Of a DNA stretch of 64,000 nucleotides, positions 1 to 64,000 are shown in pieces (the first letter of the stretch is position 1; every line of letters begins with the position of its first letter). The notes under the pieces are model-generated. The model was not told the DNA's origin. It ran no database searches and saw only the letters and a list, made by a program, of their open reading frames with translations. Location of the stretch: NCBI GenBank assembly GCA_963669175.1, contig OY769902.1:1743515-1807514 (forward strand), given 5' to 3'. The DNA is from a bacterium. Its GTDB lineage: Bacteria; Electryoneota; Electryoneia; Electryoneales; Electryoneaceae. The translations under genes and the position numbers were made by a program.

Positions 1-605
1 AACATCTTGGTGAAAGTCTTTGGGCTCTTCAGAAGCTTTTGTGATAATCCAACAAAACTGTACATGACTTCGAATTCCCATAACGGCATATGGTTGGCCA
101 GCTTGGCATAAATCCTGTCGGTGAAGCCGATCTGTTTCTGCATTACCGGATCGCCATAAAGCGGTGATGCGCAGGCCAATGCGCAGACACAAGTCAGCCG
201 CTGGGGCATATGCCGTGCGGAAGCCATCAGGGTAGGACCGCCGCCGGAAATACCCATGATTGCAAACTTGTCCAACTTCAAATGATCGGCCAGTTCTTCC
301 ATGTAGCCGGCATAGCTCATATGCGTCCATTTGGTAAAACTGGAATCGGATATACCCGGGCGTGTAGGAACAATGATGCGAAATCCAAGATCCTGTCCCG
401 GCTTATGCAACAGCATGGGGTGGATATGCGCGCCAGTGCCATGGTAGAAAAGTATGGGGTGACCTTTGGGATCACCGTATTCATGCACCCCCAGTTTTAC
501 GTTGTCACTCGTTGTAAAATAGAACATTTGCTCATGCAGCTGATCAACTTCTTCTCTGGTCAGAACGGTAAATGTTTTTGTGATATCATCCGGTTTTTCG
601 CCACT
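1..605 (-). CDS. alpha/beta-hydrolase fold protein (partial; C-terminus beyond window start)
   Basis: Minus-strand ORF opening at GTG (605) and running off the window edge, so absent from the ORF track. Translation has an HG oxyanion motif (FYHGTGAH) and a nucleophile elbow G-I-S-G-G-G. The nearby ATG at 633 is in another frame and stops after 15 codons. Confidence 0.5.
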
Positions 606-816
606 GTTGGATGCTACGGTATCCTTTTGCATGCCACATTTCCCCTTGTATATCAACGAAAAAATCACGATGAAGACCAATAACTTGAGCAAGATATAAA
701 GTCGAGTGTTGAAAGGCTACGTGGGAGCGTGGAAAAATCAAAAAACCCGTTCAGCGACTGCTCGCTGAACGGGTATGAAGTTTCTTCAACAAAAGCTGGA
801 GGAAGAACCTGCGAAG

Positions 817-3513
817 CTAGAACTTGTACGTATACATCACCGAGAAGATGTAGTCATTGCGCTTATAATACGTGGGCTGAGGGATGGAATAACCACCATT
901 GATAACGGTTTCTTCCGTCATGTCAAACTTCTGACCGTTCCAGTATTCCCACTGACCATTTTCGGAGATGCTGGTAACACTCAAGTAGCCGGTAATAATA
1001 TGGTTGGGATAAAATTCATAGTCGACACCGGCTGCAAAATCAATCTGCATCATATCCACAATCTGGTATTTGATCGTGCCAGCCCTCAGCGCGGCAGCTT
1101 CCAGTGGATCCGTCGTTGTAAGGCCTGGATCTGTTTGGTTGATCAGGCTTTCACCACTGCCAATCAGTAAACGCGGACTGAAATATGGGACCAGTTTGCG
1201 GTTCAAGAACAAGAACTCAATCCTCGGCGAGAAAGTGAAGTAGTTGATGTCAGTCTCGCCGTTGCTTGCGGTCTGTTTGGCATTGGAAATCGCCAGTATA
1301 GTACGATATGGTCCGGGATACTCTGTTCCAACCTGGAATGCAAGAACAAACTGGTCGGCATCACTATCCGCCTGGTACTCATTGCTGCGATTGGACGTTA
1401 TCACGTTCAGTGAAAGCTGATGGTCAAGGTTACCGGTCTGGAGCCTGTAGGCGGCGCCAACATTGATCAGATTGTTGGTCAACGATTGACGTGTGTCAAT
1501 AATCGTCGCGGAATCAATCGGCGCATTATCGTAGGGGAAAATGGCCGTTGAATCACCATCATTTTCAAAAAGCTGGTGCCGGTAGGTCACGTTGAAATCG
1601 GGATACCGTGGATCGGTGTACAAATTCACCCCTACCATGATCTCGTTGCGATCAAGCGTCAAATCACTCTTGTCGTTCACATTGTTCTGGTAGTGAGAAT
1701 ACCCAAGGTTCAGGTACAACTTGCTGTTGAGCATGCGAATCCGGTCACGGACGTAATATCCTGCTTCGTCGTTGTACATGGAAGGATTACCCAGCGTAAT
1801 GTAGCTGGTGTTAATCTTCCTGTAGCCGATGCGCAAGTCGTTGAACAGGTAGCGTAGTCTCAGCTTGGTGTCGTAGGAAAGAGAATTGGCTATGATGGAC
1901 TTGGCAACGTCTTCAGCCTTGATCGTCGAACCTGTGCTGTCCTCAGACAGCCCATCGTCCGGCAAAGGCTGGAAATACGAGTTGATCCAGATGATGTTTT
2001 TGTAGTTTTTCAATTCACTGAAGGCTTCTTCATACGTATTGTCGTTGTAAAGCGACATCGCAACGCTGGTTGACCATACGATTCGGCGCCGGTCAAAATT
2101 CATATCCAGGTTCAAACCTGACACCACGTTGTCTTTTGGCGTTGCGCCCGTATAGGTCGTGCGGGCGTATAAACTATCAAGATTTGTTATATAGGCCAGA
2201 TCACCAGCATCCGGAAGTCGATCCAGGTATACAGAGTTCCGAACGTCTACCACTTTCATTGCAGTATAGCCGAAATCGACACGGTCCTTGAATCCCAGGT
2301 TACTCGAGATTTTCACTGCGGACAGCATACGTCGGAATGTGCCGGTGTTATTAATGGTTCTTTGCACATTATAGGACGTGTCCGGGACCACATTGGAGCT
2401 GTCAATACTCATGGTCACCGTGCGCTGCTGATAACTGAGGCCGCTAACGTGGCGGTACATCTCGCCATAAACAGCATATACATTTATCGGGCCTGGTTTA
2501 ATGGCCAGCTCGATACCGCGCACCCGGCTGCCATAAAGAACCAGTTCATTGTACTTGGGGTTCACATCACCGACACGCAGCCGCCACCATGGCATACCCA
2601 TGGAGAACAGGAAACGATGTTGCGGCTGGAGGGAAGAATGTTCCTTGCTGGTAAAACGACCCCGCGCAACAGCGTTGAATTTTCCGGCTTTGAAGGTGAT
2701 GGAGAAGGCTTCATTGCCGTAACTTAATCCTTGTTCCGAATATTGGCTTGCCACACCTTCACCGCTGACAAAACCGGTGACATATTTTCTGTACCCGGCC
2801 CGGCTTTCACGTTCCGCTGGCGATACCATGTTAAAGAACCAGGTGCTTAACACCTCCCGACCAGAATCTGTCTGGTGGAACAGGTCAATCCTGTGTCTGC
2901 CGGGTGTCATATCACTAATGACAGCAGTAAGCACTTCAGCGCTGATCATGGCTTCACCGGTTCTATCCTTACCGTCTACGTGAAGAACGATCCGCTGCGG
3001 GTCGATTTGTCCGAGAGCGTTGTTAAAAGCCAGGGCGACCAGGACTTCACTTCCCATGATGGACTTGCCCTGTTCCGGACTGATGATCAGGATCTGGGTG
3101 TTGGTGACTTCGTCGCCGGTTCCCTGGATGGATACCAGAACCGGGTTTACATCACCATTGTCCGGGTACGTAATCGTTGTCCCGTCATTGAATTCCATGG
3201 CGATGTAGTATTCCATCCCCACAGAAACAACTTCTCTACCGGGAATTGCCGCGGAGTAGGTATTCCCCGCAAGGTCCATCTCCACGTAATCGTACGATTC
3301 TTGGTCAACATTTCGGTACCACAGGTAGGCTAGCGATACCTGGTTGACATCGTAATCACCGGCCACACGGGCTTCGACATTAATGGGACGTCCCATTTCG
3401 CCGAATGTAACGGGTGAATGTTCAATGTAAACAACAGCGTTTGTGCCGGCTAATGCCATAAATGGCAGACCAATCACGCAGGCAACAAGAAAAACACGGA
3501 GAGCATACTTCAT
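817..3513 (-). CDS. large outer-membrane beta-barrel protein with N-terminal soluble domains (function unknown)
   Basis: About 900 aa. Signal peptide MKYALRVFLVACVIGLPFMALA at the ATG at 3513 (track start 3567 is TTG). Alternating hydrophobic/aromatic pattern through the C-terminal two thirds, ending in aromatic ...YTYKF as in OM barrels. No TonB box or plug recognised. Last gene of a minus-strand cluster. Confidence 0.6.
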   Translation of the reverse strand: MKYALRVFLVACVIGLPFMALAGTNAVVYIEHSPVTFGEMGRPINVEARVAGDYDVNQVSLAYLWYRNVDQESYDYVEMDLAGNTYSAAIPGREVVSVGMEYYIAMEFNDGTTITYPDNGDVNPVLVSIQGTGDEVTNTQILIISPEQGKSIMGSEVLVALAFNNALGQIDPQRIVLHVDGKDRTGEAMISAEVLTAVISDMTPGRHRIDLFHQTDSGREVLSTWFFNMVSPAERESRAGYRKYVTGFVSGEGVASQYSEQGLSYGNEAFSITFKAGKFNAVARGRFTSKEHSSLQPQHRFLFSMGMPWWRLRVGDVNPKYNELVLYGSRVRGIELAIKPGPINVYAVYGEMYRHVSGLSYQQRTVTMSIDSSNVVPDTSYNVQRTINNTGTFRRMLSAVKISSNLGFKDRVDFGYTAMKVVDVRNSVYLDRLPDAGDLAYITNLDSLYARTTYTGATPKDNVVSGLNLDMNFDRRRIVWSTSVAMSLYNDNTYEEAFSELKNYKNIIWINSYFQPLPDDGLSEDSTGSTIKAEDVAKSIIANSLSYDTKLRLRYLFNDLRIGYRKINTSYITLGNPSMYNDEAGYYVRDRIRMLNSKLYLNLGYSHYQNNVNDKSDLTLDRNEIMVGVNLYTDPRYPDFNVTYRHQLFENDGDSTAIFPYDNAPIDSATIIDTRQSLTNNLINVGAAYRLQTGNLDHQLSLNVITSNRSNEYQADSDADQFVLAFQVGTEYPGPYRTILAISNAKQTASNGETDINYFTFSPRIEFLFLNRKLVPYFSPRLLIGSGESLINQTDPGLTTTDPLEAAALRAGTIKYQIVDMMQIDFAAGVDYEFYPNHIITGYLSVTSISENGQWEYWNGQKFDMTEETVINGGYSIPQPTYYKRNDYIFSVMYTYKF

Positions 3514-3689
3514 GCGGCGCCCCTGGTATAGTTCGTGGTTCCTTCCGGTCCCTCCCTCAGAATTCAAATGTAGAGTGTTGGCAGAAGCAACCTCAACATT
3601 ATCAGGAGACCCCGAACAGAAAATACAGCCCGCCGGCCTTGCCGGCGGGCTACAGGAAGTCCGTAAAACTCAACTTGGTTTACAACTGA

Positions 3690-4385
3690 TCAATCGGTCT
3701 GTTGGTATTGAATGATCAACGTCTTACGTTGCCCATTCTCGTCCTGAAGTTCGATTTCAATGTAGTCCGTCGAACCCTCATCGTTTACCTCGGGCACGGA
3801 GCCCTGATCGGCGCCTCCGGTTTCCATGTTGCCGTCCGGATCGACGGTTCCCATGAAACCAGGTCCGATTTCCGACTCCTGACCTGTCTGAATATTCAGC
3901 AGGCTTACGAGACCTTCCAGGGTGATCTGGAGAGTGGTGCCATCCGGTTCAACGATGACCCAGAACTGGGTGCCTTTGACCGACGCGACTGCGGTCGGGG
4001 TAGCCACTTCCATGGCGCCCTTCTGCTGGGCCACGTTTGCAAACAACTCACCCACTTCCATGTTGACACGTTTCGAAAGCGAATAGTCATCGTTACGTGT
4101 CGCAGTTACTGTAATTTCAGTATTGGGTCGAATTTTTATCTGGGTTTTGTCATCAGTAAATACCATGGATACGAAGCCGTCCGCACCGGTCCGCACCATG
4201 TGACCGTCGTCAAGGACTTCGCCGAAATTCAGCTTGGTCCAACCCTGACCACGGTTTACTTCAGTTTTGCCTTGAACGACGGTAACTACTGCAATCGCCT
4301 TGGCGCCATCCGCCATCGCACATACCGCAAGCAGGAATACCAGCAGAATGGCGAACGCTGCGGTTCCGAATCTATGCGTTCTCAT
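3690..4385 (-). CDS. FecR-domain protein, periplasmic (signal peptide, no anti-sigma N-domain)
   Basis: 231 aa. N-terminal signal peptide (AAFAILLVFLLAVCAMA). Beta-rich FecR-like core with GTQFWV motif. RBS AGGAGAAAG upstream of the ATG. The antisense ORF 3702..4472 is R/C/H-rich and implausible. Confidence 0.5.
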   Translation of the reverse strand: MRTHRFGTAAFAILLVFLLAVCAMADGAKAIAVVTVVQGKTEVNRGQGWTKLNFGEVLDDGHMVRTGADGFVSMVFTDDKTQIKIRPNTEITVTATRNDDYSLSKRVNMEVGELFANVAQQKGAMEVATPTAVASVKGTQFWVIVEPDGTTLQITLEGLVSLLNIQTGQESEIGPGFMGTVDPDGNMETGGADQGSVPEVNDEGSTDYIEIELQDENGQRKTLIIQYQQTD

Positions 4386-4406
4386 GGTTCTTTCTCCTGT
4401 TTGCGC

Positions 4407-5606
4407 CTATTCCGCAATGATTACGTTTTCAACATCAAAACCTGCGCCGAGCATCAGGTTTGTCAGTTCTGAGATTGAACGTCCGCTGACCCCGCCGAAA
4501 GAGATGGTGGAAGGGGAATAGCCGGACAATTGGTTTACGATATACGCGTACTGTTCCGGTGAAAGTTTGTTGCTCAGAATATCCAGCAACTGATTCATCA
4601 TCGGATCCATGCCAGGCTCATTGCCTGCTGCACGATGACCACTACCACCCATACCAACAAAGGTAAACTCGCCTGGAGCGCTTCGGAACGTACGGAAGCC
4701 GCCGGGGATAACAGTCGGCGCCTGCATTTCAACCATCCAGGCATACCGTCTTCCCCTGATCAGCGGACTTTCACCCATTCCCGTACCGAGGAAGAAATGG
4801 TGATCGTACGTTTGAGGATGACCGGCAAACTTGGTCTGGCTGGCATCCTGTGAACGCTGCAAAATGACATCCATCGGGTCCATATTTTCCTGGCCGGGCT
4901 GGAACTCGACGATGTACAGCATAACCTGGTCCGGGGATACCGGTGCGCCGGTCCAGGTCCAGTTGAACTCCACAGTCGGTGATGTGATATCATCGTACGG
5001 CACGGGGTTCATGGGGATGGGGCGCGAAGGATTGTATACCTGGATCGTTGCCAGGTAATGACCATCCGGCGAGACCATGCCATTGAAATCACCAGGACGA
5101 AGTTCCACACCCAGCATATACACCGATGCCGCCAGGTTCAGACCATCAATAAGGTCTGCAAACTCAGCCGGGGATGCGGTCTGGCTGTGATCACCGTCCC
5201 TGCGCATAAAGGCAAGGTCGTTGCTCCACTGGTTGTTGTACAACCTGCCACCGGGTACGTTATCTGCCCACTGGCCAAGTGCAAACGGACGGCTGGCATA
5301 CTCAATGATTCTTCCGTGTCCGGCTACTTCAAGGTATACGTAGAGCACATAATCGTCATCGCGTTCTGCATCAGTGATTCCTGAGATCTGGATATACATG
5401 ATCGGTGGAATATCACCGAAATCCCAGTCTTCACCCTGCTCCAAAGCGTTCACATCAACAACGTCCCCAATCGGAAATATCTGGGGCGTTATGCCGTATT
5501 GAGCCTGCTGTGTGAAGCCGCTGGAGACGTAGAAGGCGTTTGCCTGTAACGGCAGGATCAACAAACCCGCCAGCACAAACAACCCACACAACTCTCTCCA
5601 CTTCAT
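4407..5606 (-). CDS. secreted hypothetical protein
   Basis: Signal peptide MKWRELCGLFVLAGLLILPLQANA starts at the ATG at 5606, preceded by AGGAGG. 21-bp gap to the downstream FecR-domain gene. No recognisable catalytic motif. Confidence 0.5.
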   Translation of the reverse strand: MKWRELCGLFVLAGLLILPLQANAFYVSSGFTQQAQYGITPQIFPIGDVVDVNALEQGEDWDFGDIPPIMYIQISGITDAERDDDYVLYVYLEVAGHGRIIEYASRPFALGQWADNVPGGRLYNNQWSNDLAFMRRDGDHSQTASPAEFADLIDGLNLAASVYMLGVELRPGDFNGMVSPDGHYLATIQVYNPSRPIPMNPVPYDDITSPTVEFNWTWTGAPVSPDQVMLYIVEFQPGQENMDPMDVILQRSQDASQTKFAGHPQTYDHHFFLGTGMGESPLIRGRRYAWMVEMQAPTVIPGGFRTFRSAPGEFTFVGMGGSGHRAAGNEPGMDPMMNQLLDILSNKLSPEQYAYIVNQLSGYSPSTISFGGVSGRSISELTNLMLGAGFDVENVIIAE

Positions 5607-5771
5607 GGTGGACCTCCTGTAAACTGTTTCAAGCCAATGGTTCGCACCACGGGCAGAGCTTTTCGATGACACTATCCCTCATCTAATAAACTACGAACGA
5701 ACCATGTGGGAATTGTGCCCAGTATCACTCTTTTTTTAAAAAGAGAAACCTGAATGGAGTCTCAAAGAGTA

Positions 5772-6908
5772 TCAATTTTTTCTACGACCTGATCCTTTCT
5801 TTTTAACTCTATTTAAAAACTCTGATATGCCATGATCTTGATAATATTTCCATGCTTTTCGATATCCTTTGCCATAAGCCGGATCATCATTTTCTTCAAG
5901 CTGATCCAAATGATAGTCTGCGAGTTTACTGTGAATGGATTCCAGCATAATTCGCATGGCTACATTTGCCGAGCCTTCCCGCCAGTCGGCATGGCCGCCG
6001 TCCGCATCATTCTCGTGTTGCCAGACATGAAAAAGCTCATGTGCGGCAACACCGGATAACATATCACGCGGGAGACCATAAAGAAAATAGATTGTTGTAT
6101 CTTCACGAATAACTCTTCCATTCATTGTCTCCGAGTGAACCGAGTGCAGCCCATTGGCATCACCTTCGCCGCCATGCAATTCATGTAATTGATTTTTATC
6201 AACAAGGACGATGCTGATGTCATCCAGGCTGGTGTTGAATCGGATACCGTTGGCTTCCAGCACCGCAGCGGCTTCACGGACAATCTGAGCAGCCTTCCCG
6301 GCGTCGGTGACTTCCGTTTCACGGCAGACTTCACACTGAATACGTCCATCCGCCAATTTCCAGGCGTGTCCCGGCAGAGCAAAACGTCCGCAAGAATCAC
6401 ATAATTCAACCTGGTCCTTATACTCGGCGCTGATCGTGGTTCCCCACCAGTCCGTTACATAGGGACCGAGAATAGGCTGGCCGGTGATAGCGCAAATCGG
6501 GGCAAGGTTCTCTACATAACACGATTCATGATACACCTTGCCATCAATGGTGAAGTATTTGTCCGATACAGGTGCGCCACACCATTCACAACGCGGCGAG
6601 AACTCATGGTGATAACAATCGGGGTGATAAAATTTGCCCTTGTGTTCGATATAGCTGCCATCGATACGAAACCCGCAGGCGGCGCATTTGAAGCATTCCG
6701 GATGAAAGTATTTGCCATTGGCTTCGATGTACTGGCTGGTGATTACTTTACCGCATCCGGCACAGCGTACCCTCTGTGCCAGGGCATGGGTCGGTAATAC
6801 AATCAAGCCAACTGCAGCCGGTGTCACCACACGAACAAATCGCCTGCGATCCCACTTTTCGGCATCGGCTCGACATGTTCTCTCTGTGCTGTTCTTTTTG
6901 CAAGCCAT
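5772..6908 (-). CDS. LIM-type double zinc-finger protein fused to an HExxH zinc metallopeptidase (DA1-like architecture), Tat-like signal
   Basis: N-terminus has an RRRF twin-arginine-like motif followed by a hydrophobic stretch and ALA-Q. Then C-x2-C-x16-H-x2-C-x2-C-x2-C-x19-C-x2-H, which fits the LIM consensus, followed by a second C-x2-C-x16-H-x2-C unit and CDSC...CEVC. C-terminal region carries HELFH (HExxH). Confidence 0.6.
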   Translation of the reverse strand: MACKKNSTERTCRADAEKWDRRRFVRVVTPAAVGLIVLPTHALAQRVRCAGCGKVITSQYIEANGKYFHPECFKCAACGFRIDGSYIEHKGKFYHPDCYHHEFSPRCEWCGAPVSDKYFTIDGKVYHESCYVENLAPICAITGQPILGPYVTDWWGTTISAEYKDQVELCDSCGRFALPGHAWKLADGRIQCEVCRETEVTDAGKAAQIVREAAAVLEANGIRFNTSLDDISIVLVDKNQLHELHGGEGDANGLHSVHSETMNGRVIREDTTIYFLYGLPRDMLSGVAAHELFHVWQHENDADGGHADWREGSANVAMRIMLESIHSKLADYHLDQLEENDDPAYGKGYRKAWKYYQDHGISEFLNRVKKKGSGRRKN

Positions 6909-7019
6909 AATCTATTAATATACTCTAACCTGACTTCAGAAGAAAAGCGAGGTGATTTTCTCTCGACGAAGCTGTTGTAAAGGGAATAAGCAGTTCGCGA
7001 AAGTTCTTGTTGAGTGGAA

Positions 7020-7634
7020 AGCAATCAGCCTGCTTCAGCAGGCTCTTTTTAGCACCCGGCTGAAGCCCTGTCTCTTGCTCACATCTTCGTGTTTCTGCCA
7101 CCCCAGAGGGGGTGGTATATTTTAGTGTAGGGTTGACGCTGTCTGTTTAGCGTCTACCCTACGAAAAAGATCAAACCTTATCTCAACCCTGGAAGGGTTG
7201 CATAACGTATAATTTACACCCAATTGGTTTGTATAGAATATAAAATGCGTTATTTCCTGTATTTATTGAACGTACTAATATGAATCGCGTATTATGCAAC
7301 CCTTCCAGGGTTGATTATTCGTTAGAATACCTGACATAGTGTACAGGCCAAACAGACGGCCTGTACACTATGCTAAAATAGGGAATCCCGCCGGGATTCT
7401 AAAAATGCTATGTCCACAACTCTTTTACTGATACAGCTTTCAGAAGATGTGAGTAAGAGACAGGGCTTTAGCCGGGTGGATTAGTGTAACTAAATAAAAG
7501 AGCGCGCTTTAGCGTGCTTGCTTGAACAACAGATTGCTGTTTTGGAAAGCACCCTGAAGGGCGCTCGATATAGTTGTTATCTTTGTCCCCCGGCTAAAGC
7601 CGGGGGCTAAGGGGAGCAGGCTAAAGCCTGCTAA
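7020..7634. mobile_element. composite MITE-like element (repeat family A, long copy) with nested inverted repeats
   Basis: Termini agcctgcttcagcaggct-ctttttag-cacccggctgaagcc (left) and cccccggctaaagccggggg-ctaagggg-agcaggctaaagcctgct (right) are inverted relative to each other. The same termini bound the 210-bp copy at 40126..40336. An internal segment at 7497..7585 matches the reverse complement of 40195..40275. Further nested IR pairs at 7050-7095/7425-7475 and 7190-7215/7285-7310. Confidence 0.5.
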
Positions 7635-7855
7635 TACTAATGGATAGAACCCCCTTGAGGCGAATACTTATGGATAGAATTCCCTTGAGATAGTAAACGG
7701 AAAGAAGCGCTTTTCAGAAACTGTGATAGAAGACAGATGTTTCGGCGAGAATAACTTTCGCTAATCTGAAGCCGCAAGAACTTCCGAGAATACCATACGT
7801 GGAACATATCCATTGTGACACGGTACAAGTTTCAGGACGAAAACAGGCTGGATTC

Positions 7856-9808
7856 ATGCGTAACGATAGATATACATATTTGTTGATTATTTCCCTGCTG
7901 GCTTTCTCCTTTTTCCCACTGGAGAAATCAATAGCACAATCCCGCAATGTTGTGGTTCCTCGATCCCAGCAGACAGAAGAAATCCGTCAGGAAGCGACCA
8001 GGAAAAGCCGTACCGCTACCAGGCTTGAGCAAAGAGGGCAAATCGACGAGGCGTTGGCAATCTGGGATTTACTGGCGGACCAATTTCCCGACAACAGCTC
8101 CTATTTTGAAGGGCAGGTGCGTTGCCTGACCACGTTGGCCAGGTATAATGAAGCTGCAAGGTTACTGGAAGAGCGGATACCGCTGGAGATAGACCAGCGC
8201 CAGAAAGCGGAATACCTGGTGCGGCTTGGCGGGGTGTACCAGAAACTGAACAAACCGACCCAGGCCGAGGTCAATTACCGTCAGGCCGAGGAGACCGCTC
8301 GAGGGGTGGAAGGCGCTTATCATGCGGTGGCCATGGAGTTTCTGCGTCAACGTCAAACAGAGCGGGCGATTAGCATTTTAAAGTCTTCGCGAGTTGATCT
8401 CGAGAACCCCTATTTGCACGCGTTTACCATCGCATCCCTGAAACAGAATACCATGGACTGGGCCGGAGCGACCGAAGAATACCTGTTGGCGCTCCAGGAA
8501 AGCGGCACACGCAGGCAATCCGTCCTGCGGTCTTTTGCCACTTTCCCCAACGATCCGAATACGGATAAAGCTGTTGAGGCCAGCATTCGTGCGGAGCTGG
8601 ACCGTACCGAGAAGGAGCAGCCCTGGCCCGGGTATCGAGACGCTCTGTGGCAAATCCTGATCGATCAACGGATCAAGAGCGGCAATTTTGAAGGCGCTGT
8701 GGATCTGCTGGAAACAATCCAGGAGGAAGAGGGCGAAGAGGGCTGGCTGCTTCAGTTCGCCCAGACAGCCGTAGACGAAGGCGCGCACGATGCTGCCAGA
8801 CGTGCGCTGGAGATAGCAGCGCAACGCACGCAAAGTGAAAATCGACGCGCTGAAGTTGATCTTGCCCTGGCGACCCTGGTGCAAGCAGAAGGCGATTTCT
8901 CGCAGGCGGACAGTTTGTATGGCACTGTTATCGGAAGGCTGGAGAAGAATCCTACCCTGGCTTATTCAGCCCTGATCCGGCGTGGACAGATGCGATTGAC
9001 GTATGTCGATAATCCATTGGGGGCGTTGGAAGATTTCGAACACCTTGCCGAATTGCAGGGTAAGCAGGTGGAGCAACAGGTTGAGTACCTGCTGGCTGCC
9101 ACACTGCTTCGTCTGCACCGGTATGATGAAGCGCGTCCACATCTGCAACAGACGATTTCGCCCCAACTTCCTGACGAGCCTCAGCGCGGAAGAAGACGTC
9201 CAAGGCAACCGGTTGCCTACGATGCCGGACTGGGCGCTCATGCCGCGTATCTGAATGCACGGTTATCATGGTGGGAGAACAACCCGGAACGAACAACCGC
9301 TATCCTCGATAGCATGCTGAAGCATCCCACCGGCGCAGAAGTGGAAAACGAAGCGTTTGACCTGCTTTTCCTGCTGAGCAGTAAAGCGGATTCAAGTATT
9401 CTCCGTCGATTTGCACAAACAGACCAGGCATTGTTTGAACAACGAGTAGAAGATGCGGAGAACATGCTCGCGTCCATTGCTACGGACACCGCATCATCCT
9501 TGTCCGCAAACGCTTCCTGGTGGCTGGTGGAAATCGCTGTGCAGACCGGGGCGGAGGATGTCCCGGAAGTTGTTGACGCTTATGTCACGCAGTATCCGGG
9601 CACCCCGCGTGCAGAAGAGGCATGGCTGAACCTGGGAATCTGGTATGAGGATCAGGGCTTGACTGATGAAGCGAAAACCTGCTATGAAACGATACTTATC
9701 GACTATTATGACGGCCTGCTGACCTCGGAGGCACGATTGCGCCTGGATCAACTGGCGGGAATGGAACTGCCGCCCCTGCAACCACCTTCGCCTTTTGAGA
9801 CGCCGTAG
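7856..9808 (+). CDS. tetratricopeptide-repeat (TPR) protein with N-terminal signal/anchor
   Basis: ATG at 7856 gives MRNDRYTYLLIISLLAFSFFPLEKSIA (signal-like). The rest is alpha-helical with repeated A/L/Y/E-rich 34-residue periodicity typical of TPR arrays. Track start 7799 is GTG. Confidence 0.6.
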   Translation: MRNDRYTYLLIISLLAFSFFPLEKSIAQSRNVVVPRSQQTEEIRQEATRKSRTATRLEQRGQIDEALAIWDLLADQFPDNSSYFEGQVRCLTTLARYNEAARLLEERIPLEIDQRQKAEYLVRLGGVYQKLNKPTQAEVNYRQAEETARGVEGAYHAVAMEFLRQRQTERAISILKSSRVDLENPYLHAFTIASLKQNTMDWAGATEEYLLALQESGTRRQSVLRSFATFPNDPNTDKAVEASIRAELDRTEKEQPWPGYRDALWQILIDQRIKSGNFEGAVDLLETIQEEEGEEGWLLQFAQTAVDEGAHDAARRALEIAAQRTQSENRRAEVDLALATLVQAEGDFSQADSLYGTVIGRLEKNPTLAYSALIRRGQMRLTYVDNPLGALEDFEHLAELQGKQVEQQVEYLLAATLLRLHRYDEARPHLQQTISPQLPDEPQRGRRRPRQPVAYDAGLGAHAAYLNARLSWWENNPERTTAILDSMLKHPTGAEVENEAFDLLFLLSSKADSSILRRFAQTDQALFEQRVEDAENMLASIATDTASSLSANASWWLVEIAVQTGAEDVPEVVDAYVTQYPGTPRAEEAWLNLGIWYEDQGLTDEAKTCYETILIDYYDGLLTSEARLRLDQLAGMELPPLQPPSPFETP

Positions 9809-9811
9809 AGA

Positions 9812-9860
9812 AGTGAAAAACGTAAAGAAAGTGAAAAAGGTGAAAAAAGTGAGAAGCGTA
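9812..9860. repeat. phased 9-bp GTGAAAAAN tract (repeat family D)
   Basis: gaagtgaaaaacgtaaagaaagtgaaaaaggtgaaaaaagtgagaag directly after the TPR stop codon. The same periodic motif recurs at 54475..54540. Confidence 0.4.
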
Positions 9861-9892
9861 TCGATGCCTGTCCGGGGACAGTGATAACAGCC

Positions 9893-11476
9893 TCACAACT
9901 TTATATCAAGTGAATCTTTCACCTTCCTGACAACGTAAATCCATTCCTGGCCAACACGTAGTGAGTCGCTCGGGCTGAATCCCGCAAGATCCGTCAGCAC
10001 AATACCGCGTTGCGAAGAATCGTCTGGCGCCAGTCCGATAACCAGGAGTCGATTACTGCCCTGGAATACGCTGTCCGGGAGTGGGGAAGGACAGGCAATT
10101 CTTGTGCGCTCACGTTCATGCTGTGCGATAGTTATCTGCAAGTTGGCAGACGATATATTCCGTACCTGTATCGTATTCAATGTGGGAAAATCGACCATTG
10201 CCGCGCGTGAGGAATAGGAACCATCGAAAAACACCAGGGCTGCTTCTCCTTCCGGATCAAGGCTGATAATCGCATCACGCCACTCGCCAAGGTTTCTGTC
10301 GTTCGCTTTTATACTGCTTGCAGTGCAAGGCGGTGTGATGGCATACACTTGCCATGGATGGGTAAACCAGAGCAGCGACAGTAAAAGGACGACACCTGTC
10401 GCGGACCAGGCCTGCCAGGAACTGCGTGCCGCAAACACAAGCATCAAAGCGGCTATCAGGGTCAACGCCGGGACCAGCAGCAGGAAATAGCCGTCATGAA
10501 ACAACACAACTAATGCGATTACGGGCAAGATTGTCCAGGCCAGGAAAAAGGAACGGATGTAACTGTCCTGATCACGCCATGCAGCCCAGAGCACATGAAG
10601 CCGGGGCAGCAGGGCTACGGGGGCAAAACCGATAGCCAGCAGCAAATATATCCCTGAATGGCTCAGTTGATAGAGAAGGCTTCGTGTTGTGGTATGGAAT
10701 CTGCCGATTTCGAAATCCCGTATCCCGCGAGCGAGGTATTCCACACCCTGACCGGATGCGATTGCAGCGGGCAGAAACCATAACAGGATGCCAATGAGCA
10801 AAGCGGCAAGCGAGGTCAGCATGTGCGATGAACGGGCGTAATCCTTTTTCATTCCCCACACCAGCAATGGGATGAGCAACAGGCTTTCCGGACGCCAACC
10901 CCCCATCCACCCGATAAAAAACGCGGCAATACTCCAGTACCACAGGCTTCTTTTATCCCAGAGTACCAGCCATGCTCCAAGAATACTGATCACAGCAGAT
11001 GCGGAGTAACTCAAGCCGATTTCACTGTAAAACCAGAGCAGGGGATTAAATGCCATCAACACAGCGGCCAGGAGGGCGAACAGCTCCGCTTCCTGCAAGT
11101 TCAGGCCGATACGTTCTGCCAATGGACCACGCGCGAACCAGTGTAAAAGGAAAATCGCCAGCAGGGTTTGTAACAGCGATGCGGCATGCAAAACATCCAG
11201 TGCGGCGCCCTGAATCAGGAGACGAAGCGCCTGTAAAACCAGCACATGGTTCAGGTAACCGGGGAAATGAGGCATGTCTTCACCCGGATGCCATCCGTCA
11301 ACCGCCATGATGAAATTGAAGCTTTCCCAACCGTATGGCTCGGCGGCGACATAGGGGAGACGGCTGACCAGGGTGATCAGTAGCAACAGCCAGATACCGT
11401 AACGGTAAAAGGCGGTGCCACCCGTGGTCAGAGCTTGATCTGCCGTGTTCAGGCTTGCTTCCTGGGGTGAACTCAT
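9893..11476 (-). CDS. polytopic integral membrane protein, possibly a GT-C-type glycosyltransferase (ArnT/PMT-like)
   Basis: 527 aa. About 10 predicted hydrophobic helices followed by a C-terminal soluble domain of roughly 170 aa. Architecture resembles GT39/GT83 enzymes. Family assignment is a guess from topology only. Confidence 0.4.
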   Translation of the reverse strand: MSSPQEASLNTADQALTTGGTAFYRYGIWLLLLITLVSRLPYVAAEPYGWESFNFIMAVDGWHPGEDMPHFPGYLNHVLVLQALRLLIQGAALDVLHAASLLQTLLAIFLLHWFARGPLAERIGLNLQEAELFALLAAVLMAFNPLLWFYSEIGLSYSASAVISILGAWLVLWDKRSLWYWSIAAFFIGWMGGWRPESLLLIPLLVWGMKKDYARSSHMLTSLAALLIGILLWFLPAAIASGQGVEYLARGIRDFEIGRFHTTTRSLLYQLSHSGIYLLLAIGFAPVALLPRLHVLWAAWRDQDSYIRSFFLAWTILPVIALVVLFHDGYFLLLVPALTLIAALMLVFAARSSWQAWSATGVVLLLSLLWFTHPWQVYAITPPCTASSIKANDRNLGEWRDAIISLDPEGEAALVFFDGSYSSRAAMVDFPTLNTIQVRNISSANLQITIAQHERERTRIACPSPLPDSVFQGSNRLLVIGLAPDDSSQRGIVLTDLAGFSPSDSLRVGQEWIYVVRKVKDSLDIKL

Positions 11477-12240
11477 GCCGTAAAATAGAAAGCCCGGACA
11501 GATGATGAAAGAGAAATCTTACACTCTAGTGCGGATATTTCACGAACGAAACATGGATAATCATCTTAACACAGTTCATATCAGCACAACACAACTGATT
11601 CATACAGCATTTTTCAGGGGACAGTTTGCTCCGGTATCCCTTTGCATGTTTATTCCCTGTTTCGCTGGCAAAATGAGGCTGGGTTTCGGCAACCGCCCCG
11701 GCAGGGGCAACCTGTATTAGCCCCGGGCAGCCGCCGTTTGTTTGGCGGCTACCCGGGGAGATGATTCCCACCATATATTTACTCCGGCAGGAGTAACCTA
11801 AAAATTAATAAAGATATACAACATGAATGGTATGGCAACCCGCTGCCGGGGTTGTTCATGAGGAGAGCATTCATTTCCCACCGTGAGCGCCAAACAGACG
11901 GCGCTGGACGGTGGGCTAATACAGAGAACCACTGCCGTGGTTCTTCTCCTGCCCTTTCCAACGAGGATTCTTGCCCTTGCATTTCCATCAAGGATCACAT
12001 GTGCAAGTGCCAGTCGCGCAATATCCGGTCCACTAGCAATTCAACAGTAACGCGGGTCTTCGGAGCAGAGGTATTTACAGGATGCACATGATGGGGAAGG
12101 ATGAACAGGATAGGAATCATTGGTAAACATCAAAAGAAAAGGGTTCTCAGTTTTGGATTTAATTTTGTATGAACCCTGTTTGACGAGCAAACAGGGGCAG
12201 GTTATAGGGGGCAGGTTGCAGGGATGAAATTTTATGAATT

Positions 12241-12281
12241 TATCAAAGAAAAGGCTGTCAATCCTTTGAATTGACAGCCTT
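12241..12281 (-). terminator. intrinsic terminator downstream of glnS
   Basis: Perfect 12-bp stem aaggctgtcaat / attgacagcctt with a 7-nt loop, about 25 nt after the glnS stop, followed on the minus strand by TTCTTTG. Confidence 0.5.
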
Positions 12282-12305
12282 ATGATAAACCTTATTTGGA
12301 AAGCT

Positions 12306-14015
12306 TCATCCCTTTTTCTGAATCTTTGCCCAGGAATCGCGCAGGGTGACGGTCCGGTTATAAATGACATGGTCCGGCGTGGAATTCTTATCCATGCAGA
12401 AATAGCCTTTGCGCTCGAACTGGCAACGGAAGCCCGGTTCCTCTTCGCCCAGTGAGGGTTCCAGCTTGCAACCGTTCAGAACCTGTACGCTGTCGGGATT
12501 GATCGCTTGCTTGAAGCTGACGCCATCGCTCTCATCCATCGGGTTGGACTTGGTGAACAGGCTTTCATACAAGCGCACTTCAGCGTCAACCGCATGTTTC
12601 GCCGATACCCAGTGCAGTGTCGCTTTTACCTTGCGGCCATCGGGAGAGTTGCCGCCGCGTGATGCCGGATCATAGGTGCAGCGCAGTTCAACGATATTCC
12701 CCGCATCATCCTTCACCACCTCGTTGCAGGTCACGAAATAGGCGTAACGCAAACGAACCTCACGTCCCGGCGCCAGGCGGAAGAACTTCTTGGGCGGATC
12801 TTCCATGAAGTCATCACGTTCGATGTAAAGTTCACGGCTGAATGGCACCTTGCGCATTCCGGTATCCGGATCTTCCGGGTTGTTCACACTATCCATCTCC
12901 TCAACCAGGTCTTCCGGGTAGTTGGTGATGACGACCTTGAGCGGATCGAGAACCGCCATACGTCTCAACGCGCGTTTGTTCAAATCTTCACGGATGGCAA
13001 ACTCGAGCTGAGAAAATTCAACCGTACTGTTCCGCTTGGCGACACCGATCATATCACAGAAATTCCGGATGGATTCCGGGGTGTAGCCACGACGCCGCAG
13101 GCCGGAAAGGGTCGGCATGCGTGGATCATCCCAGCCGCTCACGATGCCTTCACGCACCAGCTCCAGCAGGCGACGTTTGCTCATGACAGTATAGGTCAGG
13201 TTCAGACGCGCGAATTCGTACTGATGTACTCGGGGTTCTTCGAAAAGCTGATCGAGGAACCAATCGTACACCTCACGGTTGTTCTCGAATTCCAGAGTGC
13301 AGATGGAATGAGAAATGCCTTCGATGTAGTCAGACATGCAGTGGGCATAATCATACATCGGGTAAATGCACCACTTGTCCCCGGTCCGGTGATGGGCAGT
13401 GTGACGAATGCGATACATCAACGGGTCACGCATTTTCATATTGGGGTTTGCCATGTCAATTTTTGCGCGAAGCGTTTTTTCACCGTCCTTGAATTCACCG
13501 TTACGCATCCGTTCGAACAGGTCCAGGTTTTCCTCAACGCTACGATCACGATAAGGACTGTCCTCACCGGCCTGCTTCACGGTGCCGCGAGTTGCACGAA
13601 TCTCCTCTTCCGTCAAGTCGCAGACATATGCTTTCCCCACTTCAATCAACTGCACCGCATAGTTGTACAGTTTTTCAAAGTAGTCCGACGCAAAATGAAG
13701 ACGATCACCCCAAGTGTAGCCCAGCCACTTGATGTCTTCCTGGATCATGTCTACGTAAAGTGTCTCTTCGGTCAGCGGATTGGTATCGTCAAATCGGAGA
13801 TGCGTGATTCCGCCAAAATCCTCGGCAACGCCAAAGTTCAAGACGATGGATTTCGCATGGCCGATATGAAGGAAACCATTCGGTTCCGGAGGAAACCGGG
13901 TCTCGATCTGACGGTTGTACGTATTGTTCCGAATGTGTTCGCGGATGATCTCACGGACAAAATCGGTATTCTCGGAAGATTGTGTTGCAGCTTCGTTGTT
14001 CGCTTTATCTGACAT
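12306..14015 (-). CDS. glnS: glutamine--tRNA ligase
   Basis: HIGH motif ([16 protein letters not shown]) and KMSKS-type motif (VMSKR). Near-colinear with E. coli GlnRS over its full length ([43 protein letters not shown]). ATG at 14015; track start 14033 is GTG. Confidence 0.93.
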
Positions 14016-14245
14016 GGTCAATCTCGCTCTCACATCGTCATGTTACAGCTTTTCTTTACCGGACTTTTCCGGGCAATTTGTTGACTGGAAGGTACAGGAA
14101 ATCTACGAAGCGGGAAACCCCTTGGAAACATGTTCGGCTTGTCCGGTTCTCTTCAAGAACGGGTTCTTCATAGTGATAAAAAGTGAAGCCAAATGCAGAA
14201 CACCTCTTCCTATGGTTCAATCGTCATCTTATAATTCAGCATATG

Positions 14246-14480
14246 GTACATTGTATGGTTGAAAGCAAAGAGATGGAAAAAGGGGACTGCCTCCTTTCCC
14301 TGGAGTAAAACTATCCCACTGTGAACATGGACCGGGAAAGGTGGCTGTACCCTTTTCCTTGCGAGCAGGCAAGTAGTCCATGGAAAAGGGTACAGTTTCC
14401 TTTTCTGCAAGTTCAGCGAGAGTGTTTTGTGCGAGCATGAAGAAAAGGATTCCGTCCCCTTTTCCTGACAGCATGTCTAT
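14246..14480. repeat. repeat family B, copy 1 (about 235-bp hairpin-rich element)
   Basis: Shares roughly 80-90% identity with 35414..35663 and 44698..44962. Built from four imperfect palindromic modules of GGAAAAGG...CCTTTTCC type. Short ORFs inside differ in length between copies. Confidence 0.6.
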
Positions 14481-14552
14481 AATTCCATAATGACTGAACT
14501 TAATCAAGGAAAGCCATTTTAATACTTGCATGAATCGGACAAAGGAGTCTGT

Positions 14553-15452
14553 ATGGGCAACCGTCCCGTTGTCTTCGGTGAAATTCTAATGGACGTCTTC
14601 CCTGATGGTCAGGCTATCCCGGGAGGCGCTCCGTTTAACGTGGCCTGTCACCTTGCCGCGTTCGGAGCAGATCCGCTCTTCATCAGCGCCGTGGGAAATG
14701 ATGACCATGGTCGTCAACTTCTCCAACTGATGGAAAGCAATCGAATGGATATCTCCGGAATTCAGATATCAGATACCCATCCAACGGGAACAGTCGCTGT
14801 TGCCATAAGGAACAACGAACCGGAATACACGATCCAGACCGAAGTGGCCTGGGATTTTATTGAACCTTCACACCAACTACTGGAACAGGCGACTTCATCT
14901 GGCAACATCCTGGTATTTGGAACCCTTGCCCAACGGTCTGTCGTTTCAAGGAATTCCCTGCAGCGATTACTTGCCGATTCAAGCATGCTGTCGCTTGTCG
15001 ATTTGAACCTTCGGCAGCCTTTTATTGCTGAAGAAGTCATCAAGGACAGCTTGAAGCGTGCATCTTTTGTCAAGCTGAATCGTGCTGAACTGGGGAGAGT
15101 AACCGGACATGTCAGCAGATCAGAGCATGACCTTATTCAGGATGCTCGTGAGCTGGTCAACCGTTACCGGAGCGACGCCCTGTGGGTCACTTGCGGCGAG
15201 GAAGGTAGCTGGTATATCGGCAAAAACGGTGATGTTGAACATTATCACGAAACCAGGAATGAGAATATCGCTGATACAGTTGGCGCTGGCGATGCCTATA
15301 CCGCAGTCCTGGTGCTTGCATATATAAACGGATGGAATACCGGCATTACCCTGAAGCGAGCGCATCGCTTTGCTGCGGCAATTTGCAGTGTTCGTGGCGC
15401 GCTTCCGGCCGATCACGAGTTCTATTCGCCCTGGATAAGGGAATGGAAATAG
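14553..15452 (+). CDS. PfkB-family carbohydrate kinase (fructokinase/ribokinase-like)
   Basis: N-terminal VVFGEILMD...GGAPFNVA and C-terminal DTVGAGDAYTA (PfkB signature). RBS AAAGGAG 5 nt upstream of the ATG at 14553. Confidence 0.75.
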   Translation: MGNRPVVFGEILMDVFPDGQAIPGGAPFNVACHLAAFGADPLFISAVGNDDHGRQLLQLMESNRMDISGIQISDTHPTGTVAVAIRNNEPEYTIQTEVAWDFIEPSHQLLEQATSSGNILVFGTLAQRSVVSRNSLQRLLADSSMLSLVDLNLRQPFIAEEVIKDSLKRASFVKLNRAELGRVTGHVSRSEHDLIQDARELVNRYRSDALWVTCGEEGSWYIGKNGDVEHYHETRNENIADTVGAGDAYTAVLVLAYINGWNTGITLKRAHRFAAAICSVRGALPADHEFYSPWIREWK

Positions 15453-15591
15453 GGCGAAAACGTGACAGAACACGATTGGAGCAATCCCGGTTTTTGTTTG
15501 GAAAACACAGATTGATAAAATCTCTTGTTGTAAGCAGCAGCAACAGGTTGTAAACTATGTGTTCACATTGTACCCAGGGGAGGGGATTAGT

Positions 15592-16308
15592 ATGAACCTG
15601 TCAGACTTGCAGTCGCAACAACCTGTAATTACCCGTGAACAAGCGGAAGTTCAGATCAGGGCATTCATCAACAAGGTTTACGGCTGGATGGCGCTTGCCC
15701 TGATTCTGACGGGATTTGTCGCGTGGTGGGTGGCGAATGATTTGGCGCTGGCACGTTTTATCGCCAGCAACAACTTCATCTTTTACGGTTTGTTGATCGG
15801 CACTCTTCTGATGGTGGGCGCGTTGTCCGGTTGGGTTCACCGGATGTCGCCGGTTACCGCGATTGCTGTATTTATGGGCTATTCGGCGTTGAATGGCGTA
15901 CTATTGAGTTTCATCTTCCTCGTTTATACGAAAGAATCGATTGCCTCCACATTTTTTATTACCGCAGGCACTTTTGCCGTGATGAGCGTGTACGGGTTTG
16001 TCACCAAAACAGACCTCACCCGCATCGGAAACCTGTTGTTCATGGCCCTGCTTGGATTTCTACTTGCCAGCCTTGCCAATATCTTCTTCCACAGCGAAAC
16101 ATTGTACTGGGTGACTACCTATGCAGGTATCCTGATCTTTGTCGGTTTAGTGGCTTATGACACCCAACGGTTGAAGATGATGGCGTTGGGTACTGTCAAT
16201 GATGAAGACATGATGACCCGGGCATCGGTTATCGGTGCGTTGCGGCTGTACCTGGATTTCATTAATCTGTTCCTGTTGCTGCTTCGTATTTTCGGACGGC
16301 GGCGGTAG
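15592..16308 (+). CDS. Bax inhibitor-1/YccA (TMBIM) family membrane protein
   Basis: Seven hydrophobic segments. Conserved ...LVAYDTQRL... motif near the C-terminus. RBS GGGGAGGGG before the ATG at 15592. Confidence 0.8.
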   Translation: MNLSDLQSQQPVITREQAEVQIRAFINKVYGWMALALILTGFVAWWVANDLALARFIASNNFIFYGLLIGTLLMVGALSGWVHRMSPVTAIAVFMGYSALNGVLLSFIFLVYTKESIASTFFITAGTFAVMSVYGFVTKTDLTRIGNLLFMALLGFLLASLANIFFHSETLYWVTTYAGILIFVGLVAYDTQRLKMMALGTVNDEDMMTRASVIGALRLYLDFINLFLLLLRIFGRRR

Positions 16309-16384
16309 TGAAACGATCCTACTAAATCGGTCTACGTTGGAAGCTTTACGTCGTCAGGTCACACGCATGAAAATCGTATGCGCA

Positions 16385-16564
16385 AGACCTGACGAAACTG
16401 GCGCTGCATTAGACCTGACGAATCTGGCGCTGCATTAGACCTGATGAAACTGGCGCTGAATTAGACCTGATGAAACTGGTGCTGCATTAGACCTGACGAA
16501 ACTGGCATGGAGTAGACCTGACGAAACTGGCGCTGCATTAGACCTGACGAAACTGGCATGGAGT
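16385..16564. repeat. tandem array, 7 copies of a 25/26-bp unit (agacctgacgaaactggcgctgcatt)
   Basis: Seven head-to-tail units with a few substitutions; two units end in ggcatggagt. No spacers, so not CRISPR. Lies between the BI-1 gene and a small OMP gene. Confidence 0.85.
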
Positions 16565-16673
16565 AGAATCTGACCTAGCTTGTTGTGTCGGGTCTTGAGA
16601 CGCGAAGCGGATTGTGACCCGACACCGCGCGATTGGGTTATTGACGAGTCAATTCAAAAGATTCTCCGGGGTG

Positions 16674-17348
16674 ATGATGAGAAAGCTACTGGCAGGATTG
16701 CTGTTTCTTGTTGTGTATGTATCGTCCACGCTGGCTCAACCCTATGCCAAAGGAAACTGGCTGGTTGGCCCGGCGATTGGCGATATCGCGTTGGGGGGAT
16801 TTGAATCCCAGATTGATTCAGCGACAACCACAACAACCCTGCTGACCGGCGTACTCGGTGTCAAACTGCAATGCCACAGCGGGCTGTTTGTCGCAAAGAA
16901 ACTGAACATCGGCCTGCTGCTGGATTACAATACCTACGCGGAAGAATCACAGCCTGACCCCGATCCCACCAACATGGAAATCACGGATGGGTGGGGAGAA
17001 ATCCTGATTGGATTGTACGCGCGATACTACATGCCAATTGCGGAACGGTGGGCAGTGTACCCGGAAATCGCCATCGGTTGGGGGGGGTACCAGAGCCTAT
17101 CACTGGTGAACAGCACAGCCATGGCGGAACAGAAAACAGAGGTAATCGCACGTGGTTTCGCAGCGAATGTGACTATCGGAGCCGGGTATTTCTTCAGCGA
17201 GCAGGTCTCTCTCGATTTTTCCATCAACTATGGGCTGGGGCAGTTAACCGGTGAACGGAATGTTTCAGGCAGCAATCAACAGGATATTACCATCACCCTG
17301 GCGGATGTGGATTTCCTGATCGGGGCGACCCTGTTCTTCGGCGATTGA
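16674..17348 (+). CDS. small outer-membrane beta-barrel protein (putative)
   Basis: Signal peptide MMRKLLAGLLFLVVYVSSTLA. Alternating hydrophobic beta-strand pattern. About 225 aa. Confidence 0.45.
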   Translation: MMRKLLAGLLFLVVYVSSTLAQPYAKGNWLVGPAIGDIALGGFESQIDSATTTTTLLTGVLGVKLQCHSGLFVAKKLNIGLLLDYNTYAEESQPDPDPTNMEITDGWGEILIGLYARYYMPIAERWAVYPEIAIGWGGYQSLSLVNSTAMAEQKTEVIARGFAANVTIGAGYFFSEQVSLDFSINYGLGQLTGERNVSGSNQQDITITLADVDFLIGATLFFGD

Positions 17349-17351
17349 GAA

Positions 17352-18131
17352 TCAGGGGTATTTTGCCAGGATAATCTCGGTATTGTAGAGAGTAGCTGCA
17401 CCAGTTGACTCCGAATCATCCAGCATCCATGAATACAGGTGCAAAGTAGTGCCGTCTTCGCTGATCGTGTACGTCATCGGGTTCATATACCAGCGGGTGT
17501 GATCTTCAATTTCGCTTCCATACCAGATCATCCAGCCGCCCCTGGTCATGAATTTAAAAGGCAGACCACTGACACACTCAATAGCCAACTCAAGCTCAGC
17601 ATCGGTTGTGTTAAAATTGTATAATCCCTCGTTCATTTCATACCATGTACTGTCTCCCATCGTGGCATCAACAACTTCCCAGTACCCGGCGAGCCTGGCA
17701 TCTGTATTTTCCGTGCGCTTCAGGTACGTTTCCATCACGTCCTGACCATTCTTCGTCCATCGCAGGTTCAGCATACCCGACTCAGAGATTTCGTACCGAC
17801 CGTTGATGACCTGGTCATACGTAATCCAATTGTACAGGGCATAGTAGGGATCCGTTGTTTCCCATAAAAACGGCGTATATTCAATCGAGCCGCCTCCCAG
17901 GTTCATGGGTTGCCATATTCCGCGATCCAGACGTTCAACTCCTTCCCAGCCATAATAGCGCTGGTAGACCAGGGAAGGATTGAACAGGCCGTCAATGGTC
18001 CGGTGAATCAGGAACCACTCGCCCATGAAAGGATGAACTTCCTCCGGCTCATCCTCCTCCAATTCCCAGTCACAACCGTAAAACAGGAACAACGCCATGA
18101 AAATCACGATGAGATGTGCCTGGAAACGCAT
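17352..18131 (-). CDS. lipoprotein, W/Y-rich, function unknown
   Basis: [20 protein letters not shown]: signal peptide with lipobox-like cysteine. Aromatic-rich mature region. Start at ATG 18131 assumed; track start is 18155. Confidence 0.5.
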
Positions 18132-18310
18132 TTTTTCTCCGTCATTCAATAGCATCCCTGAAAGTAGGCTACTGGTTGAATATTCGCAAGCAGTCAGCTT
18201 CGTTAAAGAATTATACGCTTGTGAACCGATTTGTTTGTCTTGATTGCACCGTCTCCCATTTATCAGCTATTTACACGGCAGAGCGAGTCAGCGAGTGTTA
18301 TATTCCCGCC

Positions 18311-19402
18311 ATGAACCAGGAATTGTTAACACAGCGCATAGGTGCGATCCGGGAACGGCTGAGCGAAGTCGAAAAGACCATGGCTGATCCGGAGGTCGCC
18401 TCAGATCCCAGGAAGCTGGGTGAATTGGGCAAGGAACACGCCCGCTTGGAACGCACGCTCAAGATCGCTGATGCCCTTGAGGAAGCACGTGAGCAGCTCG
18501 ATGCCTCACGTGAGCTTCTGGACGAAGAGGATGAAGAGATGGCCGAGCTGGCTCGTGCGGAGGTAGCCGAGCTGGAGACCCAGACCGCCAAGCTCGAAAG
18601 TGATCTTTACGTGGCCATCGTTCCGGCATCACCGGAGGATGACCGTAACGCCATCATCGAAATTCGCGCCGGGACCGGCGGTGAAGAGGCCGGACTGTTT
18701 GCCGGGGACTTGTACCGTATGTACCAGCGTTTCGCAGAACGGCAGAACTGGTCACTGGAAGTGGTGTCCATGCATGCCAGCGAAATGGGCGGCTTCAAGG
18801 AAGTCATCTTCACCGTCAAGGGTGATGAAGTTTACGGTATCCTGAAGTTTGAGGGCGGAGTTCACCGGGTGCAGCGAGTGCCGGAAACAGAATCGCAGGG
18901 CCGGATTCATACATCCGCTGCTACTGTTGCCGTGCTGCCGGAAGCGGAAGAAGTGGATGTTGCCATTGATCCAAAGGATCTCCGCATAGATGTCTATCGT
19001 TCTTCCGGGCCGGGTGGGCAGTCGGTTAATACGACTGACTCCGCGGTACGTATTACACACGTGCCAACCGGCTTGGTGGTAACCTGCCAGGATGAGAAGA
19101 GCCAGCACAAGAACAAGGCGCAGGCCATGCGTGTGTTGCGTTCACGTCTGTACGAGATCGCCCTGGAAGAGGAACGTGCCAAGCGTTCCGCCAGCCGGAA
19201 GCAACTGGTTTCCACCGGGGATCGTTCGGCAAAGATCCGGACTTATAATTTCCCGCAGGGACGTGTGACCGATCATCGTATCAACCTGACCCTGTACCGG
19301 TTGAACGAGATCCTCGAAGGTGACTTGTACGATGTGCTGGACGCCCTGAGACTGGCAGACGCGGAAGACCGGCTGAAGGAAGCTACACAACAACCGGCGT
19401 AA
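18311..19402 (+). CDS. prfA: peptide chain release factor 1
   Basis: GGQ motif ([23 protein letters not shown]) and an RF1-type tripeptide region ([23 protein letters not shown]). ATG at 18311 (MNQELL...) gives about 363 aa. The track's longer ORF starts upstream and overlaps the neighbouring gene. Confidence 0.9.
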
Positions 19403-19665
19403 GACGATGATGATACCATGCTGAAAGGTCGCAACCTGATCCTTGCGGGTGATGGGGGATCGTTCAGCATTTTGTATTTTGTATGTGAAGACTGAGTATA
19501 TGTTCTTCATATGTCATCCCCGACTTGATCGGGAGAACTCCTTCCGTTAGTCAAGGGAGTAGATTTACGGTTGTACTTCGTAAACCGCAAGCTTACGGTT
19601 CCCGCCTTCGCGGGAATGACGCAACGGAATACGCCAACATTGGGATTTTGACTTTGTCACCCGCG

Positions 19666-20532
19666 ATGAAAGACACAGTGCTTGACCTTCTGCAGAAGGG
19701 CACGGACTACCTGGAAAGGAACCGGGTGGAAAATGCTCGTTTGGAAGCGGAGCGTCTGATTGCTGCGGCCCTGAACATGACCCGTGTTGAGCTCTACCTG
19801 AAATTCGACCGTCCTTGCACGGCTCCCGAGAAAGAGTTGTTACGTGATCAACTGGCGCGTCGTGCGAAAGGGGAACCTCTCCAGTACATCCTTGGCTATG
19901 CGGATTTTTTCAACAGCCGTTTGAAAGTGCGTCCCGGAGTGCTGATTCCACGACCGGAGACCGAGCTGATCATTGAGCTGGCGCGTCAGCATATGCCGGA
20001 AGGCGGTTTCGTCAATGGCATGGACATCGGCTGCGGCAGCGGGGCACTGGCGCTAACCCTGCTGAAAGAGAACATCGTAAAAAGGATGGTGGCTGTTGAT
20101 ATCTCGCCGGATGCTATCGCGGTCACCCGTGAAAATGCGGAAGCGATGGAACTGGGTAAAGACCGGTTGCGGGTAGTGCAGGCGAATGCGTTCAACGGTT
20201 CCCTGAAAGCCTATGAAGCGGATGGCGGAGCTGACCTGATCGTTTCCAATCCACCGTACATCCGTGACGATGAATGGTCCTCGCTGCAACGGGAAATTAC
20301 GGAATACGAACCCCGCATTGCCCTCCTGTCAGGTTCTGACGGTCTGGATGCGCACCGTGCGCTAGCGGCTGCATTGCCGGGCTGGTTGAAGGAGGGTGGA
20401 TTTTTCCTCGGTGAGATTGGCGAATCACAAGGAGATGACGCCAGCAGGCTGCACCGTGCCTGGTCGGCAAAAGTTGAGTTGGCGCAGGATCTTACCGGAC
20501 GAGACCGGGTGGTTATTGCCATGAAGATGTGA
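19666..20532 (+). CDS. prmC: release factor glutamine N5-methyltransferase (HemK/PrmC)
   Basis: NPPY motif (VSNPPYI), SAM-binding MDIGCGSGALAL, conserved position right after prfA. ATG at 19666. Confidence 0.85.
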   Translation: MKDTVLDLLQKGTDYLERNRVENARLEAERLIAAALNMTRVELYLKFDRPCTAPEKELLRDQLARRAKGEPLQYILGYADFFNSRLKVRPGVLIPRPETELIIELARQHMPEGGFVNGMDIGCGSGALALTLLKENIVKRMVAVDISPDAIAVTRENAEAMELGKDRLRVVQANAFNGSLKAYEADGGADLIVSNPPYIRDDEWSSLQREITEYEPRIALLSGSDGLDAHRALAAALPGWLKEGGFFLGEIGESQGDDASRLHRAWSAKVELAQDLTGRDRVVIAMKM

Positions 20533-20712
20533 AACCACACTGTAAATTACTGTCACAGATTTTATGCACGCCTTTTTACAAGCTGATAATCTTAATCTGC
20601 TGATAAATAGGATATTATATTCCTAAAGAATACCATTAACCTCCCTCAACCTTTCAGGCATACCAATTGCAAAACGGCAGTTGGGGGCCGAAAAACTTTG
20701 GGGGATATTTCC

Positions 20713-21294
20713 ATGAAGGTCATCAGTTTCAGTTCTATCAGTATGCTTTTCTTGTTGGTTCTGGCGCAAACCTCACTGGCAGAATTGCCGACTACTTCAA
20801 CAGACACACGACGAAACGCCATCGGAGTCCAGGGGCTTGGCTTGATAATGGGCAATGCCACCGTGGATTACGAGCATGTATTCGGCAGCAGACACGGGCT
20901 GTTTCTCGAGGGCGGGATGGACTTTAATGGCGGGCACAACATGGGTGTCGCCTATCGTATTCATTCGACGAAGGATAAAAACAGACCTGCGATCCAAACC
21001 TCTTTCTGGGGACCGTTTATACGGTTTAGCAAATCGTCCATGGAATTCGAGGACAGCGATACGAAAAAGAACTACGATATCGACATGCAGATGCTGAATA
21101 TCGGGTTGGTCTACGGCAGAAACTACAGTTGGGGAAAATGTATCAACTTCGGCTGGCGCCTGGGATATGGCCTCCCGGTATACACCAGCTACAAATGGAG
21201 CCCGGACAATTACAAGGACGCCAATACGGTGAACAATATCATCTCGGTTGTCAGTGGGATAGAAGGTGGCATTTCAATCGGGTTTGTGTTCTGA
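20713..21294 (+). CDS. small outer-membrane beta-barrel protein (putative)
   Basis: Signal peptide MKVISFSSISMLFLLVLAQTSLA. Amphipathic beta pattern. C-terminal ...GFVF (terminal Phe). Confidence 0.5.
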   Translation: MKVISFSSISMLFLLVLAQTSLAELPTTSTDTRRNAIGVQGLGLIMGNATVDYEHVFGSRHGLFLEGGMDFNGGHNMGVAYRIHSTKDKNRPAIQTSFWGPFIRFSKSSMEFEDSDTKKNYDIDMQMLNIGLVYGRNYSWGKCINFGWRLGYGLPVYTSYKWSPDNYKDANTVNNIISVVSGIEGGISIGFVF

Positions 21295-21308
21295 ACCGAA
21301 TCGTTTGT

Positions 21309-22475
21309 TTAATCCACGACATAGCGCGGTATTCGTGACGGTAGACGGACGAGAACTTCATAGTTCATGCCTTCACTCATTTCACTGAAGGAGGCAACTG
21401 TAATCTCGGCTTTTTTCTGCTTGCCGATCAGGACCACCTCGTCGCCACGTTTTACGCCCGGAATATTGGTCACATCGATCATCACCATGTTCATGTTGAC
21501 CAGTCCGACAACCCCGGCACGACGACCCTGGATCAGCACACGTCCACGATTGCTGAGCAGGCGGGCAAAACCGGATGCGTAGCCAATCGGGACACTGGCA
21601 ATTCGTGATTTTCGGCCTGTCTGAAATATGGTGCCATAGCCGACAAATTCACCCGGTTTGACCTCCTGTACATGCATAACACGGCTTTTCCAGGAGATGA
21701 TGCGCCGCAAAGGATCACGGTGTTTCTTCATCTCTGCGTTGCCGTTACGAAGCATGTACTGCATCCGTGTTTCCTGGGTCGGCCAATAGCCATACTGGGC
21801 GATACCGAAACGGACCATATCCATGATGGTATCGGGATAATTCAGGGCAGCGGCCGAGCAGGCGGTGTGACGAAACCTGGGTTTGAGGCCGGACTTAAAG
21901 ACTTTATTGCCCATTTGAGTGAAATCAACAATCTGGTTGGTAACTCGCAGATAATTGCTGATCGATTCCGCGCCGGCATAATGAGTACATATTCCTTCCA
22001 GGATAAAGGCGTCCGGGTTTGCCTGTATTATTCCAACAGCCTGTTTCAGTGCATCCTCATACAGTCCCATCCGGTGCAAGCCTGTTTCCAGCTCGAGATG
22101 GATGTGGGCTTTGAGATTGAGTTTCTTTGCCGTTGCCAGGGCGGCTTTTAATCGATCCAAACCGAAAATATAAAAGGAGATATCATTTCGAATGGCCCAT
22201 TCCAGCTCATCATCCGGGATGGCGCCCATGATCATGATGTGGCTGTTCTTAACACTGGAAGCGTACGCTCGTCTCGCTTCATCCAGGCTGAAAACAGCAA
22301 ATCGACGAATCCCGCAAGCTTCGGCAAGCGGAACAAACAATTCGATCCCGTGACCATATGCATTTCCCTTGATCACAGAACAGTATTCCACGTCTTTGCC
22401 GATGTAAGAACGTAAAAAGCCGATGTTTTTCTTCAGGGCACTTTTGCTTAACTCAATCCAGGTTATATCCGACAA
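21309..22475 (-). CDS. alr: alanine racemase
   Basis: PLP-lysine motif VIKGNAYGHG near the N-terminus. Length and C-terminal beta-domain pattern fit alanine racemase. Confidence 0.8.
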   Translation of the reverse strand: MSDITWIELSKSALKKNIGFLRSYIGKDVEYCSVIKGNAYGHGIELFVPLAEACGIRRFAVFSLDEARRAYASSVKNSHIMIMGAIPDDELEWAIRNDISFYIFGLDRLKAALATAKKLNLKAHIHLELETGLHRMGLYEDALKQAVGIIQANPDAFILEGICTHYAGAESISNYLRVTNQIVDFTQMGNKVFKSGLKPRFRHTACSAAALNYPDTIMDMVRFGIAQYGYWPTQETRMQYMLRNGNAEMKKHRDPLRRIISWKSRVMHVQEVKPGEFVGYGTIFQTGRKSRIASVPIGYASGFARLLSNRGRVLIQGRRAGVVGLVNMNMVMIDVTNIPGVKRGDEVVLIGKQKKAEITVASFSEMSEGMNYEVLVRLPSRIPRYVVD

Positions 22476-22527
22476 AACTCTTACTCCAGTTTATCCCCAA
22501 TTCTCTTAACAATACACACCAGATACT

Positions 22528-23664
22528 TCAAATAATTTTCGCCTGGCGCAGAATTTCCAGCCACATATCAACCCCATACTGGATCAACTCATCAGGGAAA
22601 TCGTAGGTTGGATGATGCAATGCCGGTTGATCTTTACCTGCTCCAAGCCCGAACAACGCACCCGGATAAGCGTGGGTGAAGTGTCCGAAATCTTCCGACC
22701 AGGGGAAGGGGACTGGCGGTTCGATTACATCCAGGTCGAGTGATCTTGCGGCATTTTTAACAAGCGAAGCTGCATGGATATCATTGAATGTCTCTGGAAA
22801 CTCCTCAGTCCAATTTATTTCAACCTCAAGCTCATGCATGTGTGCAATGGAATGAGCCAGTCTTTCCGCATGTTTTCCCGTTTTTGCCAGGACATTGCCA
22901 TCATGTGCACGAAGGGTGGCCATGACTTGCGCCTTGCCCGGTGAGGTTCCAAACGCTATTTCACCAAGCTTGGCGTAAATGACTGTTACTTTTACCGCCT
23001 CATGCAGGGCAACAGTGGTTTGAGGAAGCGCGCTGAGGCCATGAATCAATTCAGCAACCGCCAACGCCGGGCTTTTTCCCTGTTCCGGTTGTGCGGCATG
23101 AGACGTGGCGCCTGTCAGGTCGATAATCACCCCCTTGGACGCGCAGGCGAAGGTGCCGTCCCGGACGATGACTGATCCCTTTTCAAAACCGGGAAGGTTA
23201 TGCAGGGCGAAGACCATATCCGGAGTGAATTGGGCGAATACAGGATCAGCGAGCACCTGTGCCGCGCCCTGTCCGTTTTCCTCGGCCGGTTGGAACAGGA
23301 GGATGACTTTGCCATGTTTGACCGGGTTGTTCTTCAGGTGTTCAGCAATACCGGCGAGGATGGCCATGTGACCATCATGCCCGCATTTATGCGCAACGCC
23401 CTCGGTTATGGATGTATAGTCGAGGTCAGGCGTGTCCTGTATCGGAAGCGCATCAAGATCTGAACGAATCAGGATTTCCTGTCCTTCCTGACCGCTGTCG
23501 TATACAGCCGCGATACCATGCCCGCCAAGATGGTTGACGATGGTTGTACATCCTGTACCTTTCAGGTATTCAGAAATCGTTGCAGCGGTTTTTTCTTCCT
23601 GTCCGGACAATTCTGCAATCCGGTGCAGGGTGTGACGAAGTTGGATCAGCCTGCTACACATCAT
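22528..23664 (-). CDS. M20-family amidohydrolase (N-acyl-amino-acid amidohydrolase/hippuricase-like)
   Basis: Metal-binding HKCGHDGH motif and length typical of M20D enzymes. Confidence 0.7.
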   Translation of the reverse strand: MMCSRLIQLRHTLHRIAELSGQEEKTAATISEYLKGTGCTTIVNHLGGHGIAAVYDSGQEGQEILIRSDLDALPIQDTPDLDYTSITEGVAHKCGHDGHMAILAGIAEHLKNNPVKHGKVILLFQPAEENGQGAAQVLADPVFAQFTPDMVFALHNLPGFEKGSVIVRDGTFACASKGVIIDLTGATSHAAQPEQGKSPALAVAELIHGLSALPQTTVALHEAVKVTVIYAKLGEIAFGTSPGKAQVMATLRAHDGNVLAKTGKHAERLAHSIAHMHELEVEINWTEEFPETFNDIHAASLVKNAARSLDLDVIEPPVPFPWSEDFGHFTHAYPGALFGLGAGKDQPALHHPTYDFPDELIQYGVDMWLEILRQAKII

Positions 23665-24145
23665 CTATCCCTGGTCTGTGTTTTTGAAATCCGCCATCTT
23701 GCCGATGAGTACTGGTTTAGCGCATTTTTTCAATAATTGCAAAACATCAAGATTTTGTTATAAAATAATAAATAGGCGGCAGGAAATAAACTGACAGAAA
23801 CTGAATATATAATCAAAAAAATACAAAAATTACTGAAACATTTTCAGGAGATTATAAAATAAAAAAAATCACTTGCGAAATGTAATCAGGTTCTCTATTT
23901 TTATATGTCGAACGGGGAGCGGGTCCAGCGGAGACTGGAGTCCGACTCTTACCAGTCAGGCGCTGAGTTTCCATTGTTTTCACTCCATGTCTGTGCTGGA
24001 TGTTCGACGGGAACACCAAACACCACGCTTATTTTGGTCCCCATTCCTGTTGTGCATTTCTCCTCTCCGGATCGGATTCGCTCGTTACTCCTTTGAAAAG
24101 CCATGCAAAAGCATAGGCGCATCATTCATTAACAAGGATTTTCAC

Positions 24146-24607
24146 ATGTCAACACCAGACAATGGTCTTGAGTTTACAACGGTAGAGCATCGTGAACAGT
24201 TACCGGAATGGGCAAGCTGGAACAAGATGGTCATGTACTTTCATGAAACCATGAAACCCTACGAAGATCCGCCTGATCAGGTGGAAGCAGCGTTACACTA
24301 TGCCTTTACCCCCGGTGAGGGACAGGGCGGTTTTCTGGAACTGGTGCGTCTTGATGGCGAACTGGTCGGCGCCTGCCTGATGCTGCGCACCGGCATGAAA
24401 GGCTATATCCCGGAATGGATTCTGCTGATGGTCACAGTTGATCCGAGCACACGTGGCAAAGGGATCGGCGGTAAGCTCATTCGTAAATGCCTTGACCAGG
24501 CGGACGGTAATGTCAAACTGCATGTGGAATACGACAATCCGGCCAAGAGGTTGTATGAACGCATCGGCTTCACATCCAAGTATGCTGATATGAGGTATAC
24601 CAAATGA
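24146..24607 (+). CDS. GNAT-family N-acetyltransferase
   Basis: Acetyl-CoA-binding motif region (TRGKGIGGKLI). About 150 aa from ATG 24146. Stop overlaps the next gene's start (ATGA at 24604-24607). Confidence 0.65.
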   Translation: MSTPDNGLEFTTVEHREQLPEWASWNKMVMYFHETMKPYEDPPDQVEAALHYAFTPGEGQGGFLELVRLDGELVGACLMLRTGMKGYIPEWILLMVTVDPSTRGKGIGGKLIRKCLDQADGNVKLHVEYDNPAKRLYERIGFTSKYADMRYTK

Positions 24608-25785
24608 ACCGGGTCACCATAAACCTGGAAGCATTACAGCATAATTTCAAGATCATCGACGGTTGGATGAAGAAGCACGGGTCTACCTGGACCCTGGTGA
24701 CCAAGGTTCTGTGTGGTCATCAAGATACGATCAAGGGGTTGGAAATGCTGGGTGTGCGTTCCATGGCGGACTCGCGCCTGGCAAACCTGGAAACCATCAA
24801 GAAAACAGTACCGGATGTGGAAACCTGGTATCTTCGCATCCCTCATATGCCGGCGATTCCGGATATCGTACGCTTGGCGGATGTGTCCCTGGCTACGGAA
24901 GAAGAGACCATCTATGCCATGAACGAGGAGGCGAAGAAGCAGGATAAGATGCACAAAGTGATCGTCATGATTGAACTCGGCGATCTGCGTGAAGGTATCC
25001 TGCCCGGTAAGCTGGTTGAGTTCTACCAGAACATTTTTGAATTGTCCAATATCGAAGTGTGGGGAATTGGTGCGAACATAGGTTGCCTGTCCGGTACCGT
25101 ACCCAATGTGGATCAGCTCACCCAGCTTATGCTCTACCGTGAACTGTTGGAATTGAAATTCCAACGCAAGCTTCCCATGATTTCTGCTGGAGCAAGTGTG
25201 GTGATGCCACTATTGCTGGATGGGAAAGTGCCCAGAGAGATCAACAATTTCAGGATTGGAGAAGCGTTGTACCTGGGCACTGACCTGATCAATGGCGGGG
25301 CGCTTCCGGGATTGCGTGATGATGCAGTCACGGTTGAAGCGGACATCGCCGAGATAAAGGAAAAGAGCCTGGTACCGTTGGGTGAAACGACTTCTCTGGC
25401 TCCGTTTGAGACATTCAAGCAGGAAGACACTCATCCCGGTGAACGTGGAGTTCGTGCCGTGATCACCATGGGCCAACTGGACACCGAGATAGCAGGCCTT
25501 ATGCCTATTCACCCGGATCACCAGGTGGTGGGAGCGTCCAGCGATCTGGCGGTTGTTTCAGTCAAGGAGCGGGAAGGGCTCAAGGTTGGCGATACCATAC
25601 GCTTCCGTCCGACCTACGGCGCATTGGTGCGCTTGATGATCGGAAAATATGTCGCTAAACAGGTGATTCCTTCACTGGATAAATACCAGGCTATTCTGGA
25701 CAAAGGATACGACCTGGAATTACCCCCTGTTATGGAACAGGTTGATGAAATCGAGGAGGAGGACACGGCATCCGGGACAGACTGA
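24604..25785 (+). CDS. alanine-racemase-domain (fold-type III PLP, YhfX-like) protein
   Basis: N-terminal TIM-barrel pattern with candidate PLP lysine in LVTKVLCG. Exact enzyme class not assignable. Confidence 0.5.
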   Translation: MNRVTINLEALQHNFKIIDGWMKKHGSTWTLVTKVLCGHQDTIKGLEMLGVRSMADSRLANLETIKKTVPDVETWYLRIPHMPAIPDIVRLADVSLATEEETIYAMNEEAKKQDKMHKVIVMIELGDLREGILPGKLVEFYQNIFELSNIEVWGIGANIGCLSGTVPNVDQLTQLMLYRELLELKFQRKLPMISAGASVVMPLLLDGKVPREINNFRIGEALYLGTDLINGGALPGLRDDAVTVEADIAEIKEKSLVPLGETTSLAPFETFKQEDTHPGERGVRAVITMGQLDTEIAGLMPIHPDHQVVGASSDLAVVSVKEREGLKVGDTIRFRPTYGALVRLMIGKYVAKQVIPSLDKYQAILDKGYDLELPPVMEQVDEIEEEDTASGTD

Positions 25786-25826
25786 TCGAATGGATCCTCA
25801 TCGGCGGGTATATCACTTTCATCATT

Positions 25827-27194
25827 GTGAAAGGGATGTTGAAGGCCCGCAAGATTCATGTCGCTGATGATTTTCTTGTTGCCGGCCGTTCGATAACCTG
25901 GCCACTTCTTTTTGCCACCATGGGGGCTACTGTCATTGGCGGCGGTTACTCCATCGGTGCCGTTGGTAAGTCCTATGAATGGGGTCTGCTCATGGTACTG
26001 ATCTCCATGGGCGGCTACATTCATTTTATTTTTTCCGGGCTTGTGGTGGCCCCGAAATTCCGTGAAGCCAAACTGTATACAGTTGCCGGTTATTTCGGCC
26101 ACCGGTATGGTGAGGGGCCACGTCTTGCCGCAATGGTTCTGTCCCTGCTGTTCTCCGTCTTTATCGTTGCAGCGCAAATGGCGGCAATCGGTTCCGTGCT
26201 GTCTACCCTGATGCCGGCAACTATTGATGCGCAAAACACCATTCGAACAGGCATCCTTGTCGGTGGTATCCTCGTGGTTCTCTACAGTACCGCCGGTGGA
26301 TTGCTGGCGGTGATCTATACGGATGTCTACCAGTTTGTCGTGTTGTTGCTTGGTTTCCTGATCACACTTGCCTTTATCATGCCGGACATGATCGCCACCT
26401 GGCCCACTGTCACCAATACCCTGCCGGACCGCTTTTTCACTATCACCGGGGATAAAGGATGGGCGTTCATGCTCACGACATTCCTGGCTTTTCTTGTGGG
26501 GGAGACCTTCGCACCGGGATATGCCACACGTTACTGTATCGGCAAGGATGTCCGTCACACAAAGATCGGTATCGCCGGAGTTGGCGCTTTTCTGACCCTG
26601 ATTTTTCCCGTGATCATCTTTTTCATCGCTCTGTATGCCCGGATGAAATTTCCGGATATTGATCCCCAGCAGGCCTTGCCGCAAGTAATCCGTTACCTGC
26701 ACAATCCATTCATATCCGGGATCATTATTGCCGCGTTGCTGAGTGCGGTGATGTCATCGGCCGATTCGGCGCTGAATTCATCAACCGCCATTTTCGTGAA
26801 GGATCTGTTCGAGGAAACCTTTCACTGGACCGGGAAAGACCAGGCGCAGATGCTGAGAATCGCTCGTATCTGCACAGCAGTTCTTGGGGTTGTTGCCATG
26901 CTGATTGCCATCCTCTGGTCTGATATTATCGAACTGTTGCTGTTCACCTACCAAGTCTGGGCGCCGGCCATTATTCTGCCGGTGGTCATCGGCGCCACAA
27001 CCAGCTTCCGCAGCAAAGCCCTGAACCGTGCGATCCTGTGGACCATGATTTTGTCTACGGTGATCACCTTCGGCTATCGCTATACGGAGTATGCTGCGAC
27101 CTTCGATCCAGCGGTGTTCGGGGTGTTCCTGAGTGTGGGAGTGTATGCGGTTATCAGGAGTGGGGAGAAACTTATAAAACGAATTAGTAATTAG
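25827..27194 (+). CDS. sodium:solute symporter (SSS) family transporter
   Basis: 12-13 hydrophobic helices with SSS-type motifs (GGLLAVIYTDVYQ). The in-frame upstream stretch LIEWILIGGYITFII looks like part of helix 1 but has no canonical start, so the true start is uncertain. Confidence 0.7.
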   Translation: MKGMLKARKIHVADDFLVAGRSITWPLLFATMGATVIGGGYSIGAVGKSYEWGLLMVLISMGGYIHFIFSGLVVAPKFREAKLYTVAGYFGHRYGEGPRLAAMVLSLLFSVFIVAAQMAAIGSVLSTLMPATIDAQNTIRTGILVGGILVVLYSTAGGLLAVIYTDVYQFVVLLLGFLITLAFIMPDMIATWPTVTNTLPDRFFTITGDKGWAFMLTTFLAFLVGETFAPGYATRYCIGKDVRHTKIGIAGVGAFLTLIFPVIIFFIALYARMKFPDIDPQQALPQVIRYLHNPFISGIIIAALLSAVMSSADSALNSSTAIFVKDLFEETFHWTGKDQAQMLRIARICTAVLGVVAMLIAILWSDIIELLLFTYQVWAPAIILPVVIGATTSFRSKALNRAILWTMILSTVITFGYRYTEYAATFDPAVFGVFLSVGVYAVIRSGEKLIKRISN

Positions 27195-27290
27195 GAATTA
27201 GTAATGAGGAATTACAGGAGAAGAAGCCAAACTTGGCTCAAGCTGGCTCTTATCTAAGCGATGGTACAATTCCTAATTCCTAATTGCAAA
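27185..27290. terminator. convergent-gene terminator region with AT-rich inverted repeat
   Basis: aattaggaattag ... ctaattcctaatt inverted repeat flanking a GC hairpin, between the SSS transporter (plus strand) and dapB (minus strand) stops. Confidence 0.35.
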
Positions 27291-27293
27291 TTG

Positions 27294-27995
27294 CTAATTA
27301 AAGATAGCGTTTGCCATTGAAAACTCCCCCTCCGTTTTCCCCGACAGGAACCTAACTGCCGGGGCAACTCCCTGGGCGAAGGCCTGACGTGAGCGGGCAC
27401 GGTGGATCACTTCGATCTCCTCGCCTTCAGACGCGAACACCACGTGATGCTCGCCGACCACTTCGCCCAGACGCAGGCTGACACACTGCACCGGACCGCC
27501 GACCTCCTGCAGCACTTCCATCAACCGTTTCGCCGTGCCGGAGGGAGCGTCCAGCTTGTGCTTGTGATGGGTTTCCTGTATGCCGACGTCGTACTTGTCA
27601 CCCAACACGGTCCGCATTTTCGGCATCAGGTCAAACAGGAGATTGATCCCGATGGAAAGGTTGGGAGCAACGATATGAGCGTTTTTCAGATCACGAAGAC
27701 GAGCGGCCTGATCCGGTGAGAACCCGGTAGCGCCGATCAGGATGGGGATGCCAAGTTCTTCAGCTCGCAGAGCATGGGTATACGCTACTGATCCAAGCGA
27801 AACATCCACCCAGACATCCGCACTCAAATCAGAATTGCCAAGGTCTGCTTCAAGCGTCAGGTCGCCTACATGCTGCCCTGCTACGGCCTGCACATCCACC
27901 GCATGCGCGATCCGGATATCGGCTTCCTTCGTCAACGCTTCCACAACTTCACGACCCATACGGCCGTTGGCGCCGAACAACGTCACGGTGATCAT
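27294..27995 (-). CDS. dapB: 4-hydroxy-tetrahydrodipicolinate reductase
   Basis: N-terminal Rossmann MITVTLFGANGRMG and the diagnostic E-x-HH-x2-K-x-D-x-PSGTA motif (ETHHKHKLDAPSGTA). Confidence 0.88.
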   Translation of the reverse strand: MITVTLFGANGRMGREVVEALTKEADIRIAHAVDVQAVAGQHVGDLTLEADLGNSDLSADVWVDVSLGSVAYTHALRAEELGIPILIGATGFSPDQAARLRDLKNAHIVAPNLSIGINLLFDLMPKMRTVLGDKYDVGIQETHHKHKLDAPSGTAKRLMEVLQEVGGPVQCVSLRLGEVVGEHHVVFASEGEEIEVIHRARSRQAFAQGVAPAVRFLSGKTEGEFSMANAIFN

Positions 27996-28030
27996 CTCGC
28001 TCTCCCTTTTTAGATCCACTCACAGGCTTA

Positions 28031-28065
28031 ACAGGATAATAGGATGAAAGGATTTCAAGGATGAT
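28031..28065. promoter_or_regulatory. (AGGAT)n direct-repeat module upstream of dapB
   Basis: acaggataataggatgaaaggatttcaaggat. The same module occurs upstream of dapA (29714..29746) and glnA (31408..31447). Confidence 0.35.
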
Positions 28066-28118
28066 TCTTATGGTTAAAAGTTGAAAAGTTATAATGTTAT
28101 AAAGTTATTCGAGCTAAC

Positions 28119-28158
28119 GAAAAACAGGGACTGACCCATCGTAGTCTGTCCCGTTTTT
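28119..28158 (-). terminator. bidirectional intrinsic terminator after the AT-rich orphan gene
   Basis: aaaaacagggactgac...gtctgtcccgttttt: GC stem flanked by an A-tract and a T-tract. Confidence 0.45.
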
Positions 28159-28253
28159 CGCAACTAAATCTGATCCAGTCTCTAAACCAATGGATGTTTG
28201 GCCCGACTGCTCGCTGTCGGGTTTCAGCTATCAGATAGTCAGCGTGAGATACA

Positions 28254-28661
28254 CTAATCCTTGTACCGATAGAAAGTATGGGCATAATCAGAAGACATGG
28301 AAGACTCAATAATTTCCTTTTCATTTGGTTTTAAAGGATCGGGATTTTCAAAATTCATTGAAACAAGAAAATCCTTTGATAAGACTAAACCATCAACAGG
28401 CATATTTACATCATCCTTAATACGTCGCGAAAGCCATAGCGCAATTTGTTGTGCTAAGGATGTTTCTTCGCCAATATTTCTTCCACCAGTCTTGTAAGGG
28501 CAAGCAAAAAAGGCCTCTTTGTATTGAATCTTAAACAATATCGCTATCTGATATGCCGATAACATTATATATTTTCCCAAGTGAGGTTGAAGTGGATTTT
28601 TATGTTGTTTTAATACCTCGATGATTTTTTCGCCAACCTGGTAATCTTCCCACCAACTCAT
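28254..28661 (-). CDS. hypothetical protein encoded in an AT-rich islet
   Basis: 135 aa from ATG 28661, with a strong RBS (AAGGAGGG) 5 nt upstream. Local GC is clearly lower than the flanking dapB and dapA. No recognisable domain. Confidence 0.5.
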   Translation of the reverse strand: MSWWEDYQVGEKIIEVLKQHKNPLQPHLGKYIMLSAYQIAILFKIQYKEAFFACPYKTGGRNIGEETSLAQQIALWLSRRIKDDVNMPVDGLVLSKDFLVSMNFENPDPLKPNEKEIIESSMSSDYAHTFYRYKD

Positions 28662-28788
28662 ACTTCCCTCCTTGTTTCGTTTATCCAAAATTGTTGTTTA
28701 GTAATATTATTACAATACACTAAAAATGCAATATTTAACGAGGCTTCATTTAAGTAATTATAATGTCTGAAAGAGATTAATTCGCTGG

Positions 28789-29682
28789 TCAGCTTGCAAC
28801 TAACGATAGTTCTCGCAATACAGCCAAAATTACTTCTTCCGATTCGGGACGGATTGGCGCCAGTGGCGGACGTACAGTCCCAGCGGGCAGGCCCATTTGA
28901 TTCAAAGCAAACTTGGCAGGGCCGGGGCTGGTTTCGATGAACAGCGCTGAGACCAGGCTGGCAAAACTACGATGTAACTTGTACGCTTCCACATCGTTAC
29001 CGTCGTTTTCCAGCTCCCACTGTTTCACGACCAGTTCTGGGACGATGTTGGACAGCACACTGACCGTGCCCGAGCCACCGATTTGCCAGATAGGCAGGTT
29101 CTGACCGTCTTCGCCGCTGAATACTGTAAGCTCATTACCAACACGCCAGATCAGATCCCATATCTGGGTCAGGTCGCCGGATGCTTCCTTTATGGCAGCT
29201 ATCGACGGAATCTCCATCAGTCGTTCTGCCGTCGCGGGTTTCAAGTTCACACCAGTGCGTCCGGGCACGTTATATACCATGATCGGAATCTCCGGTACCG
29301 CTTCGGCGATCATGGAAAAGTGGCGAACCAGTCCGTCCGGGGTCGGTTTGTTGTAATAGGGAGTGATGACCAGCGCGCCATCCACGCCCAGTTCATGAGC
29401 GCGTCTCGTGCGTTCGATACTCTTGACCGTATTGTTGGTGCCGGTGCCGACGACGATAGTCGCCTTGCCCTTCGCTTCACGCACGGCGATGCGGATCACC
29501 GTTTCCCACTCGTTCATGGTCATCGCAGGCGCTTCACCAGTGGTGCCACAGGGGACCAGTCCGTGAATACCCGCTTCCACCTGGCGCTTCACCAAGGCCG
29601 CGTACGCAGCTTCATCCAATGAACCATCTTCCCTGAACGGGGTCACTAACGCTGTAAAAACTCCCTGCCAGTCTACTCGCAT
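28789..29682 (-). CDS. dapA: 4-hydroxy-tetrahydrodipicolinate synthase
   Basis: GLVPCGTTGE motif near the N-terminus, TIM-barrel length, Schiff-base lysine region. Confidence 0.88.
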   Translation of the reverse strand: MRVDWQGVFTALVTPFREDGSLDEAAYAALVKRQVEAGIHGLVPCGTTGEAPAMTMNEWETVIRIAVREAKGKATIVVGTGTNNTVKSIERTRRAHELGVDGALVITPYYNKPTPDGLVRHFSMIAEAVPEIPIMVYNVPGRTGVNLKPATAERLMEIPSIAAIKEASGDLTQIWDLIWRVGNELTVFSGEDGQNLPIWQIGGSGTVSVLSNIVPELVVKQWELENDGNDVEAYKLHRSFASLVSALFIETSPGPAKFALNQMGLPAGTVRPPLAPIRPESEEVILAVLRELSLVAS

Positions 29683-29713
29683 GCTTCCACTCCCAATATC
29701 TTACCGCAGGACT

Positions 29714-29890
29714 CACAGGATAATAGGATGAAAGGATGCCAAGGATAACTGCACAAATATACTTAAAAGATAAAGAAAAGCAATGATACGATTAGAATAA
29801 TAAATGCTATTAATCAATAATATAATTTGTCACCCATAAAATGTGTTTTTATCCTTGAAATCCTTCTATCCTATCATCCTGTTAAGCCTG
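29714..29890. promoter_or_regulatory. dapA upstream module: (AGGAT)n array, AT-rich spacer, inverted (ATCCT)n array
   Basis: cacaggataataggatgaaaggatgccaaggat (29714..29746), about 100 bp of AT-rich DNA, then atccttgaaatccttctatcctatcatcctgt (29851..29882). Same architecture as the glnA upstream module. Confidence 0.4.
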
Positions 29891-29945
29891 TTTTGTATCC
29901 TGAATATCTGTTGAAATCCTGTTTATCCTGTAAATGCTTGCTCGT

Positions 29946-31361
29946 TTAAATGTCGTAATACAGCTCAAACTCCCACGGATGCGGCCGTTGACGAAGCGCG
30001 TTCACTTCACGGTCGCGTTTGTACCAGATCCAGGTATCTACAACATCCTCCGTGAACACATTCCCCTTGTACAGGAAGTCCTGATCGGCTTCAAGGGCGT
30101 CAAGCGCATCGGCCAGTGTCGGCGGGGTTTCCGGCACATTGTCCAGCTCTTCCGGTTCCAGGTCATACATGTTCTTGTCCAGCGGATCGCCGGGATGGAT
30201 GCGGTTCTGGATGCCGTCAAGCCCGGCCATCAGCATGGCGCTGAAGGCAAGGTAGGGATTGCAGGAGCTGTCCGGGACACGGAACTCCACACGTTTCGCC
30301 TTCGGACTGTTGGAATACATGGGAATCCGGATTGCCGCGCTACGGTTACGTTGGCTGTAGGTCAGGCGTGTCGGCGCTTCGAAGCCGGGAATCAGGCGCT
30401 TGTAACTGTTCGTGGTTGGGTTGGTGAAGGCGCACAACGCCGGGGCATGCTTCAGGATACCGCCAATGAAATGCAGCGCCATCTCCGACATGCCGGCATA
30501 ATGATCACCGGCGAACAGAGGAGTTTCCCCGTTCCACAGGCTCATGTGAACGTGCATTCCGCTGCCGTTATCGCCATAGATCGGTTTCGGCATGAAGGTC
30601 GCGGTTTTGTTATGACGGTGCGCGACATTCTTGACCACATATTTGAAAAGCTGCAGGTTGTCCGCCATACGGAGCAGCGGGCTGAACTGCATGTCAATCT
30701 CGCCCTGTCCACCGGTCGCGACTTCATGGTGATGCGCTTCAACCGTGATATTCAGCGATTCAAGAATCATCGCCATTTCGCTACGCAGATCCTGGGTGGC
30801 ATCCTGCGGCGGTACCGGGAAATAGCCCTCTTTGTAACGTGGTTTGTACCCAAGGTTCGGGTTCTCTTCCCGCCCGGAATTCCAATGTCCTTCAACAGAA
30901 TCGATGTGGAAATAGCCTTCATGAGCGTTCTGGTCATAACGAATATCGTCAAAGATGAAAAACTCCGCTTCCGGGCCGACAAACACCGTGTCCGCCTGTC
31001 CCAGGGAACGCATGTACTCCTCGGCTTTGCGTGCGAGGGTACGTGGGCACTTGCTGTACGGCAGCATGGTTGTCGGTTCAATGATATCGCAGAACAGGAT
31101 CAGGGTTGGAGTGGAGGCGAAGGGATCGAGTACGGCTGTGGAAGCGTCAGGACGCACCAGCATGTCGGACTCGTTGATCTGCCGCCAGCCACGGATGCTG
31201 CTGCCGTCGAAACCGTAGCCCGACTCAAAATCCTCATGCTTCAATCGACCGACCGGGATGGTGAAATGCTGCCATAATCCGGGGAAATCCATGAAACGAA
31301 GATCGACCATGGTGATGCCACGGCTCTTGATCAATTCGAACAGATCATGAATCAGATCCAT
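29946..31361 (-). CDS. glnA: glutamine synthetase, type I
   Basis: GS signature regions ([34 protein letters not shown]). About 470 aa from ATG 31361 (MDLIHDLF...), preceded by AGGAGAAGA. Confidence 0.9.
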
Positions 31362-31407
31362 CTGTCTTCTCCTTCTATGTTCGCTTTTTCTTTTCCGACC
31401 TTTGGGA

Positions 31408-31578
31408 CTCACAGGATATTAGGATGATAGGATGATAAGGATAAGGCGAAAAGTTCTATTGAAAAGAAAAGATTTTCATTTGATCTTTCAAAAGTAAATA
31501 ATAAATAATTGATTACAGGGTTCTTGCTAATATTTTGTATCCTTGATATCCTTCTATCCTATCATCCTGTGCGACATG
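31408..31578. promoter_or_regulatory. glnA upstream module: (AGGAT)n array, AT-rich spacer, inverted (ATCCT)n array
   Basis: cacaggatattaggatgataggatgataaggat (31408..31447), AT-rich spacer, then tatccttgatatccttctatcctatcatcctgt (31538..31572). Lies between glnB and glnA. Confidence 0.4.
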
Positions 31579-31580
31579 AA

Positions 31581-31937
<357 letters not shown>

Positions 31938-32996
31938 TTATACTGCGAAACGGATATGCATGATATCGCCATCCTGCACGATATAGGTCTTGCCTTCCAG
32001 ACGTAACAGTCCCTTGTCCTTACACGCGGACATGGAGCCCAATTCAAGCAACGTGGTCGATGGAACCACCTCTGCACGGATGAAGCCACGTTGCAGATCC
32101 GAATGAATCTCGCCCGCCGCTTCCACTGCGGGAAGACCCGAGGTGATCGGCCAGGAACGGCACTCATCATCGCCAACGGTGAAGAATCGGATCAGGCCCA
32201 GCAACTCAAATCCCAATCGGATAACTCGCAGCGACGCAGGTTCGTCAACCCCGAGATCCGCCAGGAAATCGCCACGGTCTTCCGGTTCAAGCTGCGCGAT
32301 TTCCGCTTCGAGTTCCGCGTTCAGGACTTCCAGTCTGCGTTTGATCCCGTTCAAAGTATCGGCCAACGCATCCCGGAGCACTGCGCCATCCTGATGCTCG
32401 CCATGATTGATTACGATCAATATTGGCTTCTGGGACAGGAAAGCATAGGTGCGAAGAACCTTTTCCTCTTCCGGGGCAAATTCCAGCTCGCGTAACGGTT
32501 TTTCTTCGTTCAGAGTATCGAGGCAACGCTGGATGGCCTTCTCTTCGATGGCGTCAACCTTCAGACCACGCTGACGAGACTGCTTGATCTTCTCGGCACG
32601 GTTCTCCGCGGTTTGCAGATCAGAAAGAAGCAGCTCGGCTTCAATATCCTCCACCTGCCTGCGGATATGATTCAGCATTTCGTCTTTGTCGTCACCGAGA
32701 TGGAATGTGCCGATTACCGCCGCCAATACGGTAGCGCCCTGCAGGTGATTAACCATGGAACGCTTGAACCCGGTACGTTCTTCCGTATGCGCCAGTCCCG
32801 CGATATCCAGGTAATTCATCTTGGCAGCGACTTTTTTCGAGCGTGGCCAGAGAGCGTGAAGTTGATCCAGGGTCGCATCTGTAACTTCCGCGACGCCGGG
32901 ATGCGCCTGTGAACCGATATCCGGCTGATCGCCTGTCAACGCCGTAAATAGGGTGGACTTCCCTCCGCCCTGCCACCCGATGAGTGCAATGTGCAT
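31938..32996 (-). CDS. YchF/OLA1-like P-loop ATPase with C-terminal TGS domain (divergent G1 motif)
   Basis: Walker A GWQGGGKST, G3 DIAGL, and a C-terminal motif EGKTYIVQDGDIMHIRF that closely resembles the YchF TGS domain. Confidence 0.65.
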   Translation of the reverse strand: MHIALIGWQGGGKSTLFTALTGDQPDIGSQAHPGVAEVTDATLDQLHALWPRSKKVAAKMNYLDIAGLAHTEERTGFKRSMVNHLQGATVLAAVIGTFHLGDDKDEMLNHIRRQVEDIEAELLLSDLQTAENRAEKIKQSRQRGLKVDAIEEKAIQRCLDTLNEEKPLRELEFAPEEEKVLRTYAFLSQKPILIVINHGEHQDGAVLRDALADTLNGIKRRLEVLNAELEAEIAQLEPEDRGDFLADLGVDEPASLRVIRLGFELLGLIRFFTVGDDECRSWPITSGLPAVEAAGEIHSDLQRGFIRAEVVPSTTLLELGSMSACKDKGLLRLEGKTYIVQDGDIMHIRFAV

Positions 32997-33804
32997 GGTT
33001 GTACTGTTTCCGTTAGCCTGATCAATGTTTAGCGAAAATAAATAATGTAGAGGAGCCTATGATACAAGGCAAGAGGTCAAAAATATTACGTCCCCCGGAT
33101 GAAAAAAGGATCAATCATTCATCCGGTTGAAAATACGCGTTTTGACATGTCGTCCCGTACGGCAAGTTCCTGTCGTCGCATGGGGGGTTAGGGAAATCTA
33201 ATCTCCCTTACTGCAATATGTAACTTAAATATGGGTGCCTCACAATCTTGTGTGTGTATACTATATAGGGCACAAACGCCAAGTGAGTATTCAAGTGACC
33301 CACCTTCGGTGGACATGGATGAAACCTGATCAAACTTTCTGTATTCTTGTTGACTATGGTTGTTTGCCCCGCACGAAACGGCGAGGCACCCCAAAATGAA
33401 TGTTCAAATCATGAGTGAGGTTTGTGGCAGGTATCCTGATCATCATGCTGCTGACAGGGACTTCCTGTTTACAAGATGCTCCTCAAATCCAGTAGTCGTG
33501 AAGGTTTTAGCACGGGGTAACTTGGCTCTCCTGTAATTAGCCTATTCCTCGCGAGACAAACTCTTGATAAGGCAAAAATTGAATATTGTCTTCGTAATTG
33601 TCTATTATTGAATATAGTATCGAAATTCATAATCGGGGATGTAAGATCTCAGCAAACATCTGGTTCTGCCTACTCCAACCTTCCTGAATTGCTCGCCTAT
33701 TGTTTGCATTGTAGATCTACAAGTCTTTAAACTTATAAATACATATGTTAGGAACGGGAAGAGCAACTTTGTCACATTTTTCACAAAGCAGTACAGGAGG
33801 GAGC

Positions 33805-35253
33805 ATGAGATCAGGATGCCTTGTTTTGTTTATCCTTGTCTTTGCATTCGTGATGATCGGGTGTGAAGGGGAGGTTGGGCCCCAGGGACCGGCAGGTCCG
33901 GAAGGCCCGGAAGGAGCGCAAGGCCCGGCGGGTGAAGATGGGCAGGATGGGCAGGGTGTGTATGAGTTTACCTACCTAGGCAATGGTGGCGAAGACTGTA
34001 TGCACTGCCACATGACAACGGTTTCCAACTGGAGCGGCACCAAGCATTACGAAGCTTACGCGGACCTGGATTCGGAAAGTAAGGAAAATCCGTATTGCGT
34101 GAAGTGCCACGTTACCGGTTGGGACAGCGAAGTCGCGTATGGTGATACCGTCATCAATGTATACGGTCCCGATACGACTGGTTTTGATGATTACTGGATG
34201 GTAGAGACCGATGAGGCGGAAGAGCGTCGCATGGCCTTGGCTGGTGTGCAGTGTGAGGCTTGTCACGGTGGCATGGGACCAGACTTCAACGCACATCGTC
34301 CCAATATCAGTTTTGCCACTCATAACGATGAGGATGGTGAATCCTTATCCCTTTGTTCGCCTTGTCACAGCACCCAGTTGAATGAATGGGTGGAATCCGG
34401 GCATGCGGCTGTGCAGGCTTCGTTGACGCCGGAACAGTTTACAGATGAATTCGGACGTTCATCATGCAACCCCTGCCATACCTCGGAAGGTTTCCTTGCC
34501 GCCAATGACCCGGCGTATGCGACCTATGAGTTTGATGAACTGCAATCCTACATCGGTTGTGTGACCTGTCATGATCCGCACTCCAACACCTACGAAGCCC
34601 AGGTGCGCACGGTAGGTGCGGTTGAGACGGTGTACCATCCCGGTTATGAAGATGGCGACCCGGAAGTGGCGACCATGGACGGGTACGGTGTCGGCCAGGT
34701 TTGTGCGCAGTGCCACCACGGACGGCGTGATGCGGACAACGTTGACAGCCAGATTGCAGACGGCTACGCTCACTTCGGTCCGCACGGTTCCCCGCAGATG
34801 GACACCTACATCGGTACCGGTTGTTACGAGATCGAGGACTTCGTCTATGAAGGCAGCCATGCACATCAGTCGATCAGCAACGGCTGCGTAAGCTGTCACA
34901 TGGAACGTGAAGCGATTATCCATGGCGAGCTCCAGGATCACTCGTTCCATTCTTTCACACCGGATGCGGATAACTGCCTGCCCTGCCACAGCATCGAAGA
35001 TTTCGATTACAACGGTGTCCAGACCGAGGTCATGGACAAACTGGATCAATTGGCCCAGGCGCTCGGCTACACAGATCGTGATGATTTCGAAGCCAACTTC
35101 GACAGCCAGGCGGATGGAGTTACCGCTGATGAACGTATGATTGCCTACGCAATGGTGTTCATTCTGAACGATGGCAGCTATGGTGTGCACAATCCTACGT
35201 ACGTGATGGATCTGCTGGACAACGCGATTTCCTATTCGGCAACACTGCCGTAA
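33805..35253 (+). CDS. lipoprotein with collagen-like GXY repeat fused to a nine-heme c-type cytochrome
   Basis: RBS AGGAGGG before ATG 33805. Lipobox VMIGC. Ten consecutive GXY triplets (GEVGPQGPAGPEGPEGAQGPAGEDGQDGQG). Nine CxxCH motifs (CMHCH, CVKCH, CEACH, CSPCH, CNPCH, CVTCH, CAQCH, CVSCH, CLPCH). Confidence 0.75.
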   Translation: MRSGCLVLFILVFAFVMIGCEGEVGPQGPAGPEGPEGAQGPAGEDGQDGQGVYEFTYLGNGGEDCMHCHMTTVSNWSGTKHYEAYADLDSESKENPYCVKCHVTGWDSEVAYGDTVINVYGPDTTGFDDYWMVETDEAEERRMALAGVQCEACHGGMGPDFNAHRPNISFATHNDEDGESLSLCSPCHSTQLNEWVESGHAAVQASLTPEQFTDEFGRSSCNPCHTSEGFLAANDPAYATYEFDELQSYIGCVTCHDPHSNTYEAQVRTVGAVETVYHPGYEDGDPEVATMDGYGVGQVCAQCHHGRRDADNVDSQIADGYAHFGPHGSPQMDTYIGTGCYEIEDFVYEGSHAHQSISNGCVSCHMEREAIIHGELQDHSFHSFTPDADNCLPCHSIEDFDYNGVQTEVMDKLDQLAQALGYTDRDDFEANFDSQADGVTADERMIAYAMVFILNDGSYGVHNPTYVMDLLDNAISYSATLP

Positions 35254-35280
35254 TAGATTGTTCTTATTTTTTGACAAACA

Positions 35281-35318
35281 ACGGGACAGGCCGGTGCTGG
35301 TCTGTCCCGTTGTTCTCC
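35281..35318 (+). terminator. candidate terminator after the cytochrome gene
   Basis: Stem acgggacag / ctgtcccgt with a 12-nt loop, followed by tgttctcc. The U-tract is weak. Confidence 0.35.
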
Positions 35319-35413
35319 CTGATTCATACTGACTCACAGGATGTACAGATGGAGATTTATAGCGATTCCCATTATTATTCCGTCATGTGCAAGATCAGTG
35401 AAAGGTCAACCAT

Positions 35414-35663
35414 ATGGTTGGAATAAAGGATAAGGATATGGAAAAAGGGGACAGTTTCCTTTCCCTGGGGCAAAGCCTTCCCGCTGTGAGCATGGACCGG
35501 GAAAGGTGGCTGTACCCTTTTTCTTGAGAGCAGGCAGGACGTACACGGAAAAGGGTACAGTTTCCTTTTCCACAAGTTCGGCGAGAGTTTTTCATATGCG
35601 CGCGAGGAAAAGGATCCCGTCCCCTTTTCCCGGCAATCCTTATTATGTCGGAATAAAATCGAG
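35414..35663. repeat. repeat family B, copy 2
   Basis: Aligned with 14246..14480 and 44698..44962. Ends in ggaataaaatcgagaa as copy 3 does. Confidence 0.6.
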
Positions 35664-35772
35664 AACAGCAATACAAGATGTACAGGATGTTGAAGGATGA
35701 TCAGGATGGGAAATGATTGCTTGAGATAACTTTAGAATATAGTAGCGTGTCAACTTTTTACCTTTTGCTGTT

Positions 35773-36045
35773 ATCCCCGGCTTCGACCGGGGATCTCGCG
35801 GGATATCGTGTAAAGCCCGTTTGGCACTACTTGTGCGTCGTGGTGTACGTCTAACAGTCGGGATACTGGTAGCGCAACCTCGAGATCCCCGTTCAAGCCG
35901 GGGATGACATGGGGATGGGGGATGGGGATGGGGGATGGGGATGACATGGGGATGGGGATGACATGGGGATGGGGTGGGGATGACATAGGGACTGGGGGAT
36001 GGGGATGACATGGGGATGGGGGATGGGGATGACATGGATATTGGG
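35773..36045. repeat. hairpin repeats (family C) plus G-rich heptamer tandem tract
   Basis: Hairpins atccccggcttcgaccggggat and gagatccccgttcaagccggggatgacat, followed by about 140 bp of GGGGATG/GGGGATGACAT units. The overlapping 173-aa minus-strand ORF is a low-complexity artefact. Confidence 0.7.
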
Positions 36046-36186
36046 AGGACGGATGGCCCGATGCACAGGTGACAATACTTCCATACCAAACGGAGCAGGC
36101 AAACTCTCACAAGAACAAGCCTTACCAGTTGTTCTTCGAGTGCGTCGGGATGAATGAAAAACAATACCTTATAACTTCAAATCAAA

Positions 36187-36876
36187 CTACAATGAAAATC
36201 TGCGTAACCGTTGGAAAACGACCGGCACCAGCAGGATAAACACCAGTGTATTGGTTACCAGGTGCATCACGACAAAGGGCAATCCCAGCAGGAAATACGC
36301 CAGCCAGTTGTGCCAGTGAAGCAGACCTGCGGAGAGTGGGAAGGCCAGGGAGGTCAGGGAATCATAAATGAATGTAAGCAGCAGGCCGAAGCAGCCGCTG
36401 ATAATCACCTGAATTTTCAAAGGGGATTGTTGTAACCACGACCGCAACAAACCGAAAGTCATCCCCATGAGCCCCATTCCGGTTATCTGGGCGGCCCATA
36501 CGGGCGGATAAGGCAGTCCCCAGGCATTCAGACCGCCGTAGATCAACATGGCGAACCCACCGACGACAAAACCACTCGATGCTCCGAGCGTCAAACCGGC
36601 AAGCGCGACGGTAGCGCTGATCAGCTCGAAGTTCGGCACGATCGTCAGCAGGTAGCCGAGGGCCACAGCAGCAGCCGTAAACATGGCAACACGAGCCAGC
36701 AAAACAGCCTGGCTTCTCTTGAACCGTGCCGAATGCTCGAACGGGTCACCGGGGTTGTTGGAATTGTGCTGATTTTCCACGATTTTTCGACCTGGTTTCT
36801 TTTGCATGCCACGCAAAGTTAGGTCCGGCAGAGAAACTTTGCAATCATGCGGGAACCCTCGGAACAGTATATTCAT
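36187..36876 (-). CDS. integral membrane protein, possibly an ECF-transporter S component
   Basis: Five or six hydrophobic helices, Gly-rich. No soluble domain. Start uncertain. Family guess only. Confidence 0.35.
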   Translation of the reverse strand: MNILFRGFPHDCKVSLPDLTLRGMQKKPGRKIVENQHNSNNPGDPFEHSARFKRSQAVLLARVAMFTAAAVALGYLLTIVPNFELISATVALAGLTLGASSGFVVGGFAMLIYGGLNAWGLPYPPVWAAQITGMGLMGMTFGLLRSWLQQSPLKIQVIISGCFGLLLTFIYDSLTSLAFPLSAGLLHWHNWLAYFLLGLPFVVMHLVTNTLVFILLVPVVFQRLRRFSL

Positions 36877-37035
36877 CTAACATTCACTGGAGGAGAAGCG
36901 GCGACTTTCGTCACATGACATTCAGGGCCTTGAGTCCTATATTACGGAGTTGAAGCATTCCTCTAACTCTGGGCCACGTAAATCGGTTCAGAAGGAACTG
37001 AGCGTTTCAGGAATAAGTACAAAAAACACCTTCCA

Positions 37036-38547
37036 TTGGGGATTGAAAGCGAGAAAAGGATGCCAGGGACAGTTCATCAGGAAGCCGGGAAGACAAGATG
37101 CTGTATACGTATTTATAGCACCGTGGGCTTTATGCTCCTGTTGGTGACTGCCATTCTCGTTTCCGGATTAACAATTCCTGTCACCGCACAAGAGGATGAA
37201 GGGTGGGAAGTGTTTATCGTGTCCAAGGACAATGAGACGGATGCGATGTTGTACGCCTCGGTTGTCAGGGAAGAATCCAACTACGACCCTGAGATCGCAC
37301 AGTTTGGCAATGCCTTTCGTCTGATTATTGCAGATTTGCCTACGAGCGCGGAAGCGGAAGAAGTCGCTGCGGAAATGCGTCAGCTTGGTTTTACCCAGGC
37401 ACGTGCTGTCGTTGGGATGCTGGCCCAGCAGCACATGTCAGCGATGGAGGCAGTACAGGCAACGCCACGACCAGCTCCACAACAACCAGCTTCTACACCG
37501 GCCGCTTCGCCTTCACCGCAACCGACTGGGCAGCAGCTACCTGTTGCGACAACGCCACCTCAGAGTACGCCAGCCGTGTCCAGCGCTGCAATCCCGGAAC
37601 CGAGCCCGGAGCCGACAACAGCCGGCGAGACACCGCTGATTGCGATGAGCAACGAAGACAGCATGCAGGATGCCAACCAGAACGCATGGGAAGATCAGCC
37701 TTTAACAGTGCCCACATCCTCACAACAATCACAGGCGCAGCCTCAGACGCAACCACAGCAACAAGCGATACCGACAACGCAGTCTGCGGTTCAACCTGCT
37801 GTGCAACCCAGTGCGCAACCGGTATCACAGCCAACCACAGCGCCGCAAACGCAGGCTGATCCGGAAACACCGTTGAGCAGTCCGTTGTTTGATACACCGA
37901 TATCCCATCGAGATACGGCTGCGAATCAAGCCAATGCCGCCCCAATTGCAGTACCCGTTCAGGAAGAAAAAGAAGAACCTGTTATTACGCCGCCGCCTGT
38001 TGTTCAGCCGGTAGCGCAGAAGCAGCAGGAAAAGCCTGAACCGGAACCGGTGGTGAAGAAAACGCCAGAGCCGACGCCTGCGCCAGCGACCAATCGTAAC
38101 GATGATCAAGGTCCACCGATCAAGTGGGTGCGTGTGACGGATCATGGGGAAGTGGAAGTCCCGCGTGGCCATGCAGAGCTGAATCCTGCGCCTCCGGAAC
38201 GAAGTGTTTCCAGTACGGCACCAGCGCCGACGTCAGCACCGGTAGCCACGAGAAAGCCGCAGCCGGTTACCTCCCCGGATCGCCATCTTCCGCCGCCCAC
38301 TCCTGACGAGGAACTGGCGTGGCGTATCCAGATCATGGCGCTGTTCCAGTCACCATATGAGACGGCTGTGCAGGAGGCGAAACAAGCGGAACGTGACCTT
38401 GGTGTCCCGGTACGGGTGAAAGTGACTGCCGGGGGCGCTTTGCTGCTCCAGGTGGGGAAATACCGTTCTGAGGCCGATGCGATGCGCGCGCTTCCTATCG
38501 TAAAACAACTCGGCTACAAAGACTCATACCTCATTCATACCCGGTAA
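37036..38547 (+). CDS. SPOR-domain protein with long Pro/Gln/Thr-rich linker
   Basis: C-terminal SPOR-like pattern (WRIQIMALFQSPYETAVQEAKQAERDLGVPVRV...LLLQVGKYRSEADAMRALPIVKQLGY). N-terminal SPOR-like segment after a signal/anchor. Central low-complexity P/Q/T/A linker of about 250 aa. True start probably at an internal Met. Confidence 0.65.
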   Translation: MGIESEKRMPGTVHQEAGKTRCCIRIYSTVGFMLLLVTAILVSGLTIPVTAQEDEGWEVFIVSKDNETDAMLYASVVREESNYDPEIAQFGNAFRLIIADLPTSAEAEEVAAEMRQLGFTQARAVVGMLAQQHMSAMEAVQATPRPAPQQPASTPAASPSPQPTGQQLPVATTPPQSTPAVSSAAIPEPSPEPTTAGETPLIAMSNEDSMQDANQNAWEDQPLTVPTSSQQSQAQPQTQPQQQAIPTTQSAVQPAVQPSAQPVSQPTTAPQTQADPETPLSSPLFDTPISHRDTAANQANAAPIAVPVQEEKEEPVITPPPVVQPVAQKQQEKPEPEPVVKKTPEPTPAPATNRNDDQGPPIKWVRVTDHGEVEVPRGHAELNPAPPERSVSSTAPAPTSAPVATRKPQPVTSPDRHLPPPTPDEELAWRIQIMALFQSPYETAVQEAKQAERDLGVPVRVKVTAGGALLLQVGKYRSEADAMRALPIVKQLGYKDSYLIHTR

Positions 38548-38631
38548 AACACTATTGCGCTTTCAACTACGCGCCATTTGCAGGTAGCCCGGCCATGCCT
38601 GGCCGGGAAAATGTCTCTGCGATAACCGCTG

Positions 38632-40065
38632 CTAGAGCAACGGGCTCAGCAGCTTCGCAATCTGCTGGATGATCCGTTTGTAGAAAGGACGTTCCTGCAC
38701 TTGCTTCAGGGTGAGTTCGGTCGAATTCACCAGGTACCATTGACAAATCTCGCCCAAACGCCGGGTCACACGGTCGCTGTAAAAAACCAGGTTGATCTCA
38801 TAGTTCAGGGAGAAGGACCGGATATCAAAATTGCTTGATCCGAAGAAAGTATACGCATCATCAATCATCATGGACTTGGTATGTAGAATCCCCAGATGAA
38901 ATTCGTAGATATGGATATTCTGTTCCAGCAGATATTCGTAGTAGGCTTTCCCTGCCATGTCTACCCAGAAGTGATCCCCACGTTTCGGCACCAGCAGGTT
39001 GACAGTCACCCCACGCAGAGCAGCGGCCTGCATGGCCTGGAAAAAGGGTTCATCGGGAATGAAATACGGTGTTGTTATGGTCACTTCCTTTTGGGCCGTG
39101 TAAAGTGCGGTGACCACCATGCGCTGGTATATCTCCGAATTATAACTCGGGCCGGAGGGAACAACCTGTACATGTGTATTTCCGACAATCTTCGGATCAG
39201 GAAACAGCTCTGGCGCATCGAGCAGGGTTTTGGTTTCGAAGAACCAGTCGGTAAGGAACACCCACTGCAAATCAATCACGGCTGGACCTTCGAGACGGGC
39301 AAACATATCATGCCAGACCTGGTCATGACGACCATAATCCTCATTCGCGATATTCTGTGATCCGGTATAGCCGATTTTGCCATCAATCACGGCAATCTTA
39401 CGGTGATTGCGGAGGTCGATACGGTCCAGTTTACGCCGCAAAAGATGCACCGGCAAAGCGTACTGAAACTCAACCCCGTGTTCGATCAGGTATGCGCCAA
39501 TGGTTTTGTGAAGTTTCGATGATCCCACCGCATCTACCAGAACCCGGCATTTGACGCCGCGTTCGGCTGCGCCAGCCAACGCTTCCGCTACCTGACGCCC
39601 GGATTCGTCGTCCATGAATATATAGAACAACAGGTGAACATGATGAGTTGCGTTTCCAATATCTTCGACCAGCCGTTCAATCGAATCATGGCTGCTGTGA
39701 AACAGTTCGACAGCGTTGCCAAGTCGCACCGGCAAATGGCTCACAGCTTCGGCCAGTTTTGCAACGCCACTGTCTTTGACCACCAGTTCCGGTGGGGCGA
39801 AGGCTGCCTGGTTCTGAAAACGTGTGATCAGGCGGCGGGATTTATCCAGTAGCTGGGCGTGACGGTCTATGCGTCTGCGGGGAAGACGATGGTTCCCGAT
39901 TGCCAGGTACAGGAACAGGCCCGGGTACGGTAGGAACAGAATGATAATCATCCATGGATATACTGTGTTGATCTGACGTCGTCGCATGAGGACGACGATC
40001 ATCACAACACGTATGATCCACTCGGAGATCTCAAACGCTGAATAGAGTAGCGACCAGGTTAACAT
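38632..40065 (-). CDS. cls: cardiolipin synthase (PLD superfamily)
   Basis: Two HKD motifs (HRKIAVIDGKIGYTGSQN and HTKSMMIDDAYTFFGSSNFD) and two N-terminal TM helices. Confidence 0.85.
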   Translation of the reverse strand: MLTWSLLYSAFEISEWIIRVVMIVVLMRRRQINTVYPWMIIILFLPYPGLFLYLAIGNHRLPRRRIDRHAQLLDKSRRLITRFQNQAAFAPPELVVKDSGVAKLAEAVSHLPVRLGNAVELFHSSHDSIERLVEDIGNATHHVHLLFYIFMDDESGRQVAEALAGAAERGVKCRVLVDAVGSSKLHKTIGAYLIEHGVEFQYALPVHLLRRKLDRIDLRNHRKIAVIDGKIGYTGSQNIANEDYGRHDQVWHDMFARLEGPAVIDLQWVFLTDWFFETKTLLDAPELFPDPKIVGNTHVQVVPSGPSYNSEIYQRMVVTALYTAQKEVTITTPYFIPDEPFFQAMQAAALRGVTVNLLVPKRGDHFWVDMAGKAYYEYLLEQNIHIYEFHLGILHTKSMMIDDAYTFFGSSNFDIRSFSLNYEINLVFYSDRVTRRLGEICQWYLVNSTELTLKQVQERPFYKRIIQQIAKLLSPLL

Positions 40066-40125
40066 GATCCGCTCACCATCATCCTGTTCATATATGGTGG
40101 TTCTTCTGTTCCAGCTGATTCGAAT

Positions 40126-40336
40126 AGCAATCAGCCTGCTTCAGCAGGCTCTTCTTAGCACCCGGCTTCAGTCGGGGTGTTCATGGTGACAAAGAAATGA
40201 CGAGCGCCCTTCAGGGTGCTTTCCTGAATCAGGACTTGTACAAGGCAAGCACGCTAAAGCGCGCTCAGAATGATCTCCGCATCTTTACACCCCGGCTGAA
40301 GCCGGGTGCTAAAAAGAGCAGGCTAAAGCCTGCTAA
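40126..40336. mobile_element. MITE-like element (repeat family A, short copy) with terminal inverted repeats
   Basis: Left end agcctgcttcagcaggct-cttcttag-cacccggcttcagtcggggtg. Right end caccccggctgaagccgggtg-ctaaaaag-agcaggctaaagcctgct. Together these form a roughly 45-bp TIR around a 110-bp core. Termini match those of 7020..7634. Confidence 0.55.
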
Positions 40337-40342
40337 AATTGT

Positions 40343-40414
40343 CAGATAGCAGAATGAATTCAGATTGCAGAATGAATTCAGATTGCAGAATGAATTCAGA
40401 TAGCAGAATAAATA
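40343..40414. repeat. tandem array, 4 copies of an 18-bp unit (cagattgcagaatgaatt)
   Basis: Direct head-to-tail repeats immediately right of the MITE-like element. Confidence 0.8.
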
Positions 40415-40639
40415 TTGAAGAATGGAAATAGTGTCAGCCTGAATAATTCTCTTTCGGGAGAGAGTTTAGTTATGTCAAATACTAAGTTTTTGCAAAGCTA
40501 ACGCCTACCCGACTCATGGGAAGATTGTTATCAACAAAAAAATTGCAAGATCCTTTTGTACACTCCTATAGTCAGTTTACAATTACTGTTTTCCTGTTGC
40601 AAGTGAACATGCTTACAGACTGAATTATTGTCAATTACC

Positions 40640-41881
40640 TTAAATCGCCTCGCCAGCTCCAAGATAGAAACGTACCGGCCCCTCCGGCGCGTAACAGAAA
40701 TCAAGTCTGAACACCAGGTCCGGCGGGAGTACGGCATGAATCCCGATACCGAAACCGTGACGCGTCTCATGCCAGCCGCACTGCGGATCACCAATCACGC
40801 CTACGTCATAGAACGGCACAATCTCATAGTCCAGCAGTGAGGGGGGCAAAACATGCCACAGGTTGTGCAGGGGAACCCAGGGAAAGCCGGAATTGTGGGC
40901 GATGGTATGATAGTATTGTACTCGACCGGATAAATAGCGGCGTCCCCATTCACGCATGTAAGGCTGTCCACGGTGATTTCGGTCCCAGCCCAGGAATTGC
41001 TGCACGGGTTGCGGCGCTTCAAGCTGGAAAATGGTCCAGGCACGCAGGTAGAATCGGCTACGTTCGGTAACAGGTATCGCCCAGGCTATCTTCCCTTCGA
41101 AATCCATATCGAAACGAGGGACAGCGTAGGCGTCTCCATCGGTACGTCCCGCACGAACCGCCGATTCAAATACCCAGCCATCGGTGGGACGAACCGGGTT
41201 TGTGTTTGAGTAGCGGGCACGGAAACCGATCAGTTCCACATCCGCGTCTTCAAATCGTGCAAATGTACTGCGGGGGATATTTCTTCCATCGGTATAGAGC
41301 AGGGATTTTTTCGGATCGTTGGGATCACGCAGGTCACGCGCTTCCCTTGTGCGAACAAAGCGTACCAGCGTGGTCGGTCCTATTTCCCATCCGCTGTTTC
41401 CCATTTTTTTCAGTGCGGAGATGTTAAACTCGTATTGAGTCTGGAGCGCTCCGGCGAGAATTTGCGGATCATTATCGGATAACGTATAAATGTAGAGAAC
41501 TTTTTGTGCAATCCATGAAATATCCAGGATTCGCCAATTTTCGGTTTCAATTTCCATGGAGGAGATACCGCCTTCGAGCAACCCGCCCAAGGAGCCGTCT
41601 ATGAAGAAGAGTGAATAAAAACCTGGCTCTTTGGAAATACCGCCTCCAGCGCCCACGACCAGCCCTAAATCACTGTTGGCGAAGGCATAGGGCGCTCCCA
41701 GGAAACGGACTTTACCGGTTTCTTCTGTCGGATTTGCCTGTTCCACCAGCGTATCCAGCATCGTTACAGCCTGCTGAGGGGCGTCCTGTTGATCAGATTG
41801 GGCCACTGTTTGAGAGGAAGGGCTGAACCCGTTCGCGAGGGTAAGCGTAAATGCAAGAAAACCGATAACAAATAGCCTCAT
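40640..41881 (-). CDS. secreted Omp85-superfamily-like outer-membrane barrel protein (paralog 1)
   Basis: Signal peptide MRLFVIGFLAFTLTLANG. Shares colinear motifs with the divergent neighbour (RGQP...TIAH...FYDVG..GDP..GW...RHG.G.G....LPP.LV.R.D). LGG..LRG-type motif resembles Omp85 barrels. Confidence 0.45.
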   Translation of the reverse strand: MRLFVIGFLAFTLTLANGFSPSSQTVAQSDQQDAPQQAVTMLDTLVEQANPTEETGKVRFLGAPYAFANSDLGLVVGAGGGISKEPGFYSLFFIDGSLGGLLEGGISSMEIETENWRILDISWIAQKVLYIYTLSDNDPQILAGALQTQYEFNISALKKMGNSGWEIGPTTLVRFVRTREARDLRDPNDPKKSLLYTDGRNIPRSTFARFEDADVELIGFRARYSNTNPVRPTDGWVFESAVRAGRTDGDAYAVPRFDMDFEGKIAWAIPVTERSRFYLRAWTIFQLEAPQPVQQFLGWDRNHRGQPYMREWGRRYLSGRVQYYHTIAHNSGFPWVPLHNLWHVLPPSLLDYEIVPFYDVGVIGDPQCGWHETRHGFGIGIHAVLPPDLVFRLDFCYAPEGPVRFYLGAGEAI

Positions 41882-42030
41882 GATTTTCCCCGGTATATGG
41901 ATCTCTTTCGGACTTGAGAATTGTACCTGGTATAGCTGGAATGATTTTACTGCCGGGAGGTATGTTATGCAAATGCTGATACCACTATATTTATCGTTTC
42001 AGTAGCTTTTCTCTACACAGGCCTTTTTGC

Positions 42031-43179
42031 ATGCTGGGAATACACTTGCAAAGTCGTTTAACAACCGTTCCTTTACGCATCTCCCTGATTGCGTTCGCTC
42101 TCCTGTTCGCTGTACCCGGCCACGCACAGCTTCCCGGTAAAGGATTGGGCTATTTCGGCTGGAAAGTGATTGGTATTCCCTATGTATATGGCAATAGCGA
42201 TGACGGTCTGATCTTCGGGGTGTCAGCCGAAGCCACGTCACCGGGCGGCCAATACATGCAAGGGTATGTACAGGCTACATCTGGTGGGGCTCTCGCGGTC
42301 CGTGTAAAAGGTGAACTCCAATTCAGTTCTTTCCGGATTGTTGGTCGGGTGAAGGCGCAACAGGGAAATGAGTATCTCTACCCGACATCAGCAGTTGATC
42401 CCAAATGGATGGCCCGGGCGGATGTGTACCGTCTGGAAGCGCAGAGCGCCATGCTGTTCGAGGCGGCGTCACATCTTGAGATCGGACCTGATGTGGAAGT
42501 ATTGCTGACCGATGCAAAGAAACTGGAAGATCAAAATGAACAATCACTGCCCGACAATTCTATTGCACGATTTACACGCGGCTCTCATGCGCTGATCGGT
42601 GTGCGGCTGCGGTATCGTACGATGGACCCGATACGTCCGCTGCGTGGTTTTATGGTTGACGGCGCGTTTCGGATTGGCAGGCTGGGTGGTGCGACAGATA
42701 TCCGCTTTGATTATGCCTCCGAGGTTACTCTTGCCGGCGCCATCCCGATATGTTGTGACCTGCGCTGGTTTAATCGCATGTACGGCAAGCGCCAGATGGA
42801 AGCCACCCCTCCTATACAGACGGAACTGGGTGGTATCAAGACGCTACGGGGGCAGCCATCCGGACGAGACTATGGCAGGACTCAATTGGCCGGACGTTCG
42901 CAGGTCCATTGGACTATCGCGCATGGCTGGCGGGGCTTCTTTGGGACGCTTCATTCGATTATCCATGGCATCCCGGCATGGAAAGTCGATGTGGAAACCG
43001 TGGCGTTTTATGATGTGGGTATGACCGGTGATCCTACGTACGGCTGGCGGAAAATGAGGCATGGGGTGGGGGGCGGTTTCAGGATTGTCTTACCCCCGAC
43101 ACTGGTACTACGTGCGGATGTCGCGGTCTCACCCGGTGGAAGCCCGGCATTCTATATTGGTGTAGGTGAGGAATTGTAA
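42031..43179 (+). CDS. secreted Omp85-superfamily-like outer-membrane barrel protein (paralog 2)
   Basis: Signal peptide (LRISLIAFALLFAVPGHA). Motifs LGGIKTLRGQP, TIAHGWRG, FYDVGMTGDP. Clear paralog of 40640..41881. Confidence 0.45.
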   Translation: MLGIHLQSRLTTVPLRISLIAFALLFAVPGHAQLPGKGLGYFGWKVIGIPYVYGNSDDGLIFGVSAEATSPGGQYMQGYVQATSGGALAVRVKGELQFSSFRIVGRVKAQQGNEYLYPTSAVDPKWMARADVYRLEAQSAMLFEAASHLEIGPDVEVLLTDAKKLEDQNEQSLPDNSIARFTRGSHALIGVRLRYRTMDPIRPLRGFMVDGAFRIGRLGGATDIRFDYASEVTLAGAIPICCDLRWFNRMYGKRQMEATPPIQTELGGIKTLRGQPSGRDYGRTQLAGRSQVHWTIAHGWRGFFGTLHSIIHGIPAWKVDVETVAFYDVGMTGDPTYGWRKMRHGVGGGFRIVLPPTLVLRADVAVSPGGSPAFYIGVGEEL

Positions 43180-43185
43180 GCAACA

Positions 43186-44664
43186 TTGATATACTCGGTT
43201 TTGTTGAATTACTCAGGTCTTGCAAAAAGTAAAAGGCATGGTTCATTTTACAACCAAGAAGACGCCAAATCTCTTCAGTTGTAAAGGAGATAACCATGCC
43301 TGTCATAACATCGTCATTTTTTGAGTTACTTGCAAGTTTTCGTCCGGTGTTTCGGAAGCCTGTTTATGAGAATTTTGTACTGTTGGCTATCGGCGCTGTA
43401 TTGAATTTCGGTCGTCAGACAGTCTGTCAGTTATTACGTGTATTTCCCGGACCGGTAGCGAAGAGTTGGTCTTGTTATCACCATTTTCTTTCGTCTGCCA
43501 ACTGGTCCGCCCTGAAACTGGCAAAGATTCTCTGCTCTTTGATACTTGATCAGATTGCCGAACGTGATCCGATCCTTCTGATCGTGGATGATACCCTGAT
43601 CCGTCGTTGGGGAAAGCATGTTTACCAGATATCCGTTCACCGCGATCCCGTCCGTTCGGGCAAAGCAGGGACAAAAGTCGTTTATGCTCGCGGTCTTCAA
43701 TGGATGGTGATTTCGATTGGTTTGCGCACCCGTTATCGTTCGCAGATCTGGGCGCTTCCTGTATTCGTGTTTCCGGAGATCGCCAAAAAGCGTGTTCCGG
43801 AATCGAAGTACCGCAGTCCTGTACACCTGATCATTCTCGGGGCGCGTCTGCTGCTTCGATGGTTCCCGGACCGCCGTTTCCTTATCCTTGCCGACGGTAC
43901 GTTGAACTCCCACGAACTTCACCGTTTCGTGGCGAAAGAGAACCGTCTTGCTATCATCGGGCATTCGCGTATGGATACGGTGCTGCATGATCCGCCGCCT
44001 CCACCGAACGGGAAACGTGGACGTCCGCGCAAAGTCGGTGACCGTTTGCCCGCACCGGGACAAGAGGCGAAAAAGCCGGATGCTGCCTGGGAAAAAGCGT
44101 CTTGCCTCTGGTATGGGAACAAGACAAAAGACCTGTTGCTGCTTTCCGGTGTTGGCTGCTGGTACCGTTCCGGGGAAGATGTTGTCCTGATACGCTGGGT
44201 GGTGGCGCGTGATCCCGACGGCAAAAACAAGGACATTGTCTTATCTACATCCAAAACAGACTTAACCCCGGCCCAGGTTGTCAGCTCATATGTACGACGA
44301 TGGGCGTTGGAAACCACGTTTGAAGAGTCACGGAAACATCTGCGTATCGAAACGACAGAAAACTGGTCAAAAAAATCGATTCAAAGAACAGTGCCCCTGC
44401 TGTTTGGCTTGTTCAGTCTGATGGTTGTTTGGTATAGTCAGCAGCCAGAGCAGAAAGCTGTTGCGCAAACAGAGTGGTACACAAAACTGGAACCCAGTTT
44501 CTCAGACGTGCATCAGGCATTGCGTGCTGAATTGTGGATGCAGGCGATTTTTCCCGAATGCAAGCAGCCACGCGGATTCTTAAAAAAGAAAAGCAATATC
44601 CTTAAATTCCTTATTCACAAAGCCGCTTGATCCGCTAAAATGAGCAAAACCGAGTGATATAGTT
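43186..44664 (+). mobile_element. insertion sequence (IS4/IS701-superfamily), apparently intact
   Basis: Single transposase ORF flanked by imperfect terminal inverted repeats tgatatactcggttttg (43188..43204) and caaaaccgagtgatata (44646..44662), which share an 11-bp perfect core. Confidence 0.6.
43296..44630 (+). CDS. DDE transposase (IS4/IS701 superfamily)
   Basis: Candidate catalytic residues in LIVDDT and ILADG, and the Y-x2-R-x3-E-x6-K signature in YVRRWALETTFEESRKHL. 444 aa. Confidence 0.75.
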   Translation: MPVITSSFFELLASFRPVFRKPVYENFVLLAIGAVLNFGRQTVCQLLRVFPGPVAKSWSCYHHFLSSANWSALKLAKILCSLILDQIAERDPILLIVDDTLIRRWGKHVYQISVHRDPVRSGKAGTKVVYARGLQWMVISIGLRTRYRSQIWALPVFVFPEIAKKRVPESKYRSPVHLIILGARLLLRWFPDRRFLILADGTLNSHELHRFVAKENRLAIIGHSRMDTVLHDPPPPPNGKRGRPRKVGDRLPAPGQEAKKPDAAWEKASCLWYGNKTKDLLLLSGVGCWYRSGEDVVLIRWVVARDPDGKNKDIVLSTSKTDLTPAQVVSSYVRRWALETTFEESRKHLRIETTENWSKKSIQRTVPLLFGLFSLMVVWYSQQPEQKAVAQTEWYTKLEPSFSDVHQALRAELWMQAIFPECKQPRGFLKKKSNILKFLIHKAA

Positions 44665-44697
44665 GTTCTGTCATATGTTCATTTGCTGTATCAGTGC

Positions 44698-44962
44698 GAG
44701 ATCCACTGTATGGTTAATGGTTAGAGGAAAGGAAATGGAAAAAGGGGACTGCCTCCTTTCCCCGGGGTAAAGCCTTCCCGCTGTGAAAATGGACCGGGAA
44801 AGGTGGCTGTACCTTTTTTCTTGAGAACAGGCTGGAATTATACGGAAAAGGGGATAGCTTCCTTTCCCACGAGTTCAGCTAGCGTTTTTTGTGTGAGTGC
44901 GAGGAAAAGGATTCCGTCTCCTTTTCCCGACAATCTCATCACAACGGAATAAAATCGAGAAT
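44698..44962. repeat. repeat family B, copy 3
   Basis: Directly right of the IS. Aligned with copies at 14246 and 35414. Confidence 0.6.
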
Positions 44963-45051
44963 CATTATATTCCACTACGAACCCTAAGATATTGAGTGGC
45001 GGCTGTTTAAGGCATTACAACAGAAACAACAAACCATAAAGCAACACTACC

Positions 45052-46101
45052 ATGCGCTTACGCATCAACCTTGGCTACGACGGGACAGATTTTAAAGGCT
45101 GGCAACTTCAGCCCGGGGATACCCGTACGGTCCAGGGGGAGCTGGAAAAAACCATTGGCCAATTGTTCGGCAATGTGCGTCGCTTGCGTGTCATTGTCGC
45201 TGGACGTACTGATGCCGGGGTTCATGCAGCCGGACAGGTTTGCCACGTGGATACGCCGGAGAACCTGGAAGTCGAGGAAATCGAGAAAGGACTACGCGCC
45301 TTGCTGCCGGGCGATGTACAGATCTGGCGCGTACGAAGAACCTTTAACCATTTCCACGCCCGTTACTGGGCACGGGAACGAGTTTACGTATACCGCATCC
45401 TGAAGAAACCGGACGTTTTTCTGCAACGGTTCGGCTGGTGTCCTGAAATGAAGTTTGATCCCGCCCGCGCTGCGGAGCTGACCGATGTTTTCCTGGGCCG
45501 TTATAACTTCAAACCCTTTACCACCAAGCTGCACAAGGGTGATGATCCAATCTGTGAAGTAAAAGAGGTTAACTTCATTGAGACGCCGGACTGCTGGCTG
45601 TTCCAGGTACGCGCCGACCGTTTCCTGCGCAGGATGGTACGCGCACTGGTCAGTACGCTTGTCTACATGGCGGCGGAAAAACTGGACCCGGACGAGGTTC
45701 GCGAAGTGATTACTTCTGGGATAATGACCAAGGAAGCATGGGAACGCTATAAGCGTGAACATCCGCTGATTCAATACAAAAATGAAGACAAGCCTGATAC
45801 GAATAGTGAGGGAGAGGCTGGAACTACTGTTTCAGGCGTGAGTTCCACAGATATAATTAAAAGCGATTATGAACCGGCAGGCGGTCAGGCACGCTATATA
45901 CCCGAGGAAAATGAGGATAATACTGGACAAAAGAGTATACATGGCGACAATTTAATTGAAGTAGCCAATAATAACAAAGGGTTAAGTCGGCCTGTTGCAC
46001 CGCCTGCGCCTCCGCAAGGGCTGGCATTGGTACGGGTCCGTTACGATATTGACGACGAGTTTGATACACATTCCTTTTCAACTTGGAGAATACCTTCATG
46101 A
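45052..46101 (+). CDS. truA: tRNA pseudouridine(38-40) synthase with about 100-aa C-terminal extension
   Basis: N-terminal [18 protein letters not shown] and catalytic-Asp region RTDAGVHA. The C-terminal roughly 100 residues are low-complexity (E/N/G/P-rich) and lie outside the core TruA fold. Confidence 0.8.
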
Positions 46102-46745
46102 AGCTGTTCATCGATACCGCGGACATAGAAGAGATCCGGCAAGCTGCGGATATGGGCGTCATAGACGGCGTTACCACAAATCCTTCCCTTATCGCCAAGA
46201 CCGGAAAGCCCTTCCGGCAGGTACTGGATGAGATCGTTGCCATCATTGACGGCCCGATTTCAGCGGAAGTGGTTGCGCTGGATGCGGAAGGCATGATCAG
46301 AGAAGGCAAGGAGCTGGCAGAGATTCACAGCAATATTGTGATCAAGGTGCCGTTGACGGTTGACGGACTGAAAGCCTGTAAAGCCCTTTCCGACGAAGGC
46401 ATTGCCGTGAACCAGACACTGTGCTTCTCGCCGATGCAGGCGCTCCTGTCGGCCAAGGCCGGCGCTGCCTATATCAGCCCGTTCGTCGGTCGCCTCGATG
46501 ATATCGCGCATGATGGCATGGAATTGATTCGCCAGATTGTTGAGATCTACGGGAACTACGGATTTGGCACGGAAGTACTGGTAGCAAGTGTTCGCAACCC
46601 GATTCACCTGCTGGAGTCGGCATTGATCGGGGCGGATGTCGCCACAGTACCGTTTAAGGTTATCAAGCAGTTGGCCAAGCATCCGTTGACGGATATTGGT
46701 TTGGAGAATTTCCTCAAGGACTGGGAGAACGTACCGAAGTCATGA
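46098..46745 (+). CDS. tal: transaldolase / fructose-6-phosphate aldolase (short, FSA/TalC-type)
   Basis: [13 protein letters not shown] start, Schiff-base lysine region NIVIKVP, about 215 aa. ATGA overlap with the truA stop. Confidence 0.85.
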
Positions 46746-48004
46746 GGCGTTTCCTGCTGTGGTTTGTCGTTGGGCTCTTGATAGGCGCCGGGGGAGCGGC
46801 CGGGTATCACTACCTGTTGCAAGCTCCGGCACCGGTTGAGCAGGCCCAATCGGCGCGGGGGAGTGAGTCTGATACGGAAGAGGAGGCGATCTGGCCTCCT
46901 CCGCCCGTTTTGGCGGACTCTGCCAGTTACCCACGCAGGGGAGAATTGAGTTCGGAAGTCGCTACTGAACGTCAAACAGCGATAACACGTGCGATAGAAA
47001 AAGGCTCGCCTGCTGTCGTGGGCATCCTGGTCACCCAGCTACGCCGTTATCGTCGTAACAGCAATCCCTGGTTTCGTGATCCTTTCTTCGACTATTTCTA
47101 TGGCTCTCAGCAACAACAGCAGCAGGCGATCCAGGAATTCGGGTCCGGGTTTATCATGACGCCCGATGGGTATGTAGTAACCAATGAACACGTTGTCCAT
47201 AACGCTGCCGACATTAAAGTCCAGATGGCAGAGGGCAAGGAATACGAAGCGGAAATTATCGGAACTGATTTTGACTCCGATCTTGCCCTGTTGAAGATCA
47301 AGACGGAAGAAGAAGTCGCGTTTCCCTGGATTCCGATTTGTCCCTCGGATGAAGTCATCGTAGGCGAGTGGGCCATAGCAATCGGGAATCCGTTCGGGTT
47401 GTTCCAGCTAAGTTCGCAACCTTCCGTGTCGGTTGGCGTTGTATCGGCATCGGGTCTGAGTTGGCAGCGAAAAAGTGATGGACGTCTTTACAGTGACATG
47501 ATTCAGACGGATGCAGCGATCAACCCGGGTAATTCGGGTGGACCGCTGCTGAACGCCATGGGGCACGTCATTGGTGTGAACACCTTTATCTATACTCCGG
47601 GCGGATCGGGTGGCTCGGTAGGGGTTGGTTTCGCTATTCCGGCGCGTACCCTGCGTGAACGTATCGCACAATTGAAGCAGCGTGAGGGTGCGGCCAGCGA
47701 TTTCTGGACCGGGTTGACGGTTCAGAAAATTGATCCCTGGATGGCACGGATGTATGGTTTCCCGGTGGCGCGTGGAGCGTTGGTTGCGGAAGTGGAAGAG
47801 AACAGCCCCGGCAGTCATGCCGGCATCAAGTCCGGTGATATCCTGGTTGAGATTGAACAAATTCCAGTCACCAACGCCGATGCCATACTTCAGTATTTTA
47901 AGAACCATGACATGCGTGTAGGCGACAAACTGCATCTGAAACTCATTCGTAACGGCCAGGAAAAGGATGTAGTGATGATTTTGGAGGCGATACCCCGTGA
48001 TTGA
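46742..48004 (+). CDS. HtrA/DegP-family serine protease (trypsin-like domain plus PDZ)
   Basis: N-terminal TM anchor. Catalytic-triad regions ([24 protein letters not shown]). C-terminal PDZ-like segment. Confidence 0.8.
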
Positions 48005-49295
48005 ACGATATACACGACCGAAGATTGGCGCCATCTGGACAGATGAAGCCAGGTTCAGAACATGGCTGCAGGTTGAGCTTGCAGTATGCAAATCCTGGGC
48101 AAAACGTGGCAGGATTCCGGAAGAAGCGTTGAATACCATTCTTGACAAGGCGGATTTCGATACTGAAGAGATCCTGACCATTGAAAAGACGGTACGACAT
48201 GATGTAATCGCGTTTCTGACCAGTGTAGCGCGTCATGTCGGCGCGGATTCGCGATATATCCACCTGGGCATGACCTCTTCGGACATGCTGGATACTGCTT
48301 TGGCGCTGCAACTGAAGCAGGTTGCGCCCTTGCTCCTGGATGGCTGCGAACGGCTCAAAAATGCGCTGAAAGAGAAAGCGCTGAAGTATCGTCGTTTGCC
48401 TGCAATCGGACGTACGCATGGTGTCCATGCCGAGCCGGTGGCGTTCGGATTGCGATTTGCGCGTTTCTACGAGCAGATGGACCGCGCGTCCAAACAGCTT
48501 GAGCAGGCGTTTGATTCCGCATGTGTGGGGAAGCTGTCCGGTGCGGTCGGCTGTTATGTTCACCTCGATCCGGAGATGGAAGAAGAGGTGATGGACAGGC
48601 TGGGAATCGGAGTCGCACCCATCTCCAGCCAGATCGTTTCCCGTGACCGAATTGCCTCACTCCTCGCTGCTATTGCTCTGGTCGGAGCGGTAATGGAAGG
48701 AATTGCTCTGGAGGTACGTCACCTGCAACGGACCGAAGTTGGCGAAGCTCGTGAAGGCTTCCGAGTGGGGCAAAAAGGAAGTTCGGCAATGCCGCATAAG
48801 CGCAACCCCATTGACTCGGAGAAGATTTGCGGCATGGCCCGACTGCTGCGTGGAAACATGCATGCAGCGTATGAAAATGTCGCTCTGTGGCACGAGCGCG
48901 ACATTTCGCATTCTTCTGTAGAACGTGTTATCTTGCCCGACAGCACGATTGCGCTTTCATATTTATTGCATCTTACTTCGGATGTTGTCGAGAACCTGTA
49001 TGTCGAGGAAGCCAACATTGAACGCAACCTCGGCATTACCGGCGGAGCAGTATTCTCGGAGGGGCTGCTCCTCGAGTTGGTGCAGACAGGCATGACTCGT
49101 GAAAATGCCTACGCAATTGTGCAACGTGTAGCACACGGCGCGATGGAGAAAAAAGTCGGGTTTGAAGAAGCGGCGCTGGATACACCGGAATTGAAAGAAA
49201 AGCTGGATGAAGCCACCATTCGCTCTGCGTTTGATTTGAATCATATTTTACGGAACGTGGACTTTATCTATCGTAGACTGGGCCTGGACGAGTGA
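47997..49295 (+). CDS. purB: adenylosuccinate lyase
   Basis: MIERYTRP start, fumarase/aspartase-family signature GSSAMPHKRNP, length about 430 aa. Confidence 0.9.
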   Translation: MIERYTRPKIGAIWTDEARFRTWLQVELAVCKSWAKRGRIPEEALNTILDKADFDTEEILTIEKTVRHDVIAFLTSVARHVGADSRYIHLGMTSSDMLDTALALQLKQVAPLLLDGCERLKNALKEKALKYRRLPAIGRTHGVHAEPVAFGLRFARFYEQMDRASKQLEQAFDSACVGKLSGAVGCYVHLDPEMEEEVMDRLGIGVAPISSQIVSRDRIASLLAAIALVGAVMEGIALEVRHLQRTEVGEAREGFRVGQKGSSAMPHKRNPIDSEKICGMARLLRGNMHAAYENVALWHERDISHSSVERVILPDSTIALSYLLHLTSDVVENLYVEEANIERNLGITGGAVFSEGLLLELVQTGMTRENAYAIVQRVAHGAMEKKVGFEEAALDTPELKEKLDEATIRSAFDLNHILRNVDFIYRRLGLDE

Positions 49296-49329
49296 ACTGA
49301 CCAGCCCTACGGACCAAGGAGACTTCTGC

Positions 49330-50040
49330 ATGGAAAAGAAGGACCTGCTCTACGAAGGCAAAGCAAAACAACTGTTCATGACGGATGATACAGATCTGCT
49401 CATCCAGGTCTTTAAAGATGAGCTATCAGCCTTCAATGGGACGAAAAAAGGGGAGTTTGAAGGTAAGGGCGCTATCTGTAACGGGATATCCACTTACCTG
49501 TTCGAATACCTGGAAAACTATCACGTTCCTACCCATTTTGCAAAAAAATTCTCCGCTACGGAGATGGTTGTAAAACGGCTGGAAATGATCCCGATTGAAG
49601 TCGTTGTCCGCAATATTGCCACCGCGAACCTCGCCAAGACGTACAACCTGGAAGAGGGCGCGGTGCTTGAATATCCGATCATCGAGTATTTCCTGAAGAA
49701 TGACCGTCTGGGCGACCCGATGATCAATGAGCATCATGCGTTTGCCATGGGGTACGCCACTCCGGAAGAAATGCGCCTGATTTCACGGGTTGTCTCCAAG
49801 GTGAACGCCATCCTGAAATCGTTCTTTGATCGCAGGAGCCTGCTGCTGGTGGACTTCAAGCTGGAGTTCGGCAAGCACGGCAAACATCTGCTGATCGGCG
49901 ACGAGATTTCGCCGGATACCTGCCGTATCTGGGACAAGAAGACAAGTAAAAAGATGGATAAAGACCGGTTCCGCTTCGATATGGGTGGGGTGGACAAGGT
50001 TTACCAGGAACTATTGGACCGCATCATAAGCGTGGGTTGA
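49330..50040 (+). CDS. purC: phosphoribosylaminoimidazole-succinocarboxamide synthase (SAICAR synthetase)
   Basis: LLYEGKAKQLF N-terminus and conserved LIGDEISPDTCRIWD region. 236 aa. Confidence 0.9.
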   Translation: MEKKDLLYEGKAKQLFMTDDTDLLIQVFKDELSAFNGTKKGEFEGKGAICNGISTYLFEYLENYHVPTHFAKKFSATEMVVKRLEMIPIEVVVRNIATANLAKTYNLEEGAVLEYPIIEYFLKNDRLGDPMINEHHAFAMGYATPEEMRLISRVVSKVNAILKSFFDRRSLLLVDFKLEFGKHGKHLLIGDEISPDTCRIWDKKTSKKMDKDRFRFDMGGVDKVYQELLDRIISVG

Positions 50041-50041
50041 C

Positions 50042-50716
50042 ATGTTTGCTCCTGAAGGACTCTGGTTTATCCTTGCGCCGGCAATTGCGCTTGTGCTGTT
50101 CGCCGCAATTGCTTTTTGGCGGAAAAGGAACGGTTTATGGAAGGGCCTTGCGGCCTTTTTTCTCTTGTTGACACTGTTTATGCTGTTCTTCTTCCGTGAT
50201 CCCAGCCGGGATTTGCCGGATGAAACAGCAATTGTGTCACCGGCTGATGGGACTGTCCTGTCCATTCGTCGCCTGGCTGACGGGCAGATGAATATCGCCA
50301 TCTTCCTGTCACTGATGAATGTTCATCAGATTCGCACCCCTGTTTCCGGGAAAGTTGTCTCCGCAGAATACATTCCCGGGAAGTATCATCGTGCGGATCA
50401 GGCCGTTGCGGGCGTGGAAAACGAGCATGTCAAGTTCATGACAGATTCACCGCACGGGATGATTGAAACCCGGGTATATGCCGGGAAAGTCGCTCGCAGA
50501 ATCGTCTGTCCTATCAAAGAAGGCGACGAAATAAAGGCTGGCCAGCGAATTGGTTTTATCCGGTTCGGATCACGTGCGGAAGTGACACTCCCACCGAAAA
50601 GTGATATCCGTGTTGTTGTTGATCAGCGGATTACCGGTGGCGAGACCATACTGGCGGTTGTACCGGAACCGGATGAGTCGGATTCGTTGACAGTGGAGGC
50701 GGACAGTGCTCCGTAG
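50042..50716 (+). CDS. psd: phosphatidylserine decarboxylase-family proenzyme (short archaeal/bacterial type)
   Basis: N-terminal TM helix. Candidate self-cleavage motif FGSR. About 220 aa. Immediately followed by a CDP-alcohol phosphatidyltransferase gene. Confidence 0.7.
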   Translation: MFAPEGLWFILAPAIALVLFAAIAFWRKRNGLWKGLAAFFLLLTLFMLFFFRDPSRDLPDETAIVSPADGTVLSIRRLADGQMNIAIFLSLMNVHQIRTPVSGKVVSAEYIPGKYHRADQAVAGVENEHVKFMTDSPHGMIETRVYAGKVARRIVCPIKEGDEIKAGQRIGFIRFGSRAEVTLPPKSDIRVVVDQRITGGETILAVVPEPDESDSLTVEADSAP

Positions 50717-51395
50717 GGTTATCCCGACCCTTTTAACGGCATCCAATGCAGGATGTGGTATTGCAGCCATGTTCCTGATTCTGCAGGGACATACGTTCTG
50801 GCCGGGTTTTCTGCTTCTGTTTGCAGCTTTCCTGGATGGAATAGATGGGACTGTTGCTCGCCGCCTTGGAGTCGCAGGTAGTACCGGGGCCGGTCTGGAT
50901 ACCATAGCCGACCTGATTTCTTTCGGCGCTGCGCCTGCCGTGCTGGTCGCTTTTGTGGCAAAAGGTCCGTACGGTCTCGCGGCTGGGTTGTTCTATGGTG
51001 TTATGATTGTAGCGCGTCTTATCAGGTATCACATGATTCATATGCCCCCGGGAGTATTCATGGGATTACCGGCGCCGATAGCGGCGATGCCGGTAATGGC
51101 GGTTGCCATGATGTCGCTTCAGACGTCCGGACCTCCAGTATGGCCCATTATCGCTGCAGTGCTTTCAGGACTGTTTGCCATGCTTCCTGTCTCTTTCCCG
51201 GCGTGGCGGCATCCATCCATTCTGGGACTGCCTGCTTTTGTGAAGTTCGGGTTTTTGATTGTTGGAATTGGAGCGTTACCATTTGTTTTCGAAGAGTCTG
51301 TGTTGACCTGTCACTTGATTTATATTGTATTCTCACCCATGCTTCTGACACGCTATGAAACATTGCTCAATGATGAGCATAAGGAAGAGGTGTAA
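50706..51395 (+). CDS. pssA: CDP-alcohol phosphatidyltransferase (probable phosphatidylserine synthase)
   Basis: D-G-x2-A-R-x8-G-x3-D-x3-D motif (DGIDGTVARRLGVAGSTGAGLDTIAD). Polytopic membrane protein. The pssA call rests on adjacency to psd. Confidence 0.65.
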   Translation: MLRRVIPTLLTASNAGCGIAAMFLILQGHTFWPGFLLLFAAFLDGIDGTVARRLGVAGSTGAGLDTIADLISFGAAPAVLVAFVAKGPYGLAAGLFYGVMIVARLIRYHMIHMPPGVFMGLPAPIAAMPVMAVAMMSLQTSGPPVWPIIAAVLSGLFAMLPVSFPAWRHPSILGLPAFVKFGFLIVGIGALPFVFEESVLTCHLIYIVFSPMLLTRYETLLNDEHKEEV

Positions 51396-51416
51396 CTGCA
51401 CGATATCGCGTGTACC

Positions 51417-51695
51417 ATGCAGAAGGGATCGAGGGAAGAGATGGTCGTACTTGTTGAAGTGATGCCGAAAGAGGGAATCCTGGACCCCCAGGGCAAGGCG
51501 GTTGGGAATGCGCTGCGTCAGATGGGGTACGAGGAAGTGGGTGAGGTGAAGATCGGAAAAATCATTCGTCTGGAACTGGACGAGACCGATCCCGACAAAG
51601 CACGCGCCCGTGCAGAAGAGATGGGGCGGCAGCTCCTGGCCAATCCGAATGTGGAACGGTTCCGGGTAGTTTTCCCCGAGGAGGCAGTCGCGTGA
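51417..51695 (+). CDS. purS: phosphoribosylformylglycinamidine synthase subunit PurS
   Basis: About 85-aa protein with VEVMPKEGILDPQGKAV motif. Precedes purQ with a 4-nt overlap. Confidence 0.85.
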   Translation: MQKGSREEMVVLVEVMPKEGILDPQGKAVGNALRQMGYEEVGEVKIGKIIRLELDETDPDKARARAEEMGRQLLANPNVERFRVVFPEEAVA

Positions 51696-52384
51696 AATGG
51701 GGTGTAGTTGTATTTCCCGGGTCCAATTGTGACCATGATGCCTATTACGCTCTTCACGACATCCTTGGGCAGGATGTTCGTTATATCTGGCATACGGAAC
51801 GTGATCTCGATGGTCTGGATGGCGTGATGCTCCCCGGCGGTTTTGCTTATGGCGATTATCTCCGCGCCGGAGCCATCGCACGTTTCAGCCCGGCAATGGA
51901 TGAGCTGGTTAAATTTTCGGAAAAAGGCGGCACGGTTATCGGTGTTTGTAACGGTTTCCAGGTCTTGACCGAGCTGGGGTTGCTGCCCGGCGCGCTGGTG
52001 CGCAATACCGGTCTGCGGTTCATCTGCGAAGACCTGCCCCTGCGGGTGGAACATGCTGACAGCAGGTTCACCGCTACTTGCAAAGCCGGGGAAGTGCTGA
52101 ACATCCCGGTAGCGCACAATGAAGGCAATTACATGCTGGACGAAGCGGGGCTGGATGAACTGGAAGCGAACAAACAGGTTCTGTTCCGGTACTGTACCCG
52201 TGAAGGTGAAGTGACAAAAGAAGTGAATCCGAACGGATCAAGCCGTAATATCGCGGGTATCATGAATCGCCAGGGCAATGTGCTGGGGATGATGCCGCAC
52301 CCGGAACGCCGTGTTGATGCCGTTCTGGGGCATGTTGACGGCCGTAAGATATTCGAAAGTGTTCTCCAAAGCGTTGGGGGCTGA
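51692..52384 (+). CDS. purQ: phosphoribosylformylglycinamidine synthase subunit PurQ (glutaminase)
   Basis: MKWGVVVFPGSNCD start, class I amidotransferase with catalytic Cys in GVCNGFQ and C-terminal HPER. Confidence 0.9.
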   Translation: MKWGVVVFPGSNCDHDAYYALHDILGQDVRYIWHTERDLDGLDGVMLPGGFAYGDYLRAGAIARFSPAMDELVKFSEKGGTVIGVCNGFQVLTELGLLPGALVRNTGLRFICEDLPLRVEHADSRFTATCKAGEVLNIPVAHNEGNYMLDEAGLDELEANKQVLFRYCTREGEVTKEVNPNGSSRNIAGIMNRQGNVLGMMPHPERRVDAVLGHVDGRKIFESVLQSVGG

Positions 52385-53226
52385 TGAGCAGGAAAAAACC
52401 TGCCAGTGAGATGAATTTCCTGGATCACCTCGACGAGCTGCGAAGCGTCCTGATCAAGGCGCTGATCGGGCTCATGATCGGGGTGATTGTGTCTTACTTC
52501 TTTTCGCCCAGGATCCAGGACCTGTTGTTGCTGGCGTTCAAAACGCCGGAGAACATTCGTCTGTCCCTTTTGTATCCTACCGAAGGTTTCATGGTGCAAC
52601 TGAAAATCTCGCTGGTGGCGGGAATTTTCGTCGCTGCGCCCTGGATATTTTACCAGTTCTGGTCCTTTGTCGCCCCGGCGCTTTATGATAATGAAAAGCG
52701 CTGGATCGGGCCGACAGTATTCTTTACCAGCCTCTGCTTTATCACCGGCGCCGTGTTCGCCTGGTTTGTGCTGTTGTGGGCGACATCCTTCCTGATGGGA
52801 TTTGCTTCGGATGGTGGAAGCGTCACCCTGGGATGGGGCGGACATACCTTCCTTGAGTTCGGAACACCCGCAGTGGAAAATGTCTGGTCACTGGGCAAAA
52901 CGCTCGATTTCATCCTGCGCATGTTCCTCGCATTCGGGGTGATGTTTGAGCTGCCCGTCGCCATGTATTTCCTGGCACGGCTTGGGCTGGTGGACGCAAA
53001 GTTTCTGCGCACCTACCGTAAGCATGCCTATGTGCTGGTCTTGATCGCAGCAGCCATCATTACGCCCCCGGATGTCATTACCCAGATTGCGCTGGGGTTG
53101 CCCTTGTTCGGCCTCTATGAAATCAGCATCTATGTCGCCATGATCGGTTCCAGGCGGCACAAAAAAGCCATTGATTCGATGGGGCAGGATGAGGAAAGTA
53201 GCGCCAAGGCGGGAGGCGCCGCATGA
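52384..53226 (+). CDS. tatC: twin-arginine translocase subunit TatC
   Basis: Six TM helices. N-terminal LDHLDELR motif and conserved FxxAPWIFYQFWSF region. Confidence 0.9.
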   Translation: MSRKKPASEMNFLDHLDELRSVLIKALIGLMIGVIVSYFFSPRIQDLLLLAFKTPENIRLSLLYPTEGFMVQLKISLVAGIFVAAPWIFYQFWSFVAPALYDNEKRWIGPTVFFTSLCFITGAVFAWFVLLWATSFLMGFASDGGSVTLGWGGHTFLEFGTPAVENVWSLGKTLDFILRMFLAFGVMFELPVAMYFLARLGLVDAKFLRTYRKHAYVLVLIAAAIITPPDVITQIALGLPLFGLYEISIYVAMIGSRRHKKAIDSMGQDEESSAKAGGAA

Positions 53227-53654
53227 TGCCCGGCGGTGGTGAACTGATCCTGATCGCGTTTGTGATTCTGCTTCTGTTTGGAGGCAAGGAACTGCCGCGA
53301 GTGGCGCGTACCCTCGGCAAGTGGACCTCAATCTTTCGCCGCTCAATGAATGAAGTCCGCCGCGAGATCAACCGTATCGCGCTGGAAGATGAGCTGGCCG
53401 AAGCGAAAAAATCGTTCGGCGAACTCAATAAGGACTTGCGCGAAGAGCTGCACTTGGACCGTAAACTCTATGAACCACCCGAGTCACGCGAGGCCGGTGC
53501 ATCCGAGAAAAAAAAGACCGTATCACGTGATAATCCCTACGCAAAGCAGTCCGAAACATCCGGCATGATAAAGGACAGTGATGCCAAGCCGGACCAACCT
53601 GCCACGGATACCACTCCGAAACAAGGTGAAACCGAAACGGATGAACCCGGGTAA
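53223..53654 (+). CDS. tatA: twin-arginine translocase TatA/TatB-family protein
   Basis: N-terminal TM helix plus amphipathic helix (LILIAFVILLLFGGKELPRVARTLGK), charged C-terminal tail. Its 143-aa length is closer to TatB. Confidence 0.75.
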   Translation: MMPGGGELILIAFVILLLFGGKELPRVARTLGKWTSIFRRSMNEVRREINRIALEDELAEAKKSFGELNKDLREELHLDRKLYEPPESREAGASEKKKTVSRDNPYAKQSETSGMIKDSDAKPDQPATDTTPKQGETETDEPG

Positions 53655-53661
53655 AACTACC

Positions 53662-54468
53662 ATGAAAGCTCCACGATTTCCATTGATTTCCGGTTTCCGC
53701 TCGACCGTGCTGTTTCTGATACTTGCGGCACTAATGCTGCCTATAGCCTATGTGTCCGCGCAAGACACAGAACAGGTTTTTATGGCTGTCGCAGTCAACG
53801 AGTTTCCTCACGATGTCGAGGCGTACACCCAGGGATTGGTGATTCACAATGGTTTCCTGTTTGAGGGAACCGGGCTGAACGGGTATTCTTCCATTCGTCG
53901 TGAACACCTGGAGACCGGAGTTGTCCTGCAACAGCGTGATATGGAGAAGAAGTATTTTGGGGAAGGTATCACCATCTTCGACGATATGCTGATCCAGGTA
54001 ACCTACCTGAACCGTGAAGGATTCGTCTACACCGTGGATGAATTTGAACCGGTATCGTCATTCCGCTATACCCAGCAAGGGTGGGGGCTGACTCACGACG
54101 GCGAAAAGCTGATTATGAGTGATGGTACCTCTACGCTGTATTTCCTCGATCCAGTCAGTTTTTCCAAACGTGGGCAGATTGATGTGTGGTCCTCGAACGG
54201 TCCCCTGACACACCTGAACGAGCTGGAATACATTGACGGTGAAATCTGGGCGAATGTATACCCCACCTACTATATCGCACGAATCAACCCGGAAACCGGC
54301 CAGGTCAACAGTTGGATCAACTGCAGCGAACTTCTGGACGATGCAGACTGGCATGACAAGATCGATGTGCTGAACGGCATCGCATACGATCCCGAAACAG
54401 GGCGCATTTTCGTGACCGGTAAACGCTGGCCGAAACTGTATGAGATCGAGCTGATCCCGATGGACTGA
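53662..54468 (+). CDS. glutamine cyclotransferase (beta-propeller type)
   Basis: Signal peptide, then YTQGL...FEGTGL.G.S and C-terminal NGIAYD...FVTGKRWP...YEI motifs typical of plant/bacterial glutaminyl cyclases. Confidence 0.65.
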   Translation: MKAPRFPLISGFRSTVLFLILAALMLPIAYVSAQDTEQVFMAVAVNEFPHDVEAYTQGLVIHNGFLFEGTGLNGYSSIRREHLETGVVLQQRDMEKKYFGEGITIFDDMLIQVTYLNREGFVYTVDEFEPVSSFRYTQQGWGLTHDGEKLIMSDGTSTLYFLDPVSFSKRGQIDVWSSNGPLTHLNELEYIDGEIWANVYPTYYIARINPETGQVNSWINCSELLDDADWHDKIDVLNGIAYDPETGRIFVTGKRWPKLYEIELIPMD

Positions 54469-54474
54469 CGGGAA

Positions 54475-54540
54475 GTGAAAAAAGTAGACAGTGAATAAAG
54501 TGAAAAAAGTAAAGAAGGTAAAAAATGTAAAGAAAGTCAT
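54475..54540. repeat. phased 9-bp GTRAAAAAN tract (repeat family D)
   Basis: gtgaaaaaagtagacagtgaataaagtgaaaaaagtaaagaaggtaaaaaatgtaaagaaagt directly after the cyclase stop. Confidence 0.4.
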
Positions 54541-54667
54541 TTGACGGGCAAGTGTGGCCCGATCCGCAAGTGACGTAACTTCCACTTTCCATTCAACAAC
54601 AATACTCCCACGACATCTCCATTCTATCCATACTCATGAGCGCATCGGGACGTGTCGTAAAGGTTGC

Positions 54668-54756
54668 AGGAAAAGGGGACTGTTTCCTTTTCGTTGCGCT
54701 GAGATATATGATTATAAATACAGGGGATCGAAAAGGGGACTGTCCCCTTTTCCATG
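54668..54756. repeat. repeat family B, partial/degenerate copy
   Basis: Two palindromic modules ggaaaaggggactgtttccttttc and gaaaaggggactgtccccttttcc about 50 bp apart. Confidence 0.45.
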
Positions 54757-55427
54757 AGACAAGGCTTCATCACTAACATGAGTCTGGATAAAGTTCTGTG
54801 TATTTGCCAAAGACTCGAAAGCTGCCACATTCCCGACTCACTCATAGTCGCGTCATGGATTGTCACTTCAGCACAGTACCCATCACGAACGACAGCGTCA
54901 GTTCCATCACGTACGAGTCGGGCCACCCGAGCTTGCTGCACAGGATAATGTCGTCGCCTTTGATCCGATGCGCTCAATGTTGCGTCACGTGGCATTGCTT
55001 CATCAGAGTATTCTTGAATCTGTCCACGAGGAAGCTATATCACTTGCGAGTCGGGCCACCCGAGCGGGGACTTGGGTATCCTGAACAAGGCCATCTCAAC
55101 TTAGCCTTCCTGGGTCAATGCGAAGTTCGCTGATTGACAACGCTACACATCCCGCAATCCAACCCTTTGAAAAGAATGGGCAGTCAAAATGCGAAGCGTG
55201 GTCAAGTTGAGGAATAGTGGGGAGATAGTGCTATCTGCATTGTTTTTAATTAGTTTCAATCAGCTTCAGCTTGAACTGACCAGACAGACTTCCCCCCACT
55301 TTTTCCACTAATTTCTTCTTACTTATGGATTCCTGACGAAATTTGATTATCTTATTAACACGGTGATTCTAGATTCTGCTTCGCATCGTTCGAGCAATTT
55401 CGGCACTCAACAACTGGGAGGGCCTGT

Positions 55428-57026
55428 ATGAGCCCCAAAGCGAGTTCCGCCTCAGAATCTACTGGTCAAACAAAAACAACCACTAAAGCCAAAGCTTCTC
55501 AACGCTCCACGGCAACAACCACCAAAAAGACAACCAAGAAGACAACGAAACCGAAAACCCCGTCAACAAACAGAAAAACGTCGGTTAGCAAGAGCGCAGT
55601 AGTTAAACCGACCAATGGCAATGGTAAAACCAATGGGAATGGCGCCAATGGACATGGCATCATCCTGGATATAAGTCCCAGTAATATCAAGGTCGAAGAT
55701 GTCACTACGACCAAAGTATTCGTGCTGGATACCAATGTCCTGTTGCATGATCCTACCGCCATTCGTCGCTTCGACGAGCATGACCTGATCATCCCCATCA
55801 CCGTGCTGGAAGAGGTGGATCAGTTCAAAAAAGGCGCGGATACCATCAATTTTAACGCTCGCGAAGTGGCGCGTGAGCTGGATGAGCTTGCTTCTCATGG
55901 AAAGATGGACGAAGAGGGCGTGCCGTTAGGAGATGGTCGTGGCACGATTCGAATTGTCGTAGGTGGTCCGGTTCATGAAAAAGTGAGGACCACGTTTTTA
56001 CAGGACAATCCCGATCACCGTATTCTGTCCGCAACCCTGAAAGTCAAACAACGCTTTCCCAACCGTGAAGTGGTCCTGGTTTCCAAGGACGTATCCTTGC
56101 GCCTGAAAGCCCGCAGTATGGGAGTGGCTGCGGAGGATTATGAAAACGACAAGATCCCTGAACTGGATAAACTGTACAAGGGTCGTTATGTGCTGGAGGG
56201 CGTGGATGACGAGCTGATCGACCGGCTTTTTTTGCTGCCGTTTTCGGTGCCCGTGGCAGATTTCAGAATTGAGGAACCCTACCCGAATGCCTATTTCATC
56301 TTACGTGGCATGTCCAAGAGCGCTATTGCACGGTATGACGCGAGCGAGCGTGCGCTGGTGCGTGTCGAGAAAAGAACATGTTATGGTATTTATCCACGCA
56401 ACAGCGAGCAGACCTTTGCGCTGGACGCCCTGACCAATCCGGATATCCAACTGGTCACATTGTCCGGAAAGGCCGGGACCGGAAAAACCTTGCTGGCCCT
56501 GGCGGGGGCTCTGGAAACACGGCGTCGTTATCACCAGGTTTTTCTCGCTCGCCCGATTGTGCCGTTGTCCAACCGCGATATCGGCTATCTTCCCGGGGAT
56601 ATTCAGGACAAGATTGCGCCCTATATGCAGCCGTTGTGGGATAACCTTGGGGTGATACGTTCGCAATTCAAGGGCAACGACCCCAACCTGGCTACGATAC
56701 AGAACATGCTGGAGCACGAGAAGCTGAAGATCAGCGCGTTGGCGTATATACGTGGACGTAGCCTGAACCGGATTTATTTCATTGTGGATGAGGCGCAGAA
56801 CCTGACCGGACATGAGGTGAAGACAATTATCACCCGGGCCGGAGAAGGTACGAAGATCATCTTTACCGGTGATCCCTACCAGATTGATTCGCCTTACCTG
56901 GACGCACGTTCCAACGGCCTGACCAGGCTGATTGACAAAATGAAAGGACAGGAAGTTTACGCGCATGTGACGCTGGAAAAGGGGGAACGGAGCCTGCTTT
57001 CAGATTTGGCTTCAGATTTGTTATAA
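55428..57026 (+). CDS. PIN-domain/PhoH-like ATPase (YlaK-type) with K/T-rich N-terminal extension
   Basis: PIN motif region VFVLDTNVLLHDP, Walker A SGKAGTGKT, PhoH-like C-terminal region. The first roughly 90 residues are basic, Lys/Thr-rich low complexity. Confidence 0.8.
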   Translation: MSPKASSASESTGQTKTTTKAKASQRSTATTTKKTTKKTTKPKTPSTNRKTSVSKSAVVKPTNGNGKTNGNGANGHGIILDISPSNIKVEDVTTTKVFVLDTNVLLHDPTAIRRFDEHDLIIPITVLEEVDQFKKGADTINFNAREVARELDELASHGKMDEEGVPLGDGRGTIRIVVGGPVHEKVRTTFLQDNPDHRILSATLKVKQRFPNREVVLVSKDVSLRLKARSMGVAAEDYENDKIPELDKLYKGRYVLEGVDDELIDRLFLLPFSVPVADFRIEEPYPNAYFILRGMSKSAIARYDASERALVRVEKRTCYGIYPRNSEQTFALDALTNPDIQLVTLSGKAGTGKTLLALAGALETRRRYHQVFLARPIVPLSNRDIGYLPGDIQDKIAPYMQPLWDNLGVIRSQFKGNDPNLATIQNMLEHEKLKISALAYIRGRSLNRIYFIVDEAQNLTGHEVKTIITRAGEGTKIIFTGDPYQIDSPYLDARSNGLTRLIDKMKGQEVYAHVTLEKGERSLLSDLASDLL

Positions 57027-57120
57027 TACGGGTGAATTCTTCTCCCACCGCAGAAGCTATTGGAACTCCTGCCGGGAGTTCAGCGTGAGCGCATTGTTAC
57101 TGGTACAGTCGTAAAACAGA

Positions 57121-57933
57121 GTGGTGATAGAGATGACCCGGCAGGATTTTGAAACGGTAAAGCAGTCATATCAGAGTTATATGGCCCGGTATTCAGATGC
57201 CAGGGGTTCTGTTGCTGGCGCGATTCATGTGAAGCTGGTCCATATTGAACAGGTTGTTCATGAAATGAAACTGCTGGTTGAAGCGCTGTACCTGGATGAA
57301 TTCGACACATTCATTGCCCTTTCCATCGCGCAACTCCATGATATCGCCCGTCCCGAACAGCTTGTCAAATACGGCACGATGAAAGATGCCGACTCGGAAA
57401 ACCACGCCCTTATGGCTGTCCGTATTATTAAGGAAGAGGAGATTCTGGGCCATCTGGAAAGGGATGAACAGGAGCTGATCCTGACAGCGGTCGCCAATCA
57501 CAATCGGTATGCTGTTGAGGATGGATTGGATGAACGTACGCTGTTATTTTGCAAACTGATACGTGATGCGGACAAGCTGGATATCTGGCGGGTGTTTATT
57601 GAGCTGGACAGCCAGCCGGAATCGTCGGAAGCCGCCACTGCCTTTTTTGGCCTGGAAGAACGTGATGAAGTGACGCCCTCTGTATGGCAGGCTATCATGG
57701 AAGGACACATTGCTGATTATCGAGAATTGCAAACACGTTGCGATTTTCGCCTGCTGGTCATGGGATGGGTTTTTGATCTGAATTTCCAGCATAGTCTGAA
57801 CCGGGTCGTACAGCAGGGATTCCTGGACACAATGAAATCACGCATTCCCCTTACTCCGAACGTGGAAAACGCCCTGAAGAGAATAGAGACTTTTATTAAC
57901 GAAAGAACACAACAACAGGTTGCCATATCCTGA
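57121..57933 (+). CDS. HD-domain metal-dependent phosphohydrolase
   Basis: H...HD...D pattern (AQLHDIARP, DADKLD). About 270 aa. Confidence 0.65.
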   Translation: MVIEMTRQDFETVKQSYQSYMARYSDARGSVAGAIHVKLVHIEQVVHEMKLLVEALYLDEFDTFIALSIAQLHDIARPEQLVKYGTMKDADSENHALMAVRIIKEEEILGHLERDEQELILTAVANHNRYAVEDGLDERTLLFCKLIRDADKLDIWRVFIELDSQPESSEAATAFFGLEERDEVTPSVWQAIMEGHIADYRELQTRCDFRLLVMGWVFDLNFQHSLNRVVQQGFLDTMKSRIPLTPNVENALKRIETFINERTQQQVAIS

Positions 57934-57970
57934 GTTACAGTAGAATAATGTCCCATGGAATAGAACAACT

Positions 57971-58056
57971 GCGAGATCCCCGTTATGTTCACGGCTGTGC
58001 TTCGCACACCGCAAGCTTCGCTTCGCTATGGTTCAAGCCGGGGATGACATGATGGG
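57971..58056. repeat. hairpin repeat (family C) copy with inserted loop
   Basis: gcgagatccccg ... ggttcaagccggggatgacatg matches the 35882..35914 hairpin but carries a 49-nt insertion. Confidence 0.5.
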
Positions 58057-58240
58057 ACTTTAAGTAACATGTACTTCCTGATAGCGCTGACCTGAAAAAA
58101 CGCTGTACTTCCTCATCGAGATCTTGCTTTCGTCAGAAAACGATAGTATTATTACTGAACATTTGTACAGATTTTACGCGATTCGAAAGATACCGGACAG
58201 TTTTCAGAGTGTTCATACCATCATTAAAGGAGAGAAAGAG

Positions 58241-58714
58241 ATGCAGGAAAATCCAAACCTTATACCGTTGCAGATGGCGCGTCAGCTTTTCCTGAATTCC
58301 ACCAGTGTTCTGGAGGAGGCGGACTCAGGATTTTTCCCGAAAGAAGGGATGTACTCTGTAGCACAGCAGGTAGAACACACCGCTTTGACTGTATTGTGGT
58401 TTGCGAATGCAGTAAAGGGTGAAGGTTTTAATATGGATTTCGAAACCTTTGAAAAGAAGTGTCGTGCAGCGACCTCGTATGACGAATCAATGGCTCATTT
58501 CAACGCAGCGTTTGATAAGGCGGAGGAGATTTTTGGTGGCTTGAGCCAGGAAGAAATCATGGCGCCACTACCGGATAACCCGATTATGGGACCGGTTCCG
58601 ATCTTTTCCCTGCTTTTTTCAATCCAGGACCACACGGCGCACCATCGTGGTTCACTGGTGGTCTATGCAAGGCTGCTGGGCAAGCAACCGAAAATGCCGT
58701 ATAGCGAGATGTAG
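58241..58714 (+). CDS. DinB/YfiT-like four-helix-bundle metalloprotein
   Basis: His triad pattern (QQVEHTALTV ... QDHTAHHRG). ATG 58241 preceded by AAAGGAGAGAAAGAG. Confidence 0.55.
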   Translation: MQENPNLIPLQMARQLFLNSTSVLEEADSGFFPKEGMYSVAQQVEHTALTVLWFANAVKGEGFNMDFETFEKKCRAATSYDESMAHFNAAFDKAEEIFGGLSQEEIMAPLPDNPIMGPVPIFSLLFSIQDHTAHHRGSLVVYARLLGKQPKMPYSEM

Positions 58715-58740
58715 AGGTCTAATCCGAGATACAACTTTAT

Positions 58741-58772
58741 AAAGGGGCTGATAGCAGCCCCTTTTGTTTGGT
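58741..58772 (+). terminator. intrinsic terminator
   Basis: aaaggggctg-atag-cagcccctttt followed by gtttgg. 10-bp GC-rich stem with flanking A and T tracts. Confidence 0.65.
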
Positions 58773-59207
58773 GGTCCTAATAGTTGCAAACATGGGTACA
58801 TAAATTTTGAAACAGAGATTCTCAAAGAAAGAAAACCAAAAGCAAAAAATCCGAAGAATCGATCAAGGTATAACCTCAAATAGAAAGAGGTATGGAAAAT
58901 GTCTCTCTTAAAAAATGAGAATATACTTGTCATCTATTTGATTACATGGATCTAAGGAGAATCGAAATTTGTACTCCTCCTCTCCCAGAGAACAAAGCTT
59001 TTCGCTTGTAGTCATTTTGACTACAAAAAACTTCGAATTACTTTATTCATAGATAGTCATTTCCCTGCACTGCTCCCTTGTTATCCCTATTGAAATCGAT
59101 TCCATGATTGTTCCTGTCGTAATAATACTGTGTTAGGGGAAGTTAATTGTTGGAGGGTTATTGATTCTTCATAGACCGGGAGAATCCTTGTACGAGGAGG
59201 TGGCATC

Positions 59208-61733
59208 GTGTTTCTAAGTAATCTTCGTTTGCCGGTAAAGATTGCGGGATTAAGCCTGGGAATACTTGTCATTGTTGCGGTAATTCTTGGTGTTGTAGCA
59301 ACAATGGGTATTCGTAATCTTGGCAATCAGGTTCAGTCTGATTTGAAGCAGAACACTGAAGACGAGCTGGTGTCGACTCGAGAAACACTGGAAAATGCGC
59401 ATCAAAGCCGTCTACGTGATTTGGTGAATACGGCAGCCAGTCATTTCGAGGAATTGAATCAGGCTGTATTGGAAGGAAGGATGAGCCTGCAGCGTGCGCA
59501 GCGTGAGGCGATGGAGCGGGTTCGCGTAATGCGTTACGATGAAGGGAAGGGCTATTTCTGGATTAATTCGGCTGATCCGATTCAGACTACGATGATCATG
59601 CATCCGACGGTTCCTTCTCTGGAGGGCACCGACGTATCTCAGTATACGAAGAATGGTCGCGTGGTCATGGCAGATGGAACAAATACGCCGATGTTTGTTG
59701 AAATGGCTCGCGTAACCTTGAACAGTCCGACAGATGACGGTTTTGTCGGCTATCCCTGGCCAAATCCTCTCAACATGTCCGAGTGGCTTCCCAAGTTATC
59801 TTATGTGTACAATTTCAAACCCTGGGGCTGGGTGATCGGCTCAGGCGTTTATGTGGATGACATTGACAAGGCCATGGTGTTGAAGCAGGCGCAAATGGAA
59901 GAGATGCAGGAGCGTTTCATTTCTGAAGCGTCCAAACAGACCACTTCAGCAATAACACGTATTCTTATAGTCACCCTCATTCTTGCTGTCATCGGAGTAT
60001 TCCTGACCATGTTGGTAGTCCGGGATATCAATGTGCCGTTGAAGAGAATTCAGGATGCTGCGGATGCCATTGCCATGGGTGATGTCCAGCAGGATGTCGA
60101 GATGCGCAGAAAGGATGAGATCGGCCAACTTGCCGTTGTCTTCGGCAATATGATTGAAGGCCTGAAGGATAAGGCGCGAATTGCCGAGGAAATCGCAGCG
60201 GGCAATCTTCAGGTTGATATCAAAGCCCTGTCGGACCGGGATGCAGTTGGCAAAGCCATGCAATCCATGAAGGACAGTCTCCTTGCCATGCAGAAGAACC
60301 TGGGCGAGACCATAGAGGCGCAGAAAGCCGGCGACCTGGATATGCGGTGCAATCCCGAGCGTTTCAAGGGCGCGTATGCAGAACTGCTGCAGGGCATGAA
60401 TGATGCGCTTGAAGCTGTGATCAAGCCATTAATTGAAGCTAGTGACATTCTTCAGGTTTATGCTGACGGCGATCTTACCCGTCAGATACGTGATCTGCCC
60501 GGCAAGCAGGTTGTGTTGACAAACGGCATGAATCAGATTCGAGCCAACCTGAACTCGCTGATTCAGGCCGGTGTTGAACTGGCAGATGCAGCTCGTGAAG
60601 GACGTCTGCATGAACGCGGGGACGCTGGTCGGTTCTCCGGCGGCTATCGCAAGATCATTGAAGGAATGAATGATATCATCGACAACCTGCTCAAACCGGT
60701 TGAGGAGGTTGTCAAGGCGCTGGAGAAGATGGCGGACGGCGATCTGAACCTGTCTGTAAGCGCGGATTACAAGGGCGATCATGCCAAGATGATGAACGCC
60801 ATGAACAACACCCTGGATGCGCTGAATGAACTGTTGATCGAAGTTCAGGAAGCAATTGACCAGGTGGATTCCGGTTCAACCCAGGTTTCCGATGCTGCGC
60901 AGTCGCTGTCTCAGGGATCGACCGAGCAGGCAAGTTCCATGGAAGAAGTGACATCCGCGACTACAGAAGTCGGTGGTATGATCAAGCAGAATGCCGAGTC
61001 GGCAGTTCAGGCGAACATGCTGGTTGCGGACTCACGCAAGGCGGCTGATCAGGGCAATGCCCAGATGCAGGATATGCTTGGCGCCATGCAGGATATCAAC
61101 TCATCCTCCGATGAGATCAACCGCATTATCAAGGTGATCGATGAAATCGCCTTCCAGACCAACCTGCTGGCGCTGAATGCTGCGGTTGAGGCCGCTCGTG
61201 CCGGTGTACACGGGAAAGGGTTTGCCGTCGTTGCCGATGAAGTCCGAAACCTTGCCCAGCGAAGCGCGCAGGCAGCGAAAGAAACAACCGAATTGATCGA
61301 AGGCACCCGGCAACGTGTTGATAAGGGCGCCAAGATCGCGGATGAGACAGCAGAAGCGTTGGTGAAAATTGTCGATGGCGTTACGAAAGTAACGGACCTG
61401 GTAAGTGAGATTGCATCGGCCTCCAAGGAGCAGTCCCTTGGAATCGAGCAGATCACGGATGCGCTGGGGCAGATTGATCAGGTTACCCAGGCGAATACGA
61501 CCAATGCGGAAGAGAGCGCTGCGGCGGCAGAGGAGCTGTCAAGCCAGGCAACGAATCTGCGGGCCATGGTGGCAAGGTTCTCCCTGAGAAGCTCCAAGTC
61601 GAGAAGAAAACACAACACGTATGCTGAAATAGCGGCTGCTCCGAGAAAGAAAGCCCTGCCAGGGTACGAAGGCATAGAAACCAAACCTGAAGATGTAATC
61701 GCCCTGGATGATGAGGACTTTGAAGACTTCTAG
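59208..61733 (+). CDS. methyl-accepting chemotaxis protein with Cache-like periplasmic sensor and multiple HAMP repeats
   Basis: N-terminal TM, periplasmic sensor region ([18 protein letters not shown]), second TM, several HAMP-like repeats, and the highly conserved MCP signalling hairpin ([39 protein letters not shown]). GTG start with GAGGAGG RBS. Confidence 0.9.
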
Positions 61734-61755
61734 AGAGATGGCTTCTGTAAAGCAA

Positions 61756-61800
61756 TCCACTAGTGGATCATAGCAGGTGCAATGATCCACTAAATCGATA
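61756..61800. promoter_or_regulatory. conserved bipartite palindromic motif (copy 1)
   Basis: aatCCACTAGTGGATCA-n15-TCCACTAA. Contains the perfect palindrome CCACTAGTGG. A near-identical motif lies at 62993..63040. Confidence 0.4.
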
Positions 61801-61822
61801 GTCCAGGTACAAGAATAGTAAT

Positions 61823-61858
61823 ACCCATCGAGTCGAATTACTCGATGGGTATTTTTTC
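61823..61858 (+). terminator. intrinsic terminator
   Basis: Perfect 11-bp stem acccatcgagt / actcgatgggt, 6-nt loop, followed by ATTTTTTC. Confidence 0.7.
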
Positions 61859-61936
61859 TAAGAATTGTATAAGAATCATACTTATCCTGTTCACTGACAG
61901 TTGGGAAAGACTCGCCCGGAAGAAAAGGAATTGCTG

Positions 61937-62830
61937 ATGAAAGTGGCGTTAAGCGCAGTCCAGCCTGGAATGGTATTGGCTGAAGATATTCGTATTGATA
62001 GGCGTGTTTACTATCATCGAGGGGAGCGTATATCAAAATCTGACTTGAAGGTACTGAAATCGCTTCGTGTTAAGAGTCTTCACATCGATGAGAACGCCGA
62101 TAAGCCGGAAAGCCGTGAGGGGTTTCTCTCGGATAAGCTGCGTGAAGAAGCTGTTGCTGAAGTGCGCCGTACCTACCTGGATTTTCACCTGATTACCCCG
62201 CGCAGGTTTGATGCCATACGCACTGTGGGCGAGAAAATCGTCGATGAAATTCTCAGTCAGAATACCTTCAATTTTTCATCAATGGCGTTGCGTACTTACG
62301 ATGATTACACCTTCCATCATTCAGTAAATGTTACTTCGGTATCGGTAGCGCTCGGTTCGCAGATGGGGTTGCCCGAACGTGAGCTGAAAGGGCTGGCAGC
62401 AGGCGCTTTGATGCATGACATCGGGAAAATGCGGATACCGGAATTGATTCTGCAAAAGAATGGTCGGCTTGAACCGACAGAACGTGATTTTATCAACCGA
62501 CACCCGGAATGGGGCTTCGATATCCTGTCAGAACAGACCGCCAGCGACCCGGTAATCTGGGGGGTGGCACACCAGCATCATGAGGCAATGGATGGGTCCG
62601 GATATCCCAACGCGAAGACCGGACGCAATATTCATCCGTGGGCCAGGATTGTCATGGTGGCTGATATCTGGGATGCGTTGCGCAGTGACCGGCCTTATAA
62701 ACCTGCCTGGTCAGTTGGGGATACTTTCGGGTACATGAACAGTGCGGAAATGACAAAGAAACTGGACCCGGAAGCGCTCAACGCCATGAATCAAATGATC
62801 GCTGTTGAAGACACCTGCATGTCTGAATAG
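61937..62830 (+). CDS. HD-GYP domain protein (probable c-di-GMP phosphodiesterase)
   Basis: HD motif (ALMHDIGK) and HHEAMDGSGYP (HD-GYP signature). An N-terminal domain of about 110 aa precedes it. Confidence 0.8.
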   Translation: MKVALSAVQPGMVLAEDIRIDRRVYYHRGERISKSDLKVLKSLRVKSLHIDENADKPESREGFLSDKLREEAVAEVRRTYLDFHLITPRRFDAIRTVGEKIVDEILSQNTFNFSSMALRTYDDYTFHHSVNVTSVSVALGSQMGLPERELKGLAAGALMHDIGKMRIPELILQKNGRLEPTERDFINRHPEWGFDILSEQTASDPVIWGVAHQHHEAMDGSGYPNAKTGRNIHPWARIVMVADIWDALRSDRPYKPAWSVGDTFGYMNSAEMTKKLDPEALNAMNQMIAVEDTCMSE

Positions 62831-62992
62831 CGACAAGGTTATCCTGCAGACGATTCAGTTAATGTACTTTATCGAATTATTATTCCACAAAATTGCATGA
62901 TTATACTGTCCCCGTGCCCCAAAAGGGATTTGAAATCTCTTTGGAGTTCCGCTTGCCGTGTCCCTATCTTGCTATCTTAGCATTGCCATTCA

Positions 62993-63040
62993 TACACTAG
63001 TGGATCAATCAGATTGGGTAAAACGGTCCACTAAGCACTT
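62993..63040. promoter_or_regulatory. conserved bipartite palindromic motif (copy 2)
   Basis: ataCACTAGTGGATCA-n19-TCCACTAA, ending about 27 bp before the ATG of the second HD-GYP gene. Confidence 0.4.
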
Positions 63041-63066
63041 TTCACGTTGAACCTGGGTAATCGTCC

Positions 63067-64000
63067 ATGCACCTCGTAAGTGTCAATAAGCTGAAACCAG
63101 GTGATGTTGTCGGGAAACCAGTTTTTACCAGCGCCAGCGACATGCTGCTGGCGGCGGGCCAGGAACTGAGTACGCCAATGATCCAAAACCTCGTACGAAG
63201 AGGTTTTACTTATATATATGTACAGGATGGTGTCGCTGACGATATCGCGCCTTCGCAAGTCGTATCGGATACGCTGCGCCGTATGGTCAGCACGGAAATC
63301 AGCCAGGCCTACCAGAAAGTCAAGAATACCCCGGTCTATACTGCGATTAAGACGGAAACAGTTCAGAAAAGGCTGGAGAACGACCCCAAGCTGAAAGACC
63401 TGTTTACGGTTGCAGCGTTTCGCAAGCAGGCTTTGCACCTGCTGAACAATGTAGTCGATAACAATATCAGGGTCTTTTCCGCGCTTCCGGTGCGTTCGGA
63501 TGATACAGAACAATTTCAACATGCTGTTGATACAGCGCTGTTGTGTATTCTTGTCGGTCGTGAGCTTCATCTTGGCTGGCAGGATTTGCAGGTACTGACG
63601 ACGGCGGCAATGCTGCATGACATTGGTAAAGTACTTCTGTTAGAGGCTCGTCCTTCACTTCGAGAGACGAAAGGTGAGCAACTTCAAAAGGCGTTGGAGT
63701 CACACCCGGAGTATGCTGCTTCTTTGCTGAAGCACAGCGACCCGGACAGCTCCAAAGAACAGATCATTGTGCAGCAACACCATGAAAGATTGAATGGATC
63801 AGGTTATCCCGCTCGTCTGCGTGGCAAAGATATCGCACCGTTACAGATCAGCCAGTATGATACGGGTACAATTTCTGGATTATCTATGGTCCTGGCTGTT
63901 GTAAACCACTATGATAATCTGTTATCAGGGAAAACCAATGGCACTCTTCATTCTCCCGAAGATGCGATTAAGCAGCTTGTTCTCGAAGCCGGTGAAAGCT
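63067..64000 (+). CDS. HD-GYP domain protein, paralog (partial; 3' end beyond window)
   Basis: Hand-translated from ATG 63067 to the window edge. MLHDIGK and HHERLNGSGYP motifs. N-terminal domain similar to that of 61937..62830. Absent from the ORF track because it has no stop in the window. Confidence 0.75.
   Translation, partial: MHLVSVNKLKPGDVVGKPVFTSASDMLLAAGQELSTPMIQNLVRRGFTYIYVQDGVADDIAPSQVVSDTLRRMVSTEISQAYQKVKNTPVYTAIKTETVQKRLENDPKLKDLFTVAAFRKQALHLLNNVVDNNIRVFSALPVRSDDTEQFQHAVDTALLCILVGRELHLGWQDLQVLTTAAMLHDIGKVLLLEARPSLRETKGEQLQKALESHPEYAASLLKHSDPDSSKEQIIVQQHHERLNGSGYPARLRGKDIAPLQISQYDTGTISGLSMVLAVVNHYDNLLSGKTNGTLHSPEDAIKQLVLEAGES

Follow-up and report, generated by a model that had tools for sequence, protein, structure and literature searches.

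The locus examined here raises the question of what a short bipartite sequence is doing twice, in closely similar form, beside two HD-GYP genes near the end of a 64-kb stretch of bacterial DNA (the window). The earlier note on this DNA had read it as a conserved palindromic site for a dimeric regulator, and had allowed for a role at the RNA level. A regulatory site, an RNA element, a recombination site, a remnant of gene duplication and a member of a family of extragenic repeats are weighed here on sequence conservation, folding, neighbouring genes and occurrence in other genomes.

The repeated motif and its gene setting

Two blocks make up the motif, ATMCACTAGTGGATCA of 16 nt and GRTCCACTAA of 10 nt, in a combination that occurs only twice in the 64-kb window, 1,237 bp apart (Table 1). 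The two bipartite copies about 1.2 kb apart that the earlier note had described were found in their places, as was the gap of 15–19 nt between the blocks: 15 nt separate CACTAGTGGATCA from TCCACTAA in copy 1, and 19 nt separate the two blocks in copy 2. Across the arms, 24 of 26 positions are identical between the copies, and the loops and flanks have no shared sequence.

The pattern TAGTGGA-N10-40-TCCACTA matched the window twice, versus 0.00 matches expected from 100 shuffles, none of which contained one. An exact 13-mer of the motif is confined to these two sites in the window, and a second chance occurrence of such a 13-mer, calculated from 4^-13, has an expectation of about 0.002 in 64 kb. 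When the two intergenic regions were aligned locally, the score was 32, compared with 18.7 ± 2.5 for shuffled sequences, and the alignment spanned the 44-nt module only. Chance similarity as the origin of the motif is effectively ruled out by the shuffles and the alignment score, and it is confirmed that the motif is non-random and that its sequence is kept at both sites. Taken alone, the 10-bp palindrome does not reach significance in the window (2 matches at ≤1 mismatch versus 1.4 expected), and it is the bipartite arrangement that distinguishes the two sites from shuffled sequence. The core had been described as a perfect 10-bp palindrome. This holds for copy 1, in which CCACTAGTGG even extends to a perfect palindrome of 14 bp (ATCCACTAGTGGAT), but not for copy 2, whose counterpart reads ACACTAGTGG and is palindromic at 13 of 14 positions.

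Table 1. Coordinates in the window of the motif copies, their stem-loops and the genes discussed in the text.
Feature	Position	Strand	Remarks
Copy 1, proximal block ATCCACTAGTGGATCA	61755-61770	+	Perfect 14-bp palindrome at 61755-61768; left stem arm at 61761-61770
Copy 1, distal block GATCCACTAA	61784-61793	+	Right stem arm plus A
Copy 1, stem-loop TAGTGGATCA / 12-nt loop region / TGATCCACTA	61761-61792	+	10-bp stem plus 2 inner pairs
Copy 2, proximal block ATACACTAGTGGATCA	62992-63007	+	15/16 identity to copy 1
Copy 2, distal block GGTCCACTAA	63025-63034	+	9/10 identity to copy 1
Copy 2, stem-loop TAGTGGATC / 18-nt loop / GGTCCACTA	62998-63033	+	9-bp stem with one U:G pair
MCP gene (Cache, HAMP, MCPsignal)	59208-61733	+	Pfam MCPsignal 2e-55, dCache_2, HAMP
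Intrinsic terminator of the MCP gene	61820-61858	+	14-bp perfect stem, 6-nt loop, T-run
HD-GYP gene 1 (HD-GYP1), 297 aa	61937-62830	+	Pfam HD_5 1e-30; HHEAMDGSGYP motif; identical to database protein P0001
HD-GYP gene 2 (HD-GYP2), cut by the window end	63067-64000	+	Pfam HD_5; HHERLNGSGYP motif
FecR-domain protein	3690-4385		Anti-sigma-type domain
DDE_5 insertion sequence	43193-44655		Ends ACTCGGTTTTG...

Both copies were shown to be intergenic, in transcribed DNA and on its coding strand, one in the 3' UTR of the MCP gene and the other in the spacer or 5' leader of HD-GYP2. The hairpin of copy 1 starts 27 nt past the MCP stop codon; the stem of the terminator begins 27 nt downstream of it and separates it from HD-GYP1, the motif ending 143 nt before the ATG, in good agreement with the earlier placement between MCP stop and terminator, some 150 bp before the gene. 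Copy 2 sits in the spacer of 236 nt that separates the two HD-GYP genes, and the distance from its end to the HD-GYP2 ATG was measured at 32 nt, correcting the figure of about 27 bp given before. No + strand terminator is predicted between 62831 and 63066, and a sigma-70 scan returned no + strand promoter.

The two HD-GYP proteins each have an HD_5 match and share the motif HHExxxGxGYP. With 27% identity over 147 aa they are, judging by their sequences, ancient paralogs, and divergence of this order argues that the motif is not a duplication remnant. Because the paralogs are so distant and their flanks unalignable, an origin of the motif as a residue of the duplication of these genes was rejected. 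The combined alternative of chance similarity or an ancient duplication residue, for which the unremarkable statistics of the isolated palindrome might speak, is in our judgement scarcely credible.

Among the window ORFs scanned, none encodes a DNA-binding transcription factor, the only regulator-related match being a FecR (anti-sigma-type) domain protein, and none encodes a Y1/RAYT transposase. The sole insertion sequence in the window is of the DDE_5 type; its ends are unrelated to the hairpins, and derivation of the motif from it as a MITE was rejected on that ground. Other dispersed repeats abound in the intergenic DNA of the window, as do short hairpins.

Stem-loop structure and arm conservation

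A property overlooked in the earlier note is the complementarity of the two blocks: read in reverse complement, the distal block repeats the proximal one, and each copy is thus an inverted repeat able to form a stem-loop. Folded as RNA, copy 1 reaches −18.8 kcal/mol (z = −5.0 versus shuffles) and copy 2 −11.2 kcal/mol (z = −2.1); the corresponding single-stranded DNA folds reach −10.5 and −4.6 kcal/mol. The U:G pair in the stem of copy 2 is present on the + strand alone, and the wider leader around this copy folds no better than shuffled sequences (z = +1.35). The loops are unrelated in sequence and in length (12 versus 18 nt). The module is asymmetric, with six conserved bases, AT(C/A)CAC, on the 5' side of the stem and a single one (A) on the 3' side.

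A covariance model (R1) was built from 11 hairpins and run without filters on the 64-kb window. It retrieved the two copies only, with E-values of about 1e-9, the next match having E = 0.6. Copy 1 scored 39.7 bits (E = 3e-9), and copy 2 scored 39.1 bits on the + strand versus 8.4 bits on the − strand. When the 11 hairpins were aligned, 90% of the cells paired and a double-sided change was seen in 0 of 12 pairs; covariation did not rise above shuffled controls, and compensatory changes were absent. Degenerate copies break pairing rather than compensate for it, an indication that sequence, and not structure, is conserved. There is no evidence in these 11 hairpins of RNA structure under selection.

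These results bear on the possibility that the stem-loop is a dedicated RNA element, which an RNA-binding protein would bind or an RNase would cut, so that chemoreceptor and HD-GYP mRNAs would be coupled in their stability or translation. Both copies do lie on the sense strand of transcribed intergenic RNA, pairing in copy 2 is kept through a U:G that only the + strand offers, and the fold is stable, that of copy 1 falling well below shuffled controls. Against such an element stand the lack of covariation and the unexceptional folding of the wider copy 2 leader, together with the Rfam searches: Rfam 15, applied to the whole window at gathering thresholds, gave no match for the motif, and nor did a search of the motif region at E ≤ 10, where the best score was that of Qrr (23.7 bits versus a gathering score of 50). 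One of the planctomycete elements described below yielded nothing usable in Rfam. The hairpins are, moreover, missing from a relative and lie elsewhere between convergent genes, where both strands have their 3' ends (see below). We consider a dedicated RNA element improbable. What stands of the RNA-level role suggested before is that the hairpins fit within transcribed intergenic RNA; covariation and Rfam gave it no backing.

Specific RNA functions were also considered. The hairpin of copy 1 and the terminator do not overlap, and an antiterminator was rejected for this reason. The hairpins do not have the form of intrinsic terminators, as they lack a T-run at the end of the stem, and a + strand scan of the region found the MCP terminator only. 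A CsrA site was dismissed by eye, GGA being located in the stem instead of the loop.

The motif in a relative and in a planctomycete

The nearest available relative, the MAG GCA_964648415.1, was used for comparison (BLASTP identities to the window organism of 84% for RF1, 64% for HD-GYP1 and 69% for HD-GYP2). It keeps the HD-GYP1–HD-GYP2 tandem, in a cluster of three HD-GYP genes. The hairpin is absent from this cluster, both in the 242 nt before gene 1 and in spacers 1-2 and 2-3, as well as from the region upstream of a third paralog (L024) and from another locus (L026). In total, 30.5 kb of this genome, including a further 17.8-kb contig, contained no hairpin when searched with filters off. 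The HD-GYP1/2 spacer cannot be aligned with that of the relative, and no clean indel is visible.

Since the tandem is conserved and the hairpin is absent, the gene arrangement appears to predate the split of the two lineages and the hairpins do not. This points to a probable lineage-specific gain of the hairpins, read from one relative at this distance and compatible also with turnover of sites. The earlier note had named lack of conservation at orthologous loci as evidence that would count against a regulatory site, and the motif is indeed missing from those of GCA_964648415.1.

The same comparison weighs against a reading in which the hairpins are single-strand recombination sites, either IS200/IS605-type ends or integron attC sites, that flank a mobile 1.2-kb HD-GYP1 unit. 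Two similar hairpins in the same orientation do bracket exactly one gene plus its upstream terminator, and the asymmetric, conserved 5' AT(C/A)CAC may resemble a guide or cleavage tag. However, the relative, which has no hairpins, carries HD-GYP1 in the same place beside the HD-GYP2 ortholog, so the gene is not newly inserted cargo, and no transposase or integrase gene lies nearby. The core consensus of integron attC sites is GTTRRRY. Inspection by eye showed that the hairpins lack this core and are much shorter than attC sites, and an integron attC was dropped. We regard the recombination-site reading as very improbable.

Genome and metagenome collections were scanned with CACTAGTGGATCA-N10-30-TCCACTA. 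Most matches were singletons with stems of only 7–8 bp, as chance predicts; three other independent matches from the genome collections were likewise singletons, with 7-bp stems, and viral contigs and plasmids gave chance singletons or nothing. The same arms, CACTAGTGGATCA(A)...(T)TGATCCACTAG, were found on four contigs of a Planctomycetota MAG, SMAG_U14257 (67–70% GC), which is matched by identical metagenome contigs, and metagenomes added a fifth, variant locus. At the four loci and the variant, all 12 bp of the stem are present (CTAGTGGATCAA / TTGATCCACTAG) and the loop measures 17–19 nt. This family was found using the window's own motif, and its match to that motif is partly by construction; by our own estimate, the chance that an unrelated hairpin family matches a string of 11–13 nt is very small.

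The hairpins of this MAG are paired inside composite repeats of ~135–165 nt. Two subtypes exist, with different spacers that are conserved within the subtype, and in one of them an additional 17-nt inverted repeat surrounds the composite. Where hairpins are paired, the second frequently has a degenerate arm. The genes on both sides could be identified at two loci, and in each case they are convergent: genes for an AAA ATPase and an M42 aminopeptidase at one, for a TIR-domain protein and a HEAT/GATase1-like protein at the other. A further element directly adjoins a large HEAT/PD40 gene at its 3' end, and its other neighbour has no Pfam match. The neighbours identified include no gene of c-di-GMP signalling or chemotaxis. 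Approximately 60 kb of flanking sequence in this MAG contained no further copies, leaving at least five loci in all, which suggests that the family is low-copy there too.

The window organism, whose GC content is 51%, is not a planctomycete; its RF1 is most similar to proteins of Calditrichota, KSB1, Zixibacteria and Gemmatimonadota (~60–65% identity). The hairpin stems have 40–45% GC, even in the 68%-GC MAG, and it is mildly notable that identical arms, AT-rich for their host, occur in two phyla of such different base composition. The sharing of these arms argues for sequence-specific recognition by a protein that would be common to both lineages or transferred between them.

The distance between arms, measured from centre to centre, is 22 bp in copy 1, 26 bp in copy 2 and ~30 bp in the MAG. 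Conservation of sequence alone, AT-rich arms in a 68%-GC genome and a variable arm distance together argue that the arm sequence may be recognised by a protein. They argue likewise for recognition that would be of the folded form or of a single site, and not by an inflexible dimer that bridges the two arms in duplex DNA.

This brings us back to the regulatory site originally proposed, in which a transcription factor would bind the palindrome ATCCACTAGTGGAT, make auxiliary contact with the third half-site and co-regulate HD-GYP1 and HD-GYP2. The CTAG-centred palindrome of 14 bp, perfect in copy 1 and one position short of it in copy 2, resembles the operator of a dimeric repressor, as does the location of copy 2, close enough before a start codon to suit a repressor site. 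Within 64 kb the motif is found at two places only, both next to genes of one family, and it is sequence and not pairing that is conserved. In contrast to such an operator, a third half-site at variable distance turns the whole site into a hairpin: the proximal palindrome does not vary in spacing, but the distal arm shifts between the copies, and further still in the MAG, so that the sites would be out of helical phase.

Other observations also oppose an operator. Copy 1 precedes a strong terminator and is remote from the HD-GYP1 ATG; the motif is missing from the orthologous intergenic regions of the relative and from a third paralog locus there; the same sequence elsewhere belongs to 3' intergenic repeats, between convergent genes at two loci and with no identified neighbour from c-di-GMP signalling or chemotaxis. 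A search of the window allowing up to 3 mismatches revealed no further sites above chance. The regulator gene that the earlier note had proposed to look for was not found among the window ORFs scanned, where the FecR-domain protein remains the sole regulator-related match. We regard an operator as unlikely, and a dedicated HD-GYP control site is not favoured by the evidence. The earlier proposal of a dimeric-regulator site is upheld in that the motif is non-random and kept at both sites; the relative, the dispersed repeats of the MAG, the spacing and the terminator between copy 1 and HD-GYP1 speak against it.

Known sites were compared by eye. A sigma-54 promoter near either gene was rejected, the spacing being off by one or GG missing, and the NrdR box, the TrpR operator, the DasR dre site and the DnaA box (7/9 match) were set aside for a misfit of half-site or spacing.

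A possible affinity with extragenic palindromic repeats

REP, BIME and REPIN sequences are repetitive extragenic palindromes mobilised by RAYT Y1 transposases (PMC3479197, PMC3116915, PMC2817692). REPs occur in 3' UTRs, in operon spacers and in Planctomycetes, and when present in mRNA they are generic stability or processing elements; the foot of the REP hairpin bears a conserved unpaired GTAG (or CGTC) tetranucleotide (PMC3479197, PMC3733652). Their copy number is high and dispersed over the genome, often exceeding 100 (PMC2817692). GTAG- or CGTC-tagged palindromic repeats, which are small stem-loops, extend across phyla, including Planctomycetes and other deep-branching groups (PMC3733652). 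Bacterial MITEs include Correia, ERIC and RUP (reviewed in PMC10969869).

The element described here shares several features with REPs and BIMEs. It is an imperfect palindrome of ~35–45 nt found only in extragenic transcribed DNA (3' UTR and spacer), and with stems of 9–10 bp, loops of 12–18 nt and intergenic positions for both copies it falls within the description of a REP as an imperfect extragenic palindrome of 20–40 nt. Its arms are conserved in sequence and its loop or spacer is variable; one lineage has it, and the orthologous sites of a relative do not. The pairing of hairpins into mosaic composite elements in the MAG recalls BIMEs.

Unlike REPs, however, it has no unpaired GTAG tag. 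The foot of the hairpin reads (A/C)CAC followed by TAG, with CCAC or ACAC on the 5' side and A on the 3' side (GATT or TGCT on the opposite strand), and neither GTAG nor CGTC is found there. Copy number also seems low, with two copies in 64 kb of the window and about one composite per 13 kb of the selected MAG loci, none being found in the flanks. The scanned ORFs of the window include no RAYT gene, and the stems are richer in AT than the typically GC-rich stems of REPs. To judge from the missing GTAG/CGTC tag and the seemingly low copy number, the element is not a classical REP. With the GTAG- and CGTC-tagged repeats it has in common a stem-loop with a conserved unpaired tag at one end, but its tag fits neither group.

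Its likeness to MITEs lies in terminal inverted repeats around a short non-coding core that is intergenic, co-transcribed and able to form an RNA hairpin, and the MAG subtype with the 17-nt inverted repeat resembles a larger MITE. The window copies, at ~40 nt, are nonetheless shorter than typical MITEs. No convincing or consistent target-site duplication was found (AATC on both sides of copy 1, CATA/AGCA at copy 2), and the ends of the resident DDE_5 element are unrelated. Neither Rfam 15 nor a limited literature search turned up the hairpin family, and the motif strings appeared in the literature in cloning primers only.

The best-supported reading, to which we give about even credence, is that the motif is a REP/MITE-like palindromic element specific to this lineage, transcribed as part of the MCP 3' UTR and of the sequence preceding HD-GYP2. 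The abundance of other dispersed intergenic repeats in the window raises the prior for such a reading. One point against it is that the window holds only two copies, within 1.3 kb of each other and beside one gene family, a pattern that a local regulatory site would give equally well.

If the palindromic-repeat reading is correct, the two copies would be members of a small, sequence-conserved family of extragenic palindromes of the REP, BIME or MITE kind. The module, of ~40 nt, would begin with an unpaired 5' (A/C)CAC, after which the conserved arm TAGTGGATCA and its complement TGATCCACTA enclose a loop of free sequence. The hairpins were presumably gained in the intergenic DNA of the HD-GYP cluster after the split from the nearest sequenced relative. 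Their arms may stay constant because a protein reads their sequence, either as a folded single strand or as a duplex; by analogy with the REP/RAYT pair and with IS200/IS605 ends, a hairpin-specific transposase or nuclease would be the likeliest recogniser. As stable stem-loops in mRNA, they could affect their neighbours in a generic way, as a barrier to 3'-5' decay or as a processing point, by analogy with REPs in transcripts. Such an effect would not be dedicated c-di-GMP regulation.

So understood, the finding would be an ordinary one, adding one more small family of palindromic repeats, and it carries the caution that a perfect palindrome beside signalling genes need not be an operator. It could also give a handle on REP-like systems that have no classical GTAG tag. 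A bolder version, which we think quite unlikely, is that the hairpins belong to an undescribed, horizontally spreading, hairpin-specific system, REP-like but with a CAC/CTAG foot in place of GTAG and a transposase or binding protein of its own. This system would be common to a deep-branching FCB-group bacterium (51% GC) and to a Planctomycetota bacterium (68% GC), and would have been recruited here to shape the expression of the MCP and HD-GYP genes.

Dispersed and palindromic repeats of the window

The window contains several repeat families (see the table). The 207-nt repeat carries long internal inverted repeats (AAAGGTGGCTGTACCCTTTTCC / GGAAAAGGGTACAG), and one of its copies lies directly 3' of the DDE_5 insertion sequence, an element that is bounded by imperfect terminal inverted repeats of 18 bp (ACTCGGTTTTGTTGAATT / AAATGAGCAAAACCGAGT). 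A search of Rfam at the gathering score returned no match for the 207-nt repeat; possible identities are a MITE and an ncRNA family not yet classified. Some copies of the 38-nt module are found within this repeat, the rest being free-standing.

The blocks common to the two similar intergenic regions consist of short GC-rich hairpins in series (CAGCCTGCTTCAGCAGGCTC, CCCCGGCTAAAGCCGGGGG, AGCAGGCTAAAGCCTGCT and GCGCGCTTTAGCGTGC) with GCTNAAGC-type loops, and represent a further palindromic repeat family of the source genome. The copies of the ~40-nt repeat are spaced ~1.69 kb apart, in both orientations, around the dapB, dapA and glutamine synthetase genes.

Coordinates of the repeats, elements and gene described in this part
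Feature	Position	Remarks
207-nt dispersed intergenic repeat, 3 copies	window 14267-14473, 35432-35638, 44729-44935	82-86% identical
38-nt module AAAAGGGGACTG..CCTTTCCC, 6 occurrences	window 14278, 35443, 44740, 44846, 54671, 54731	
Intergenic region pair with common blocks	window 7020-7647 and 40126-40349	80-98% identical
~40-nt repeat GGACTCACAGGATAATAGGATGAAAGGAT	window 28025-28064, 29709-29748, 31405-31444	inverse copies 29846-29882, 31534-31570
Insertion sequence, DDE_5 transposase	window 43193-44655	transposase 43296-44630
Tandem array, first	window 16369-16557	26-nt period, GACCTGACGAAACTGGCGCTGCATTA
Tandem array, second	window 35900-36055	rich in GGGGATG
Tandem array, third	window 40342-40413	18-nt period, TCAGATTGCAGAATGAAT
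Bacterial protein, LIM and DA1-like peptidase domains	window 5772-6908 (-)	LIM 7e-13; DA1-like 1e-12
Type-B composite element (two hairpins and spacer)	L006 5790-6040; L021 400-680	Planctomycetota MAG / metagenome
GTGTCATT(CC) in three direct repeats, plus hairpin ATTCCTGCgaaaGCAGGAAT	L001 40-125	5' of the HD-GYP1 ortholog in the relative

A nested element in the Planctomycetota MAG

At L006 and L021, two loci of the Planctomycetota MAG or metagenome, the type-B composite element is additionally enclosed by a 17-nt inverted repeat (AGGGCGTGTTGCCCGAAT / ATTCGGGCAACACGCCCT). Because the flanks of the enclosed element differ between both loci, the whole constitutes a nested, MITE-like element of ~250 nt.

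HD-GYP loci of the relative

The direct repeats and hairpin at L001, the HD-GYP tandem locus of the relative (GCA_964648415.1), are unlike the hairpin motif of the window and could be a regulatory or repeat element of the relative's own. Synteny was also detected between window positions 22528-27194 and L024, a locus of the relative with a third HD-GYP paralog, comprising an M20 peptidase, a GNAT protein, an Ala_racemase_N protein and an SSF transporter. This block is followed by a 297-aa HD-GYP paralog (P0003) in the relative, whereas dapB occupies this place in the window, a gene-order difference indicating relocation or loss of HD-GYP paralogs between these genomes.

Tandem arrays and a LIM-domain gene

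The tandem array of 26-nt period is located upstream of an outer-membrane beta-barrel gene. The LIM plus DA1-like peptidase architecture, encoded here by a bacterial gene, is better known from plants.
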